A stretch of 64,000 bases of DNA from Blepharisma stoltei ATCC 30299 (GCA_965603825.1 CBFDEM010000013.1:186001-250000), one strand, 5' to 3'; numbered from the stretch's first letter, positions 1 to 64,000 are shown. The notes: a model not told the origin generated them from the sequence alone. Numbers and translations: made by a program.

Positions 1-948
1 CCTGGATGGAGCTGGTCTTTCTCTGCCTCTTACCTTAGAAAACTCAATTCAATTAACACTGCTTCCTTCATGTCCTCTTAGATTGGATTTTGCAGCATTT
101 GTAGACCTCAGATCATAAATTTGGACTCCACCATACAAAGTTCCAATTGCTATTGTGTGGCCTTCACCATTAAAAGCGAGAGAAGTGATGGGAGCTTCAA
201 GTTCCATGGTTTTTACTACTCTGCGCTCTTGTATATCGTAGAAGTGCACTTTATGATCAAGCCCTGCTGTACACATTAGCATGTGATTGACTGATGAAAA
301 GGCTAAACCAGTGACTGGAGAGTTGTGGAAATTTGGAAAACTTGCTGTGACCGTCCTACTGTTGGCATCCCAAATGTAAACAGAGCCATTATCAGTTGCA
401 GCACCAAGGAGTTGCTTTTTAAGCTGTGAGAACTGCAGTAGCTTTATTCCTCCTGAGCCTTTTTGTTTCAAATTAGCAACAGAGACTTGTGTAAGCATAG
501 AATGCAATGCAATTTCTCCACTTAAAGATCCGCTTGCTACCTGTGTATCAGTCGCATTCCACGATACACACGATACAGAATCAGAGTGCTGCCTAACATT
601 CATAGAGACTTCTTTTTTATGTAGATCCCACACTTTTACAGTGCCATTGGCATAGCCGCTTGCAAGTAAATCACTTTTCGACGTGAATGCAATTGAATTC
701 ACAGGAGAAGGCTGCTCTTCTTTTACTTCGAAAACTCCAACTCTCTCTCCAGTCTCTGCTAATGATAGAAAAATGCTTGAATCATCTCCAGATGATGCGA
801 GAATTCGATTATTGTGATTTCACGTGACACAATTGATCTTCCCTGAGTGGTTTTGGATTCGGAGAAGAAGGTTAGAGCTGTCAAAATCGTGGGTCAGAAT
901 CACCTAGATGGAAAATACGGTGCTACATGAAGCTATTGAAGTTGACAT
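1..948 (-). CDS. NEDD1: NEDD1/GCP-WD-like WD40 protein (3' end runs off window); intron 904-918
   Basis: ATG at 948; WD40 repeats including FHNSPVTGLAFSSVNHMLMCTAGLDHKVHFYD, typical of NEDD1; TGA=Trp in CVT(W)NHNN and at 49-51. Confidence 0.75.
904..918 (-). other. 15-nt intron GTATTTTCCATCTAG
   Basis: Removes in-frame TAG; GT..AG, A at position 10. Confidence 0.8.
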
Positions 949-1502
949 TATTATTATTTTATAGAGAATTGAACAGCTTTGGCGGATGAAAACTTTTGCT
1001 CCCTAACGGAGCACAGTCATTCGTTTGATCAAAGATAAAAAATTATATATCAGTTCACGAATCTCATAATGAGGGATCAATGAAAGAAGCTGCTACAATT
1101 TTATAGCTCACATAGCTGACAGCAATAATCCCTAAATTCAATGCTTTAGATTATTCAGGGCTAAATGGCAATATAGAGTGATTTTAAAAGAGAAAATTCA
1201 TGTTTTGATATAGATACCCAAATAGCAAGAGCAGGTTTCGGGATCCATATATCGTTATCATTGACAGAAACATTTTTAATGCAACTAAACAGAGGCATAT
1301 CAATCCAATTTCTGGATTGTTTCCTGCTAAAGCTAAAAAATAAAGTTTGCTGCAATATAAATGATAAATCCTAAAATATATTTGTTTTTATATAGAATAC
1401 TGCAATTTTTGACTGAAAACTCATTTATAAGGAACTAAACGCTGGCAGATTATTATGTAGCGTATTGGACAGGATTAAATAAAGAGTAATTAAGCGATTA
1501 CA

Positions 1503-1916
1503 TTATGATCTTTCTCCTCTGATTCTTCTAGCTAGCTGCATATCTCTTGGCATAATTGTAACTCTTTTGCCGTGGATTGCACAAAGGTTAGTGTCTTCGA
1601 AGAGTCCTACAAGGTAAGCTTCTGCAGCTTCTTGGAGGGCCAGAACAGCTGAGCTCTGGAATCTGAGGTCAGTTTTATATTCTTGGGCGATTTCTCTTAC
1701 GAGTCTTTGGAAAGGAAGTTTCCTTACAAGGAGCTCAGTGCTCTTTTGATATTTCCTAATTTCTCTGAGAGCCACAGTTCCTGGTCTGAACCTGTGTGGC
1801 TTCTTGACGCCTGAGGTGGTGGCTGATACTTTCTTTGCAGCCTTGGTTGCTAGGTGTTTCTTAGGTGTTTTTCCTGCTGACGTGGTCTTTCTTGCGGTTT
1901 GTTTAGTTCTTGCCAT
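1503..1916 (-). CDS. H3: Histone H3 (divergent N-terminal tail)
   Basis: ARTKQTARK...[25 protein letters not shown]...RRIRGER. Confidence 0.99.
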
Positions 1917-2109
1917 TTAATACAACCTTTTATCCTCCAATGGCATTATATATACAAAATTTATCTCAATTTTCTACAATCTGCCTTCTGATAGGCCAAA
2001 ACACAAAATCTTAGAAAATTGCAAAGCAGCCAATGAAATGGCAGATATAAGAAAAGGAGGATAAAAGTCTGATATAAAAGACCAAATGGAAGAAAAAGGT
2101 TAATAAATC
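1917..2109. promoter_or_regulatory. Bidirectional H3/H4 promoter with mirrored GGAGGATAAAAG motif (1927-1938 on -, 2056-2067 on +) and CCAAT pentamers
   Basis: 193-bp head-to-head spacer; perfect 12-bp inverted pair. Confidence 0.6.
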
Positions 2110-2427
2110 ATGGGAGGAAAAGGTGGAAAAGGAGGAAAAGGACTAGGAAAAGTCGGAGCAAAGAAGAGACATAGGAGAGTTATAAGAGAAAACATCCAAG
2201 GCATTACTAAGCCTGCCATCAGAAGATTGGCAAGAAGAGGAGGTGTTAAAAGACTCTCTGGACTTGTCTATGATGAAACAAGAAATGTACTTAAAGTATT
2301 TTTGGAAGGCGTCGTAAGAGACGCTGTAACCTACACTGAACACGCCAGGAGAAAGACTGTAACTGCACTTGATGTAGTCTATGCTCTTAAGAGACAAGGA
2401 AGGACACTTTACGGATTCGGAGGTTAA
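2110..2427 (+). CDS. H4: Histone H4 (ciliate-type N-terminus)
   Basis: [21 protein letters not shown]...[12 protein letters not shown]. Confidence 0.99.
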
Positions 2428-2494
2428 TCTAATGCTAATTCAGTTTAACTAAAATTTTGATTGTTAAATGAAAATAAATTTCTTGCATTAAAAT

Positions 2495-5182
2495 ATGAGT
2501 TATACCGAAATCTGTGACAAATTCGAGACTGCAGCAGTTCACGTCCGCTCCGGCACAGCAATCGGTTCACATCTCTGCACTTTTTTCAAGAGCTACAAGA
2601 AGTCGCTAGATTTATTTTCTCAACAAATTCTAAAACATGTAGAAAATTTATCAACAGAGCTCCCAAAAGACGCCCAAAACTCCACACTTATCCCAGCACT
2701 AGGAGCATTTGCGGCTCATTTTAAAAGGATTCTAAATCAGCAGACTTCACTTTCGAGGTCTATTCAATTAGAAATTATTGACCCTCTTGACGCTTTTATT
2801 TTGCAACTTAATACATCAAACTCTCAGTGTGTCAGCAAAGGGGCACCGACGTATAGACAATTGCTAAAGGCAAAGCAGAAGATGGAAAAGCTTAAAAATA
2901 AGCATTTCATTTCTGGCGAAAAAGCAGAAACTGCAGAAGCCATGATTTCAATTGATGCAACTCCTGAGCGGCAGCTGAAAATGCAAAAGCAGGCGAATTA
3001 CTATAGGCTCTTAGCAAACCGCGCTTCTGAAACATATGAGAAATCAGTCCACGACGCAAATTTGTGCTGAAACAAGTACGACTCGATAATCCCAGGAATC
3101 ATGGTATCTCTGCAGCAAAATGAAGAAAGCAGAATCCATTTCATTAAATACACCCTTGAAAAGTACTCAAAACACCATAGCAGCTTCCAATCAATTTTAA
3201 AAAGCATTTTTACTGAGTTTGACATACAATTAGCCAATATTAACAGCGAAATTGACGTAACCTCGTTTGTCGAAGCAAATAAGTCGAAAAGATATAAAAA
3301 CAGAGAAGAGTTTATAAGCTATGAAAGGTGGAAAAAAATGAGTCTGGAGAGCAGAATTGAAGAAGAGAAATTAAATGAGTCTTATGAGAACTTAGAAGAG
3401 TCAGTAGTTATTGCAGACGAAGACCCAGATTTAGAGCTTGTGAACACTGTGCTTGATTTTTTGGTGCCTAACAGCAGAATCTTTACTGAAGAAGCAGAGG
3501 ATTTAAATGCTGAAAAACCTGAAGAGAAAAATTTAGACGCAAATTACTATGCAAATCTTTCAGAGCTGCTACACTCCCAAGAAGGCAGAGAACTATTTAT
3601 TGATTCTTTAGAAATCCGGAAATCAAGTGAACCTGTTGGGTACTCAAAAATCACACAATTAGCGGCTCTTATTAAAAGCTTGCTTACAATGATGATGATT
3701 GAAGACGACAGAGACCCAAATATTATTACCAAAATAGTCACTATTTCTCACGAGTTTTTCACTGAAGACGAGTCAGGTAAAAAACTGTTTTTGTCAAGCT
3801 TTATATGTTCTCATAATATTTGGGCAGATAGAACACGGTGGGAAAGTGCCATTGAATTTGCAATTCAGTCAAAAATTGAAGCTGATATGGAATCTCTCGC
3901 CAAACAGAGAAGGCGAAATAGACGGTGGAGTAGCATTTTCACTACCATTAAGCAGCTTTTCCAAAAGGATTTGTCACAGGAGCGGGAAAAGTCAACAGCA
4001 TTTTTGATAGTCAGCCAGTTTAATTTCCATATGATTCAAATGGGAGTTTCCCATGACACAATAAATTCTATTATTTTGGCTGTATGCCAAGACGTGAACT
4101 TGGATTCAGAAAGGACATGCATTTTGCTATCTGAAGTTATAGGAACCAAAAATCTAAACGGAAAAATTTTCGAGCCTAGAAAAGTTTCATCATTAGAAAT
4201 TAGGAATAAAGAAAGACTGAAATTTGGGGTATTGTTACCTATAGGGCTAGCCATTGATTTTCTAGATCCATTAGAGTGTACTACAATAGTGCTTGTCTGT
4301 AAAAAATGAAAAGAAGTGCTGTATAGACATATCATTAAAAAATGACTAACAGAATGAGATATTTCGGAAGGGAAAAGAAAATGCTTAAGAACATATGCGT
4401 GGGCTGAACTTTTGAATGCCCATTTACGACCTGTGGAGTACTCTCTTTTCTATGATAAATTGTCTGCTCCATCACTTACATTAAAAAAATACGAAGAAAT
4501 AATCACTATGGACGTAGCCAGGTCATTCCAAAGCAACCATATTGTTGACGAAAAATCCCTATCAAATATCTTAAAGTCATACGTCCTTTATAATCCTGAA
4601 GTAGGCTACTGTCAAGGGATGAACTTTTTAGCTGGGACTTTGCTTTCCCAAATTCAAGACGAAGAATTAACGTTTAAGTGCCTGGTTGGGATGATTGAGA
4701 GGTTCCAAATGAGCAATTTATATATTCACTCACTACCAAAACTTAAACAATTTTTTTATATGCTGGACAGGATGATAGGGATTTTTTTGCCAGAAATTCA
4801 TGAGCAGTTTAAAATAATTGGGTTATGCTCCAGTCACTTTAGTGCCCCATGATTTATTACTATGTTTGCAAGTACCCTTTTGGGTAAATTTGATATTTTG
4901 TATCCACTATGGGATTTGTTTTTATTGGAAGGGTGAAAAGTGATTTTTAAAGCGTCTATGGCGATATTGAAGAAAGTGTCGCAGGAAATGTCAGGGAAAC
5001 AGTATGAAGATATCATGTATTTATTGGCAAATATTCATTCTGCTTCGTGCCCAATTAGAGTATTTGATGATCAATTTTTGCAGGAAGTTAAAGATATGGA
5101 GATCTCCAATGCATTGCTGAGAGACTTAGAATCAGAGTATGAGCATTTAAAAATCAGAGCGTATAATAGAAGTACAAAATAA
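2495..5182 (+). CDS. F-BAR-like N-terminus + Rab-GAP TBC domain protein (~895 aa)
   Basis: Four ORF pieces in one frame joined by TGA=Trp; TBC motifs IITMDVARSF and YNPEVGYCQGMNFLAG; helical BAR-like N-terminus (LQQNEESRIHFIK). Confidence 0.8.
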
Positions 5183-5322
5183 CAAAATTCTTAAATAATT
5201 AATTAGTAGCAAATATTTCAAAGCAACTAGAATGGCGCTTAAGAATGAATAAATAATTATAGATATGCATGTCTATTCCAAGACCTTTAATGTAAAAATT
5301 TTATGGTGTTCATATTTTATTT

Positions 5323-6501
5323 ATGCTAAGGCAGCTCTTTAGAAATTTTTCAAGTAAAATCCCAGGATTTGCCACAGGCGCTGGAACAGAACAGTATTCA
5401 TTTAGAAACCAAAAAGTTGTTGAGTCTCATTGGAGAACATCATATCAAGGTTTAGTCCACTCAAGCTTAGGAATCGGCACTTATATGGGCGCTCCAGATG
5501 ATGAGACTGACCAGCTCGTAAAAGATGCGATCGTTCAAAGTGTGACAAGTGGCACAGTAAATGTCATTGACACAGCAATAAATTATAGATACCAAAAAGC
5601 AGAAAGAGCTGTCGGCAAGGCCATTTCTCACTTAATCCAAGAAAACTTCAAAAGAGAAGAGCTTTTTGTTGCCTCAAAAATCGGCTATATCCCAGAAGAC
5701 GCTGACAATGGAATCCCAGGCCAAGCTGTTATCGAAGACCTAAAAACCAAAAACTTGCTCACAAATGACGATGTGGTTGGAGGAATTCATTGCATGCACC
5801 CAGCATTTTTAGAAGACCAGCTTGAAAGAAGTCTCAATAATTTAGGCCTTGAAACTCTTGATCTGCTATACATTCACAATGCTGCTGAATCTCAATTGCC
5901 ATTAATCCATGAAGAAAAATTTTTAGAAAGACTAGCAAAAGCATTCGAATTTTGTGAGAAAAAAAGACAAGATGGAAAAATCGTCAGCTATGGAATGGCA
6001 TCATGAATTTGTTTCAGATCTCCTCCTACAGAAAAAGATTTGCATGTTTCTCTTGAACAAATAGTACAAATGGCTGAACGAGTTGGAGGAAATGACCATG
6101 GGTTTAGATACATCCAAGTTCCTATTAATATCGCAATGCCTGAAGCATTTGTATACAGATGGCAAATGATTGAAGGTAGCGAGCATATTTTGCTTAATGT
6201 TGCTAAAAAACTGAGAATTAATATCATGGTAAGCTCACCCCTTTTACAAGGTAAAATCTTAGAACTGAAGCTGTCAAGAAGTATGCTTGGAATTGAGCTG
6301 CAAGCTGCAAAGCACGTACAATTAATCCGATCAATACCTTCAGAATCAATCAAATCAGTTCTTATAGGCATGAAAACCCCCAGAAACGTTACCATGAACA
6401 CACAAATAGGTTTTGTTGAAAGCTTGAACAGAGAAGAGTTCTGGCACATATTGAAACCTGAAGGCAAAGAAGATGCCCCAGTCACAATTGATTTATGGTA
6501 A
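5323..6501 (+). CDS. Aldo/keto reductase, probable mitochondrial presequence (~392 aa)
   Basis: SSLGIGTY, IDTAINY, REELFVASKIG, SLNNLGLETLDLLYIHN; one TGA=Trp at 6004. Confidence 0.88.
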
Positions 6502-6537
6502 TAAATAGTTACGATAATTATATAATCTACAATCTTA

Positions 6538-7890
6538 CTAAAAAATTTGACAATTATTGCTTCTTGGAGTTTTTTGTGTAGGCTTGGTGCTATCTGTCTC
6601 CGTATAAGTGATTTTTGCTTTCCTGATTATTTCTCGGTTTTTTATTTCAGGCATTTTTGATTTCGGAGTGATATTAAGGTCTGCCGTTATGTCTAGCGAG
6701 TTTTCATCACATGGGTGCTCTTCAAAAACTGCGTCATTTTGACTTTTTGGAGAAAAAATGTGGGGATTTGCCTTAGGAGTTGAAACTCTCAGTTCTCTTG
6801 TTAGAGTCCTGGAGAGCTCTTCAGGGTCAGTGAAGTCAGGAGATTTTGTTGGAATCATCGTGCGCGACCTTTGCTTCTGTTTTTGCATCCGTGTGAGTTC
6901 TTTTGTGATGCTGGCGTTAGCGTCTAACAGTCTAAAGGTGCTTTCTATATGTGTTTTTGATTTTGCCTCAGTTTTTTGAGTCAGCAAGGACTTTCGCTTT
7001 AATCTCCCAGGCTTTTTAGTTTCTTCTTTATTTAATCACACAAAATAGTTTTCAGCGACTTTTTCTTTATTCCTGATATCTTCAAGCAGGGATTTTAAAT
7101 AGAAGTAATCTGGGGTTTCTTCAAATCGAAGATTCCTCACATAATTTAAGAATACCTCGAAATTGTGTGGACAGCATTCACATAAATCAGTAACAGTAAT
7201 TCCTGATTTTATATTTAAAACTTGCTGCCACCTATTCGCACTGGTTGTTTTTGATGTGTGACTTCAAGGTAAAGAACCTTTGTACATATAAATTAACATA
7301 TAAGCTAATGATTCTAAATCATCTCTGCGACTTTGCCGGAGTCCAGTGTGATCATTTAGAGATGCAAAGGTTGAGTTTCCTACTTTTGAGCAGTGGTTTT
7401 GGAAAGCTAGATGATGATTATCGTAGACGTATTTCTGTGAAAGCCCAAAATCAACCAGATAAATAGACTTTTCGTCAAGAGATAATAGGAACTGCTGGGG
7501 TTTTATATCACGATGAATATACCCTTTATGATGAATATACTCAAGCCTTGAGAGAATTTGTAAAGCAACAGAAACTGTTGTACCTATGTCAAATTTTCCA
7601 CCTTGCTCTTTTTGAATGCTGCCTAAGTTTTTTCCTAGTAACTGCATGACCATGTAGCTGATGTCCTCATTTCTGCCTGATTCATATAATTTTGGGATTC
7701 CTTCACCTCCTTGGAGCGCAGAGAGTATTTTTGCTTCAAGCACAACTTGATTTTTTCTGGTTATATCAATTTTGATAGCTACATACCTGTTATGCTTTAA
7801 ATCTTTGGCCTTATAAACTTCGCCGAATCCTCCTGATCCAAGAACACTTTCTATGCGATATTTTTCCAAAAATATATCGTTTTCTTTCAT
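6538..7890 (-). CDS. Casein kinase 1 family kinase (~450 aa), atypical catalytic loop
   Basis: GSGGFGEVY, VAIK, HRDIKPQQF, DFGLS, QSRRDDLESLAY, SLP(W=TGA), LRFEETPDY. Confidence 0.9.
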
Positions 7891-8478
7891 TATTTCTCGT
7901 TTTATATGGATATTGATTAATTTACAGTAAGATATCGAATGATTAATGAGAATTTTTTGTTAAAATTTCATTATTTAGAAAATTCGTGAGTTAGGTTTTT
8001 GATTTTTTAGATTTATGGATTTAAATATACTTAATGAAAAGGACCGATTAGTAATCTTTATTAATTTATTTTTTGGATATATATGAATACTCGAAACATT
8101 TTTCATTAATATTATCAATTACTTCAAATTTTGGGCAATTTAAATGCTGTTAATGTTTTTAAAATAAAAATCACATTCTATTGAATCTTTCATTATTTGA
8201 TTTCTATAAAAATAATTTTCTCTCACTGAATTTAAAAATTTTAGTGACAGCTTGCTATTTCTTATTAAACTTAAATGATAAAGCCTCGTTTTATTAAATT
8301 ATTTACAATTAATTTTTAAAAATAAATCTATTATTTGTATTAACACTCTTTGAGAGAAACGCGGATCTTCTAAAATCTTTATTTATGGATTAAAATGTGA
8401 TGAATGATCTAAACCTTATATATAAATTATTCAAGTCCAATTATAATACAAATTTCATTGTTAAGAAACCAATTATTC

Positions 8479-9192
8479 TTATGGAATCTTTCCTTTAGCA
8501 ATATAAATAATCGCATCTGAAAAATTTCCTGTTAACTTGAGAGCATTGGTTGCTTCAAATCTGGAAGCTCTGGTATGTCTCATAACAATCAAAACATCAT
8601 ATTCATTTACTTCCGAGTCTTCATTTTCATCACGCTGACTTTTTCTAGACTTTTTGTTTTCAACTTTATAGTCATCTTTCTTTTCTTCTATCATCTCCTG
8701 CTTTTTCTTATTTCATTCTAATTCAATTTCTAATTCTTCTAAAATCCTATCATAGTAGCGCTCAAATATATCGATTGTATTGTAGTCAATATTGGGTTTC
8801 AGCTGCTCTAAAGCTTCTTTAAATGCTTCAATTGTATCATTGGAGATTGCTAAAATAGAAATTTTTGATAATTTTTGCACATCACTAATAGAAATCTTAG
8901 ATTGTTTGTCAACTTTAGCAGCAGCTATTCATTTCTTCACAGACTTTTCTAACTTATCAATTTCATTTATTGATGAAGTGATTTGGTCTTGCAAAATTCG
9001 GATCCTTTCATTTAAATGTTTGCACAGGATTTGTTTGCTTGTATTAAGAGATTTCTTAAACTCATACAATTCACTTATAAGGTCAATCTGGGGAGTCGGC
9101 TTTTGAAATTCCTTTGAGTTTCAGTTGCCAATTGATTCGTCAATATCTAAAATATGAGAATCAATATTAGAGACATGCTGATCACGCTCCAT
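8479..9192 (-). CDS. Coiled-coil protein with C-terminal UBA-like (NAC-alpha/HYPK-type) domain
   Basis: Open from ATG 9192 with TGA=Trp; EYDVLIVMRHTRASRFEATNALKLTGNFSDAI resembles NAC UBA. Confidence 0.55.
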
Positions 9193-10212
9193 GACAATTG
9201 AATTATAAACAATCACTATTCTACAATAATGCTCCTATAATATACTTATGCTATCGAAAAGTTATTTAGTAGAATCGCCAAAGGTTTTCAAACCCCTGAT
9301 CATGATATGTCAGCCCAACTCATGAAGCTGTCTTGGAAACATTCATTATAAAAGCAACTCTGCAGTTGCACAAAAGCATAGCTGAGGCAAATTGGGTTAA
9401 AATGGCTTGAAAGTGTAGAAACTAAATTTCAGTTGCTATAAATGAAAATTAAAAAGTTTGACAATAAAATATTAGTTGTTAACCAATTATGGTGGCTGAT
9501 TGATTTGTGATTCGCAGATGCCTTTTTCCCTTCCTTAAGGTTTCAATTATAGAATTTTGAATAAGAAGCCATCACATGAGCATGCTATGATTAGTATATT
9601 TTAATTGCTTTAGACAGATGCATATTACTTATATTTTTTCACTATCGTCTTATTAGTCTATTTCTTTATTAATTTTGCAAACCAAATTCCTAACAAATTT
9701 GTTATGCCTCTATTTATGTCACATGCAGTTTACCAAAGGAGCAGATTTTTATTTTGCATGATAGTAGAACACCAAGCTTTGGCTATAATGATATGAATAT
9801 TCATTGGGAGTATAATTTTTAACTTTCTATTATAAAAAAATTAAGTTGTTATTTGTTTTTCTTTGAAGTAGAACTCTGGAAATAAGCGTAAAGTCTATAG
9901 CACTGTTTATAAATATAGAAATATAAGGATAGCAATCGATATAGGTTACTCAACAAATAAATACATAAAAATATGCAACAATAAAGGCCAGAATAAAGCT
10001 AAATAAGATCTAATCCATAGATTTTCAAATCTTAATTTAAAACGAAATCATTAAAACTAAATATAAATTTACTAGCGTTTTAATGAATTTTAAATTTAAA
10101 TTTGTAACAATTAAATATAAATCTTTATGGTCCACTCCATATCCAAAGTTTCGCTTCTCACAATAGTATAAACTCCAATTTTTAGTAAAATTGCAGTAAT
10201 GTATACTAATTA

Positions 10213-10593
10213 ATGGAGAGCAAACGCCATCAAACTTCTATAAGTCTTCTCGGACTTGAATCAAAAACTTTTTTTCCGCCTCCCGCTCGCATTAAGTCTA
10301 AAAAATCTCAATCTCTTAGCAATTTCCGATCATTTTTCAAATCCAAAAAAGATCATCCTTCCAATGAAAATTTTCCAAGTTCTGAACTATTCCCAAAAAC
10401 TGGCTCAGAAATTTCAAAAAAGTCTAACCTCGATAATCACACCTCAAACCCTTCATCAGAAATAATAATCGAATGCACTCACGAATATACCCGAATTTTC
10501 AACAATAAGCTGTCAGAAATGATGGACTATCACAAGGAAACAATCTTAAAACTAATAAACGACGACCCTCTTGACGGTAATCAAGACTTCTAA
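10213..10593 (+). CDS. Hypothetical protein (126 aa)
   Basis: ATG after AT-rich leader, TAA stop, coding-like composition; no family recognised. Confidence 0.5.
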   Translation: MESKRHQTSISLLGLESKTFFPPPARIKSKKSQSLSNFRSFFKSKKDHPSNENFPSSELFPKTGSEISKKSNLDNHTSNPSSEIIIECTHEYTRIFNNKLSEMMDYHKETILKLINDDPLDGNQDF

Positions 10594-10688
10594 AATAAGC
10601 TTAAAAACATGTCAGAAATTATTTCGGCTAAGTTTGTTTATAATATTTCATATTCTATTTCATGATTCGAATTTCAATTTAAATTTAA

Positions 10689-11654
10689 ATGGCATCTTCA
10701 GAAGAATTCACGCCAAAATCCAGCAGGAATAATAGAAAATACTCATGAAGCACAGACGAATCAAAAAGCATTGAGCTCAAAACAGGCCCATGGACAGCTG
10801 AAGAAGACCAAATGGTCATGAAACTTGTCAATAAAAACGGCCCTCAGAAGTGGAGTTTTATAGCAAAGCACTTGCCAGGGAGGATAGGGAAACAGTGCAG
10901 AGAGAGATGGCACAACCATTTGAACCCGAATATAAGAAAAGACACATGGACTGAAGAAGAAGAATGAATCCTTTTTCTGTATCATAAAATCATGGGCAAC
11001 AGGTGGGCGGAAATTGCAAAAATATTGAAAGGGAGGACAGATAATTCAATAAAAAACCATTGAAATTCGTCAATGAAAAAATTGGTCCCTGATTTCAATG
11101 TGAGATACAACACACTTATGAAGCTTCATGGGCATTGTGACTCTTCGCATATCTGCAATGAGCATTCTAATGAAGAAATCGGAAAACGCAAAAGAGGTAG
11201 AAGGTCTTCAAATGAAGCATCTGAGCTGCCGAATGTACCATGCTTGCAAGCACACAATCAAGTTTTGTCTGAAGCTTTGGAAGTTTATCAGCAGAGCTTG
11301 ATGAGCTGTGGAAGAGAAGAAGAAAACAGCCAATTCACTCCGCTTCCAAAGAAAAAAAGAAAAATTGCTGATTCCACGCCTTCTTGTAGCAAGTTTAATG
11401 AGTATGCAGAAATTGATGATACAGGCTACATCTATACACCAATTGTTTCCCCACCGAAAAACCAATATTTCAAATTTTCATACCCTTCATATACAAATGA
11501 AAAATGTGATACATGCACTAGCAGCAATGTCAATTCATACAGTTTGAGGACTCCTGAAAACTTCAAGTCGCCATATTCAGAACTATTTGAAAGCCCAAGC
11601 TTTATGCTAAATTTTGATACCAGTCCTGAAGCAAATAGAAAGATTAATATTTAA
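10689..11654 (+). CDS. R2R3-type Myb transcription factor (~321 aa)
   Basis: GPWTAEED...[27 protein letters not shown]...WTEEEE...[22 protein letters not shown](W=TGA)NS; the Myb domain is missing from the ORF track. Confidence 0.93.
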
Positions 11655-11715
11655 TAATTCACAATTTTATGTCCAATATATAGGGTTTTCATCTAATTTT
11701 ATTGTAATTTTTAAA

Positions 11716-12588
11716 TTATTTCTTTTCAACGACATCCAGACTATGAAAAATCACCCATTTGCCTGACTCACTCAGCACAGCACATAACTCAATTTTTCTG
11801 TTATCAATCTGCCTCTTAAACTCCAAGACTTGTCCAGGGCCTTGCAGCTGATTTGCAAACACTCTTTGGTCACTCAGAACCCTCGTTTCTTCTTTGCTTT
11901 TTAGCACATGTGGCTCAACCTCTAGCAATTGGTTTAGCAAGTCATTCCATTTATCCCCAGTCCTTTCTTCCCATCTAGAATAAGGCTCAGCTACAAATTT
12001 GTCCACATCTTCAGGAATCCCAACCAAGTTTTTGGTGAATTGTTCTTTCCAAGTTTTTTTCTCACCTGAAAACGCCTTTTTAAACTCAGCAATAAGCCCG
12101 CTTCCGATCTTTTTTAATGCGAAGACTTTGCGCTCTTCTTCATATTCAGCTTTAAGCCGCTTTTGGACTGTGGAATCATAAGTCCCATTGACAAAAATTC
12201 CTTTTCAGTCTACACCATATGGGTCTGTGTAAATGCCTTCTCCATGCATTCGGTGGTTTTCCCATTGTCCTACGTATTTAGCTCCGTTTGGGAATTGATA
12301 GGTACCATGGCCGTGCTGTTTTCCTTGAAACCAGTCTCCTTCGTATATAGCTCCTGAAATATATTTATAGACGCCATATCCATGCATTTGGTCATTTTCT
12401 CATTGACCTTCATATTCTTCGGTTAATTTTGATTCTTCGTTTTGAGGGTTCAAGGCATGAAGGAATTTCCCATGTCCGTGGCGTTTTTTGGCTTTATCGA
12501 TAATTTCCCATTGCCCCACATATACGTCACCATTCATATAGTCGAATTCTCCATGACCAGAAAGTTCTATTTCTTGAGACTCTGTCAT
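11716..12588 (-). CDS. MORN-repeat protein (~290 aa)
   Basis: YxGxW...HGxG repeats; repeat Trp at 12400 and 12205 encoded by TGA. Confidence 0.88.
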
Positions 12589-12626
12589 TTTTATAATGAT
12601 TATTAAACAAGCATATTTAATTCATA

Positions 12627-13805
12627 TTAATTCGTTTCAGTCATTTCTATATTTCCTCCAGGGTGAATAAGCTGTTTCACCCCTTTATTATCAGTTCTCT
12701 CCACAACTCCGTCCATAAACATACAGACTTCTTCCCCATTGCTTGTAATCCTCTTCACAGTGCCATCAGGGTAAATTATTTTCTTTGACCCATCGTTATA
12801 ATGTTTTTCTGTTTGTCCATTATTGAACCTTATCGTCTGTTTCCCATTTGCATATACTTTTTGAAACGCCCCAGTCTCCGCAAAGAAATACTGTGTAGAC
12901 CCATCAGGGAAATCTTGCTTTATATCTCTATTCGGGAAATAAGTAATCTTGTAGTTATTTTGGTACTTTTCCTGCCTCATCCCATCTGGAAAAACAATTA
13001 AAATATGTCCATCTGCTAGTGTTTTTTGGACCCTCCCGTCACTGAGCGTGCTTTGTTTTACAACTTCTAAGACCCTTGAATGGGCGCTGAATATTTCAAT
13101 TGGGGTAAGTGCTTCTATATTCCCTTTTTCTTCTTCAATAGGAGTTTGGGTTTCTGCAGTAGACCTACTTGCAGGGACAATTGGAGATCTCCTTCTGTCT
13201 CTTGACCTTTCTTCAAGCTCAAAAAGCTTGTTTTGGAGCTCCATTTTTTCCCTTGTCAGCTTGGAAATCACCTTATTGTCGCGGTTTTCTTTTCGTTTTC
13301 TTTCTTCTTGTAAAGCTTGGAATTGCTGCTTTAAGTTATTGAATTCTTCTCTTTCATTGTGTGAAATGGCAGCTGCCAAGTTTTTTTGGCTGTCTTTTCT
13401 AGCTTTTTCTCGTTGTCGGATGGCTTTCTGCTGCTTTTCGACTCATGCAGATTGCTCAAGCTTTACTTGTTCGAGCTTTTTTTCTAGGGTTTCATTCAGT
13501 TTTTTAGCATCTTTTTCTTTGTCTTTGGCGCTTTTGAGTATGGTTTCGAGCTTTTCGTTGGCGTTTTTAAATTTATTTAGCTCGAAGTCTAGCAGTTCTA
13601 GCTTCTTTTCAAGCTTATAAGATAGCTCTTGAGAGTCAAGGCTTGATTTAGTACTGCGAAACTGCGGATCAATGTATTCGATTTCTTCATTTAGGGTTCC
13701 TCATTCAGTTTTTTCTTCTTCGTGCATTTTTGGAGGGTTTTCAATCGGATTCTCTTCATTTAGAAGTTCTACGAATTCTTCTTTTAGTTCGTTTAAGTCA
13801 GCCAT
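12627..13805 (-). CDS. SAS4: SAS-4/CPAP-like centriole protein (coiled coil + TCP10/G-box beta-meander, ~392 aa)
   Basis: ATG at 13805; repeated xFxDG hairpins (ITYFPNRDIKQDFPDGSTQYFFAETG, FNNGQTEKHYNDGSKKIIYPDGTVK). Confidence 0.8.
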
Positions 13806-13860
13806 GAGTTATTTCTAAAATAATGATCTAAAAATATATTTTCATAAATAGATATTTTTA

Positions 13861-14574
13861 TTATTTTGTAAACATTCTAGCTGCTTCATTAGTATCAATT
13901 GGCTGCAAAGAATGCGCTCCGACAGCCTGATGGTTCTTTAAATGTGCAAAATGGAAAGAATAATAGCTGAACTCATCTTCCTGCATAGACGCAAACTGGG
14001 TTGCTAATAAAATCCAGCTTAAAGAGTCCAGCTCTTCTTGTTCGATTCCTTGGACCATAATTCTTTCTATTGATTGCTGCAAATTGTCATGCCTTAAATA
14101 TTGAGGATGCCCTTTGGTAGAAGTGTTTTCTGCAATATATTGTAGCATCCAATGAACTTTTGGCTGCATAAAGAAATTCATAGTCCATTCAGCACCTCCA
14201 GGCAGTGCCTCAGCGTCAGCAATAGTCTCTCCAAAGATAAATCCTATAAAAATTCACCAGAACTTGAAGAATCTTCTGCTTCTCGCGAAACTCAAATAAA
14301 CAACGTCTTGAAATTTTTTGTTTAAATGCAATTTCAATAGCCAAAATTTAGTTTTTAGATATTCTGATAGTTTTGCAAAAGCTGAGACTTCATAAGCTCT
14401 TATCATTTCTCTCCTTTTGAAAATGATTCTTGACATAAGGCTTAAAGGCTCTGGGCCTGGATTTTGCTTGGCTATAAGAGCAATTCTTTCAGTAGCTGAC
14501 AAGGACTTGAGAAAATACGGCTTATATCTGGGATTCAAAGCCAGTCAGCCTTCTTTGATTTTGTGAAGAAGCAT
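13861..14574 (-). CDS. Hypothetical single-pass membrane protein, possibly mitochondrial (~237 aa)
   Basis: One frame with TGA=Trp; hydrophobic FFKFWWIFIGFIFG segment, basic N-terminus. Confidence 0.65.
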
Positions 14575-14603
14575 TTATTAATGGAAGCTTAAGAAGAGGA
14601 AAA

Positions 14604-16016
14604 TTAAAATTTAAGAACATTATTACCGTAGCGCGCAAGAGATGTGGACCGAATTGGAGTCATACTTCTTGAGGAAGAAAAAGACTGGTTTAAGGATGGG
14701 TTGTAGAGCTTTAATTCTAGGTTTCCTCTTGAATGGTAAGGACTTGATTGTGCTGGAATCATACTATAAGGACTTGATATGTAGCCTGGCACTTTTGAAT
14801 GCAGCTGAAGTGCGCCTTTTTGAAAAGCTTCAATATCTTCTCGGTTTATTTTTCTTTCTTCTTCATTCATAGCATATCTGTTTCTTTTTTCTATTTCTTT
14901 ATTCTTTATCTGAGCTTTTAAAGATTTGAGGTACTCTTTTTGCTTTTCTCTCATCTGAATTCTTTCTTGGATGACATTTTCACTTAGAGATTTTTGTTTT
15001 TCTAGGATATCCTGAGCATATTTTCTATCTTCCTCAGCCTGTTTTTTGAGAGCATTTTGTCTTTCTTGGATTTGCTTATTGAGGATCTCTCTAGTGAACT
15101 TCTCAGAATTAATTTGTGACATCCTTTTTTCAAATTCTTTCTGCTTAAGTTGCTCTTCCCTATTCCTTTGAATTTCCAATGCTTTTAGTTCATCTTCTTT
15201 TGCCCTTGCTTCGATCGAGGTTATGTTATTAAAATTATTCGACTTCTGAAGCTCGTCGAATTTGTTATAGAAATTGTTAAATTCGTCTAAAAATCTCTGT
15301 CGTTTTTCTTCATATGCATCTTTAAAATCATATGCATTTTTTGTGTATTGTCTATCGAGCTCTCTTTCTCGTTCTTTTTCCTCCTTCTTTATTTCCAGCT
15401 GTTTTAAGTTGAAATTATTGATTTCAAGCTGCCGGCTTTTTATGTATCGTTTTTCTGCGTCAACTGACTTGCTTAGCTTTTTCCTTTCTTCATCAATTTG
15501 TCTTTGGTATTCTTCTTGCTCCCTCTGCTTCATTGATTTTTGCTGCTCCAAAACCTGCTGCCGCTGGCTTATTGTCTCATCTTGTATTTGTCTAGCCACT
15601 ACAGCCCGGTTCTGCAGAATATAATTTTCTCTTGATTTATTAAATTCTGCTTGTTTTTCTCTAATTTGTTGCAATCTTATAATTTCTTGGGACTCTCTGA
15701 CTTCTATGCTTCTCCTCAGCTGCTGCTTTGCATGCATGATTTGGTCTAGTTCTTCTTTGTAGCGTTTTTTCTTTTCTGTTTCTTCAATTTGATGCTGCAA
15801 ATCAGCGAGTTTTTGGACTTCGTCTTGATGCTTAATAACTCCAGCCCATTCATCATAGCCAGCATTTGGCCTTGTAGGGAATTCTTTGTAGGTCGGAGTT
15901 TGGTTTCTCGAAACATTGGATTTAAAAATTTCAAAAACTTGATTAAAATCATAGCCCTGGTCAAATAAAGAGTCAGCGTTGGAAATTTCTTGCTCAATTT
16001 GTGCTATTCGCTGCAT
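14604..16016 (-). CDS. Long coiled-coil protein (trichohyalin/TPH-like, likely cytoskeletal or ciliary)
   Basis: 470-aa ORF rich in E/K/Q/R; motifs YKEELDQIM, LNKQIQER, YLKSLKAQI. Confidence 0.7.
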   Translation of the reverse strand: MQRIAQIEQEISNADSLFDQGYDFNQVFEIFKSNVSRNQTPTYKEFPTRPNAGYDEWAGVIKHQDEVQKLADLQHQIEETEKKKRYKEELDQIMHAKQQLRRSIEVRESQEIIRLQQIREKQAEFNKSRENYILQNRAVVARQIQDETISQRQQVLEQQKSMKQREQEEYQRQIDEERKKLSKSVDAEKRYIKSRQLEINNFNLKQLEIKKEEKERERELDRQYTKNAYDFKDAYEEKRQRFLDEFNNFYNKFDELQKSNNFNNITSIEARAKEDELKALEIQRNREEQLKQKEFEKRMSQINSEKFTREILNKQIQERQNALKKQAEEDRKYAQDILEKQKSLSENVIQERIQMREKQKEYLKSLKAQIKNKEIEKRNRYAMNEEERKINREDIEAFQKGALQLHSKVPGYISSPYSMIPAQSSPYHSRGNLELKLYNPSLNQSFSSSRSMTPIRSTSLARYGNNVLKF

Positions 16017-16122
16017 TTAATTTACTTCAATTCCAAGCTCAGCAATTAGAAGTTTTTTTAGTTTTTCTTTACGACGATGGTTAAGAAGCCGAATTCTTCC
16101 AGGATCTGCCATGCGAAAATTA

Positions 16123-18333
16123 TTAAAGAATTATTATTTTTTTATGAGGATAACAGCGATTTCTAAGCATCTTATATGCCCACTCATTAAATCCAGACGG
16201 TCCACAAATCCATGTTTGTTGAATTTTGTATAGATCTGTCCATCTTTCTAGCATTTCAGGAGTCATTAAGTGTGATTTGGAAATGCTAATAATAAGTTTG
16301 AAGCTACTGGGGTATTTAGTCTGCATTACTTTTAAAATATCTAATGCAATTGCTTCTTTTTCATTAGAAAAAGAAACATAAAGATACAGAGTAAAGTCTT
16401 CAAGTTTATTTCTCCATATCGAAAAGATAAGGTCCATAAATGGCAGGAGCCCAGTGCCTCCAGCAAATGCCAGATAAGAGCCAGTGGCAGATTTATCAAG
16501 CATTAGTCCAGGACCCATTGGGCCTACAATTTTTAAGTTATCGCCATTGATTAAATTCTTGAGGTAACTCGTCATTTTTCCTTTCGGATAATGCTTAAAA
16601 TATAATGAAATTTGTCTTGAATTTCTGTTCCTTTTATCAAGTCTACTACATGAGTATTGATTTTGGATTATTTCTTGTTTCCAAGCCTGCAAATCACAGG
16701 ATAAATGCGAATAATATCTGCTTATCGGTTTTCCATTATATTCTCCATAAACTAAATATGATTTCCCCATTCAGCTTAACCCTTCAGGGATTATAACTTC
16801 TCAATTGCTGTTTTCAAGAATGAGTTTATAAATATTTTCTCCAATTAAATGCCGACTCTTTACAGTCCAAACTATATTTTCAGCAGGTTGATTGCTATTT
16901 AAAGGCTTAAATACCCTCTCCTCAATTCCTAAGTCACAAATAATCAAAGAGTTAATTTGAGAATAAACGTATTTAGGATGGGTGAATGAGTTATACTCTT
17001 CGCCAATACTGCTGCAACCATGAATATATTTCCCAATATCTTGCCCAATCGTACTCTTTATCAAATTTGAGCCACCCGGGTGATTTTTTATATATTTCGA
17101 TACATCTAACAAATATTGGTTATAAAAAGACCATTCTTTGTTCTCGTTCACTATGATTTTATAGATTTGATTGTAATTTAATTTGTTATTATTGATGAAA
17201 ATTGCTTCTTCTTTTTTCTTATTCTTTGGAGATGAAGATACTTCTATAATCTTGAAAAAATTTAAAATTTGGATTCTGAATTCAAGAAATACATAAAGGA
17301 TAAGCACCACAAAATAAAGAAAAATCATTATAAACAAATTGTTATCATTATACAAATTTCATCCTGAAATCACATTATAAGCTGACAGTAATATCATAGC
17401 CCAGCCAATAATATGATGAATTTGTCTAATTAAAGAGATAGATATAGCTGACTTCTTCGCAGAAATAAAAATTCTGCTTATAAAACCAAGAACTCCTTGT
17501 CATACCAATAAGCTTGCAATAGCAAGCCCAATAATTGAGTGCAATCTTTGTCAGTAATTCGACGAATACTCTTTTTTAGAGTTTTCTTCATAAATCTTAT
17601 ACACAGAAAACATTGTGATCCCAATAACTATCGAATTCAGCACAAGGTGCAAATAAAACCAAAACTTCCACCATTTTAAATACCTTGCTATCATTGCTCC
17701 TAAATTTACAAAGCCGATTCACAGCACACTCATAGCTTTGGAATGATGATCATAAGGCTCAGCGCTGTATCTCCCATCTTTAATAAAATAGGATTCTTCT
17801 TGTGTAGTCCCAAATTTTATTTTTCCTGATCCGTAGTTTTGTCTGTGATATTTAAATCCTGCTCGGTCATCATAAGCAAAGCAAAAATCGGTTTCTATGT
17901 TTCTATATAGGATATTGTCTAAGGTATCTTTGGTATTTAAAGGTCTTCTTATTGCAGCGGTTAATAGTCCATTAATAACTGAAGAAGATTCAAGTTTTAT
18001 ATTGTTATTTCCTCCTAGAGATGTATCAATAATTGGTTGCTCTTGAGTGTAAGAGTGGGTGTCTTTTGCAGTGATACTGCTTCCATCACTTTGGAGTATA
18101 ATCATATCTGTGTGATCCATAGTTGCTCCAAAGCCAATGCCACATCAGCCTAGCTTTTTAATTTCACACTATATAAAAGTTACGTTGAAATAAAAAATTA
18201 TGTCTTCTCCATCAAATTTTCAGCCTAAGCTCATGACTTTGTCTAAGTTCACTGTAGCTACTTGTGATTGACTTTGGCAAAAAAGTAAAGCGAATATTGT
18301 AAAAAGTGTTTTTAAGTTTAAATTCAAATCCAT
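16123..18333 (-). CDS. Signal peptide-DOMON-cytochrome b561-cytochrome b5-FAD/NAD(P) reductase (FNR-like) fusion (~731 aa); intron 18169-18183
   Basis: DOMON G(W)CGIGFGATMDHTDM; b561 histidines (HHSKAM, FYLHL, RLHSIIG, IHHIIGW); b5 HPGG; FNR RYYS, GKMTSYL, GPMG, AGGTGLLP, ICGP. Confidence 0.88.
18169..18183 (-). other. 15-nt intron GTAACTTTTATATAG
   Basis: Removes in-frame TAG within the DOMON domain. Confidence 0.85.
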
Positions 18334-18506
18334 TTTGAATAATTAGGATATAGAAGAAATATGAAAATTTGGATAGTAAATATAGCTTTGGAGCTGATAT
18401 ATTGATTTTTGTGATATAAGGAATTATTTTGATCTAAAAATTTTCTTGAAGCATTTATAATTTCTATAATGAAGAAATATGAATAATAAAGTGAAGAAGA
18501 GAATTT

Positions 18507-18645
18507 CACTGTGGATAAAGCAATAATATCAAATGCAGCTTATTGAGATAATTAAATTAAAACTAATGATTTACTATGATAAAAGAGATAAAATTATTTT
18601 CAATTTCCATCTGTCTATTCTGAAGAATGTTGCTTATCCACTGTG
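18507..18645. repeat. Imperfect ~16-bp inverted repeat pair, 139-bp span (MITE-like)
   Basis: CACTGTGGATAAAGCAA (18507) versus reverse complement CACAGTGGATAAGCAA (18630-18645). Confidence 0.4.
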
Positions 18646-18932
18646 TAATATCGAAAAAAATTATGATGGTTGTTATATTGCTTTGTTTTATTAAGTTCAA
18701 ACACTCTCAAAATTCTCTTTTAAATATATGGAAGTCAAGATTTCAAATTAAACCAAGATGATTTTCTCCATTTTAAGCCTCTCCATAATTTAACTAGGAA
18801 TAAAAAATCTTCCCTTAAACCATAAAAAAGGATGCTTCACCATTTAATCACATTAAATGTCAATAATTATTGAAAAATGACATTAAATGCTTGGATTCCA
18901 TCAGGTTTTCTTCAAATTAATAAATTAATATT

Positions 18933-21900
18933 ATGAAATTACATGAAGACACAAATATCGAGAACCTGAACGTCCTTTCCATGCCAGACCAAGAAAACCT
19001 GAAAATCACCCGAGAAATCAAAACCAATGCGTTTGATATATTTTGTTTAGTCCTAGAGCAAAGCCAAAAGAAAAGCACAAAGCTAAGAAAGTACATTAGT
19101 TTTCTTATAACTTGGCTTCAGACAATACAAGTGATTACATTACTTTACTATCCGAAAATGAATATCAAAGAGTGAAGCTCTTATGCATTATTTTGACAGT
19201 GGCTTTCCTATACGAGATTAGACCCCATCATTATGCAGCTAAATGTTTATCTTTATTCCTTGATATTCGCTGCAGTTATTAGTATTTTACCAATTGTATA
19301 TTTTATCTTTCTTATGATTGCCAAAAGAAGAAATGAGGAAAGAGAGTTTAGCTTTATTGATCTGCTTATAATAACACCAGTTTTACTTATTACTAGATAT
19401 TTTTATATCCCAGTGCTATGCTTGGTAGTTGTAGGATTTAAATATTTGCCTAAGGGCATTGATACTTATATGGAAGAATATGATGAAGAAAGAGATATGA
19501 CTCATCTCTATTTATCAAGCCTACTTATTACTTTGAGTATTACTGTTACTTTGTTAGCAGTCGCGAAAGAACTATTTTTGATTGATATAAGGCATTATAA
19601 AGGCTCTGGAGCGTATTCTAAGTCATCTGGAAGGATAAATGTGGTTAGAATTTTGGCTCAAAATTTCCAGGTTTTAGGGTATTATTTTATATTTTCTGAT
19701 TATTTACAAATTTATTACGTCCTGACAATTGTTATGTGGTGTTTTATTTCTTATTTATTTTCTTATAGAATGCCTTATTATGAAATCAACTCAAACCTTA
19801 CTCATAGTGCTTTAGCCTTCATAATAGCTTTTAGTGCTTTGGCGTTTTTGATATCTCTGAGCACGTCAAGCTCAGTTTCTATCTCCTTAATTATTTTTGT
19901 TTCTCCAATGATTTTCAGTCTTCAATATAAGCTTACACATTGGCTATATAAAAGATATGAAAAAATTCCTGAAGAATTGTCAAAAATTTCTCCATGAAAG
20001 TGTGAGCTTTATATGAGAAAAGATCTATTAGCAAACTCATTAGATGTTCTAAAGACATTTGAAGTATTTATGAGGCAGCCAACAATATATAAGTCCAAAA
20101 TCATTCATATTTTTCTGAGTTATTATTGCTATGGTGTTTCCAAAGACTCAATAAAAGCTAGGCTGATTTTATATTTAGCAAAAGATCTTCACTCATCTTT
20201 TGATGAAAGTTTGCAAGAGAAATTATGCAAAAGTTTAATCGAAAGAGAAACAAGTGCAGATAATGACACATATAGGTATCTCAATTTTATAAAATCATTT
20301 TTAAAGACTACAGAAATGGACAAGACCACATGCTTTCTGTTGCAAAAAGTATGAAAAGAACTTTTAAGGCCAAAGCCTCCACTAAGGGTAATACAGCCGC
20401 TCATTAAAACTCTTAATAAAAACCTGAAAATCCTGAGAGATCAATATCATCAGTTAATTAAGGCCAATAATAAAAATATTGAGTCAAACTTACAACTTGG
20501 CTCATTGATGAATAATTTATTGAATTTATCAGAAAAAGGAGAATATTACACCTCTATAGGAATGGATTTATGGAAAGATCAAAACCGCAATAGAGGCTTA
20601 GGACTAAACCCTTACAACCCCAGCACTTGTGTAATACTAGCAAACTGCTATAATAAAATATCAATCCGTATAGAATACGCGAATCGGCGAGCAATAAACG
20701 CTCTTAGCTGCAATTATTCTGCGCTTATTGGCTCAAAATTCACTGATTTATTTCCTGCTTGCTATGAAAATTTCCATAAAGCATACCTAAAAAAATTTGT
20801 GTCTGGGGCTGATATAAAGTTGCAGCTTCCCCCTATATTTTTTATAAAAAATCTTGCAGGCCATTTAATACCAATTCATGGAGTTTTGACTATTGATTCT
20901 CTCAATGGATCAAGATTTTTAATATTTGTTTTCCAATATAATGATGAGTTTTTGACATCAGCTCTTGTGAAAATGAATGCAACTGTGCAAGGCTGCACTG
21001 AGTCTTTTCCTCAGTTGCTAAATATAGATAAAACAGTTGTGGAAAAAAACGATTTTTCGAAGCATATTCCTGTACTAAAAGCATTGGTAAAATCTTATCA
21101 TACTCCTATGTATTGCAGAAATAATATTTTTATAATATCAATAAAAACACAAATTTTTGATGTTGATTACGCTGTATTTATTGCGTTGGATGGAAAAGGT
21201 GAAGTTCACAAATGGGAAGCTGAGCACACTGATAAAGATAACTGAGATTTTGATAAAAGAAATGATTCACGTATTTCTATGAGCACAATTGAAGAGTCAC
21301 ATATAGGAAAAAGCATAAATTCAGAGCATCAGCAGTCGTTAGAGAGCAAGTTAAAAGGGTATTCTAGCAACTATTTGGATGACAATTCTGAAGAAACTTC
21401 TAAACAAGAAGACGAAAACCCTAAAACTGGAAATAACAAATCAATAGCTTCTACAATTATGTCTTCATCCAAAAGCGCACTTATAAACCAACATTTTGCC
21501 CTTAAAACCTCCGTAAAATCAAATGCCCGAAATTTAAAAATCACGTTGATTTTAGCTGTAATCCTCATTTAGACATTTATTTTTATAATGATCAATCTCG
21601 GTTTCGCAATTTTTTATGAAATCACAGTTTCAATCGCCACAACTGCCAGTGAATTAGAAAATTATTTAGTTAATAGAACATATTACATTTTATCTGCAAG
21701 CCAATTTGCTAGGTTTATTGACCTTAAATCTCGAGGTTTAATTTTTTGAGACATGAATACAATACAGGCATTTTTAATTTTATTTGCAGACGACATAACA
21801 ACAGACTATGAAAAAACCCAGAATAATTTTGATACTTTTATGTCTTCTTGCTATAAAGACCAATATATAAAAAACTATGCTCCGATGATTGAAAAAATCA

Positions 21901-23162
21901 GCCCTGGGGAACCTAGAGAAGTCAAAGAAAATATGTTTAATGCACTGCTGCTTATGAGAGCGTATATGCTTTCAGTTGCGGCAAGAATGATGACAGAGAA
22001 GCTATTTTTGGACAGCGATGATGACTTGTATAACACTTTTTGACTGGGAAGCAGCAAATTGATTAATTATTTGCATCATGTTCAAGATTTGTACCATAAA
22101 AATATAGATATCCAGCTAGAGCAGCTAAGCATAGCTTTTACCATTTTTGTGTTGGTTTTATCTGTCATGATAGCCTGTGCATTATTAATTATGACTTGAA
22201 AACTGCTAATCTTGCAAAAAGCCTATGCTAAAATATGAACCATTATCCTCACTAACCCAAAAGATGCTATTATAGAAAAATATACCAGTGTAAATGATAG
22301 GCTGGAGTCAATACACTTTATTGACACAGTCAATGCCAGAATTGAGCCTAGCGATGTTACTGAGCATTACCAGAAAGATTTTCATATCATTCGCATTTGG
22401 AAAAGATTAATTACTACTTATTCCATATTTGGACTTGCCACCATTTTTTATGTGTGCATGCTCTATTTTTTCCCTGTTAAATTGTGCAGTGATTTATATG
22501 AATTTCGGCATGAATTTTTGATGGGCTGTGTAAGAAGTCGAGAAACTTTATTACATTTGTGAAGCTCAGCAAAAGAAATACCTTTATCAGGGACTAATTA
22601 TAGCTTGCATAATATTTTGGCAGACCATTTTTATGAAGGATATTTTGTTCAAGAATTTAATGATTATTTAGAAGATGCTCTAGATAATGATTATTATATT
22701 CAGTCATTATTTACAGATAGCAAAATAAATCCTTCTCAGTCTACAATTAACATTTTATTTGATTCTGTAAATAAATCCGCTATCACTACCCATGGCTTGC
22801 AAGAAGCGCTTATTTATTTTCATACAGAACTAACAGAAAGTGCTTCCAGTGAGTGAAATGATGATGTTACCCGAGAGTTCCAGTCATCGCTTGGCGATTT
22901 GTATGATATTCTTCAAGCATTTGAAAAACTGATTGATTCAGGGCTGAAAGATCTGATAAATAGTATAGATCGTCAGAAAGCCTTTGCGCTTGCGATGATG
23001 TACAGCTTGTGTGTGGCAGCTTTATTTATTTTATTTTTTCTGGGAATCCCTAGTATTAAATCAATGGAAGCTTCGATTTTGGAAACTTGAAAATTCTCAC
23101 ATACGTTTTCTTTAGAAACCACAAGACTAATGTTTATAAAAAATGGAAAAACTATAACATAA
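18933..23162 (+). CDS. Multi-pass membrane PAS-domain protein (TmcB-like ciliate family, ~1404 aa); intron 21558-21572
   Basis: Eight ORF pieces in one frame via TGA=Trp; N-terminal TM bundle; PAS-like IEYANRRAINALSCNYSALIGSKFTDLFPACYENFHKAYL; further C-terminal TMs. Confidence 0.78.
21558..21572 (+). other. 15-nt intron GTAATCCTCATTTAG
   Basis: Removes in-frame TAG. Confidence 0.85.
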
Positions 23163-23490
23163 GCATTTGAAAGAATGATTTTCAATAAAAGATAAGCCTC
23201 AGAAAACTTATGAAGCGCCAAGCATAAGATATTTTGAATTTTTTTATAGTATTAGATGCAATAGGCTATTTAAATCTCAATGTGTTGTAATCTTTAATTA
23301 AGCTTTCAAGTTTTTGGAAGCAATTATCTTGACAATAATTAGAATTTAATAGGTCTAAATTTTTCAACGTCAAAAAATGCCTTGATTACTTTTAAATTAA
23401 TAAATAGTTCGTTTTGTAAAACAATTTCGCTATTATATTTTATAGAGCATTATAAAATGCATATAAGAGCGAAAATTTATTATTTTATGC

Positions 23491-24717
23491 TTAAAATGAA
23501 AGACAAATAACTTTTCCATCTTTTCTTGCAATATAAAACACAGTTGAATCCACATCTGCAGTCTCAATTTCTGCATGCAAATCAACAGAACTAATTTCAC
23601 AAAAATCATTATTAAAAAGTCTATATATCTTTTACTCTATTTCCCCCTTCGTGCTCAATACAGCAATTAGTTTCTGCTTATTAATTTGAATCATTTTAAT
23701 ATAAGAAATAGGAATTTTCTTTTTCTCATCACACGCCTTTTCATTATAAAGCTCTACGAAATTCAGCCCTCCCATTATAGCTGGCTCAATATAAAATTGT
23801 TGCAAAATTTCTATTCTTTCAATATGCATTTTAACCAAAACCCTTCCGTTTTTAAATAAATTCACTGCATATAAAAATTCATTATCAATTATAAAATCAG
23901 TAACTGTCATATTCTCCATATTAATATCAATTTTTTTCTGAGAATTCATTTTAACGAAAAGCATACGACTTTTAACTGAGTCATTTTCGTCGCTTCAGCA
24001 TATTCCTATAATAAAATCTTCATATAAGCTGCTTGAAATTGGGGATTTAAAGCAGGCTCGGTTTTTCTCATGATTTATCTTTATTATGTCAAAATCAAAA
24101 ATATCACATTGGACTTCTCCACAGCAGAATAGCGAAATTCTATTAAAAATAGGCATTGCAAAAGCGCTATCACAGTCTCCACCATTTAGCATACAAGACC
24201 ATATGTATATATTCCCACACGTCGTAAGCACACAAATTTTATTTTCTTTGCATTTTAACCCAACTAATGCTTCTCTACTGTTTACAGCTCCTATTTCATT
24301 AATTTCCCTCATAGTTTCTATATCCCAGACCTTTATAACATTTAAGCTTGCTACTTCTCCGTTTTCTCTTATCAAAGACTTTGAGCATGACGCCAGAAGC
24401 AACCTCCTATATACATCTGTAGCCCTTTCAGCATAATCTTCTTTTATTAGCATAAAAGTAATATCAGTTATATGCTCAGTCAATGTATGGCTTGCAGGTG
24501 CTTTTCAAGTATTAGTAATAACCAAAATATCATTAATGAGCGATCATACATTAATCAAACACACCCCAAGCTCTGGAGCATGCAAACTTGCTATCACATT
24601 TGTGTTTCCTCCAGGATTTGAACAATATAAAAGTTTAGAAAAATGAGGACTGTAGCTGTTTGATATCTTTGGAGGCTTAAACAAGTGCGGCTTTTCTCTA
24701 CTTTTTGTGCAGCCCAT
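23491..24717 (-). CDS. Divergent WD40/beta-propeller protein with MGC acylation motif (~403 aa); intron 23621-23635
   Basis: ATG at 24717 (MGCTKS); HITDITF, LLASCS, IKVWD, IYIW. Confidence 0.65.
23621..23635 (-). other. 15-nt intron GTAAAAGATATATAG
   Basis: Removes in-frame TAA and extends the ORF to 23491. Confidence 0.75.
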
Positions 24718-24806
24718 CTTAAGTTTGGCGTTTTTAAAATGCTTTAATTTGGATTTTTATAAAATAATTGAGTATTAAATCTGCATAATAAAAAATATAA
24801 AAACAA

Positions 24807-26108
24807 ATGATTATCTTATTATTAGGACTGGCGTCATTGGTGTCTAGCCATGATAATATTGAATTTTCTTTATTTGTCTCAACTTTCTATGATGAATCTA
24901 AGCCTGCAGATGTGCTAGAAAACAGCGATGTCCAGCAAAAATGGGTTGCAGTGTTTGAAGATGAAGAAATCGATGCTTCTTCTTTTAAAAGATTTTTTAT
25001 TTGGACAGAAGGTGAACAACGCAATATAACTGTTAATGTGAAATCACATGAAAGCACTTTAAAGGTTTTTCTTTCTGAAGATCCTCAGAGTAATCTTGAA
25101 ACACAGCATGACAAAATGGTTATATCTCTGTGCAATCATGGAGTAGAAACCTTTACAATCAATTTTCAGTGCCTCTCAGATTCCACTAATACAGTAGGAT
25201 TTGAAATACTAGATGGAGAAGAAACCTATGACTTTGAATTCGTGAAAATCTGCAAATCAGGTGTAAGGGATGATTTAATGATTTATTTTGGAGAAGAGTT
25301 AGATGATGAAGACACTGTTGTAGATGAAGGAACAGTTAATGAAGAATGGAGAGATGGGAAAAAAGAAATTGATGGCAGAGATGTAATGTTTAGTCTTTAT
25401 ATTGACCTAGGGTCGCAGCTGCTACAAGAGATAGAGATAAAAACAGAGCTTAAATACAAGTTGAGAGGGTCAGCAGTCAATCTTCACTTTCTGATGCCTG
25501 AACAGAAAATCATGAATTTCTTATTTTTAGAGCCAGGCTCTGGGCTTGTTGAAGTGATTTTACATATAAATCCATACAACCCAGTGTCATTTAAATGATA
25601 CCAAAATGTCCCACAAACAAGCAAAACCAACCCAAGCACATTGGGTATAGGAACTGCACCTATAGTTAATGATATCGTATCAGAAGGAAAAGTCAACGAC
25701 CAATACGCGCCACTCTATGTGGCAAGCAATGTATATTGGACAACCTTTTATATAACCCACAAAACGCCTATGAAAATAGGAACTCCAAAGCTAACCACAA
25801 ACCAGCATATTTTGCAGCCTGAAATAATTTATAGCTCTAAAGATATTGGTCCAAATCCATCGCTTTTTGAGCTTCGATATAGATGTATAAATGAAGGAAA
25901 AGCTGAGGTAAAAATTACGATCCCAGTGAAAGACTCTACTGTGGTCGAATTCGATGTCTTGAAAGTGTGCAAGAAACCAAAAATAAAGATCGAAAAGGAA
26001 TCAAGCAGTTTTTCTATTTTTATAATCGGAGGGGCATTCTCTGTAATGGCGATGATTGCTTATGTGCTAGTAACAAAGAAAAAACTATTTAAGCTTCTGA
26101 TTAGCTAA
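24807..26108 (+). CDS. Type I membrane protein with repeated beta-rich ectodomain units (~433 aa)
   Basis: Signal peptide MIILLLGLASLVSS; C-terminal TM; related Cys-paired units; TGA=Trp at 25596. Confidence 0.72.
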
Positions 26109-26154
26109 TCTGCAAATGATTATTAGGCAAAATTTAATAAAATAAAAATTGTGG

Positions 26155-26643
26155 CTATTTATGTCTTTTTCTGTAAATATCTTTCCGGTGCTTTATTTCG
26201 TCAATTAAATTAACAGAGCTTTCATTTATGTTGCTAGAAAGAGACCTCTGATGAAAATGCCTTTTTCTAGAGATACATTGAGTGCTTTTGTCAGCCTTTC
26301 TACTATCACTTTTGTCAATTGATTTTTCATATTTATTTAAATATCTTCTTCCATGACAATTTTCTGACGGCATTATCTCGAACCAAGTGTCAAAAGTTGT
26401 GTCTTTTTGGGTGAAAAAACTCTGCCTCAAGTTGCTCCTGTCTTCGATATTGCTTTTATCGTTTTCACATGTAGTAATCCTTGAGCTATAATCTTTGCCT
26501 TTCAATATTTCTAGTAAACTCAGCTCTTTAAAGGCTTTTTCTTGGAAAATGGTGTCGTTGTCGCCTTTGTCGTCAAAGAATTCAAAAGTTTGCTGCCTTT
26601 CTCCACAACTTCCACAAAATTTATTACCAATAGAGGATCCCAT
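26155..26643 (-). CDS. Hypothetical protein, possible N-myristoylation (162 aa)
   Basis: MGSSIGNKFCGSCG start; TAG stop. Confidence 0.55.
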   Translation of the reverse strand: MGSSIGNKFCGSCGERQQTFEFFDDKGDNDTIFQEKAFKELSLLEILKGKDYSSRITTCENDKSNIEDRSNLRQSFFTQKDTTFDTWFEIMPSENCHGRRYLNKYEKSIDKSDSRKADKSTQCISRKRHFHQRSLSSNINESSVNLIDEIKHRKDIYRKRHK

Positions 26644-26654
26644 TTAAATATTAT

Positions 26655-28433
26655 CTAAGAAGGGCTGCCTGTGCCGCCAGTGACTTGCCCGTTCATCATA
26701 TAATTAAGGATGTCCCGGGTGTATTTAAGCCTTTTTGCCATTTCTCCATGGGTGCTTTCTAGAGCTTCTGCAAGAGGAATTGTGACCCTTTCAGCCCTTT
26801 TATTGACATAAGTCACTACTTTTTCTTCACTGGATAAGATTACTTCAGTTTGATCTTGGAAACTAACCTGAACGATCTTATTGGATAGCCTGAATAAAAT
26901 TGCGCGCTTAGTTCTCATCCATTTTTTCACATAAGGAGGTGGATTTTCATTAGAAAAATGAAGCTCCTGAGCTACTGGAGCATCACCTTCTGCTTCCAAA
27001 TAGTTTTTAAAATGCTGCAGTAAAGCGACTTTTTTGTGTAGGCTTTTAGGATAATTATCTAAAGAATAAGAAAAAGTGATGTCTCTTCTATCAGTTGTCC
27101 TCTCAACATAATAAAACTGTGTTGCATTTGGCTCAATTATAATTTTACATGAGTCATTAAAATAGACTCCTGCGCATCCGTTCGACAAAACGTAGCCTAG
27201 TCCATACTTGCTTGAATAATCCACCCACTTTTTAACCCAAATATTCTGAGTTGTAGGCTCATTTTTTGCTTTAATTGAGGCAACTTCAGTTACTTTGGGA
27301 GATAATGTCCTTTGAGTGTTTTCAATTGAAGTTCGGGTCCCATGGGTTTTTGGTCTTAAGGAAGCTGCCATGTCTCTTGGTGAAGTTGCAGTTAAAGTAT
27401 TACGAGAAATTCGTAAAGGTGCAGTATCAATAGTTGGCTGCTGTTGGGTACCCATAGATGAAGGCAAAAACTGTTTAATATACTTATCAGATGGAGGGAC
27501 TGCAAGTGTGCTAATAGGCAAGAACTGTGGGATTGAATGCCCCATATGAAAAAAATCATGCTCCAGTATTTCATCAAGACTTGGCCTTCTAGAAGGCTCA
27601 GTCCTCAAAATTCGAGTAATTAGACTTCTTGCTTGTTCTGATATTCTAACTGTATCAGGAAACGAATAAGCGTTCATTTTGATTAAGTTGTATGTCTTCT
27701 TTACATCATTAGTCTCAAAAGGCGGCTTTCCTATAAGCAATGTAAACAAAATTACTCCAAACGACCATATGTCGACTTCATAGCTGTGCCCTTCTTTGCC
27801 GTCTAAAATTTCAGGTGCAATGTAATTTGGGGTGCCACAAATGGTTTTCCTCATCTGGCCGTCATATTCCAGCTTGCTTGCAAGGCCGAAGTCACCTAGT
27901 TTTAATTCCATCTTTTCACTAATAAACAAGTTCCCAATTTTTAGGTCTCTATGAATTACTTTTTTTTGATGCAGATATTTTAATGCTGAAATTATTTGAA
28001 TTGAATAACACTGAACTTCAAGCTCGGTCAGCCGTTTGCGGCGCCTCAGAAGTTCACTCATTGTTTGGTTTGGGCAAAGCTCCAACAAAATATACACGTT
28101 TTCATTGTCTTCAAAAAAATGTTCAAAACCGACTATATTTGCATGCCGCAAAGAGCGATGAATTTTTATTTCTGACATCAATTTCTGTTTGGCTCGGGAT
28201 TTAGTGAGCGAAGCTTTTACGACTACTTTTCCAGCATAGACTTTGCGGGTTTCCAAACTTGTGAACTCGTAGACCCTGGCAAAGCCTCCTTTACCCAAGA
28301 ATTTTCCTTTGGAATATCTTCTTATGGTCACTTCGCCGCTTGGTTTTACGATTTGTTCTTCAATAATGCCTTCATTATTAACAGAGTCTTTTGAGGTTGA
28401 TTTTCTTGCTGATGATCTTGAACTTAAAGCCAT
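26655..28433 (-). CDS. PLK1: Polo-like kinase
   Basis: GKGGFA, HRDLK, DFGLA, TICGTPNYIAPE; polo boxes WVKKWVDYSSKYGLGY and YVKKWMRTKRAILFRLSN. Confidence 0.97.
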   Translation of the reverse strand: MALSSRSSARKSTSKDSVNNEGIIEEQIVKPSGEVTIRRYSKGKFLGKGGFARVYEFTSLETRKVYAGKVVVKASLTKSRAKQKLMSEIKIHRSLRHANIVGFEHFFEDNENVYILLELCPNQTMSELLRRRKRLTELEVQCYSIQIISALKYLHQKKVIHRDLKIGNLFISEKMELKLGDFGLASKLEYDGQMRKTICGTPNYIAPEILDGKEGHSYEVDIWSFGVILFTLLIGKPPFETNDVKKTYNLIKMNAYSFPDTVRISEQARSLITRILRTEPSRRPSLDEILEHDFFHMGHSIPQFLPISTLAVPPSDKYIKQFLPSSMGTQQQPTIDTAPLRISRNTLTATSPRDMAASLRPKTHGTRTSIENTQRTLSPKVTEVASIKAKNEPTTQNIWVKKWVDYSSKYGLGYVLSNGCAGVYFNDSCKIIIEPNATQFYYVERTTDRRDITFSYSLDNYPKSLHKKVALLQHFKNYLEAEGDAPVAQELHFSNENPPPYVKKWMRTKRAILFRLSNKIVQVSFQDQTEVILSSEEKVVTYVNKRAERVTIPLAEALESTHGEMAKRLKYTRDILNYMMNGQVTGGTGSPS

Positions 28434-28820
28434 CTATTATAACTATAATTAATAGGAGTGAAAGAATGGAAGCTTTGGAGTATTATATTTGTGTAAATAT
28501 TTAAGTAAAGCAGATAGTGATTATTTTAATAGCAAAGAGTATTTTAAATGATTTTTATAGATATTTGAAGTATGTTATATTTTTAAAATAAAAAAATAAT
28601 TTGAGGAATTTTAATTAAGGCTCGGCTAAATAATGGCAATAAAGCCTAAAAGTATTAAAATAATTTTAAATTAAAATAATTTTAGAATAGCTTTATTATC
28701 TAAAGTTATGCAATAAAAAAGTTAAGTCAATTTAGATTTATATCCAAGTGAAGCCACACAACAAATAATGTGTTAAATAATAGCTCGCTTTTTTAGATTT
28801 ATGATATTTATATTTTAAAT

Positions 28821-29291
28821 ATGGGTTGTGGTACAAGCAATACAAAAAGAAGCAACTCAATTCGGCAAATGGTGAGCAATATTTAGTCTGCGCCTAAATT
28901 TCACATAAAGATAATGAACCCCAAGAACAACCAACTTGCAGAGTTTGACATTACTACTAATTACGAGGTTATGCCTCTGCCTACAGTTATGAATTTATTG
29001 AGTTTTGATAAAAACCAAGGCGATTACGTCAAGGCAAACTTTATATCAATCTACAATGCAAAGGAAGACAGATACGAATATTTTGTACAGCAGCTCTTGG
29101 GGGTTGAAGTAGAAAAAGAAAAGCCTTATGATGGCAAAATTTGGGTTGTTTATATCAATGGGAAAAAATGTAATTGGGATGAGGCATGTGAATCAGACCA
29201 AACTGTGGCTATTACAGATGAAATTTTTTGGAGATTCCAAGACTTAAATGAGAATCTGCCTCTGGTTACTGCAGCAAGCATCAACAGTTAA
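28821..29291 (+). CDS. MGCG-acylated small protein with DUF4430/transcobalamin-C-like beta-grasp domain (~151 aa); intron 28872-28886
   Basis: ATG at 28821 (MGCGTS); YFVQQLLGVE...WVVYINGK...VAITDEIFWRF pattern. Confidence 0.6.
28872..28886 (+). other. 15-nt intron GTGAGCAATATTTAG
   Basis: Removes in-frame TAG. Confidence 0.8.
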
Positions 29292-29536
29292 ATAAGTATA
29301 AAGTTTATTGCGAAATAATAGAGAAATATAATTAATCTTTCAAATAAGTTGGAGAAATAGCTAGAAAAGACTAAATGTTCAAAGGTTGTGCTTAATTTCT
29401 GATATACATCTACTGCAGTATAGCATCTTATACTTAAAATTATTTTTCAGCATTCTATAAGATTGCCAATGACTTGCCAAACATTTGATTACTTTTCATA
29501 AAGGTATTTACCTTTAGCAAAAGTTCTAATTTAAAA

Positions 29537-30205
29537 ATGAAAAATCCAAATGAATTCAAACTTGACGATTATGAACAATCAGCAGAAGAATTTGAAAAAT
29601 ACGTCAATGCACTTGCAAAGAAAAATCCTGTAAATGCACAGAATTCTGAGCTGAAAACTGCTGTGTCTAATTATCTAACTCATTGCAGGCATGAAGAAAG
29701 CAGTGATATGATGATACTCTCAGGGATACTTAGAGCTCTGCGCAACTGAGGAGCTACTCCAGAGCAGAAATCAGAAAACGACCAGCTTTATCAAATCCAA
29801 AGCAAATTGGCTTTACTTTGCCAAAAACAGTCAGAATTCAATATTCAGCTACAAAGGCTGAATGGCCAATTATCAGCTTTAGAAGAGTTGAAAGACTTAA
29901 AAACAAGAGAATCCTTAGGATTTGAAAGTGAGGACGAAGTTGACCAAAGGATCAACTCTTTAGCTTTAAAAATTTCCCAGAATTTGCAGGAAGGCAAAGC
30001 CTCAGAAAATCCTCGAAATTTCCAGGAAATGGAAAAATTAAAATCACTGAGAAACAAAGCTAAAGATGTCCAAGCAGTAAACGAAGAAATTGAAGCTGTC
30101 CTCAATGAAAAATTATCGGTGGAGTCGTTTTTGAAGGATACTGCTGAAGACTATAAAAGTTTGAAAGTTCGTGAAAAATTTTTATTAAATAATAGTAATC
30201 CTTAA
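29537..30205 (+). CDS. Coiled-coil hypothetical protein (~222 aa)
   Basis: Two ORFs joined by TGA=Trp at 29747. Confidence 0.65.
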
Positions 30206-30991
30206 TGAAATCCTATGAAATTACAAAATGAGCAAAAATTTTTCAAAGAGCTGCAGTTCCTGAACCTTATTTGTCAGCAAAATGAATAATTGAGAAAGGA
30301 GAATGCTATAGTAGGCAGCAAAGTAATAGAAACTCAGAAATGATGTATTCAAGATTAAGACATAAGCCAATCCAATACATACTTGGAGATACTTACTTTA
30401 TGGGAAACAGAATTCTTGTAAAGCAGCCAGTCTTGATCCCGAGAGTAGAAACAGAAAAACTCTGCGAGCTTATCCTAGAAGATATGAAAAACAAGCAGCC
30501 TTTCAAATTCCTTGAAATTGGCTGTGGGAGTGGCTGCATTTCAATATCCCTCTGCAAAGTAACCTTAATTATAGAACTCCAATTGTGAAGGGGTAGCTAT
30601 TGATATCTCCCAGCATGCAGTTTCCCTCACAAAGAAAAATGCAAAACTAGTTCTAGGAAAAAAATGGTATAAAAAATTATCAGTCTATGAATCTGATATG
30701 TGGAAATTTTCTCCTGGAAATAAATTTGACCTTATTGTAAGCAATCCTCCTTATATTCCTTCATTAATGATAAATGGACTTGAAAAACAAGTGAAGCTGT
30801 GAGAAGATAATAGGGCTTTAGATGGAGGTGATGATGGGTTTAAATATGTGGAGTTTATTATTAAGCAAGATTGAGTAAAAGAGAATGGAGAGATGTGGTT
30901 TGAGATAGATTCAAGCCATAAGGACAAAGTGGAGGGAGAATATATAGAAGATATATTTGGGAGATGTAGGTATTTAAAAATAAAAAAATAA
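30205..30991 (+). CDS. HEMK1: HemK/PrmC release-factor glutamine methyltransferase (~256 aa); intron 30559-30574
   Basis: PIQYILG, VLIPRVETE, LEIGCGSGCI, DLIVSNPPYI, ALDGGDDG. Confidence 0.9.
30559..30574 (+). other. 16-nt intron GTAACCTTAATTATAG
   Basis: Required to bring NPPY into frame. Confidence 0.88.
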
Positions 30992-31312
30992 TAGAATAAT
31001 TTGATAAAGTGCTTTATTATTTATTAAGATAATTTTTTTTAATTATAATTTCATATTACTCAGATTAAATTTATAACAAAATTTATAGAGATGTTATAAA
31101 AAGCTGTATTTGATATTGAACAATTTCTATTTAAAAGTAAAGCAACTAGATACATTTAATTTTAAACCTCTATTGCTTTAAAATTAAAATTTATATATAT
31201 GTTAGCAAAATTTTTTAAGGCTGATGATATTTTTGCAAGATCAAAGTAGCTTTATCTAATCACTATAGAGCTCGATTAAAAATTCCCATATGTTACCTAA
31301 ATTTAAATAAAA

Positions 31313-33406
31313 ATGACAAAGCTTTACAAAATGTGCATATACTCTTCTGTTGGCCTTGCTTCATTTCTTGCAGGAATAGTAATTATATACGCATATTTGA
31401 AGATTAGAGGCCTAAGAAAGCATCCTGGTATGCTCATTCTTTGGCAGTGCGTCGCTCAAACTATAATAGATGGCCAATGAGCATACACAGCTTTTTATTA
31501 TTGAATAACTGGAAGTGAGCCTTCAGATATAGCTTGTCAAATTCAAGGATTAATATCCCTCTATTGCTTCATTATGAGCTGAAATTATAGCTTATGCTTA
31601 AGTATAGAAGTTTTATTAACGATCAGAACTCCTACAAAGAGAAATTATTCAAAGCTTGCCCCTATCTATCACTTTATTTGTAATGCTTTTGCTTTAGCAA
31701 TTTTAATTGCTACCTTAGTCACTGAAGCTGCAGGAAAATCTGCAACTGGTTCCTGCTTTATAAGGGAAGGTACCTGAGCAGTGTAAATTATATATAGGAA
31801 ACTTATGGTTGTGCCATTTGCTATATACTTCCCCTTTAGCATATTCACAGTTGTTTATTCTTGTATAGAAATTCAAAGATCTAGATCTGAAAGGCTAAGA
31901 AATTTTCTTTTAAAACATTGCTTATTTTTAGTTGTTTACACTTTATTTTGAATTCCTATTAGCTTGCATATAGAAATAACTGACGATACAGGGGATAATT
32001 TAGGCTGCTTTTTATATATTTCAATATTCTGTGCAAGTGCTTCAGGCCTAGCTATAAATACTGTGAGACTTTCTGATCCTGTTTTTATCAGATATATTAA
32101 AAGAAAGCTCGGAGGGCTTCATTTTAGGCATGCTCCTGACTTAGTGACCTCTATTTTAACTGATACCCAGCAAGGAGAAAGTGGAATGTCAATGGTAGAG
32201 ACTACAAGGATGAGTTTTTATGAGTCCTCATATACACATGTATTTAATACTATTTTTGCAGATACTGTACTTAATATGCTCATGGCATTTAATGTTGTGT
32301 TTAAAAAGTCAAATAAGGAAATCGATAGAGTCAACTTTGAAAGAAAGGATTCGTGGAGGTAAAAACTAAGCAGCGTTGATTTTTATAAACAATTTTATGT
32401 GTATGAAATTAATCCTGACGATATTTTTAGGCTTGGGCTTGATGAAGTTATTTCAGTTCACTGTATTTATTAAGCAGTTAAAAAATTTTATTGTAAAGTG
32501 ACAGAATGGGCACCGTTAGTGTTCAGAAATTTAAGATATGTAGAAGGGATAACTGATGATGATCTTTTGAGGTCATTTGATGTCGCATTAAATCTTCCGG
32601 CGATAAAAAAAAATACTGGAAATAGAGGCGGCCGAAGTTCGGCTTTTTTTTATTTTTCGTATGATAAAAAATATTTTATCAAAACAATTTCAAAGCAAGA
32701 GCAAAAAGTTTTACTAAGTCTCCTTCTCCCTGAATATCATACCCACATAACTACTCATCCAAACTCCCTTATAGCTCGAACACTAGGCTTTTTCTCTCTA
32801 AAAGTTCAAGGCATTCATCTCAGACTCCTCTTGATGCAAAATATTTTCCCTTTAAATTCCCATAAAATTGCCTTCGACCTAAAAGGAAGCCGACTCGACA
32901 GACAATCCATAAAACACAGTGGAGTGATGTCCACAAAAGATTTAATCGGAGATTGTATATATAAAGACCTAGATTTTTTGCATACCCAAAAGTACGTTTA
33001 TCTTCCATATGATGATGCTTTATTTCTAAAGCAAAGAATATATGATGATGTCCAGCTTTTCAGTAAGCTAAATATTATGGATTATTCATTGCTGCTCGGA
33101 ATTGCAGAAGACCCAGTAAAAGATTGGAGATATTTTATGCAAGCAGCAACGTCTGAGTATGAAAGTGGCTATATTATGGGGATTATTGACTATCTACAGA
33201 TTTATAATAAGGCTAAAAAGTTTGAGACTTTTAGCAAAAATCTAAGAATTGGGATAAAAAAGCACGAAATTAGTTCAATCTGTAGTGAAGAGTACCGGGA
33301 CCGATTTTTAAAATTTTTGGATTCTATAGTGAGTATGGAGCCAAATGAAAATAAAAATAGTTTAATAAGTGAAATTACTTTTTGTTTGTGTGTGATTAAT
33401 AATTAA
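31313..33406 (+). CDS. GPCR-PIP kinase fusion: cAMP-receptor-like 7TM + PIP5K domain (~682 aa); introns 31783-31797, 32359-32373, 32463-32477
   Basis: N-terminal TM helices (LRKHPGMLILW, ACQIQGLISLYCFIMSWNY, IYHFIC, GSCFI); PIPK motifs APLVFRNLR, GGRSSAFFYFSYDKKYFIKT, DLKGS, MDYSLLLG, GIIDYLQ. Confidence 0.87.
31783..31797 (+). other. 15-nt intron GTAAATTATATATAG
   Basis: Removes in-frame TAA. Confidence 0.82.
32359..32373 (+). other. 15-nt intron GTAAAAACTAAGCAG
   Basis: Removes in-frame TAA, linking 7TM part to PIPK. Confidence 0.78.
32463..32477 (+). other. 15-nt intron GTATTTATTAAGCAG
   Basis: Removes in-frame TAA just before the PIPK domain. Confidence 0.78.
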
Positions 33407-34567
33407 ATGGATTCTTCTAGTGAAGAAGAAAACAGCGAAGATGAGAAAACAGAGTTTATATCGCAGACAAGACTAGATATAGATATGACTCAATCAATTC
33501 TTGGGTCAAGTCCTTTCGTTTTTATAGTTCTTGACTGTTTTTATTATATCGCAGGTGAAAAAATCACTGGGGAAGTTTTATTATATTTACCTGAATCTTG
33601 TCCTCCTGGATCACTAGTTTTTATGTCTAGTGGAATAGAAGAGGTCTATCTATATAATGACGATAATAAAGAAAAGCCAGTTGAAGAAGACTGCAACGCT
33701 ATTTTCGACTTAAGAGAAGTTATTAAAGAATGGAGGACAATGATACCTGCAGGACAATATGTTTTCCCTTTTGCATTTAAGCCGCCCCGCTATGCACCCT
33801 CAACTTATTATTTTGCAGGAAACGTTTCGACTGATAAATATATAAAAGCTGAGGTTTCTTATAAAATCACAGCAAAACTGACAATAAATGCGCACCCAGA
33901 AAGATCGTTACAGCATCAAAGAGTAATGATTTTAAGAAACAAAAACACAAGAACTAAGCCAAATCCTATTATGGAAATTACACATATTGTGAGCGGCTGC
34001 TGCTGTACCAAAAAAGGACTTACTCATTTTAAATTGAGTGTATTAGGAGATTGCCATTGTCAATCTGATGGGAAAATCAAATACAATTTGACCCCAGACA
34101 ACTCAAAATGCCTTGCAAAAATCACAAGAGTAATTGGGCATGTTGTGCTAGATCTAGAATTTACCATAAAATCAAGGGTGTATAATATAAGAAAAGATTT
34201 ATCGTCAGTGACTTCTTGAATAAATGTTGAAAATGGAGATATTTTAGACAAAGACTTTGAACATGCAGCAGAAATCGCTCTTCATGAAGATATGAACACG
34301 TCGAGCAATTATTCGGTATTGATAAAATGCACACATTTTATCGAAGTATTAGTGTTTTATGAACTTGCTTGCAATAAAAAACCTGTCAGAATAAGGCTTC
34401 CTGTTCATGTAGATCCTAAGGATTCTGTATTTAAACGTGAAGACCCAGTACTTCCAAGGCCCTGGGAGCCTGATGAAGCTCCTATAATGAATTTCATGAT
34501 ACCTGAGAGTAGGCAGTCAAGCTCCTACTGTGAAACAGTTGCTGATATAAATTCTTCACCTTATTAA
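33407..34567 (+). CDS. Arrestin-fold (alpha-arrestin-like N + C domain) protein (~386 aa)
   Basis: YYIAGEKITGEVLL, IPAGQYVFPFAFKPPRYAPSTY, AEVSYKITAKL, LIKCTHFIEV...IRLPVHV; TGA=Trp at 34217. Confidence 0.82.
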
Positions 34568-34592
34568 CAATAATTTTTTAATTACTATTATT

Positions 34593-35291
34593 ATGAATAT
34601 AAACTCATTCCAATTCTCAACAGAAGACGCTAAGAGAATTATATTGGAAGCTCCTGATACGACAAGAAAGACTGCAGTTGTGCTATTTATTACATTAGGA
34701 TTATTAATTGGAGCTTTGGCTTTTAGTCTGTATGGGATGACTGATTCATGGAACTGTGAGCTTGACTCAAGCAATCAGACATATAATTCTTTATGCCACG
34801 AACTACGAGGCTATGTAGGCTGTCGAAATGTTAAAGGCCCATTAAGCGCAGAAATTATAATCAACTACAAAGGAGAAGCGAAAGCAAGTGCTACTATGGT
34901 ATGCCCATGGGATAATGCTATATCGGAACTAAGAGTTTGCTTTATACTGGTATCAATCCTCAGCATTCTTATGGGAATTAGGAGTTTAACTACGGAAAGC
35001 AAGAAGCAAGCTGACATGGTTGTTCAAGTATCTTATATTTTTTCGTTTTTACTGCTAATGGCAAGCACGTTCGATTTATTTGCTGTGAATGATTCTGAGC
35101 TGAATAACAAAGATGTATGTACGCTCTCAGGAACTTTTGAGTTTAAGAACGTAGAAAGTGAAAGACTCCAGTGTGGCTACACATTTTATTCCATGACAGG
35201 ATTTTATGGCTACCTTTGTGGATTTGGGCTGCTTATAAGTGCTTTACAGCTAAGGACTTGGAAAGATAATTTAACTTTAGACGGCCTTTAA
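34593..35291 (+). CDS. Four-TM membrane protein with Cys-containing loops (232 aa)
   Basis: Four hydrophobic segments; no family recognised. Confidence 0.72.
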   Translation: MNINSFQFSTEDAKRIILEAPDTTRKTAVVLFITLGLLIGALAFSLYGMTDSWNCELDSSNQTYNSLCHELRGYVGCRNVKGPLSAEIIINYKGEAKASATMVCPWDNAISELRVCFILVSILSILMGIRSLTTESKKQADMVVQVSYIFSFLLLMASTFDLFAVNDSELNNKDVCTLSGTFEFKNVESERLQCGYTFYSMTGFYGYLCGFGLLISALQLRTWKDNLTLDGL

Positions 35292-35328
35292 AAATAATTA
35301 AAATCTATAAGACTTCTATAAGCACATT

Positions 35329-36633
35329 TTATTTAATTTTTGATTTTATCGCTCCCATAGTTTTTGATCTTCTTTTTTTCCTTATTTCAAAGTCCCTTTT
35401 ACTGATGGATTTCAAATCTTTTATTATTTCTTTTTTTAAAGATCCGGTCGAGTTGTTTTGGCTCTCATCTAAACGAGGGATATCGAGGAGAGCGCTTGAA
35501 TTTGATTTTAATTTTATTGATGATAATGAAAAAAGCCTTACTGCAGGCTTTTCTGGAGATAATAGACTTGAAATTTTTGTAGTTTTGTCAGCGGAAAAAG
35601 GCCGAGGTTTTATGACGTGAATGGCTGGCTCAAGCTTGCTGCAAGGAGAAGAGCATGCAATGATTTTGTCGTGTGAGCCACGCTTACGAGTTCCATATGA
35701 GGATTTTATAGCTTTTCTAGAAAGGCGCTCCATAAGAAGCCCAAAAGAAGTTGGGTTTAACTTCTTCTGGACTAAAAGCTCGGTTTTGTAATGAATTAAA
35801 TTCAAAAAATATCATTTTTCGTCAGTATCTTGTCCGAAATCTGCTTGAAGTTCTAAGCAAATAATTTTACCATGTGCAAAGTGTCCTTTTTCTACAATAT
35901 TTTTCAGAGTTTCCATCTGAGCTCTTAAAGAATCATTAATAGCAAACTCATTTTCTGTATAAGATGAATCTATGCTTCTCCTAACCAAAAATTTGTCCTC
36001 AACTGAGTAATCAGTTTTCACAGTTTCAGGCGTCTGAAATTTCTTAAATTTATTTCAGCCGTTTTTGTTTTCGATAAGTGGTCTTGCAAGTTCTCCACAA
36101 ATATCAATTTTGTTTCGCAGCAATTTGCAAGATAAATATCCCTTGGGTGGAATATAAGTAATCCTTACTTTAGAAATTTCTTTATTTGGAGAAATGATAT
36201 ATCTTTGAATAAGCATCGGCTTTCCAGCTTTTATTTGTTGTCTCCAAAGGTCAAAGCTTTCTTTCGTACTCATCAAGCATTTGCATGAGTCTGCAAAGTT
36301 CCCTTTATCTGATTTTATTATGTTAACTGGAAAAGGCTCTCTTTTGAAATAGTAGCATCGCTTAAAAAATCTCTGCACACTAACTAGGGATTACCTACTA
36401 GACTTTACTCCTTCAAGTCATGATAATTGACCGTTTTCTTTTGTGTAGATCATGTGAGGCTCATTACAGCCAAATCCGCTTACAATGGTTTCGGGTAGAT
36501 TTAAGTAGTAACTTTGGACGTTCCTTTTTAATGCTAGTAGAAGAGGTTCTATAAATTCAAGCTGGACTTTGGCATGGGTTGTTTGCTCGCTGGTTCTTCT
36601 AAGTATAAATGTATGATTCTTAAAATTTTCCAT
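35329..36633 (-). CDS. Divergent ATP-grasp/tubulin-tyrosine-ligase-like protein (~429 aa); intron 36380-36394
   Basis: Four ORFs in one frame; MLIQRYI and ADFGQDTDEK(W)YFLNL resemble ATP-grasp/TTL motifs; family call tentative. Confidence 0.5.
36380..36394 (-). other. 15-nt intron GTAATCCCTAGTTAG
   Basis: Removes in-frame TAA. Confidence 0.8.
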
Positions 36634-37033
36634 TATGTCTGTTTATTTATTTTTTTAAAAAATTATCATCAACTCATGAGATTTTTTATAAAGAGAAAAT
36701 ATTATTTAGATTAATTGATATGTTTGACTTGAGATTATTTCAACTTTTTTTTATTCCATATAATATTCATTTATAGAGCATATAACCAATGAAGATATTT
36801 TTTAAATAAATATTTAAATTTGACTTTCGCCTTTTGATATTAAAATCTAATTTTCATAAAATTTTCATACAAATTAATAATATAGACTTTTATGAAAAAT
36901 TGCAAAATATTTGAGCATTACTTATATGATTTGATAAAGATAATAGATTTCCACTCCGAAATAAATAAAAGCATTTCGATTTCTTTCCATAAATAGTTTT
37001 TATAAATAGCTTCTATTTATTATAGATTTAATT

Positions 37034-37732
37034 TTAAATTTTATTTAAAAGGTTTTCGCAAGAAAGATGACATATTTCGATAGTTTTACTCAATAAATCG
37101 ATTTTAGTATCCATTCATTCGTAGCTTCCAACAGGCTTTTCTAAAAATTCTTTATTATCTTCATCTCCCTCTGGCAAACTTGTTTGCGCCTCTTCAATCT
37201 CAATTTTTTTTATGATATCCCTATACGAATTTTGTTTTTCAATTATATCCTCTTCATTTGGAGGATTAGCAATAAACGATAGATCAATAACTCTCAATGT
37301 ATAACTCTCCATAATTACCCTGTACTGATTTTCTAGCTGCTTATAGATTTCAATTTCACTTCTTCTTTCGAACTGAACAGGCTTTTTTTCCTTCGGATTT
37401 TCTACCATGACTCTGTCATCTGGCTTGATAAAAGTTTTAAAAGCTTTTGACCGAAAAACTTCTGGGATTTTTGTTATTTCAGTGAAATAAGTTTGTAAAG
37501 CCTTTTGCCTTGTTTCTATAAAAGATAAAGAAAGTCTGCAGAAGAACTTTTTTTGAGGAAAAATTGGTAGTGGAGATTTTATCACTTGAGATAAAGCTTC
37601 GTGGAATGAAAATAAATTTGAGTAACGCCTTCGGAAATGCCAAATACCTTCATCATGATGGCTAAAAACTAAAAAGGTATATTCTGTGTGATCTGAGACA
37701 TCAAATTTCGTTATCTTTATAGTATGAGACAT
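37034..37732 (-). CDS. PX-domain protein (~232 aa)
   Basis: HTEY...RRRYSNLFSFHEAL...LPIFPQKKFF...FIETRQKALQTYF; TGA=Trp at 37115. Confidence 0.85.
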
Positions 37733-37946
37733 TTGCGACCAATTTTATTATATTTTAATCTGTATGGACATTTTAATTCCTTTTTATATTAGAAATATGA
37801 TCAGCAATGAAATATAATCATATCTTTATAATAATTTCTGAGTTTTAATGAAAATAGATCTTAATTCGCTATTTTATTGCTTAAAATTTATATAATTTAC
37901 GCATAAAATAAAAATAATTATAATTGATGATTTTGTTGCTTATTAT

Positions 37947-38981
37947 TTAGTCATCTTTTATAACCTTTTCGAAGAAATAAGCTTGGATTTCATCTGGTCC
38001 AAGATGATGCATTGCAACTTGATAGAGGCAATACTTTAAATATTCTTCATAGCTGCCAAATTTATTTGAATTTTTCCTCACTTCTTGCGCAATAAAGTGG
38101 GCAAAAAATTGATTAACTTGAATAGAAAGTGGGCTGTTATTTACATCTGCAAATGCCCAGCGGCTGATTATTAATTACTAAGGTGGCTTTTCAGGGTGAA
38201 ACATAGTTGAGAAGATAGGATACTTTTTTGATTCAGCAAGGCTTATATAATATTCGCCTTCTAAGTTCTTAGAAAGCCCCAAAACATTGAAAAACTTCTT
38301 AAGAATAGGTTCAGCTGCATATAAATTACATTCAAAATAGCGAGGCAAAATAGCCCACTGATGATTTTGTGCAGTCATGTTCATAGCTGACATGTAGTAT
38401 AATATTCTTGGATCTACATCTTTGAACCACTTTGACTTAGCCACTTTATCAGTAAAAATGATATTAGTTGTATAATTCATGCCTTTTGATGTTTCTAGTG
38501 TGCATTTATTAGTCAAAACAATTGTGAGGACCTCCCATCCCAAGCAGGTTGTGAATAAAGGAAAATACTCTCCATTATCGTTTTTCTCGATGATTCTCTT
38601 GACTATAAAATCAGCCATTTTCATAAATTGCGTGAATCGCGGTTCCTTATTTTCTTCCCTAATAAACAATTTCGCAGATCCACCTGTAAAAAATACTCCT
38701 ATATAATTTTTACCATTGACTCTCGCCAATAAGTAGTCAATTTCTTCAAAAGTTGAGTTATATTGCAAAGGAATTACCCTCATAGCTCCGCTTTCTATAT
38801 GTTTCACATAAGTAGCTCTAAGATGGGATTCCGCATAATCTGCATAAGCATATTCAATGTCATTGGGGATAGTGAGAACTCCAATCGTAGGCTTAATATC
38901 TTTGAAGTAAAGTGGGTCTGTATACGAATTTAAATAAAGACAACTGACCAAAGGCGCCAATAATACTCCAAGCCAAACCAT
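37947..38981 (-). CDS. GGH: Gamma-glutamyl hydrolase (peptidase C26, ~329 aa); introns 38699-38713, 38315-38329, 38164-38178
   Basis: Signal peptide; PTIGVL, ATYVKHIESGAMRVIP, NGVFFTGG, catalytic TCLGWE and FHPEK. Confidence 0.92.
38164..38178 (-). other. 15-nt intron GTAATTAATAATCAG
   Basis: Removes in-frame TAG. Confidence 0.85.
38315..38329 (-). other. 15-nt stop-free in-frame intron GTAATTTATATGCAG
   Basis: Matches consensus; not required for frame. Confidence 0.65.
38699..38713 (-). other. 15-nt stop-free in-frame intron GTAAAAATTATATAG
   Basis: Removal restores the family motif VNGVFFTGG. Confidence 0.82.
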
Positions 38982-39101
38982 TTTGAATTCCACTACTTTT
39001 TATAATAGTAAAATTTTATCCAAATTTATTATTATAGTTTAAAAATAAAGTAACCACCTTTATTTAGCTAAAGTTTTAGTGAAAAATGTCTGGCTATAAT
39101 A

Positions 39102-39767
39102 ATGCAACAACCTATTTTTGCCTATTGGTCAATTAGAGGCTTAGCTGAGCCTATTCGCATGCTTCTAGTTCACCTTGGAGTCGCTTTTGAGGATAAACAT
39201 TATACCGCAGGAGACGCTCCAGATTATGACAAGAGTGGTTGGCTTGCTGACAAAGAGAATCTTGGTCTTGATTTCCCGAATCTTCCATACTTTATTGATG
39301 AGAACGTCAAAATCACTGAAAGTTATGCTATCATCACTTATATAGCTGCAAAGTATAACCCAGATTTTCTTGGTAGGACAGCTCAAGAGCGAGTATATGT
39401 CAATATGTGTGCTGGGGTACTTAAAGATGTAAACCATGCTGTTTCGATGGCATGCTATGCTCCTGACGCAACTACAAGAATTCCGATAGCGCTTGATGGC
39501 AATAAGGCTAACTTAGGAAGAATCGCAAACTATCTTCAAGGAAAAAGATTCTTTATGGGAGATCAGCCTACATGGGTTGATTTCTGCGCATATGAACTAT
39601 TTGATAGAATTGAAGCATTTGATCCAGAATTCTTAAGAGGCATTTCTCCTATCTTCGAAACTTATAAAGGCCATGTTAGAGGTTTAGCACACATAGAAGA
39701 ATTTGTGTCAAGACCAAGATTGGCATTTAACAATAAGATGGCAGGATGGGGAAATAGCCCACTTTAA
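39102..39767 (+). CDS. Mu-class glutathione S-transferase, copy 1
   Basis: YWSIRGLAEPIR, mu-loop GDAPDYDKSGWL, LDFPNLPY. Confidence 0.95.
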   Translation: MQQPIFAYWSIRGLAEPIRMLLVHLGVAFEDKHYTAGDAPDYDKSGWLADKENLGLDFPNLPYFIDENVKITESYAIITYIAAKYNPDFLGRTAQERVYVNMCAGVLKDVNHAVSMACYAPDATTRIPIALDGNKANLGRIANYLQGKRFFMGDQPTWVDFCAYELFDRIEAFDPEFLRGISPIFETYKGHVRGLAHIEEFVSRPRLAFNNKMAGWGNSPL

Positions 39768-40271
39768 ATAAAGATTTCTTCGTCCTTAATTTGTAGTATG
39801 AGCATCATTTTCTTCTTTTAATTTGCAATTTATTCTTATTTGTATTAAACTTTGAAAGACAATTATTAGGAAGTAATATGGGAATTATTTTAATATATAT
39901 ACAGATGATAGAGACTATAAAAAACAATTTTTGACTGCTGTGCTATATGCATGATTTTATGAGTTGTATTTATATAAAATAAATGGTAAGTCCAAAAAGC
40001 TCAGGCTTAGACTTAAATTATACCAAATGATAAATTTAAGCAGTTTACAGCATTTCATATAAAATCAACTTTTATTGATGATTTATCATACTTAGGATTT
40101 TAACAATGCTCTGTTTTGCCAATTTAATAATATAATTTTTCGATAAATATGAGGTTCAACTTTAGAATTATCACACAAATTTATATGAGTTGTTTTTGAT
40201 TCTAATTTAATTTACCTAACAAATTATCATTTGTTGATTTTATTCATCTTAGCAATGTCAGCTATAATAAA

Positions 40272-40928
40272 ATGCAACAACCAATTCTTGCATATTGGTC
40301 AATCAGAGGTCTAGTTGAGCATATTCGCATGTTTCTAACTCACCTTGGAGTAGCTTTTGAGGATAAGCATTATCCCACTGGCGACGCTCCAGATTATGAC
40401 AAGAGTGTCTGGCTTGCTGATAAAGAAAGCCTTGGTCTTGATTTCCCAAACCTTCCTTATTTCATTGATGACCAAGTCAAACTCACTGAAAGTGTTGCAA
40501 TTGTTACTTATATTGCAGGAAAATACAACCCTGCTTATAACGGGAGAACAATTACAGAGCAAGCCAGTGTAAACATGTGTGCCGGAGTTCTTCGAGATGT
40601 CTGGAATGCCATTATCAATGCAAGCTATTCTCCTGATGCAACTACAAGAATTCCAATAGCGCTTGATAGCCATAGGGTTAATTTAGGAAGAATCGCAAAC
40701 TATCTTCAAGGAAAAAGATTCCTTATAGGAGATCAGCCAACATGGGTTGACTTTTTCGCATATGAACTATTTGATAGAATTGATGTATTTAATCCTGAGT
40801 TCTTAAGAGGCATATCTCCTAACTTTGAAGCTCATAAAGGCCATGTTAGAGGTTTAGCGCACGTAGAAGAGTTTGTGTCAAGACCAAGACTAGCATTAAA
40901 CAACAAGATGGCAGGATGGGGGAACTAA
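40272..40928 (+). CDS. Mu-class GST, copy 2
   Basis: Close paralog of copy 1. Confidence 0.95.
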   Translation: MQQPILAYWSIRGLVEHIRMFLTHLGVAFEDKHYPTGDAPDYDKSVWLADKESLGLDFPNLPYFIDDQVKLTESVAIVTYIAGKYNPAYNGRTITEQASVNMCAGVLRDVWNAIINASYSPDATTRIPIALDSHRVNLGRIANYLQGKRFLIGDQPTWVDFFAYELFDRIDVFNPEFLRGISPNFEAHKGHVRGLAHVEEFVSRPRLALNNKMAGWGN

Positions 40929-41197
40929 ATTCTTTAAATAAGCAGGCATTTTAAGATTTATAAGTATTTAGAGGACTATTATTAAGTATTTTATTATTTA
41001 AAAGAAGAAACTTTGGAATAGCTCAAAACGTTAGTAAATTTTGTTTTACAGAAAATTCCTCGAAAAGAAGGCTTTATTCATGTATGGAACTATTTTGCAA
41101 AAATTTATGGTGAAATGTCATATTCATTTTAATAATAAAATTTTCTCATTTATAGAACCAACCATAATTATTACGTCTCTAATAATTTATATCAAAA

Positions 41198-41857
41198 ATG
41201 CAACAACCAATTCTTGGATACTATGAAATCCGCAGCTTCGCGGAGCCTCTTAGAATGCTTCTTACTCACTTTGGAGTTGCTTTTGAAGATAAGCAGTACA
41301 CCTTTGGTCCTGCTCCAGACTTCGATTTATCAAGTTGGCTTAATGCTAAAGAAACTTTAGGATTTGATTTTCCTAATTTGCCTCATTTTATTGATGAAAA
41401 CATCAAGCTAACTGAGACTTTAGCAATTTACGAGTATATCTGTGCCAAATATAATCCTTCTTATCTTGGCAATACCATTGTGGAAAAAGCTTATGTGGCA
41501 ATGCTCACTGGAGTTCTAAGAGATTTCAATAGTCCTATTGGAGCAGCTTCCTATAGCCCAGATGCAGCGACACTTTTACCTCAAGTTTTAGAAAGTCAAA
41601 AAACAATGCTAGGAAGATTTGTCAAATATCTTGAAGGAAAAACATTTTTAGTTGGAGATCATCCTACCTATGTCGACTTTTATTTTTATGAGTCACTTGA
41701 TAGGCTTGATGCTATTGATCCAAGCTATTTAGCTGGAATTTCACCACTATTTGAAGCTTATAAAGGTCATGTAAGAAGTTTGACTCATGTCGAAGAATTT
41801 GTTACAAGACCTAATAGACCACATTTTCATGGCCCTGTAGCTGGTTGGAGAGGATAA
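41198..41857 (+). CDS. Mu-class GST, copy 3 (type A)
   Basis: GST-mu motifs; intact ORF. Confidence 0.95.
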   Translation: MQQPILGYYEIRSFAEPLRMLLTHFGVAFEDKQYTFGPAPDFDLSSWLNAKETLGFDFPNLPHFIDENIKLTETLAIYEYICAKYNPSYLGNTIVEKAYVAMLTGVLRDFNSPIGAASYSPDAATLLPQVLESQKTMLGRFVKYLEGKTFLVGDHPTYVDFYFYESLDRLDAIDPSYLAGISPLFEAYKGHVRSLTHVEEFVTRPNRPHFHGPVAGWRG

Positions 41858-42018
41858 TAAGCTAATTATATTCCTTTATGGTTAATAAAATACACACTAG
41901 CACTAATTTTAGAATAACTGCCTCAGTTTTTCTATATTTGAGGATAAATATAATTTAGTCAACCATTTTAATACTAAAATATCTTTTATTTCAAGCCAAT
42001 TAATAATTAATATCTAAA

Positions 42019-42440
42019 ATGCAATAGCCAATATTTGGATACTGGAAAGCTTGCGATTTGGCAGAGCCTCTCAAAATTCTTCTTACACATCTAGGGGTTG
42101 CATTTAAAGTTAGACTTTATCACTTTTGTCCTGTTCCTGATTTCAATACATTGGAATGGATTAACGCCAAAGAAACATTATTAAGCTAAGTAAAACTTTG
42201 CCAAGTATAAACCATCTTATCTTGGGAATACCATAGCTGAAAAAGCTTATGCTTCTATGATAACTAGTTTTTTAGAGATTTAAATAGTCAAGTCAGCAAT
42301 GCCTGCTATCCCAAAGAAGCAGCAACCCTTATACTTCGAGCTCTTGAAAGTCAAAGACAGTGATTGCAAGATTGTTAAATATCTTGAAGAGGAGACATTT
42401 TTAGTTTGAGACCACCCAACATATATTGATTATTATTATT
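42019..42440 (+). pseudogene. GST type-B pseudogene 1
   Basis: ATG CAA TAG (stop at codon 3), internal deletions and frameshifts, 3' truncation; homologous to the 44822 copy. Confidence 0.88.
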
Positions 42441-42619
42441 AGCTCAAATCCTTATAAAATTTTGTTTTACAGAATATTCCTCAAAAAGAAGGCTTTATTC
42501 ATGTATGGAACTATTTTTGGAAAAATTTAAAGTGAAATGCCATATTCATTTTAATAATAAAATTTTCTAATTTCTAGAACCAACAATAACTATTATGTTT
42601 CTAATAATTTATATCAAAA

Positions 42620-43279
42620 ATGCAACAACCAATTCTTGGATACTGGGAAATCCGTGGCTACGCGGAGCCTCTTAGAATGCTTCTTGCTCACTTTGGAGTT
42701 GCTTTTGAAGATAAACAATACATCTTAGGTCCTGCTCCAGATTTCGATAGATCAGATTGGCTCAATGTTAAAGAAACTTTAGGATTTGATTTTCCTAATT
42801 TGCCTTATTTTATTGACGAAAACATCAAGCTAACTGAAACATTAGCAATATACGAGTACATCTGTGCTAAATATAATCCTTCTTATCTTGGCAATACCAT
42901 TGTGGAAAAAGCTTACGTAGCGATGATCACAGGGGTTCTAAGAGATTTCAATAGTGCTATTGGAAGAGCCTGCTATAGTCAAGATGCAGCGACCCTTATA
43001 CCTCTAGCTCTAGAAAGTCAAAAGCCAGTGTTAGCAAGATTTGTGAAATATATTGAAGGAAAAACATTTTTAGTTGGAGATCATCCTACCTATGTCGACT
43101 TTTATTTTTATGAGTCACTTGATAGACTTGATGCTATTGATCCAAGCTATCTAGCTGGAATTTCACCATTATTTGAAGCTTATAAAAGCCATATAAGAAG
43201 CTTGACTCATGTCGAAGAATTTGTTTCAAGACCTAATAGACTACATTTCCAAGGCCCTGCAGCTGGTTGGAGAGGATAA
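42620..43279 (+). CDS. Mu-class GST, copy 4 (type A)
   Basis: Intact ORF, GST-mu motifs. Confidence 0.95.
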   Translation: MQQPILGYWEIRGYAEPLRMLLAHFGVAFEDKQYILGPAPDFDRSDWLNVKETLGFDFPNLPYFIDENIKLTETLAIYEYICAKYNPSYLGNTIVEKAYVAMITGVLRDFNSAIGRACYSQDAATLIPLALESQKPVLARFVKYIEGKTFLVGDHPTYVDFYFYESLDRLDAIDPSYLAGISPLFEAYKSHIRSLTHVEEFVSRPNRLHFQGPAAGWRG

Positions 43280-43357
43280 TAAGCTAATTTTATTCCTTTA
43301 TGATTAGTAAAATACATTACTAGCATTAATTTTAGTTTTTAATAATTAATATCTAAA

Positions 43358-43822
43358 ATGCAACAGCCAATATTGGAATACTGTGAAGCTCGCCGCTTGG
43401 CAGAGCCTCTCAGAATGCTTCTTACACATCTTAGAGTTGCATTTGAAGATAGACTTTATCACTTTGGTTCTGCTCCTGAATTCAATAGATTGGAATAGAT
43501 TAACGCCAAAGAAACATTAGGTATGAAAGTCCTAAATTTGTCTTATTTTATTGATGAAAATATCAAGCTAAGTAAAACTTCGCTATATATAACTCATCTT
43601 ATCTTGGGAATACCATAGTTGAAAAAGCTTATGTTTCTATCATAATTGGTGTCCTTAGAGATTTAAATAGTCAAATCAGCAATACCTGCTATCCTAAAGA
43701 AAAAGCAACCCTTATACCGAACTCTTGAAAGTCAAAGACCAGTGATTGCAAGACTTGTTAAATATCTTGAAGGAAAGACATTTTTAGTTGGAGACCGCTC
43801 AACATATGTTGACTTTTTATTA
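43358..43822 (+). pseudogene. GST type-B pseudogene 2
   Basis: In-frame TAG at ~43496, deletions, same 3' truncation point as pseudogene 1. Confidence 0.88.
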
Positions 43823-43989
43823 TCTCAAAGCCTTACTAAAATTTTGTTTTACTTAATAATCCTTAAAAAGAAGGATTTACTCATGTATGGAAAAATTTAG
43901 AGTGAAATGCCTTATTTTTTTAATATAAAAATTTTCTAATTTCTAAAACTAACCATAACTATTATTTCTCCAATATAGTTATATCAAAA

Positions 43990-44649
43990 ATGCAACAACC
44001 AATTCTTGGATACTGGGAAATCCGTGGCATCGCGGAGCCTCTTAGAATGCTTCTTGCTCACTTTGGAGTTGCTTTTGAAGATAAACAATACACCTTTGGC
44101 CCTGCTCCAGGTTTCGATAAATCAAATTGGCTCAATGTTAAAGAAACTTTAGGATTTGATTTTCCTAATTTGCCTCATTTTATTGATGAAAACATCAAGC
44201 TAACTGAGAGTTTAGCAATATACGAGTACATCTGTGCCAAATATAATCCATCTTATCTTGGCAATACCATTGCGGAAAAAGCTTATGCGGCTATGATCAC
44301 TGGAGTTCTAAAAGATTTCAATAGCCCTATTGGAATGGCTACCTATAGCCAAGATGCAGCAACACTTTTACCCCAAGCTTTAGAAAGTCAAAAACCAGTG
44401 TTAGCAAGATTTGTCAAATATCTTGAAGGAAAAACATTTTTAGTTGGAGATCATCCTACCTATGTCGATTTTTATTTTTATGAGTCACTTGATAGGCTTG
44501 ATGCTATTGATCCAAGCTATCTAGCTGGAATTTCACCAATATTTGCAGCTTATAAAAGCCATATAAGAAGTTTGGCTCATGTCGAAGAATTTGTTACGAG
44601 ACCTAATAGACCACATTTCCAAGGCCCTGCATTTGGTTGGAGAGGATAA
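43990..44649 (+). CDS. Mu-class GST, copy 5 (type A)
   Basis: Intact ORF. Confidence 0.95.
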   Translation: MQQPILGYWEIRGIAEPLRMLLAHFGVAFEDKQYTFGPAPGFDKSNWLNVKETLGFDFPNLPHFIDENIKLTESLAIYEYICAKYNPSYLGNTIAEKAYAAMITGVLKDFNSPIGMATYSQDAATLLPQALESQKPVLARFVKYLEGKTFLVGDHPTYVDFYFYESLDRLDAIDPSYLAGISPIFAAYKSHIRSLAHVEEFVTRPNRPHFQGPAFGWRG

Positions 44650-44821
44650 TAAGCTAATTATATTCCTTTATGATAATAAAATACATTACTATCACTAATT
44701 TTAGCATTACTAACTCAATTTTTATATATCCACAGTAAATATAATTTGGTCAAATCATTTTAATACTAAAATATCTTCCATTTCAAGCCAATACTTTAAT
44801 TTTTAATAATTAATATCTAAA

Positions 44822-45484
44822 ATGCAACAGCCAATATTGGGATACTGGGAAGCTCGCGGCTATGCAGAGCCTCTCAGAATGCTTCTTACACATCTAGGGG
44901 TTGCGTTTGAAGATAGACTTTATCACTTTGGTCCTGCTCCTGATTTCAACAGATTGGAATGGATTAACGTTAAAGAAACTTTAGGTATGGAATTCCCAAA
45001 TTTGCCTTATTTTATTGATGAAAACATCAAGCTAAGCGAAACTTTGGCTATATATGAATACATCTGTGCCAAATATAACCCATCTTATCTTGGGAATACC
45101 ATAGTTGAAAAAGCTTATGTCTCTATGATAACTGGTGTCCTTAGAGATTTAAATAGTCAAGTCAGCAATGCCTGCTATCCCAAAGAAGCAGCAGCCCTTA
45201 TTCCTCGAGCTCTTGAAAGTCAAAGGCCAGTGATTGCAAGACTTGTTAAATATCTTGAAGGGAAGACATTTTTAGTTGGAGACCACCCAACATATGTTGA
45301 CTTTTTATTATATGAAATCCTTGACAAGCTTGATGCTATTGATGCAAGCTACTTAGCTGGGATTTCACCATGATTTGTAGCTTATAAGAGGCATATAAGA
45401 AGCTTAGCACATGTGGAAGAATTCATTTCAAGGCCTAGTAAATCGCATTTGTTCCATGGTCCTATGGCTGGATGGAGCGGATAA
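44822..45484 (+). CDS. Mu-class GST, copy 6 (type B, intact, ~220 aa)
   Basis: Reads through TGA=Trp at 45371 to FHGPMAGWSG-TAA, collinear with paralogs. Confidence 0.93.
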
Positions 45485-45730
45485 TTAATTTCAGGTTATA
45501 ATCTAATTATTAACGATTTTAAAAAAAAATATTTATGGAAATCTAAGAATTATTAATATTTAAGTTTACCAAATTTTACTATATTTTTAAGCCACCAAAT
45601 ATAGTTAAATATTTAAAATTTTTATCTATGATATTTCAAAACCCTTATTTACATTTCTTCTCTGATTTCAATATTTTGCAATATTTTCGTTTCATTAAAA
45701 TAGATATGAAGCTGAGTAATATTGATATAA

Positions 45731-46477
45731 ATGAAATCAGGTTTCAACCTTTTCAGCTTAACCCTAAAAGGCTGGCTCATATTTAGTGGAAGTTTTATAG
45801 CTTTAGGCGGGCTTGGATTTTACTTTTTTAAGGGACCCAGAGCAAGAACCTTGATTCTTGAAGTTCTACCTGAGGAAACACTTATTGACCTCCTTCATCT
45901 CATAAGAAAACAATACTCGAAATACTATAAAAAGAACCAGCTTCATGGCAGAAAGCAGCGAAGAAGGCTTCCTAGAGGCTCTGATGAATATTTCAAATAT
46001 GTAAAAGAATGTTTTGGAATTCACAACAAATTATTAGATGATGCAATTGATGAAGTTTTAAGTGGTAAAAATATAAAGCGAGATACATATGAAAATTCTA
46101 TGAAATTATTCAAGCATGAAGCCAGCATATCAGAAGCTTATCAAGATATCCGAAAAATCGTCAATAAAGGCCCAGTTTCACTAGACTTGACTCCTGACAA
46201 ACTCCATGAGATCCTTACATTTTATAGGAATAGACTGGACGCGGAATCCCCATCTCAAAGCCCATATTCTCTGCCTTTAACACTAACACTTATAGAAGAT
46301 GACGTATATGAAGCATTTAGAGTAGAAATTGAAGAAATAGAAAGAGCTTTTGACATGTATTGGGATATGCTGAAAGAATTCGACCCATTAATCCAGACTA
46401 TTTGTCAAGCCAAGCTGATAGATGAAGTAGAAGATATAGAAATCCCTACAATTAGGGAAAGACGGAGCTTCGAATAG
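45731..46477 (+). CDS. Hypothetical protein with N-terminal TM anchor (248 aa)
   Basis: WLIFSGSFIALGGLGFYFF followed by a helical domain. Confidence 0.7.
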   Translation: MKSGFNLFSLTLKGWLIFSGSFIALGGLGFYFFKGPRARTLILEVLPEETLIDLLHLIRKQYSKYYKKNQLHGRKQRRRLPRGSDEYFKYVKECFGIHNKLLDDAIDEVLSGKNIKRDTYENSMKLFKHEASISEAYQDIRKIVNKGPVSLDLTPDKLHEILTFYRNRLDAESPSQSPYSLPLTLTLIEDDVYEAFRVEIEEIERAFDMYWDMLKEFDPLIQTICQAKLIDEVEDIEIPTIRERRSFE

Positions 46478-46513
46478 AATAATAAATATTTGGCTAGAAA
46501 TTATTTTAAAATT

Positions 46514-48067
46514 TTACAGTTTATATTTTAGAGAAGCATATTTATCGATTTCTTCCTCCACAATTTCCATGCTTTTTATTGCAGTTTTTAAAGCTTCTTT
46601 CGATTTCTTCTGAGAGCGAGTTATTTCATGTATTTGATCTTTTAAATCGTGAGCTTGCTTAATAAAAAAATTAATTGTTTCGAATTTGATATTAAGTCCT
46701 TCACTCAAAACTCTTAACATTTCTTCAGTTGACTGCTCTGCAAATAATGCAAGTCTAAATGAATTTTACTTTTTTTGTTCCTTAAATTTTTCATAATGAA
46801 TTCTCATCTCATAAGTTTTTTCTCTTCTCTCGTGTAAATATTTTTGCTGCTTTCCTCCATGCTTTATCAGAAGATATCGCTGGTAAGCAGCTCTTATAAA
46901 CTTTGCGGCGTGGATTTTTGCATTTTCCATAGCAGTAGTCCTTCCCAAATAATTATATACTTTTTCTTCACCTTTATTAAAAGCGGTATAATTGGATAGA
47001 GTTACAACCATTAAAGTAATGTTAAAAATCCCCCAAAAGCAAGCTAAAACTGAAATAAATCTTCCTATATGTGTCCTAGCATAGAAATCTCCATATCCGA
47101 CCGTTGTCATAGTGATTATAATGACCCACATGGCATTCCAAATATAATTAAAATCTTGGCTTTGGTTTGGATTATTTTTCGTATAAGGTCTTTCAAAAAT
47201 CCTTATAGCTAACCCAAAAACCACAAGATTTGTAATCATGCTAAAACCTAATAAGAAATAAGGCCGATCCTTTAATAAGGATTTGATGGAAAACAAAATA
47301 CTTGCATCACATCCATAAACGCTACAAATTGCTTGGGATTTTTTAGATGACCATGTAGAATAGTGGTAAAAAAGCCTGAAAACTAAATATACCCTTATTA
47401 GCATTCAGCAAGCACATATAGAGTCCATACTTTGTATTAAAACACCATTTAACTGTTGGAATTCTATAGAATAGTCACTTCCTGGGGGCCAGTGAATAGC
47501 ACAGACCACAAGTTCGACTAATAAAAACCCAAAATGCTTGCTTTTAAAATAAGAAGGTACCTCTACATCTAAACCGATTTTCTTTTCTCTCATAATACTA
47601 TATGAAGTTTTCGATCGAAAAATCAGTAAAATTAATAAAACTCCTGTAGAAACTGACACAAAAAGTCTTAACGAGTCTCCGTTGCTCGTAGTGACGTCGT
47701 CATTGCTATAATTTTCTTCGTATTCTACCATAGCGACAACTAGTCCTGCAATAGCAATAATTGCAATAAGTGAGTCATAAACCTTCAGCAATTTAGAATC
47801 ACGATCAACCTTATCAATTTTTCTTTCAAGTAGCCTTCTCTTGCTAACATCGACTACAATATCTGGATTCGTATCAACGCTATTGGAAGATGCAGAAGAT
47901 CGAGAAGTTTCACTTGATAAGTACTCAGACTGCAATGAATTTTCCCCTTCAGAGCGAATAGCTTCGTTATTTCCCATAGGGTTGACTGCTTCAGAGATTC
48001 TTCGGAAGTATTGAGCTCCATGAAAAGCCCCTAGGCCTTGTCCTGCACCTGTTAATATTGATGCCAT
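46514..48067 (-). CDS. SK/KCNN-like Ca2+-activated K+ channel (~512 aa); intron 46755-46769
   Basis: Six TMs; pore WNAMWVIIITMTTVGYGDFYARTHIGR; CaM-binding-like HAAKFIRAAYQRY. Confidence 0.9.
46755..46769 (-). other. 15-nt intron GTAAAATTCATTTAG
   Basis: Removes in-frame TAA. Confidence 0.82.
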
Positions 48068-48160
48068 TCTATGTTATAATTAAATAATTATTATCATCAA
48101 GCAGAGCTTTTTCATTGCAAATTAAGCACTTTTTCAGTAAAATCAATGAAATATTACTAA

Positions 48161-48598
48161 TTAAGCTGAACAATCTTTAGCAAAGTGCCCAAATTCATGA
48201 CAGCGATAACACCTAGAGCCACCTCTACGATCTAAAGGAGCTTCAGTTTGTCCGCAATTCCTAGCTATATGTCCAGCTTGTCCACAATTATAGCACACTG
48301 AATCCCCTGTCGAAGAGCATTCTTTAGACATATGCCCGAATTCCCCACATTTGTAGCACCTCGGACAATTTTTTGACACGTGTCCAGATCCATTACAACG
48401 GTAGCATTTAATATCTCGACCGACTTGTTCTGAGCAATCTTTTGCCCTGTGATCAGAACTTCCACAATTGTGGCATTTTACTGACTCAGAGCATTCATTT
48501 TGAGTGTGGCCAAGCTTGTGACAGTTAAAACAAGCTTTTTCTTCACTTGGACAATCTCTGGCGCGGTGGCCTATACCTCCACATCTATAGCAATTCAT
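48161..48598 (-). CDS. CNBP: CNBP/GIS2-like protein with seven CCHC zinc knuckles
   Basis: Seven CX2CX4HX4C motifs. Confidence 0.88.
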   Translation of the reverse strand: MNCYRCGGIGHRARDCPSEEKACFNCHKLGHTQNECSESVKCHNCGSSDHRAKDCSEQVGRDIKCYRCNGSGHVSKNCPRCYKCGEFGHMSKECSSTGDSVCYNCGQAGHIARNCGQTEAPLDRRGGSRCYRCHEFGHFAKDCSA

Positions 48599-48888
48599 TT
48601 TTATCCATTTTTAGAGTTTAGTCAGAGCAAAGGATATCTTTAAATTTTCTTGGATTATTGTGAAGATTGCCACAGTTTCTAAGCTTTAAGCTGATTATTG
48701 GGCTGTATTTCTGATAAATTTCTTTTATTTATCTTTGTTTTAATTTTTATGATGGCTGATCTTCTGTATCTAATTGAAAATTAAATTTTGGTAGAAATCT
48801 GCGTCATAAACTATTTTCTTTAAAACCTCAGATTTTACTATAAGTGCAATAAATTCCTTTTTTTTTGTTATAAAATTAGTTTATTATA

Positions 48889-50004
48889 ATGTCACTTAGA
48901 GATTTTGAAATCATACAAAAACTCGGAGAAGGAGCTTATTCCCAAGTTTTCAAAGTCAAAAGAATTTCAGATTCACAAATTTATGCCCTAAAAAAAGTCA
49001 GATTTGCACCTTTAAAGGAAAAAGAAAAAACCAACGCTTTAAACGAGGTCAGAATTCTTGCTTCTATCAGTCATCCAAACATAATTGGCTATAAAGAAGC
49101 TTTCGTTGATGAATCTTCACGAAGCTTATGGTAATTTTTACCTAGCATCATCATGGAATTTGCAGATGGAGGAGATCTCCTATCAAAAATTCGGCAACAT
49201 AGAGACCAAGGCACAAGATTTTCAGAAAACGAAATATGGGATATTTTAATCCAAATGGTCAAAGGAGTTAAAGCTTTACATGACATGTCTGTCCTCCACA
49301 GAGACCTTAAGTGTGCAAATGTATTTATATGCAATAATGGGAATGTAAAAATTGGAGACATGAATGTCTCAAAAGTTTCAAGCGGAGAATTAGCTTACAC
49401 ACAGACTGGGACACCTTATTATGCTAGTCCTGAAGTATGGAGAGACCAGCCATATGACTTAAAAAGCGATATTTGGTCTTTAGGATGTGTGATTTATGAA
49501 GCCATTATGCTAATTCCGCCTTTTCGAGCTAATGATATGAGCAGTTTATATCAAAAAGTTACGAAAGGGCATTATCCACCAATTTCGAAAATTTATTCAG
49601 CTTATTTGGCTAATACAGTTAAAGATTTGCTACAAGTGAACCCAGCACTAAGACCTAATTGCCAACAGATTTTAGATAATCCAAATGTGCATCGGCATCT
49701 AAAAGGAGAAAATGAAGATAAAGGCGACCCAAATGTTTTATTAAGAACTATAACTTTACCAAGGAATTTTTTAAATCTAGCGAATAGGCTTCCAGCTGCG
49801 AAATATAGACATGTTAGTGCAGAAACCGAAAGAATTCCTGGATCAAGATATCAATCTCCAGGTTCTTTTGATGCAAAAAGAACGATCACTAGAGATTCAG
49901 ATTTTAAGTTACCGCCTCTAATCAGACCCAAAGTGCAGAGTCGTCAACCTCTTGATCAGAAAATCCAGGTTTTAAGAGGTAGAATTGCTCAGAAAGTGCG
50001 TTAA
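48889..50004 (+). CDS. NIMA-related (NEK) kinase (~366 aa); intron 49131-49145
   Basis: ALNEVRILAS, HRDLKCAN, GDMNVSK, TQTGTPYYASPE. Confidence 0.94.
49131..49145 (+). other. 15-nt intron GTAATTTTTACCTAG
   Basis: Restores LCIIMEFA. Confidence 0.9.
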
Positions 50005-50092
50005 AATTTGGAATAATTAAATTGCAAAATATGATTTAATAGTAAAAAATATTATTTTAATTAAAAAAAAAATATGAATTAAAATAAATAAA

Positions 50093-51457
50093 TTATTTTA
50101 TTATATTTTGCCTTGTTTCTGCAAGAAATAGAACACAAGCGGTATCTATTAGAAAAGAAATAGAATAAATAGCTAATGCAATTTCTTTTCCTCCTGGAAT
50201 ATCAAGCAAAACTCCTGTAATGGTAGGAGATATAATTCCTCCTATCCTTGCAGCTGAAAATAGCCAGCCACTAGCAGTATTTCTAATTTCTGTAGGATAG
50301 GATTCAGGTGTAACCGTATAAAGGCACCCATATCCCATTAGTACAACAAGACTCATAAGTGATGTGCAAATCACAACTAAAACTACATTGCCAGATAGCA
50401 AAAATAAAAACACAAATAAAGCTGCTGAAAATTCACAAGCTGCTAGTGTTTTCACTCTCCCAAATTTTGTATTAACTAAGTACGCTGCCAGAAAAACACC
50501 TGGAATCCCGAATAATTGTTGAATAAAAATTGCAATGTACTGTGTCAATTTTGAATATTCACTTAAAAATCTAGGCATAAACATCAAAACATTCACATAT
50601 CCGAACATTTTGGTAAAATAAATAACTGTCAGCAACAAGCTAGCTCTTAGATGATCTCTATGAAATAGCATTTTATAGGAATTTGATTTAGGTTTTGAAA
50701 CGGAATTTTCATTTAAAATTGGATCAATTAGTGCAACTACTGCTTCATCTTTGCCATTAACAGCAGCTATTTTTTTAAGTATTTTTTCTGAATTTTCTTT
50801 ACTTCCTTTAGCGAAATAATAGCTGGGGGTGTCATCCATATCCAGCCTATATATAAAAATTAGCAAATCGTAGAAAAATATAAAGGAAATGATAAGTCTT
50901 CAGTTTGCGATTTCAGAATAGTTAAATAATTCTACAAGAACACATATTAAAGCTACAAATGCACCACCCATCCCAAAAAATGAAGACAGAGCAGTCACGT
51001 AGCCAGAGTTCTTCGGTGGGCAGAATTCTTTAAAAACTACACCAGACACAACAAGTTCGCCTGACACTCCGATGCCTATGATAAATGCACAAATAATGAA
51101 TAATACGAGAGAAAACGAAAAAATCATGAATAAGCTAAAAATAACTACAATAAGTAAGCTTTTTTTAAAAGAAAACATCCTTCCATATCGATCTGCCCAA
51201 TATCCTCATAAAACAGATCCTGCAAGCATGCCTATTTGATATAAAGTCCCAATAAATCCTCTTAATGAGTTTGATATATCTCATTCATGTGAGATACTTG
51301 AAAGTATTATACCTATAAGAACTACTCATAGTTGACTATTTGTTCAAGCCTAAATTTAAATTACGAGTCCACATTGGATGAATTTTCTCTTTTGATAACT
51401 TCCTCAGCCAATTTTGTCTAAACACTGCGCTGTTGTAAGCATTGTCTCGTTTGACAT
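50093..51457 (-). CDS. MFS transporter, SV2/SVOP-like (~449 aa); intron 51350-51364
   Basis: DKIGWGSYQ, ADRYGR, KEFCPP, TPESYPTEIRNTASG, RIGGIISP. Confidence 0.87.
51350..51364 (-). other. 15-nt intron GTAATTTAAATTTAG
   Basis: Removes in-frame stops. Confidence 0.82.
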
Positions 51458-51660
51458 TTTTATTATAACGACGTGTCGTTGAAATATTGATTTATTTATA
51501 ATATAAATTTAATATTAATTGTTGTGCGGCTTATTTAAAAACTTAAATATTTTTGAGAAAGAACGTAAATGATGAAAAATACCATAGCAGAAATGGTCAG
51601 AAGCTTAAATAAGCATTATCATTTTCATTTTTAGAAACTTCTTTATAATTATTAACAGTT

Positions 51661-52578
51661 ATGGCTTATACTGCTTCTCCAGCACAATTTCTTTCAACTG
51701 AAGACCATCTCCGCAAAATGCTCAGCAAAACAGGCGGCCCAAGTTTCGGAACCGATGTCAAATACTTGCCTCGTAATTCTCATTCTCCTTTTGGTGACTT
51801 TCCCTCAGGCTATGTGATTCCTTCAAAACGCATTTCAACTGAATTCAATTTAAGCCCAGTTCATGAAGCATCACAAGCTGCAAGCCAGCCTAATGAATTT
51901 GTCAAAAAAGGCAAAGGTTCAGGAGGCAAAACTTCTTCATTATTCCATGGAAGAGAACAGCCAATAGAAACTCCTCCTAGAGCTGGAGCTTTTAACAGAA
52001 GACAAATCCCACCGAGTGAATTCAGGAGATTTTATGACCGTGGAGACCTTCCTATAGCTATAAGTCATGGAACAGGCAATAAAATTGCATGGAAAGTTCC
52101 AGTGGAACAGCTAGATTATCATCACTATTTACCTATTTTCTTTGACGGGATAAGAGAAAAGCATGACCCTTATAGGTTTTTGGCTATACAAGGAGTTCAT
52201 GATATGCTTGAACATGGAGGTAATAAAGTTCTGCCTGTAATTCCTCAGCTTATTATTCCAATAAAAACCGCTTTGAATACTCGAGACGCTGATATTATCA
52301 GTGTAGTCTTAAAAGTATTGCAAAAATTGGTAACGTGTGCAGATATGATCGGAGAAGCTTTAGTACCTTATTATAGGCAGATTTTGCCGATATTTAATAT
52401 TTTCAAGCAAAAAAATATAAATTCTGGAGACAAGATTGATTATTCACAAAGAAAGAGACAAAATATAGGAGAGCTTATACAAGAAACATTAGAATTGCTG
52501 GAAACTACAGGTGGAGAAGACGCATTTATTAACATCAAATATATGATACCAACTTATGAAAGCTGCGTATTGAACTAA
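51661..52578 (+). CDS. PACRG: Parkin co-regulated gene protein (axonemal inner junction)
   Basis: [49 protein letters not shown]. Confidence 0.96.
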
Positions 52579-52932
52579 ATAATAAATTATTAGGAAAATT
52601 ACGAATAATTTGCCTACATTAAATGGGATTGCTATATTTATTTTTGGCTTCAATTTTTAGCTCTAAATATTTTTACTGTAAATATTTTAATATCTTTATA
52701 ATCCTCATAATCATCAATTTTTCATAATTTCACGAATTCTTCTGTATGATTTGATACCAAAATAGATCGAAACGGTTTTCGCATAATTTATTCCTTTGCA
52801 ATTTCCATTAAAATTATACAAAACTATTACTTTCTCCTACTTTACGTTGTTTTTTAAAAAATCATCACACATTAGTTTAAATAAATACCTAAACCAAAGC
52901 AGTTATTCATATTAATCAGTGATAATAATAAA

Positions 52933-53268
52933 ATGACAGATAATTGGAACGCTGAGTTCGCTGGCTGCTGCAATGTTTGCCCTGCATTTTGCTTAGTTTG
53001 CTCGAACTGTACAGCAGGGGCTGCACTAATGCAAGGAGTTACTATTTGGGAAATGAATGGAGGTCAAGGAGGATGTGGAGAGTGTTGTATAGCCTGCTGG
53101 CTTTGCTGCATTGGTCTTGCAATCAACCGTGGTAAGATAAGGGAAAAATATAACATTCACGGAAGTTTTATGGTGGATTGCCTACTTTATTGGATTGGAT
53201 GCGCTTGCTGTATGGTTACTCAAGAATATAGAGAAGTCCGTCTACGCACTAATAAACCCGCTCAATAG
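52933..53268 (+). CDS. PLAC8/cornifelin Cys-rich protein
   Basis: W...GCC, NRGKIREKYNIHGSFMVDC, CACCMVTQEYRE. Confidence 0.88.
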   Translation: MTDNWNAEFAGCCNVCPAFCLVCSNCTAGAALMQGVTIWEMNGGQGGCGECCIACWLCCIGLAINRGKIREKYNIHGSFMVDCLLYWIGCACCMVTQEYREVRLRTNKPAQ

Positions 53269-53588
53269 AAATATCAAATAATAAATAAACTTAGTTATTT
53301 AATTAGGTAGCTAAAATAGACTGTACATTTCAAAAATGTCTAGCTTGTGATTTAACTAGTATCAAAGAAGTTCTTGCATTAACTAATAGAAAACGTAGCT
53401 ATTTCCATTGATAAAGGATTGGTTGCAAGTTCTAATTATACAAAAATCCCATAAACAATGGAGACTCTTAGAAGGCCCAGACGAAAGCAGTAAAATACCC
53501 TTCAACCAATAATTAAACATAATCAAAGTACTTATTTAAATTCTCTAGTTATATCCAGATGATTATCAATAAATTTCATATTTTTCAT

Positions 53589-55550
53589 TTATTCCTTACC
53601 TATCATATCTAATTCCAGAGCAATGGAATAATCCGAAATAGCTTTATCCAGCTGCCCCACACTATCATAGCAGCACCCTCTATTGAAATATGCATTGGCA
53701 TTCCTTGGATCCAGATCAATAACATTAGAAAAATCCTTAATGGCTGTTTCATAATCGCCAAGTCGCTCATACGAAATTCCTCTATTGTGTAATGCATGAA
53801 TATTAGTCGGGTCCAGTTTTATAACCGCTGAATAATCATTGATGGCTTCATCATAATTTGATAATTTAGCATAACAATAAGCCCTGTTATTATAAACTTT
53901 CACAGAAGCTCCTCCATATTCTAACTCTTTAGTGTAGTCCTCTACCGCTTTATCAAATTTCTCTAGTTTCCTCCATGTGAGTCCTCTATTAGCATAAATA
54001 ATTGGGTTAGATGGGTCTAGGTAAAGGGCTCTATTGAAATCTTCTAAAGCGTCTTCATATATTTCAGCATTTCTTAAGCAGCAGCCACGATTGTGCCAAT
54101 AAACAGGGTTTTGTTGGTCAAGCTCAATGCTCTGTGTGAAGTCTTCAAGGGCTTCTTGATGCTTGAAAAGGCGGTCCCATACCAGTCCTCGTCCATTATA
54201 CGAAGGTGCATAATTTTGGTCAATTTCAATGACTCGATTAAAGCACTCTAAGGCTTGTTCTAAGTTCCCAGTTTTTTCCATCAAAGTTCCTAAATGATGG
54301 AGGGTGTTAACGTTATTAGGCTGGAACCTTAAAGCTTCCATATAGTCTCGCTCAGCTTCAGCAATTTTTCCTATTTTGTCCCAACAAAAAGCTCGGTTAT
54401 AAAGAGCTTTGAAGTGTTTTGGGTCAAGTTTTAAAGCTTGGGTATAGTCTTTGATGGCTAAGTCGTATTCTTTTAATTTTCGATATGCGAAACCTCGGTT
54501 ATGGAAGAAATCAGCTTTATTTGGCTCAAGATCTATTGCACGTGAGAAATCTTCAACTGCCATAGGGAAATTCCCACTTCTGTCATATGAAATTCCTCTG
54601 TTATAATAAGCAAAAGCGTTTTGAGGATCCAAATCAATGGCTGCTGTATAATTTTCGATTGCCTGCTCAAAATTCCCAGTTTTATCATATGCAAAAGCTC
54701 TATTGAAAAGTGCTTTAAAATGCCTCGGGTTGATCCTTAGGGCCTCTGTATAGAATCCAATAGCTTTTTCAAAGTCTCCTTTTTGCCTTGCAGCATATCC
54801 TTGTGAGTGAAACCATTCAGCTTCCTTTAATGCTTTTTCAGACAAGTTAGGACTCAGCTGTGGTTTTGAGCTAGTTTCCCGTTTAGGAGCTGCATTTGGT
54901 TTGGCGACTCTGGGAGGTGGGATAGTATCTATGGTTTCTTTATCTTTTTCAAACTTTTGAGGAGTACTTGACCTTGGAGGCACAAAAGAAAAAGGGTCAT
55001 CTTTAGCTTCATTGGAGTTGGTTGTGTTACTGAATGAACTTTGGAGATTTCGGACATAAGACTTTCCAGGAGATCGTCTGCCTTCTTGATCTCTTTCTAA
55101 AGCCATAGAGTAGTCTTCAATGGCTTGTGCGAAATTGCCTTTACGGTTTTGGCAAGCTCCTCTTGCATAAGCTGCATTAACGTGGCAAGGGTCAAGCTCA
55201 AGGACTGTTGTGAAATCTAGGATACTCTTATCAATTTCGCCGAGTTTGTCATATGCGCAACCCCTTAGGTAGAATGCTCCTACATGGTGGGGTTCAAGCT
55301 GGATAAGAGAATTGCAGTCTTTTATTGTTTCTTCATAAAGCCCTTTTTTCATATAGCTAGAAGCACGAATAAATAAGGCTTTTGGATGATTTCCATCCAT
55401 AGTGATCTTTCTTGTGCAGATCTTTATTAGATTGTCAACATCATTATTTAAGCGGTAAGGTCTGCTGTGGTCACTTCTGTTTTCTTGCTGAAGGACTCGC
55501 CTTCGGTGCATTGCATCCATAAGAAGCTCAGTTTCCAGTTCGTCTGACAT
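53589..55550 (-). CDS. Tetratricopeptide-repeat protein (653 aa)
   Basis: Many 34-aa repeats of type AYYNRG...AIEDY..AI.LDP. Confidence 0.93.
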   Translation of the reverse strand: MSDELETELLMDAMHRRRVLQQENRSDHSRPYRLNNDVDNLIKICTRKITMDGNHPKALFIRASSYMKKGLYEETIKDCNSLIQLEPHHVGAFYLRGCAYDKLGEIDKSILDFTTVLELDPCHVNAAYARGACQNRKGNFAQAIEDYSMALERDQEGRRSPGKSYVRNLQSSFSNTTNSNEAKDDPFSFVPPRSSTPQKFEKDKETIDTIPPPRVAKPNAAPKRETSSKPQLSPNLSEKALKEAEWFHSQGYAARQKGDFEKAIGFYTEALRINPRHFKALFNRAFAYDKTGNFEQAIENYTAAIDLDPQNAFAYYNRGISYDRSGNFPMAVEDFSRAIDLEPNKADFFHNRGFAYRKLKEYDLAIKDYTQALKLDPKHFKALYNRAFCWDKIGKIAEAERDYMEALRFQPNNVNTLHHLGTLMEKTGNLEQALECFNRVIEIDQNYAPSYNGRGLVWDRLFKHQEALEDFTQSIELDQQNPVYWHNRGCCLRNAEIYEDALEDFNRALYLDPSNPIIYANRGLTWRKLEKFDKAVEDYTKELEYGGASVKVYNNRAYCYAKLSNYDEAINDYSAVIKLDPTNIHALHNRGISYERLGDYETAIKDFSNVIDLDPRNANAYFNRGCCYDSVGQLDKAISDYSIALELDMIGKE

Positions 55551-55830
55551 TTTTAAATAGAATTGTATTATCTTTACTTGAAAACTAAATTGAGCGCTTA
55601 ACGATTAAATTAGAGATGATAAAAAGTGGTTTCCTTGGGCATACGAAGAGACTTAACAATAAGGGCTTAAAAGAATTATCTATAAGAAGAATCTGATGAT
55701 CTCTTGAGAAAAGTTTGGGCTTATGAGATTATTCATAATTCAGAAATCAATTGTAAAATTCAATTAGTTCAAGATAATAAAAATTATGATATTTTAAAAT
55801 ATATTGAATTCCATTTACATATTTTTTCAG

Positions 55831-58401
55831 ATGATATTTCAGATATGGGCTTTCCTTTTGATTTTTTGCAAATGTAGCCAAATATTTGAAGTAGATAGCG
55901 TTTGAATTCTTGATGATATGAACTTTAAGCAAGCTCTAAAACTGCAAAAAAATATTTTAGTTGAATTTTTTGCTCCATGGTGTGAGCATAGCAAAAAATT
56001 AGCTCCAGAGTATTCCAAGGCAGCTTTTACATTAAAATCCAGAAATCCGCCAGTGTATATAGCAAAAGTTGATGCCACTGCTAATCCTATAATTACAGAA
56101 ATATATGGTGTAACTGGGTATCCTACACTTAAATTGATATCAGAAGAAGGATCAATTAATTATTCATAATTTCTTAGAATTCCAGCAAATTGTGAAAAGT
56201 TCCAAAGTATCAGTAGTTTTATTTACCAAACTAAAAGCTCCCGAATACTTTATTGCTGTGTCCAAGCGTTTTGACGACGTTTTATTTATTGTCTCAACAA
56301 ATCATAGCTCATTTTCTCAATATTCAGTAAAAGATGGAAATGTTATCATGCTTAAGCAGTATGATGACAAAATTGTTCAATATTTAGAAACTAGATCTAC
56401 GTCCCAGCTAACAAGATGGATCGAAAAAAACAAAACACCTTGGACCCAGCCTTATAATAATGATGTATCTTATTACATTTTCCAAGAAAAACACCCTGCT
56501 TTATTCTTTTTTAGATATGAAGCAGACGCTTTGAAATATAATGAGACTTATCAAAACTTAGCAAAAGAGCATAAGCAGGAATTAGTTTTTACACATGCTG
56601 ATTTATCATGACCAAAATATAGAAAAATTGGCGAGTTTTTTGGGGTTTCTAGATATCAAATGCCAACATTTATGATAATAGATCATAAAGGAGGAGAAAT
56701 TAACAAATATTTCTATTCTAAAGATGTAAAAGAAAGCGATGCGGAGGATTTTATATTAAAATGAAAAAATGGAGAAATTAAGCCTTATATAAAATCTGAG
56801 CCAATTTTAGAGCAGCCAACCGAAGAATTAGTAAAAACAATCGTTGCTCAAAACTTCGAAGAAGTTGTTCTCAAATCAGATAAAGATCTGTTAGTCCTAT
56901 TCTATGCACCGTTTTCTGCCAATTGCAAAAACCTTTTATACTTTTTACCTTGAATAGCCCAGATTTCGAGCAAACCAAACCGATTTTAATGCATGAAAAT
57001 CTCAATTTGCCTTATATGGGGGAAAGCAAATCAAGTTAGCTAACAAATATTCTAACATTTTTTAACTGTAATAAAGCTTTTCTTTTATATTATTGATAGT
57101 ATTTAAATTTAGAGTTATTTGGTTCCCTTAAAATGTTAAAGAACTAAAATATGAAGTTAGAAAATGTATGATCAGTAACAAAATTCAAATAAATAAGGAA
57201 CTTATCAGATTTTTTCAGAAAACTGTTCAAAATAAAAAATTCATATCGGTGAATCTTAATGCTATTTTGCCTATGACCTAAGCATGGGTAGAGATAGATG
57301 CATGATTTTCACCTAATATTCTGCATGCGAGGAGATTTCATGATTGTAAGCTTGAATCAAATATTTTAAGTAAAAATTGATAAGTAGTCTAAAAGTAGGT
57401 TTCAGGATGTAGACTTTTTGGAATTCTTCTGACTCCATCTTTAATTTCAATTCAAGATCTTTAGGCATGATCTAAATCATGGGTTTCGATCCACATATAA
57501 TATTCCTTAATTTTTTGATTTAATTAGTGTGAGCATAGATCACGTATTTTAGTAAAATTTATTCTTGTAATAGCTAATTGTTTGCATACGAGTTTATCTC
57601 ATGAATTCAAACTCAAATCATGCACTTTAGAAAAAATTGATTAGTAGTAAACACAGTGTGTGTCAAACAATTCAATTTTAATGTTTATCCAATTTCATCT
57701 TTAATTGAATTAAAGACGGAACCCTACGAACTCGAAAAGAATACCGACTTTTAACCTATCGTTGATTTTTACTAAAATTAAGCTATTTAAGTTCTTACTA
57801 GTTGAAGCTCGTCATATGTAATCAAAAGTGCATCATTAAAAGCTTTTCAGCTGCTTCATTTTTTTCTGACAAATTTATCAGAATTCTGATCAGCGATTTG
57901 AAAAGTCTTTTTTCATATGTCTTCTCAGATTTGACTCCTTAAAATCAATTTAAAGAGCCAAAAGACTTCCAATAACCAAGCTATTAATGCTATTAATTAA
58001 TAACTTCTTATCTTATAAAATATTTGAACTACTCAGAAGACCTTGCTAATTGTTTTTCCCATAAAGAAGCAAAATGAGGCTTTCATATTCTAAAAGATGT
58101 CTAGTTTACCCTAAAAATCATTCTTACCATGATATTCAAGATAATAAGTATACCTGATTATGAGCTAATTGCCTATACGTTCAGAAATGTTGGTGACATT
58201 GCTATACTGAAAATCGATGCTTATCACAACAGTGTAAAAGGTCATTTTGTGGAAGATTTTCCAACAATAAAATACTTCCCAGCCAATAATAAAAATGGAA
58301 TTTTATTTCAAAATGATTTGAATTATGAAAGCATATTCCAATTTATCAAAGAGCACTCATCATTTAACTTTGGATCTAAAAACGTAAAATTCGACCTTTA
58401 A
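55831..58401 (+). pseudogene. PDI: Protein disulfide-isomerase-like gene, disrupted by a frameshifting deletion (~56167) and a 1212-bp insertion (56939-58150)
   Basis: Signal peptide from ATG 55831; FFAPWCEHS, AKVDAT, GYPTLK; GEIKPYIKSEPI; FYAPFSANCKNL / PDYELIA...FPTIKYFP; C-terminal KFDL. Confidence 0.8.
56939..58150. mobile_element. TA-flanked non-autonomous TIR element or retained IES (1212 bp)
   Basis: TA at 56937-38 and 58151-52; TIRs TACTTTTTACCTTGAATA versus TACTTATTATCTTGAATA (16/18); excision leaving one TA gives AAC CTT TTA CCT GAT TAT in frame. Confidence 0.85.
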
Positions 58402-58501
58402 TTTATTATAGAAATTCCTTTTCAATTTGCTGCTAATTAAATAGACTAAGTTTTATATAGCTTTCTCTGTGAAATTCTAATAATTAAATTCACATTCTTA
58501 T

Positions 58502-60742
58502 TTATGATTTATTTTCCATACTAGTCTCTCTCTTCTCTTCTTTTTCTTGCTTCAGTGCTTTATGTGAATCTCTTTGCTGCTTAAACTTCCCTGATGGCAG
58601 AGGAGGCTTAGAAATTGTCTGAGACTGCGAATGAGAAAGAGAAGATTTTGGCTTCTCAGATTCCATGGAAAAATTCAAAGGTTTCAACTCACCTTTATTA
58701 GTAAACCCTCTTTCTTTCATATTTTTTATTAGTTCTTGTTCTTCTCTCGCCCTTCTCATCCTATTCACTGTTTCTGCTACCCCTTTCTTTTCTAATAAAT
58801 CAGCACTTTCATTTAAAATCGGCTTTTCAAGTTTAGGAGTAAATGTGCATTCCGCTTGAGCTTTTTCTATCTCAAGCTCTTCTGCAGTTCTTGCAAGTTT
58901 TTCTTTTCTTTTTCTTTCAATTTCTGATAAGTTATATAAGGCAACTGAGCGATGCACATTTGGATCTTCACTTATTTTTTTATATTCCTCAGAAAGTGTA
59001 TCCTTTGGGTTTTTTTCTGCCATTTTGTAAGCTGGTTTTTTGTTAATTGAAGGCTTAAATGTGCATTCTTTTCGGTTTTCATGTTCGTATTCTTTTTTAA
59101 GCTTGTTTATTTTTTCATCAACTTTTTGCTTTTCTGAGATCAAATAGTCTTCATGGCTTTTATTGGTGCCTAAACTTTCAGTCCTGCGTAGTTTTACGCC
59201 ATCAGCCATTTTCGAACTGTCTTTATTTATTTGTGGACGAAAAGTATATTCCACTCTATTTTTGTATGTAGGATTTATATTGGAATGATGTGTTTGATTG
59301 GTTCTGTTTTCATAGAACATATAAAATACTCTATGAAGCTTGGCTACTTCATCTTCTAATAGAGCGAATTCTCCATCTACAAGCCTTCCTATTGAGCTTG
59401 TGACAGATGAAGATTGATCAATAGAAGCACTCATTTCAGGATGGTAATAATTCATTATTCCCATAATAAAAATTTCAAGGTTTTTCCTACTTGCAAATCC
59501 GCTATCACCGCCTAAAAGCTTTCACATTTTTATCACAAGCTCCTTTTCTTCAGAATTTTTATTGTTTTCAGGTTTATTTTTGATTAAGAAAAGTTTTTCT
59601 AATAATTGAACAGTATTGGAGTAGTTCAATTTATCTTCATTTTCAGGATCAAGGAATGTAAAGGCTTCTTGCATTTCTTTTTTAAGCTTTGCAATTAAAA
59701 CTTGTTCAGATTTGCTGCTTATGAATTTTTCTTTTGGAGGACTTGGGGCTTCTTGCTCTTTGTGAATTCTTCTTACAGCATCATCATATAAAATTTTGTC
59801 TATTGAGCCAGATCTTTTAAGTCCTTTGGATTTTGTATTGACAGTTGGTTTAAACTGGGATTTTTCAATTTTCTCTTGTTCTTCTAAAATTTTCTTGACC
59901 TGTTTACTGTTTTCAGTCTTTTTCATTTTGAATAATTTCTCATGAACAGGTTCATTGCTCTCCCCCTTTTTCGCAAGAATTTGCAATGATTTTTCACAAA
60001 TAGATGGCTGGAAGCTTTGCTCAGTTAAACTTTGTGATTTTATGTTTTCTTCTCTCTTTGCATTTAATTTATCTTGCTTCTTTTTTTCATAATTTTGCAT
60101 TTCACTTATAAACTCGTCTACAGTTCTTTTATTGCCATCTGCATTGACAGAGGGCTTAAATGTGCATTCTTTAAATTCCTCTTGATGTATATCTTTAGCA
60201 ATTTTATCAACCTTTTCTTTGACTTTTTCTTGATATTTATAAAATCTCTCTTCAACATCAATATTTTCTTTATGTTCAGATTTTGGAGCCATAATATCGC
60301 CAAAGTCAAGCTCTGAGTGAGAAAAAGATTTTTCTATTTTTTTTACAACTTCTTTACTTTTTTCAGTGCTATTAGCCTTTGTGTGGGCTGAGGATTTTAA
60401 ATCGGCTGAATGGTTTGTTTGTTTTTTAGAATCAAGCTGTATGTTTTGCTTAGGGGCAGGGTTTGGAGTTGGAAGCTTGGTTGGTTGAGGGATCTTCGAA
60501 GCTTCTTTTGCAGTTTCTTTATTTTCAGGTGGATTAGGCTTTGCTGGCGGGTTTTTCTCGCTTTCGCTTCCACTCTCATCTTCATCGAAATCTTCATCGC
60601 TACTTTCAGGAGTCTTTTCTTTAGTAGCTGGCTTTATATTCTGGGGTTCTATAACAGATACTTGAATGCTACCTACTGCTGTTCCTTCTTCAACGTCCAT
60701 ATCGAAATCGCTGTCTTCGTCGCTCATTGAATCACTTTGCAT
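58502..60742 (-). CDS. Low-complexity/coiled-coil protein with (EC)TFxP repeats and an EF-hand-like segment (~746 aa)
   Basis: ECTFKPS, SFQPSI, FKPTVN, YTFRPQIN, ECTFTPKL; TGA=Trp at 59522. Confidence 0.7.
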
Positions 60743-61268
60743 TTTTAATTATAACCAATATCAATTAATTTAAATGTCATTTTTGAATTTAATTGCTTAA
60801 AAGCATTTTTAAATTATATATAAGCGTTTTTCGTATTATTTAGGTCAATCCTATAGAAGAAGTGATAAAAGAAATTTTGCGAAATTTAAAAAGGAAAATT
60901 GTGCTATTATTTCTGATGAAAAGTAGAACTAGGAAAAATGAAATATTAGAGAGTGATAAGACCTAATTTAATGAGAATTTTTATTAGGAAAGTCTAAATG
61001 ATAACATAATAATATAAAATTTGAATTAATGCTTGAGATATTGCGAAATAAATAAGGATATGCTTTTTAAATTAAATCCATCATATTTAAGCTTTAAAAA
61101 AATTTAAATTGTATAGGATATCTAATTTTTCTAAATATTCTGTTAATATCGGAATTCTCGTTTTATTAGCGTAAATTGAATTTTCAAATTTAATACCAAA
61201 AAGATATTAATATATAATCAATATTACTATTAATACTGAGTATTCAACTCTATGAAGAATTTAATAAT

Positions 61269-61610
61269 CTAATTTTCCCATTCAGCTTTCTCTATTAAAT
61301 TTTTTTCTAAAATAAATTTTCCTTCCTTATATTTCTGTTCTGGCTCGAGAGCCCACTCGTATTTTCATCCCAGCTTACAATCGCAATTTTTACAAAAAAT
61401 ATCACAACAACTATGCAGCCCTGTCCTCAGCATCCTTTCTTCTAATACTCCTGTATAAATATTGACAACTTTATTATAAAGATAAGCTTTTCCAGTTCCA
61501 GCCCAAAAATCCTTCGAAATAAGCTCCCTATTATTGGTCAAATGAGCTTTGCAACTTCCACACACATATAATTGATTGGAATCTAAGTATTCTAGATGTA
61601 GTTTTCCCAT
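61269..61610 (-). CDS. YPEL: Yippee-like Zn-binding protein (~113 aa)
   Basis: CGSC..HL, LISKDF, GKAYLY, TGLH...DIFCKNC..KLG(W=TGA)KYE...QKYKEGKFILE. Confidence 0.92.
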
Positions 61611-61706
61611 TTTTATAAAAGAAACCTCAATAACTTGCAGTCAGATGCTTTAAAGTATAAGCGGATTATTTAAATTTCTTATATTAAGAATCTATAATTT
61701 GATTAT

Positions 61707-62354
61707 TTAGATTGGTAACGTAACTGATTTCTTATTATTAAGCTTCGCCAGAACATAGTAATAGAAGAAGTCTGCGTACAGAATTGATTGTATAATACCA
61801 GCGAATAGTGAAATATAAGAAATCTCTTCATTGTTCAAAAATCTAGAGATCCAGTTAATGATATAAAGTACTCGATAAGCTCCTAAACAAAAAACATAAT
61901 GCGACTGTAAATTTTCAACTTCCCTCATCTTGCGTAGCATTTCTAGTTGTGGAATAAAAGCAACAGCTTCAAGGAATATCGAAAAACTCCATAATATTTC
62001 CATATGAGTAAACTCTGTATTGAAAAATAGTCCAAGGATGAAGCATGGGCCAAGAAGGTATTTCCAGTACTCAAAGTTGTCACCTCTGGAGTCATAAGTT
62101 TGCTTGTATATTTTAGCGAACCTCATCAGATATATCAGATAGCCCGTTAAACATATAAAGGTTATTTTCATTAGTGTGTTGTAAGCTGACACGTAATATG
62201 TAAAGAGGTCCAAATATCGGGCAACAAATACAATGAAATATAACTCTTGGGTTTTGCATGATATTCCAACACAACTCTTGGTCTTTCTGATTCTGAAAGC
62301 CAAGATGAGGAGTGATGCTACATGCAACATATCGCCCATAATCCGGAAAAACAT
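61707..62354 (-). CDS. ERD2: ER lumen protein retaining (KDEL) receptor
   Basis: FRIMGDMLH, GISCKTQELY, RYLDLF, FSIFLEAVAFIPQL, LGAYRVLYIINW, LYADFFYYY. Confidence 0.96.
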   Translation of the reverse strand: MFFRIMGDMLHVASLLILAFRIRKTKSCVGISCKTQELYFIVFVARYLDLFTYYVSAYNTLMKITFICLTGYLIYLMRFAKIYKQTYDSRGDNFEYWKYLLGPCFILGLFFNTEFTHMEILWSFSIFLEAVAFIPQLEMLRKMREVENLQSHYVFCLGAYRVLYIINWISRFLNNEEISYISLFAGIIQSILYADFFYYYVLAKLNNKKSVTLPI

Positions 62355-62787
62355 CTTTTATAAACCATTAGCGATTATTAAAATTTTAGAAGCCTTTTAA
62401 AACACTATGGCAGGATTAATCGTTTACATTGTTATTTATACTTTTGAGGGATTTTAAATAGAAAATATAATATTGTATAGAGGAAATAGATAGCAATAAA
62501 ATTAAATTAACTGAAAGAAAAAATCTTTAATTTTTAATTTTTTATAATTTAGTTTAGAAAATTTCTGCAATAAAAATTTCAAAGGTAATTTAGAATTAAG
62601 GCTTCTACTATGGCATGCACTTAGATCTAAATAAATTTTATTTTAATAAATTAAATCTATACAATTTTTAATTATTCAATTAGGAGATGAAACAATGCTA
62701 TCATAAATTCGCCGTAATTTTATTAATTGAGCAAAGATATCTGTAAAATTTTTTATGCTATTAATTTTCATAATTTATTAAACAGTT

Positions 62788-63460
62788 ATGGAGGACAGCA
62801 AAGTTGATAAATCTCTTACTCTTCAAGCTATGAAAAGAGACAAGAAACAAAGAGAATTTCGAGAATACCTTGCTGATAAAGGAATTGTGCTTGCAATGGT
62901 TAAATGTATTTTTTACCTTAGTTCTCTTAGCTTTGAAGCAATCAGATAACCCACCAAATTCCCCTGCTGAATACATTCAGCAATACTTTGGTGTTTATAA
63001 AGATCCAATGTGGGACATCGTTGATAATATGAAAGCTGATATAGAAGGTATGAAAACTTCTATAGAAAATAAACTAAACGAAATTCAAAACCTCAAAAAC
63101 GAAATTACCAAGGCAAAACGATCAAAACTTGTAAGAGAAACTTTTGCAGCGCTTGGCCCAGATGCTCAAGGTATTTTATCGACAAAAGTTTTAGTTCAAA
63201 AACTAAGTGGCCAGCCAAGGTTTGATACAGACTTAAAATTGAACCAAATGAACTTTGTCAATTTTATTATGGAGCATTTGATTTCTGGAGCAAATGAAGA
63301 TGAAAAAGAAAGGTTCTGGACAATGTGCTTTTTACCGTTTAGAGAAATTGGAACTCTTGGAGAGGATGGGAAACCTAAGCCAGCTCCTTTTGTGGGAAGA
63401 TTAGATGACCCTTCATATGTGCGTATTTTAGAAAAAATAAGATCCTATGTTCTTAAATAA
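62788..63460 (+). CDS. MYCBP: MYCBP/AMY-1-like protein (~218 aa); intron 62906-62921
   Basis: KQREFREYLADKGIVLAMVK|FLLALKQSDNPPNSPAEYIQQYFG followed by a coiled coil. Confidence 0.72.
62906..62921 (+). other. 16-nt intron GTATTTTTTACCTTAG
   Basis: Required to join the two halves of the domain in frame. Confidence 0.85.
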
Positions 63461-63590
63461 TCATTTGGCTTAGAAATTTAATATGATTTATTCAGAGCTA
63501 ATATATTAACACTGCTCGTTAGGTTTTAATTCATTAGTAAATAAGAATAAGTCTTTAAAGTTTAATTAGTTCCAATTTAAAATATCTTTG

Positions 63591-64000
63591 CTAATTATGA
63601 GACTTCCTTACTGCTCTCATTATATTCCCATTATTTTTAATAAGTGTAGGCTTTAAGCTTGGATTACTGTAATTTCTAATATGTTTTGTCTGATTGATGA
63701 CCCTTTTAATTTTATCGTGATATTTTTCAATATTCTCTGTCTCCTCAATCAAATTTTGTCTAGATGTTTCAATAAATTTGCTTATTGGTGTAATTTCAGG
63801 CATACTTGTGCTTCTATACATAAATCTCCTGCTTGATATTTTTTCATCAATACTTGAATCTTTTAGCTCGTCCATCATTTTTTCATTATTTTTCTCAAAA
63901 TTTGTCTCTTCTCTTTCAAAAACTCTAGGCAGCTTTATTCCTTTAATCCTTATTTTTTCTAATTTTTTGGCCAATTCTTTAGATTGTATTGATTTATTCC
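63591..64000 (-). CDS. 3' end of a hypothetical protein (5' end outside window)
   Basis: Open frame to the window edge; TAG at 63591. Confidence 0.55.
   Translation of the reverse strand, partial: NKSIQSKELAKKLEKIRIKGIKLPRVFEREETNFEKNNEKMMDELKDSSIDEKISSRRFMYRSTSMPEITPISKFIETSRQNLIEETENIEKYHDKIKRVINQTKHIRNYSNPSLKPTLIKNNGNIMRAVRKSHN

Follow-up and report, generated by a model that had tools for sequence, protein, structure and literature searches.

The DNA analyzed here was a 64-kb window (G000:C13:186001-250000) of the 41.46-Mb Blepharisma stoltei assembly, which comprises 64 contigs. The macronuclear genome of this ciliate has been described as 41 Mb in size and densely packed with genes: intergenic stretches are short, UTRs tiny and introns 15 or 16 bp long, and UGA is read as Trp (bioRxiv 10.1101/2021.12.14.471607). 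The window, with 33% GC, introns of 15 nt and TGA read as Trp, shares all the compactness features given in that paper, together with the intron size and the reading of UGA. RNA data were taken as Logan contigs, not raw reads, from four runs (X1-X4) of one study. The locus was compared with that of a relative, L041, a Logan contig from SRR24908292. Three genes, named A, B and C below, lie head to tail at the locus, and its features are as follows (window positions).

31313-33406, plus strand: gene A, predicted 7TM plus PIPK (GPCR-PIPK type), 682 aa, from the frame and its stops, Pfam, motifs and an RNA contig.
31313-31782, 31798-32358, 32374-32462 and 32478-33406 (stop included), plus strand: exons of gene A.
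31783-31797, plus strand: intron 1, GTAAATTATATATAG, 15 nt, with an in-frame TAA inside; absent from X1, X2 and X4 RNA contigs and at the same position in L041.
32359-32373, plus strand: intron 2, GTAAAAACTAAGCAG, 15 nt, separating the 7TM part from the PIPK part; absent from X1 and X3 contigs and conserved in L041.
32463-32477, plus strand: intron 3, GTATTTATTAAGCAG, 15 nt; absent from contigs of all four runs and conserved in L041.
33353-33403, plus strand: final 17 codons of gene A, KNSLISEITFCLCVINN, a low-GC tail without counterpart in the orthologue or the paralogues.
33392-33406, plus strand: intron-like 15-mer, GTGATTAATAATTAA, starting with GTG, ending with AA and including the stop TAA 33404-33406; not an intron.
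33407-34567, plus strand: gene B, predicted alpha-arrestin-like protein, 386 aa, one TGA (Trp) codon at 34217; from Arrestin_N, homologues, model, Foldseek and RNA.
34593-35291, plus strand: gene C, membrane protein of 232 aa, separated from gene B by 25 nt; 77% identity to L041:7888-8610 and RNA contigs of its own.

Gene A was read in the frame that opens with ATG at 31313. TAA occurs in this frame at 31784, 32360 and 32471, each time within a 15-nt GTA...AG intron, and then at 33404-33406. The frame also has five TGA codons, which are read as Trp. Since every other in-frame TAA of the gene sits in a spliced intron, TAA is not a sense codon here, and translation of the terminal TAA as such was ruled out; TAA as a stop agrees with the published code of B. 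stoltei (bioRxiv 10.1101/2021.12.14.471607).

Database searches were run with TGA-free single-exon pieces, and the joined spliced protein was used in local hydropathy, motif and tblastn work on fetched loci. The region 32480-33403 of gene A matched PIP5K (PF01504) in Pfam with an E value of 4.1e-56, and the C-terminal part matched solved PI5P4K/PIP5K chains (E 6.5e-30 to 1e-22). The PIPK motifs DLKGS (residue 507), MDYSL (574) and GIIDY (608) are intact. Seven hydrophobic segments were found by Kyte-Doolittle analysis within residues 7-243, six of them strong (1.48-2.12) and one weak (39-57, score 0.84); the TGA-free pieces gave no match to a Pfam 7TM family. Both parts belong to one ORF and one transcript, as an X1 RNA contig runs from 31321 to 33366 with the three introns removed. 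An N-terminal multi-pass domain of seven segments followed by a PIPK with DLKGS, MDYSL and GIIDY, as predicted for gene A, is likewise the arrangement of the GPCR-PIPK bigrams, such as Dictyostelium RpkA, oomycete GK and the ciliate GPCR-PIPKs, a family known from ciliates as well, often in numerous copies (van den Hoogen et al. 2018, PMC5784254). However, the central LRxGI motif of these proteins was not found in gene A and is only approximated by FRLGL at residue 362; an exact LRIGI is present at 629, but inside the kinase domain. Most ciliate members lack this motif (van den Hoogen et al. 2018, PMC5784254), which thus does not define the ciliate clade. Gene A probably encodes a GPCR-PIPK, an architecture already known in ciliates, and about 16 strong PIPK-domain matches are present in this genome. 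No arrestin domain belongs to gene A, and none is known from any described GPCR-PIPK bigram.

Gene B opens with ATG at 33407 and runs for 386 codons to the stop TAA at 34565-34567. Its region 33407-34216 matched Arrestin_N (PF00339) with an E value of 7e-6 (26.5 bits, cut-off 24.9). The C-terminal piece alone (34220-34564) gave no Pfam match; homologues of gene B carry Arrestin_N plus Arrestin_C, the latter at or near the cut-off in those with 40-46% identity. A profile of the gene B family matched solved structures of ARRD (C. elegans), beta-arrestin-1, ARRDC3 and VPS26C. The AlphaFold model of residues 1-270 was all-beta with a pLDDT of 87.9, and a second sandwich begins in the model at residue 188. 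The best Foldseek matches to the model were TXNIP, ARRD-6 and ARRDC3 (E about 1e-9), with a probability of 1.00 to TXNIP, ARRD-6 and the N-lobe of ARRDC3 and a target-normalised TM-score of up to 0.72-0.77. By Foldseek the model was nearer to these alpha-arrestins than to VPS26, visual arrestins or beta-arrestins, but sequence identity to the solved alpha-arrestin members was only 12-17%. A second difference lies in the C terminus. The C-terminal PPxY motifs of alpha-arrestins recruit a WW-domain E3 ligase, whereas no PPxY or LPxY is present in the C-terminal tail of gene B, and its sole PPRY, at residue 126, falls within the N-domain. A CCC motif was found at residues 198-200, and two of its Cys are invariant among close homologues. 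The start Met is conserved in the L041 orthologue and in the paralogue on contig C9 (MVKSSSSSS...ELISQ), both of which speak for 33407 as the start of gene B. From its sequence and model, gene B is classed as alpha-arrestin-like, within the arrestin clan, and its function is a predicted one. With E 4e-56 for PIP5K and E 7e-6 for Arrestin_N, the kinase and arrestin identities named in a preliminary description of this DNA were borne out.

Gene C is the last of the three genes syntenic with L041. It gave a weak Clc-like match with an E value of 1.7e-4, which is below the cut-off, and its RNA contigs were separate from those of gene B and of higher depth.

The sequence between genes A and B confirmed what had been described: the 7TM-PIPK ORF stops with TAA at 33404-33406, and the ATG of the arrestin-fold ORF follows directly at 33407 in the same frame, so that the spacer is zero. 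The last 15 nt of gene A had been noted as intron-like, with a GT start, an AA end and a match to a real intron at 12/15 positions. The letters were as described. The 15-mer GTGATTAATAATTAA starts with GTG and ends with AA, whereas the three validated introns start with GTA and end with AG. The real intron, GTAATTAATAATCAG, has a single occurrence (38164-38178, minus strand) and differs from GTGATTAATAATTAA at 3/15 positions. The window contains 9 matches to GTAATTAATAATCAG with at most three mismatches, where 7.44 would be expected, and 9 was reached in 31 of 100 shuffles, so the 12/15 likeness is at chance level. In the alignment with L041, GTGATTAATAATTAA falls opposite the non-coding leader directly upstream of the gene B ATG. 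The in-frame abutment of the two genes is a one-in-three coincidence.

RNA contigs were then compared with the gene boundaries. The contigs lacked exactly the three 15-nt introns of gene A and therefore represent RNA. Removal of intron 2 was reported at 32357, the flanking AG making its placement ambiguous, and this intron was kept in one 73-nt X2 contig. By run, contigs started at 31321, 31324, 31351 and 31394 near the start of gene A (ATG 31313) and ended at 33273, 33350, 33366 and 33383 near its end (TAA 33404-33406). For gene B, the starts were at 33425, 33434, 33464 and 33510 (ATG 33407) and the ends at 34522, 34530, 34530 and 34552 (TAA 34565-34567), and the gene was covered across 33425-34552. 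Starts near gene C (ATG 34593) were at 34603, 34644, 34644 and 34672. In run X1, gene A was on one contig (31321-33366) and gene B on another (33434-34522). The interval 33384-33424 was covered by no contig, and the A|B junction was bridged by none in 4/4 RNA runs, which is to be read with the fact that contigs cannot show transcript ends and lose rare forms. No contig of the four runs had a 15-nt deletion at 33392, that is, the removal of 33392-33406. The same kind of break was present at the B|C boundary, where the spacer is 25 nt and contigs leave a gap at 34553-34602, and a similar gap precedes gene A. As the A|B break matches that between B and C, the junction behaves like any gene boundary. 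Contigs of gene A were also broken internally in 3/4 runs, at places that differed per run. The contig depths of genes A and B were up to 3-fold apart within a run, and the B/A ratio ranged from 0.8 to 3.1 across the four runs.

TGA is read as Trp in the relative L041 too, and the three introns of gene A lie there at the same positions. Orthologues of gene A (L041 4645-6678, 64% aa identity), gene B (6720-7862, 61%) and gene C (7888-8610, 77%) were found there in the same order and on a shared strand. The orthologue of gene A ends with ...SIINAVPETEE followed by TAA; a 38-nt spacer (18% GC) comes next, and gene B lies in a different frame. The first Met of gene B corresponds in the two genomes (MDFSS... 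in L041, MDSSS... here). Judged from the sequence, A and B in L041 read unambiguously as two genes. The fusion or adjacency of orthologues, which the preliminary description had proposed as a check, thus came out in two parts: the genes are adjacent in L041, but they are unfused, being separated by the 38-nt spacer and placed in different frames.

The flanks of A-B-C in L041 had, on both sides, no homology anywhere in the 64-kb window. Two control loci from these two genomes (L040 compared with L013, L042 with L014) were collinear over at least 5 genes, which makes the three-gene A-B-C block background microsynteny. The conserved order, considered as a sign of selection, was discounted after this result.

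Wider homologues of gene B were searched with HMMER among 1.84 billion representatives. The best 150 of 180 relatives were all at most 584 aa long and matched from near the N-terminus, and no fused arrestin relative was among them. In this genome, the nearest PIPK paralogues (on C53, 57%, and C44, 53%) and the nearest arrestin paralogue (on C9, 47%) have unrelated neighbours. No adjacent pair of a PIPK and an arrestin paralogue was found in this genome; four contigs (C53, C27, C56 and C30) carry both, at least 36 kb apart. Arrestin homologues from other organisms come after a C2/EF-hand gene (6-nt spacer, L036), an AAA_33 gene or an MCU gene. Metagenomic loci of gene B homologues were sought from an alignment of eight sequences, and the flanks of the twelve loci contained no homologue of gene A.

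The origin of the zero spacer was examined through the composition of the end of gene A. The GC content of the last 17 codons was 17.6%, against 33.6% in the rest of the coding sequence (CDS) and 18.4% in the orthologous spacer of L041; the ranges compared were 8-22% for spacers and 34-35% for CDS. The tail of gene A extends 26 residues past the SII/SIV motif, while the tails of the orthologue and paralogues have 5-18 residues. In the alignment of the junction with L041, a 4-nt indel immediately precedes the site at which the orthologue stops. The last 17 codons of gene A are thus probably a former intergenic spacer that is now read through, to judge from composition and alignment. Most likely, a small change near the 3' end of gene A shifted the stop, a scenario drawn from an alignment of two AT-rich sequences. 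The frame of gene A would then have continued across the old spacer, about 40 nt long, as far as the TAA directly before the ATG of gene B. The short 3' end of gene A and the short 5' leader of gene B would overlap the neighbouring CDS by a few bases.

Small spacers were also found around the locus. A crude scan of 264 kb (the window and two further stretches of 100 kb), which used ORFs without RNA support and excluded three intron cases and two doubtful overlaps, gave about 38 tandem pairs of long ORFs, and in about 5 of them the spacer was at most 20 nt. Among these were spacers of 2, 11 and 19 nt as well as a TAATG overlap at 30203-30207. The zero spacer between genes A and B is the end of a continuum of tiny tandem spacers, in which lengths of -1 to 20 nt are common.

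These data led us to the reading, to which we give a probability of about 0.86, that A and B are two independent, separately transcribed head-to-tail genes of known families, which abut by genome compaction and a derived C-terminal read-on. It is based on the lack of a bridging contig in the four runs, the spacer and frame change in L041, the lack of fused relatives among the best 150 of 180, and the common occurrence of tiny spacers. A tightly linked pair of separate genes had been the fallback of the preliminary description, and this part of it stood, as RNA contigs break at the junction and the adjacency is conserved in L041. The description had, however, put forward a protein of about 1064 aa, arising by splicing, readthrough or a recent fission. 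Removing the 15 nt would indeed give 1064 aa from the 682 aa of A and the 386 aa of B, and a natural polypeptide of receptor, lipid kinase and arrestin, if true, would hard-wire GPCR signalling to a desensitising adaptor. We consider it very improbable that such a protein is made at some level, whether by removal of 33392-33406, by readthrough of the TAA, or through an allele with AG, or an error of the assembly, at 33406. The shared strand and frame, the zero spacer, and the GT start and local intron length of the 15-mer speak for it. But RNA spanning the junction or lacking 33392-33406, which was the check that had been suggested, was found in neither form among the contigs of four runs, and the 15-mer is GTG...AA against GTA...AG in the validated introns, its likeness to GTAATTAATAATCAG being at chance level; on these grounds fusion by splicing was rejected. 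The orthologues in L041 are kept apart by a 38-nt spacer with stops and a change of frame, no fused homologue was among the best 150 of 180 relatives, and the N-terminus and start Met of gene B are conserved as those of a protein start. Translation of both genes from one bicistronic mRNA, with termination and reinitiation at UAAAUG, is suggested by the touching stop and start codons, but it is the least credible of the alternatives: it needs a continuous A-B transcript, which no contig in the four runs shows, A and B differ in depth, and the orthologous pair in L041 has its 38-nt spacer.

A functional link between separately transcribed genes has a better, though still small, chance of being correct. 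The GPCR-PIPK and the arrestin-like protein could work together as receptor and adaptor, with the arrestin mediating the traffic of the receptor, for instance, or sensing the PIP2 made by the receptor kinase, their adjacency (possibly with gene C) being functionally maintained. Arrestins bind phosphoinositides and receptors, and the A-B-C order is kept in L041 at 60-77% aa identity between flanks without homology to the 64-kb window. However, this retention is no more than background, given the control loci collinear over at least 5 genes, and tight packing, which is hard to split without damage, offers a neutral cause of lasting linkage. The closest PIPK (C53, C44) and arrestin (C9 and others) paralogues are not adjacent, arrestin homologues elsewhere follow C2/EF-hand, AAA_33 or MCU genes, and the twelve metagenomic loci were not flanked by a homologue of A. 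The swing of the B/A depth ratio from 0.8 to 3.1 over four runs also points against it, as weak evidence. With the controls collinear and the paralogues and distant homologues unlinked, the linkage lost its value as a sign of the GPCR-PIPK-arrestin signalling unit envisaged in the preliminary description. A wider proposal, slightly less likely again, is that the GPCR-PIPK, the alpha-arrestin-like and the claudin-like (Clc-like) genes, kept together on one strand, might act in Blepharisma-like heterotrichs as a functional module of receptor, adaptor and accessory protein, in which overlapping transcripts or low-level readthrough at the abutment might on rare occasions couple expression.

Read as two separate genes, the A|B locus is a clean example of extreme gene packing in heterotrich macronuclei, in which stop and start touch. 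In comparison with the compact tandem spacing of heterotrichs, a spacer of exactly zero that is also in frame is the extreme of the distribution. Because the stop touches the start, neighbouring mRNAs would reach into each other's CDS, here with the 3' end of gene A and the 5' leader of gene B. The locus is also a warning for gene prediction and for reading from sequence only, as AT-rich leaders readily mimic 15-nt introns, and the in-frame abutment of two genes is no evidence of fusion. Tight spacing was likewise seen at the PIPK paralogue on C53, whose flanking spacers are 8 and 21 nt.

Gene C, which lies directly downstream of the arrestin-like gene B, was compared with its counterpart in L041, a contig of another organism carrying genes A, B and C in the same order and on the same strand. 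L041 (positions 4645-8610; Logan SRR24908292) comes from a relative with 60-77% amino acid identity, in which TGA encodes Trp as in B. stoltei. Gene C was the most conserved member of this shared block (77% identity), and its depth in the RNA contigs was higher than that of genes A and B. The features concerned were as follows.

34593-35291, forward strand: gene C; its product is a membrane protein of 232 aa whose Clc-like (claudin/PMP22-type) match is weak and falls below the cut-off (E = 1.7e-4)
32359-32373, forward strand: intron 2 of gene A, the 7TM-PIPK gene
30205-30669, same strand as the ORF at 29438-30202: downstream ORF whose ATG is overlapped by the preceding TAA

L041 has 15-nt introns at the same three positions of gene A as B. 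stoltei; their sequences had diverged, yet each contained a stop codon. In B. stoltei, retention of intron 2 would stop the protein at TAA 32360, right after the 7TM part and ahead of the kinase. Intron 2 was spliced out in the RNA contigs of the other runs, but a 73-nt contig of run X2 (32329-32401) retained it, with neighbouring contigs ending at the intron edges. This contig could equally represent unspliced precursor or DNA carry-over. Single-base differences between the RNA contigs and the assembly were also seen in gene A, at 31537, 31558, 32263-32293 and 32500-32521. They were confined to contigs of runs X2 and X4 (2 to 6 per run) and could reflect allelic variation, strain variation or low-depth assembly noise.

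The spacing of neighbouring genes was also examined. At 30203-30207, 1.1 kb upstream of gene A, the stop codon of the ORF at 29438-30202 (255 codons) shares one base with the next ATG (TAATG), which looks from the sequence like another gene boundary without a spacer; no tiny-intron candidate was found near it. The top-scoring match to gene B among 1.84 billion representatives was P0003 (41% identity, E = 4e-62). Its gene begins 6 nt downstream of a C2/EF-hand gene (1497 aa) in a contig of another organism (L036:4994-5001; Logan SRR31724248), so tandem genes are packed very tightly outside the B. stoltei genome too.

Gene B itself carries a CCC motif between its two arrestin lobes (residues 198-200, 33998-34006), which might be a lipidation or metal site. 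Two of its cysteines were invariant across the eight closest homologues (alignment A2).
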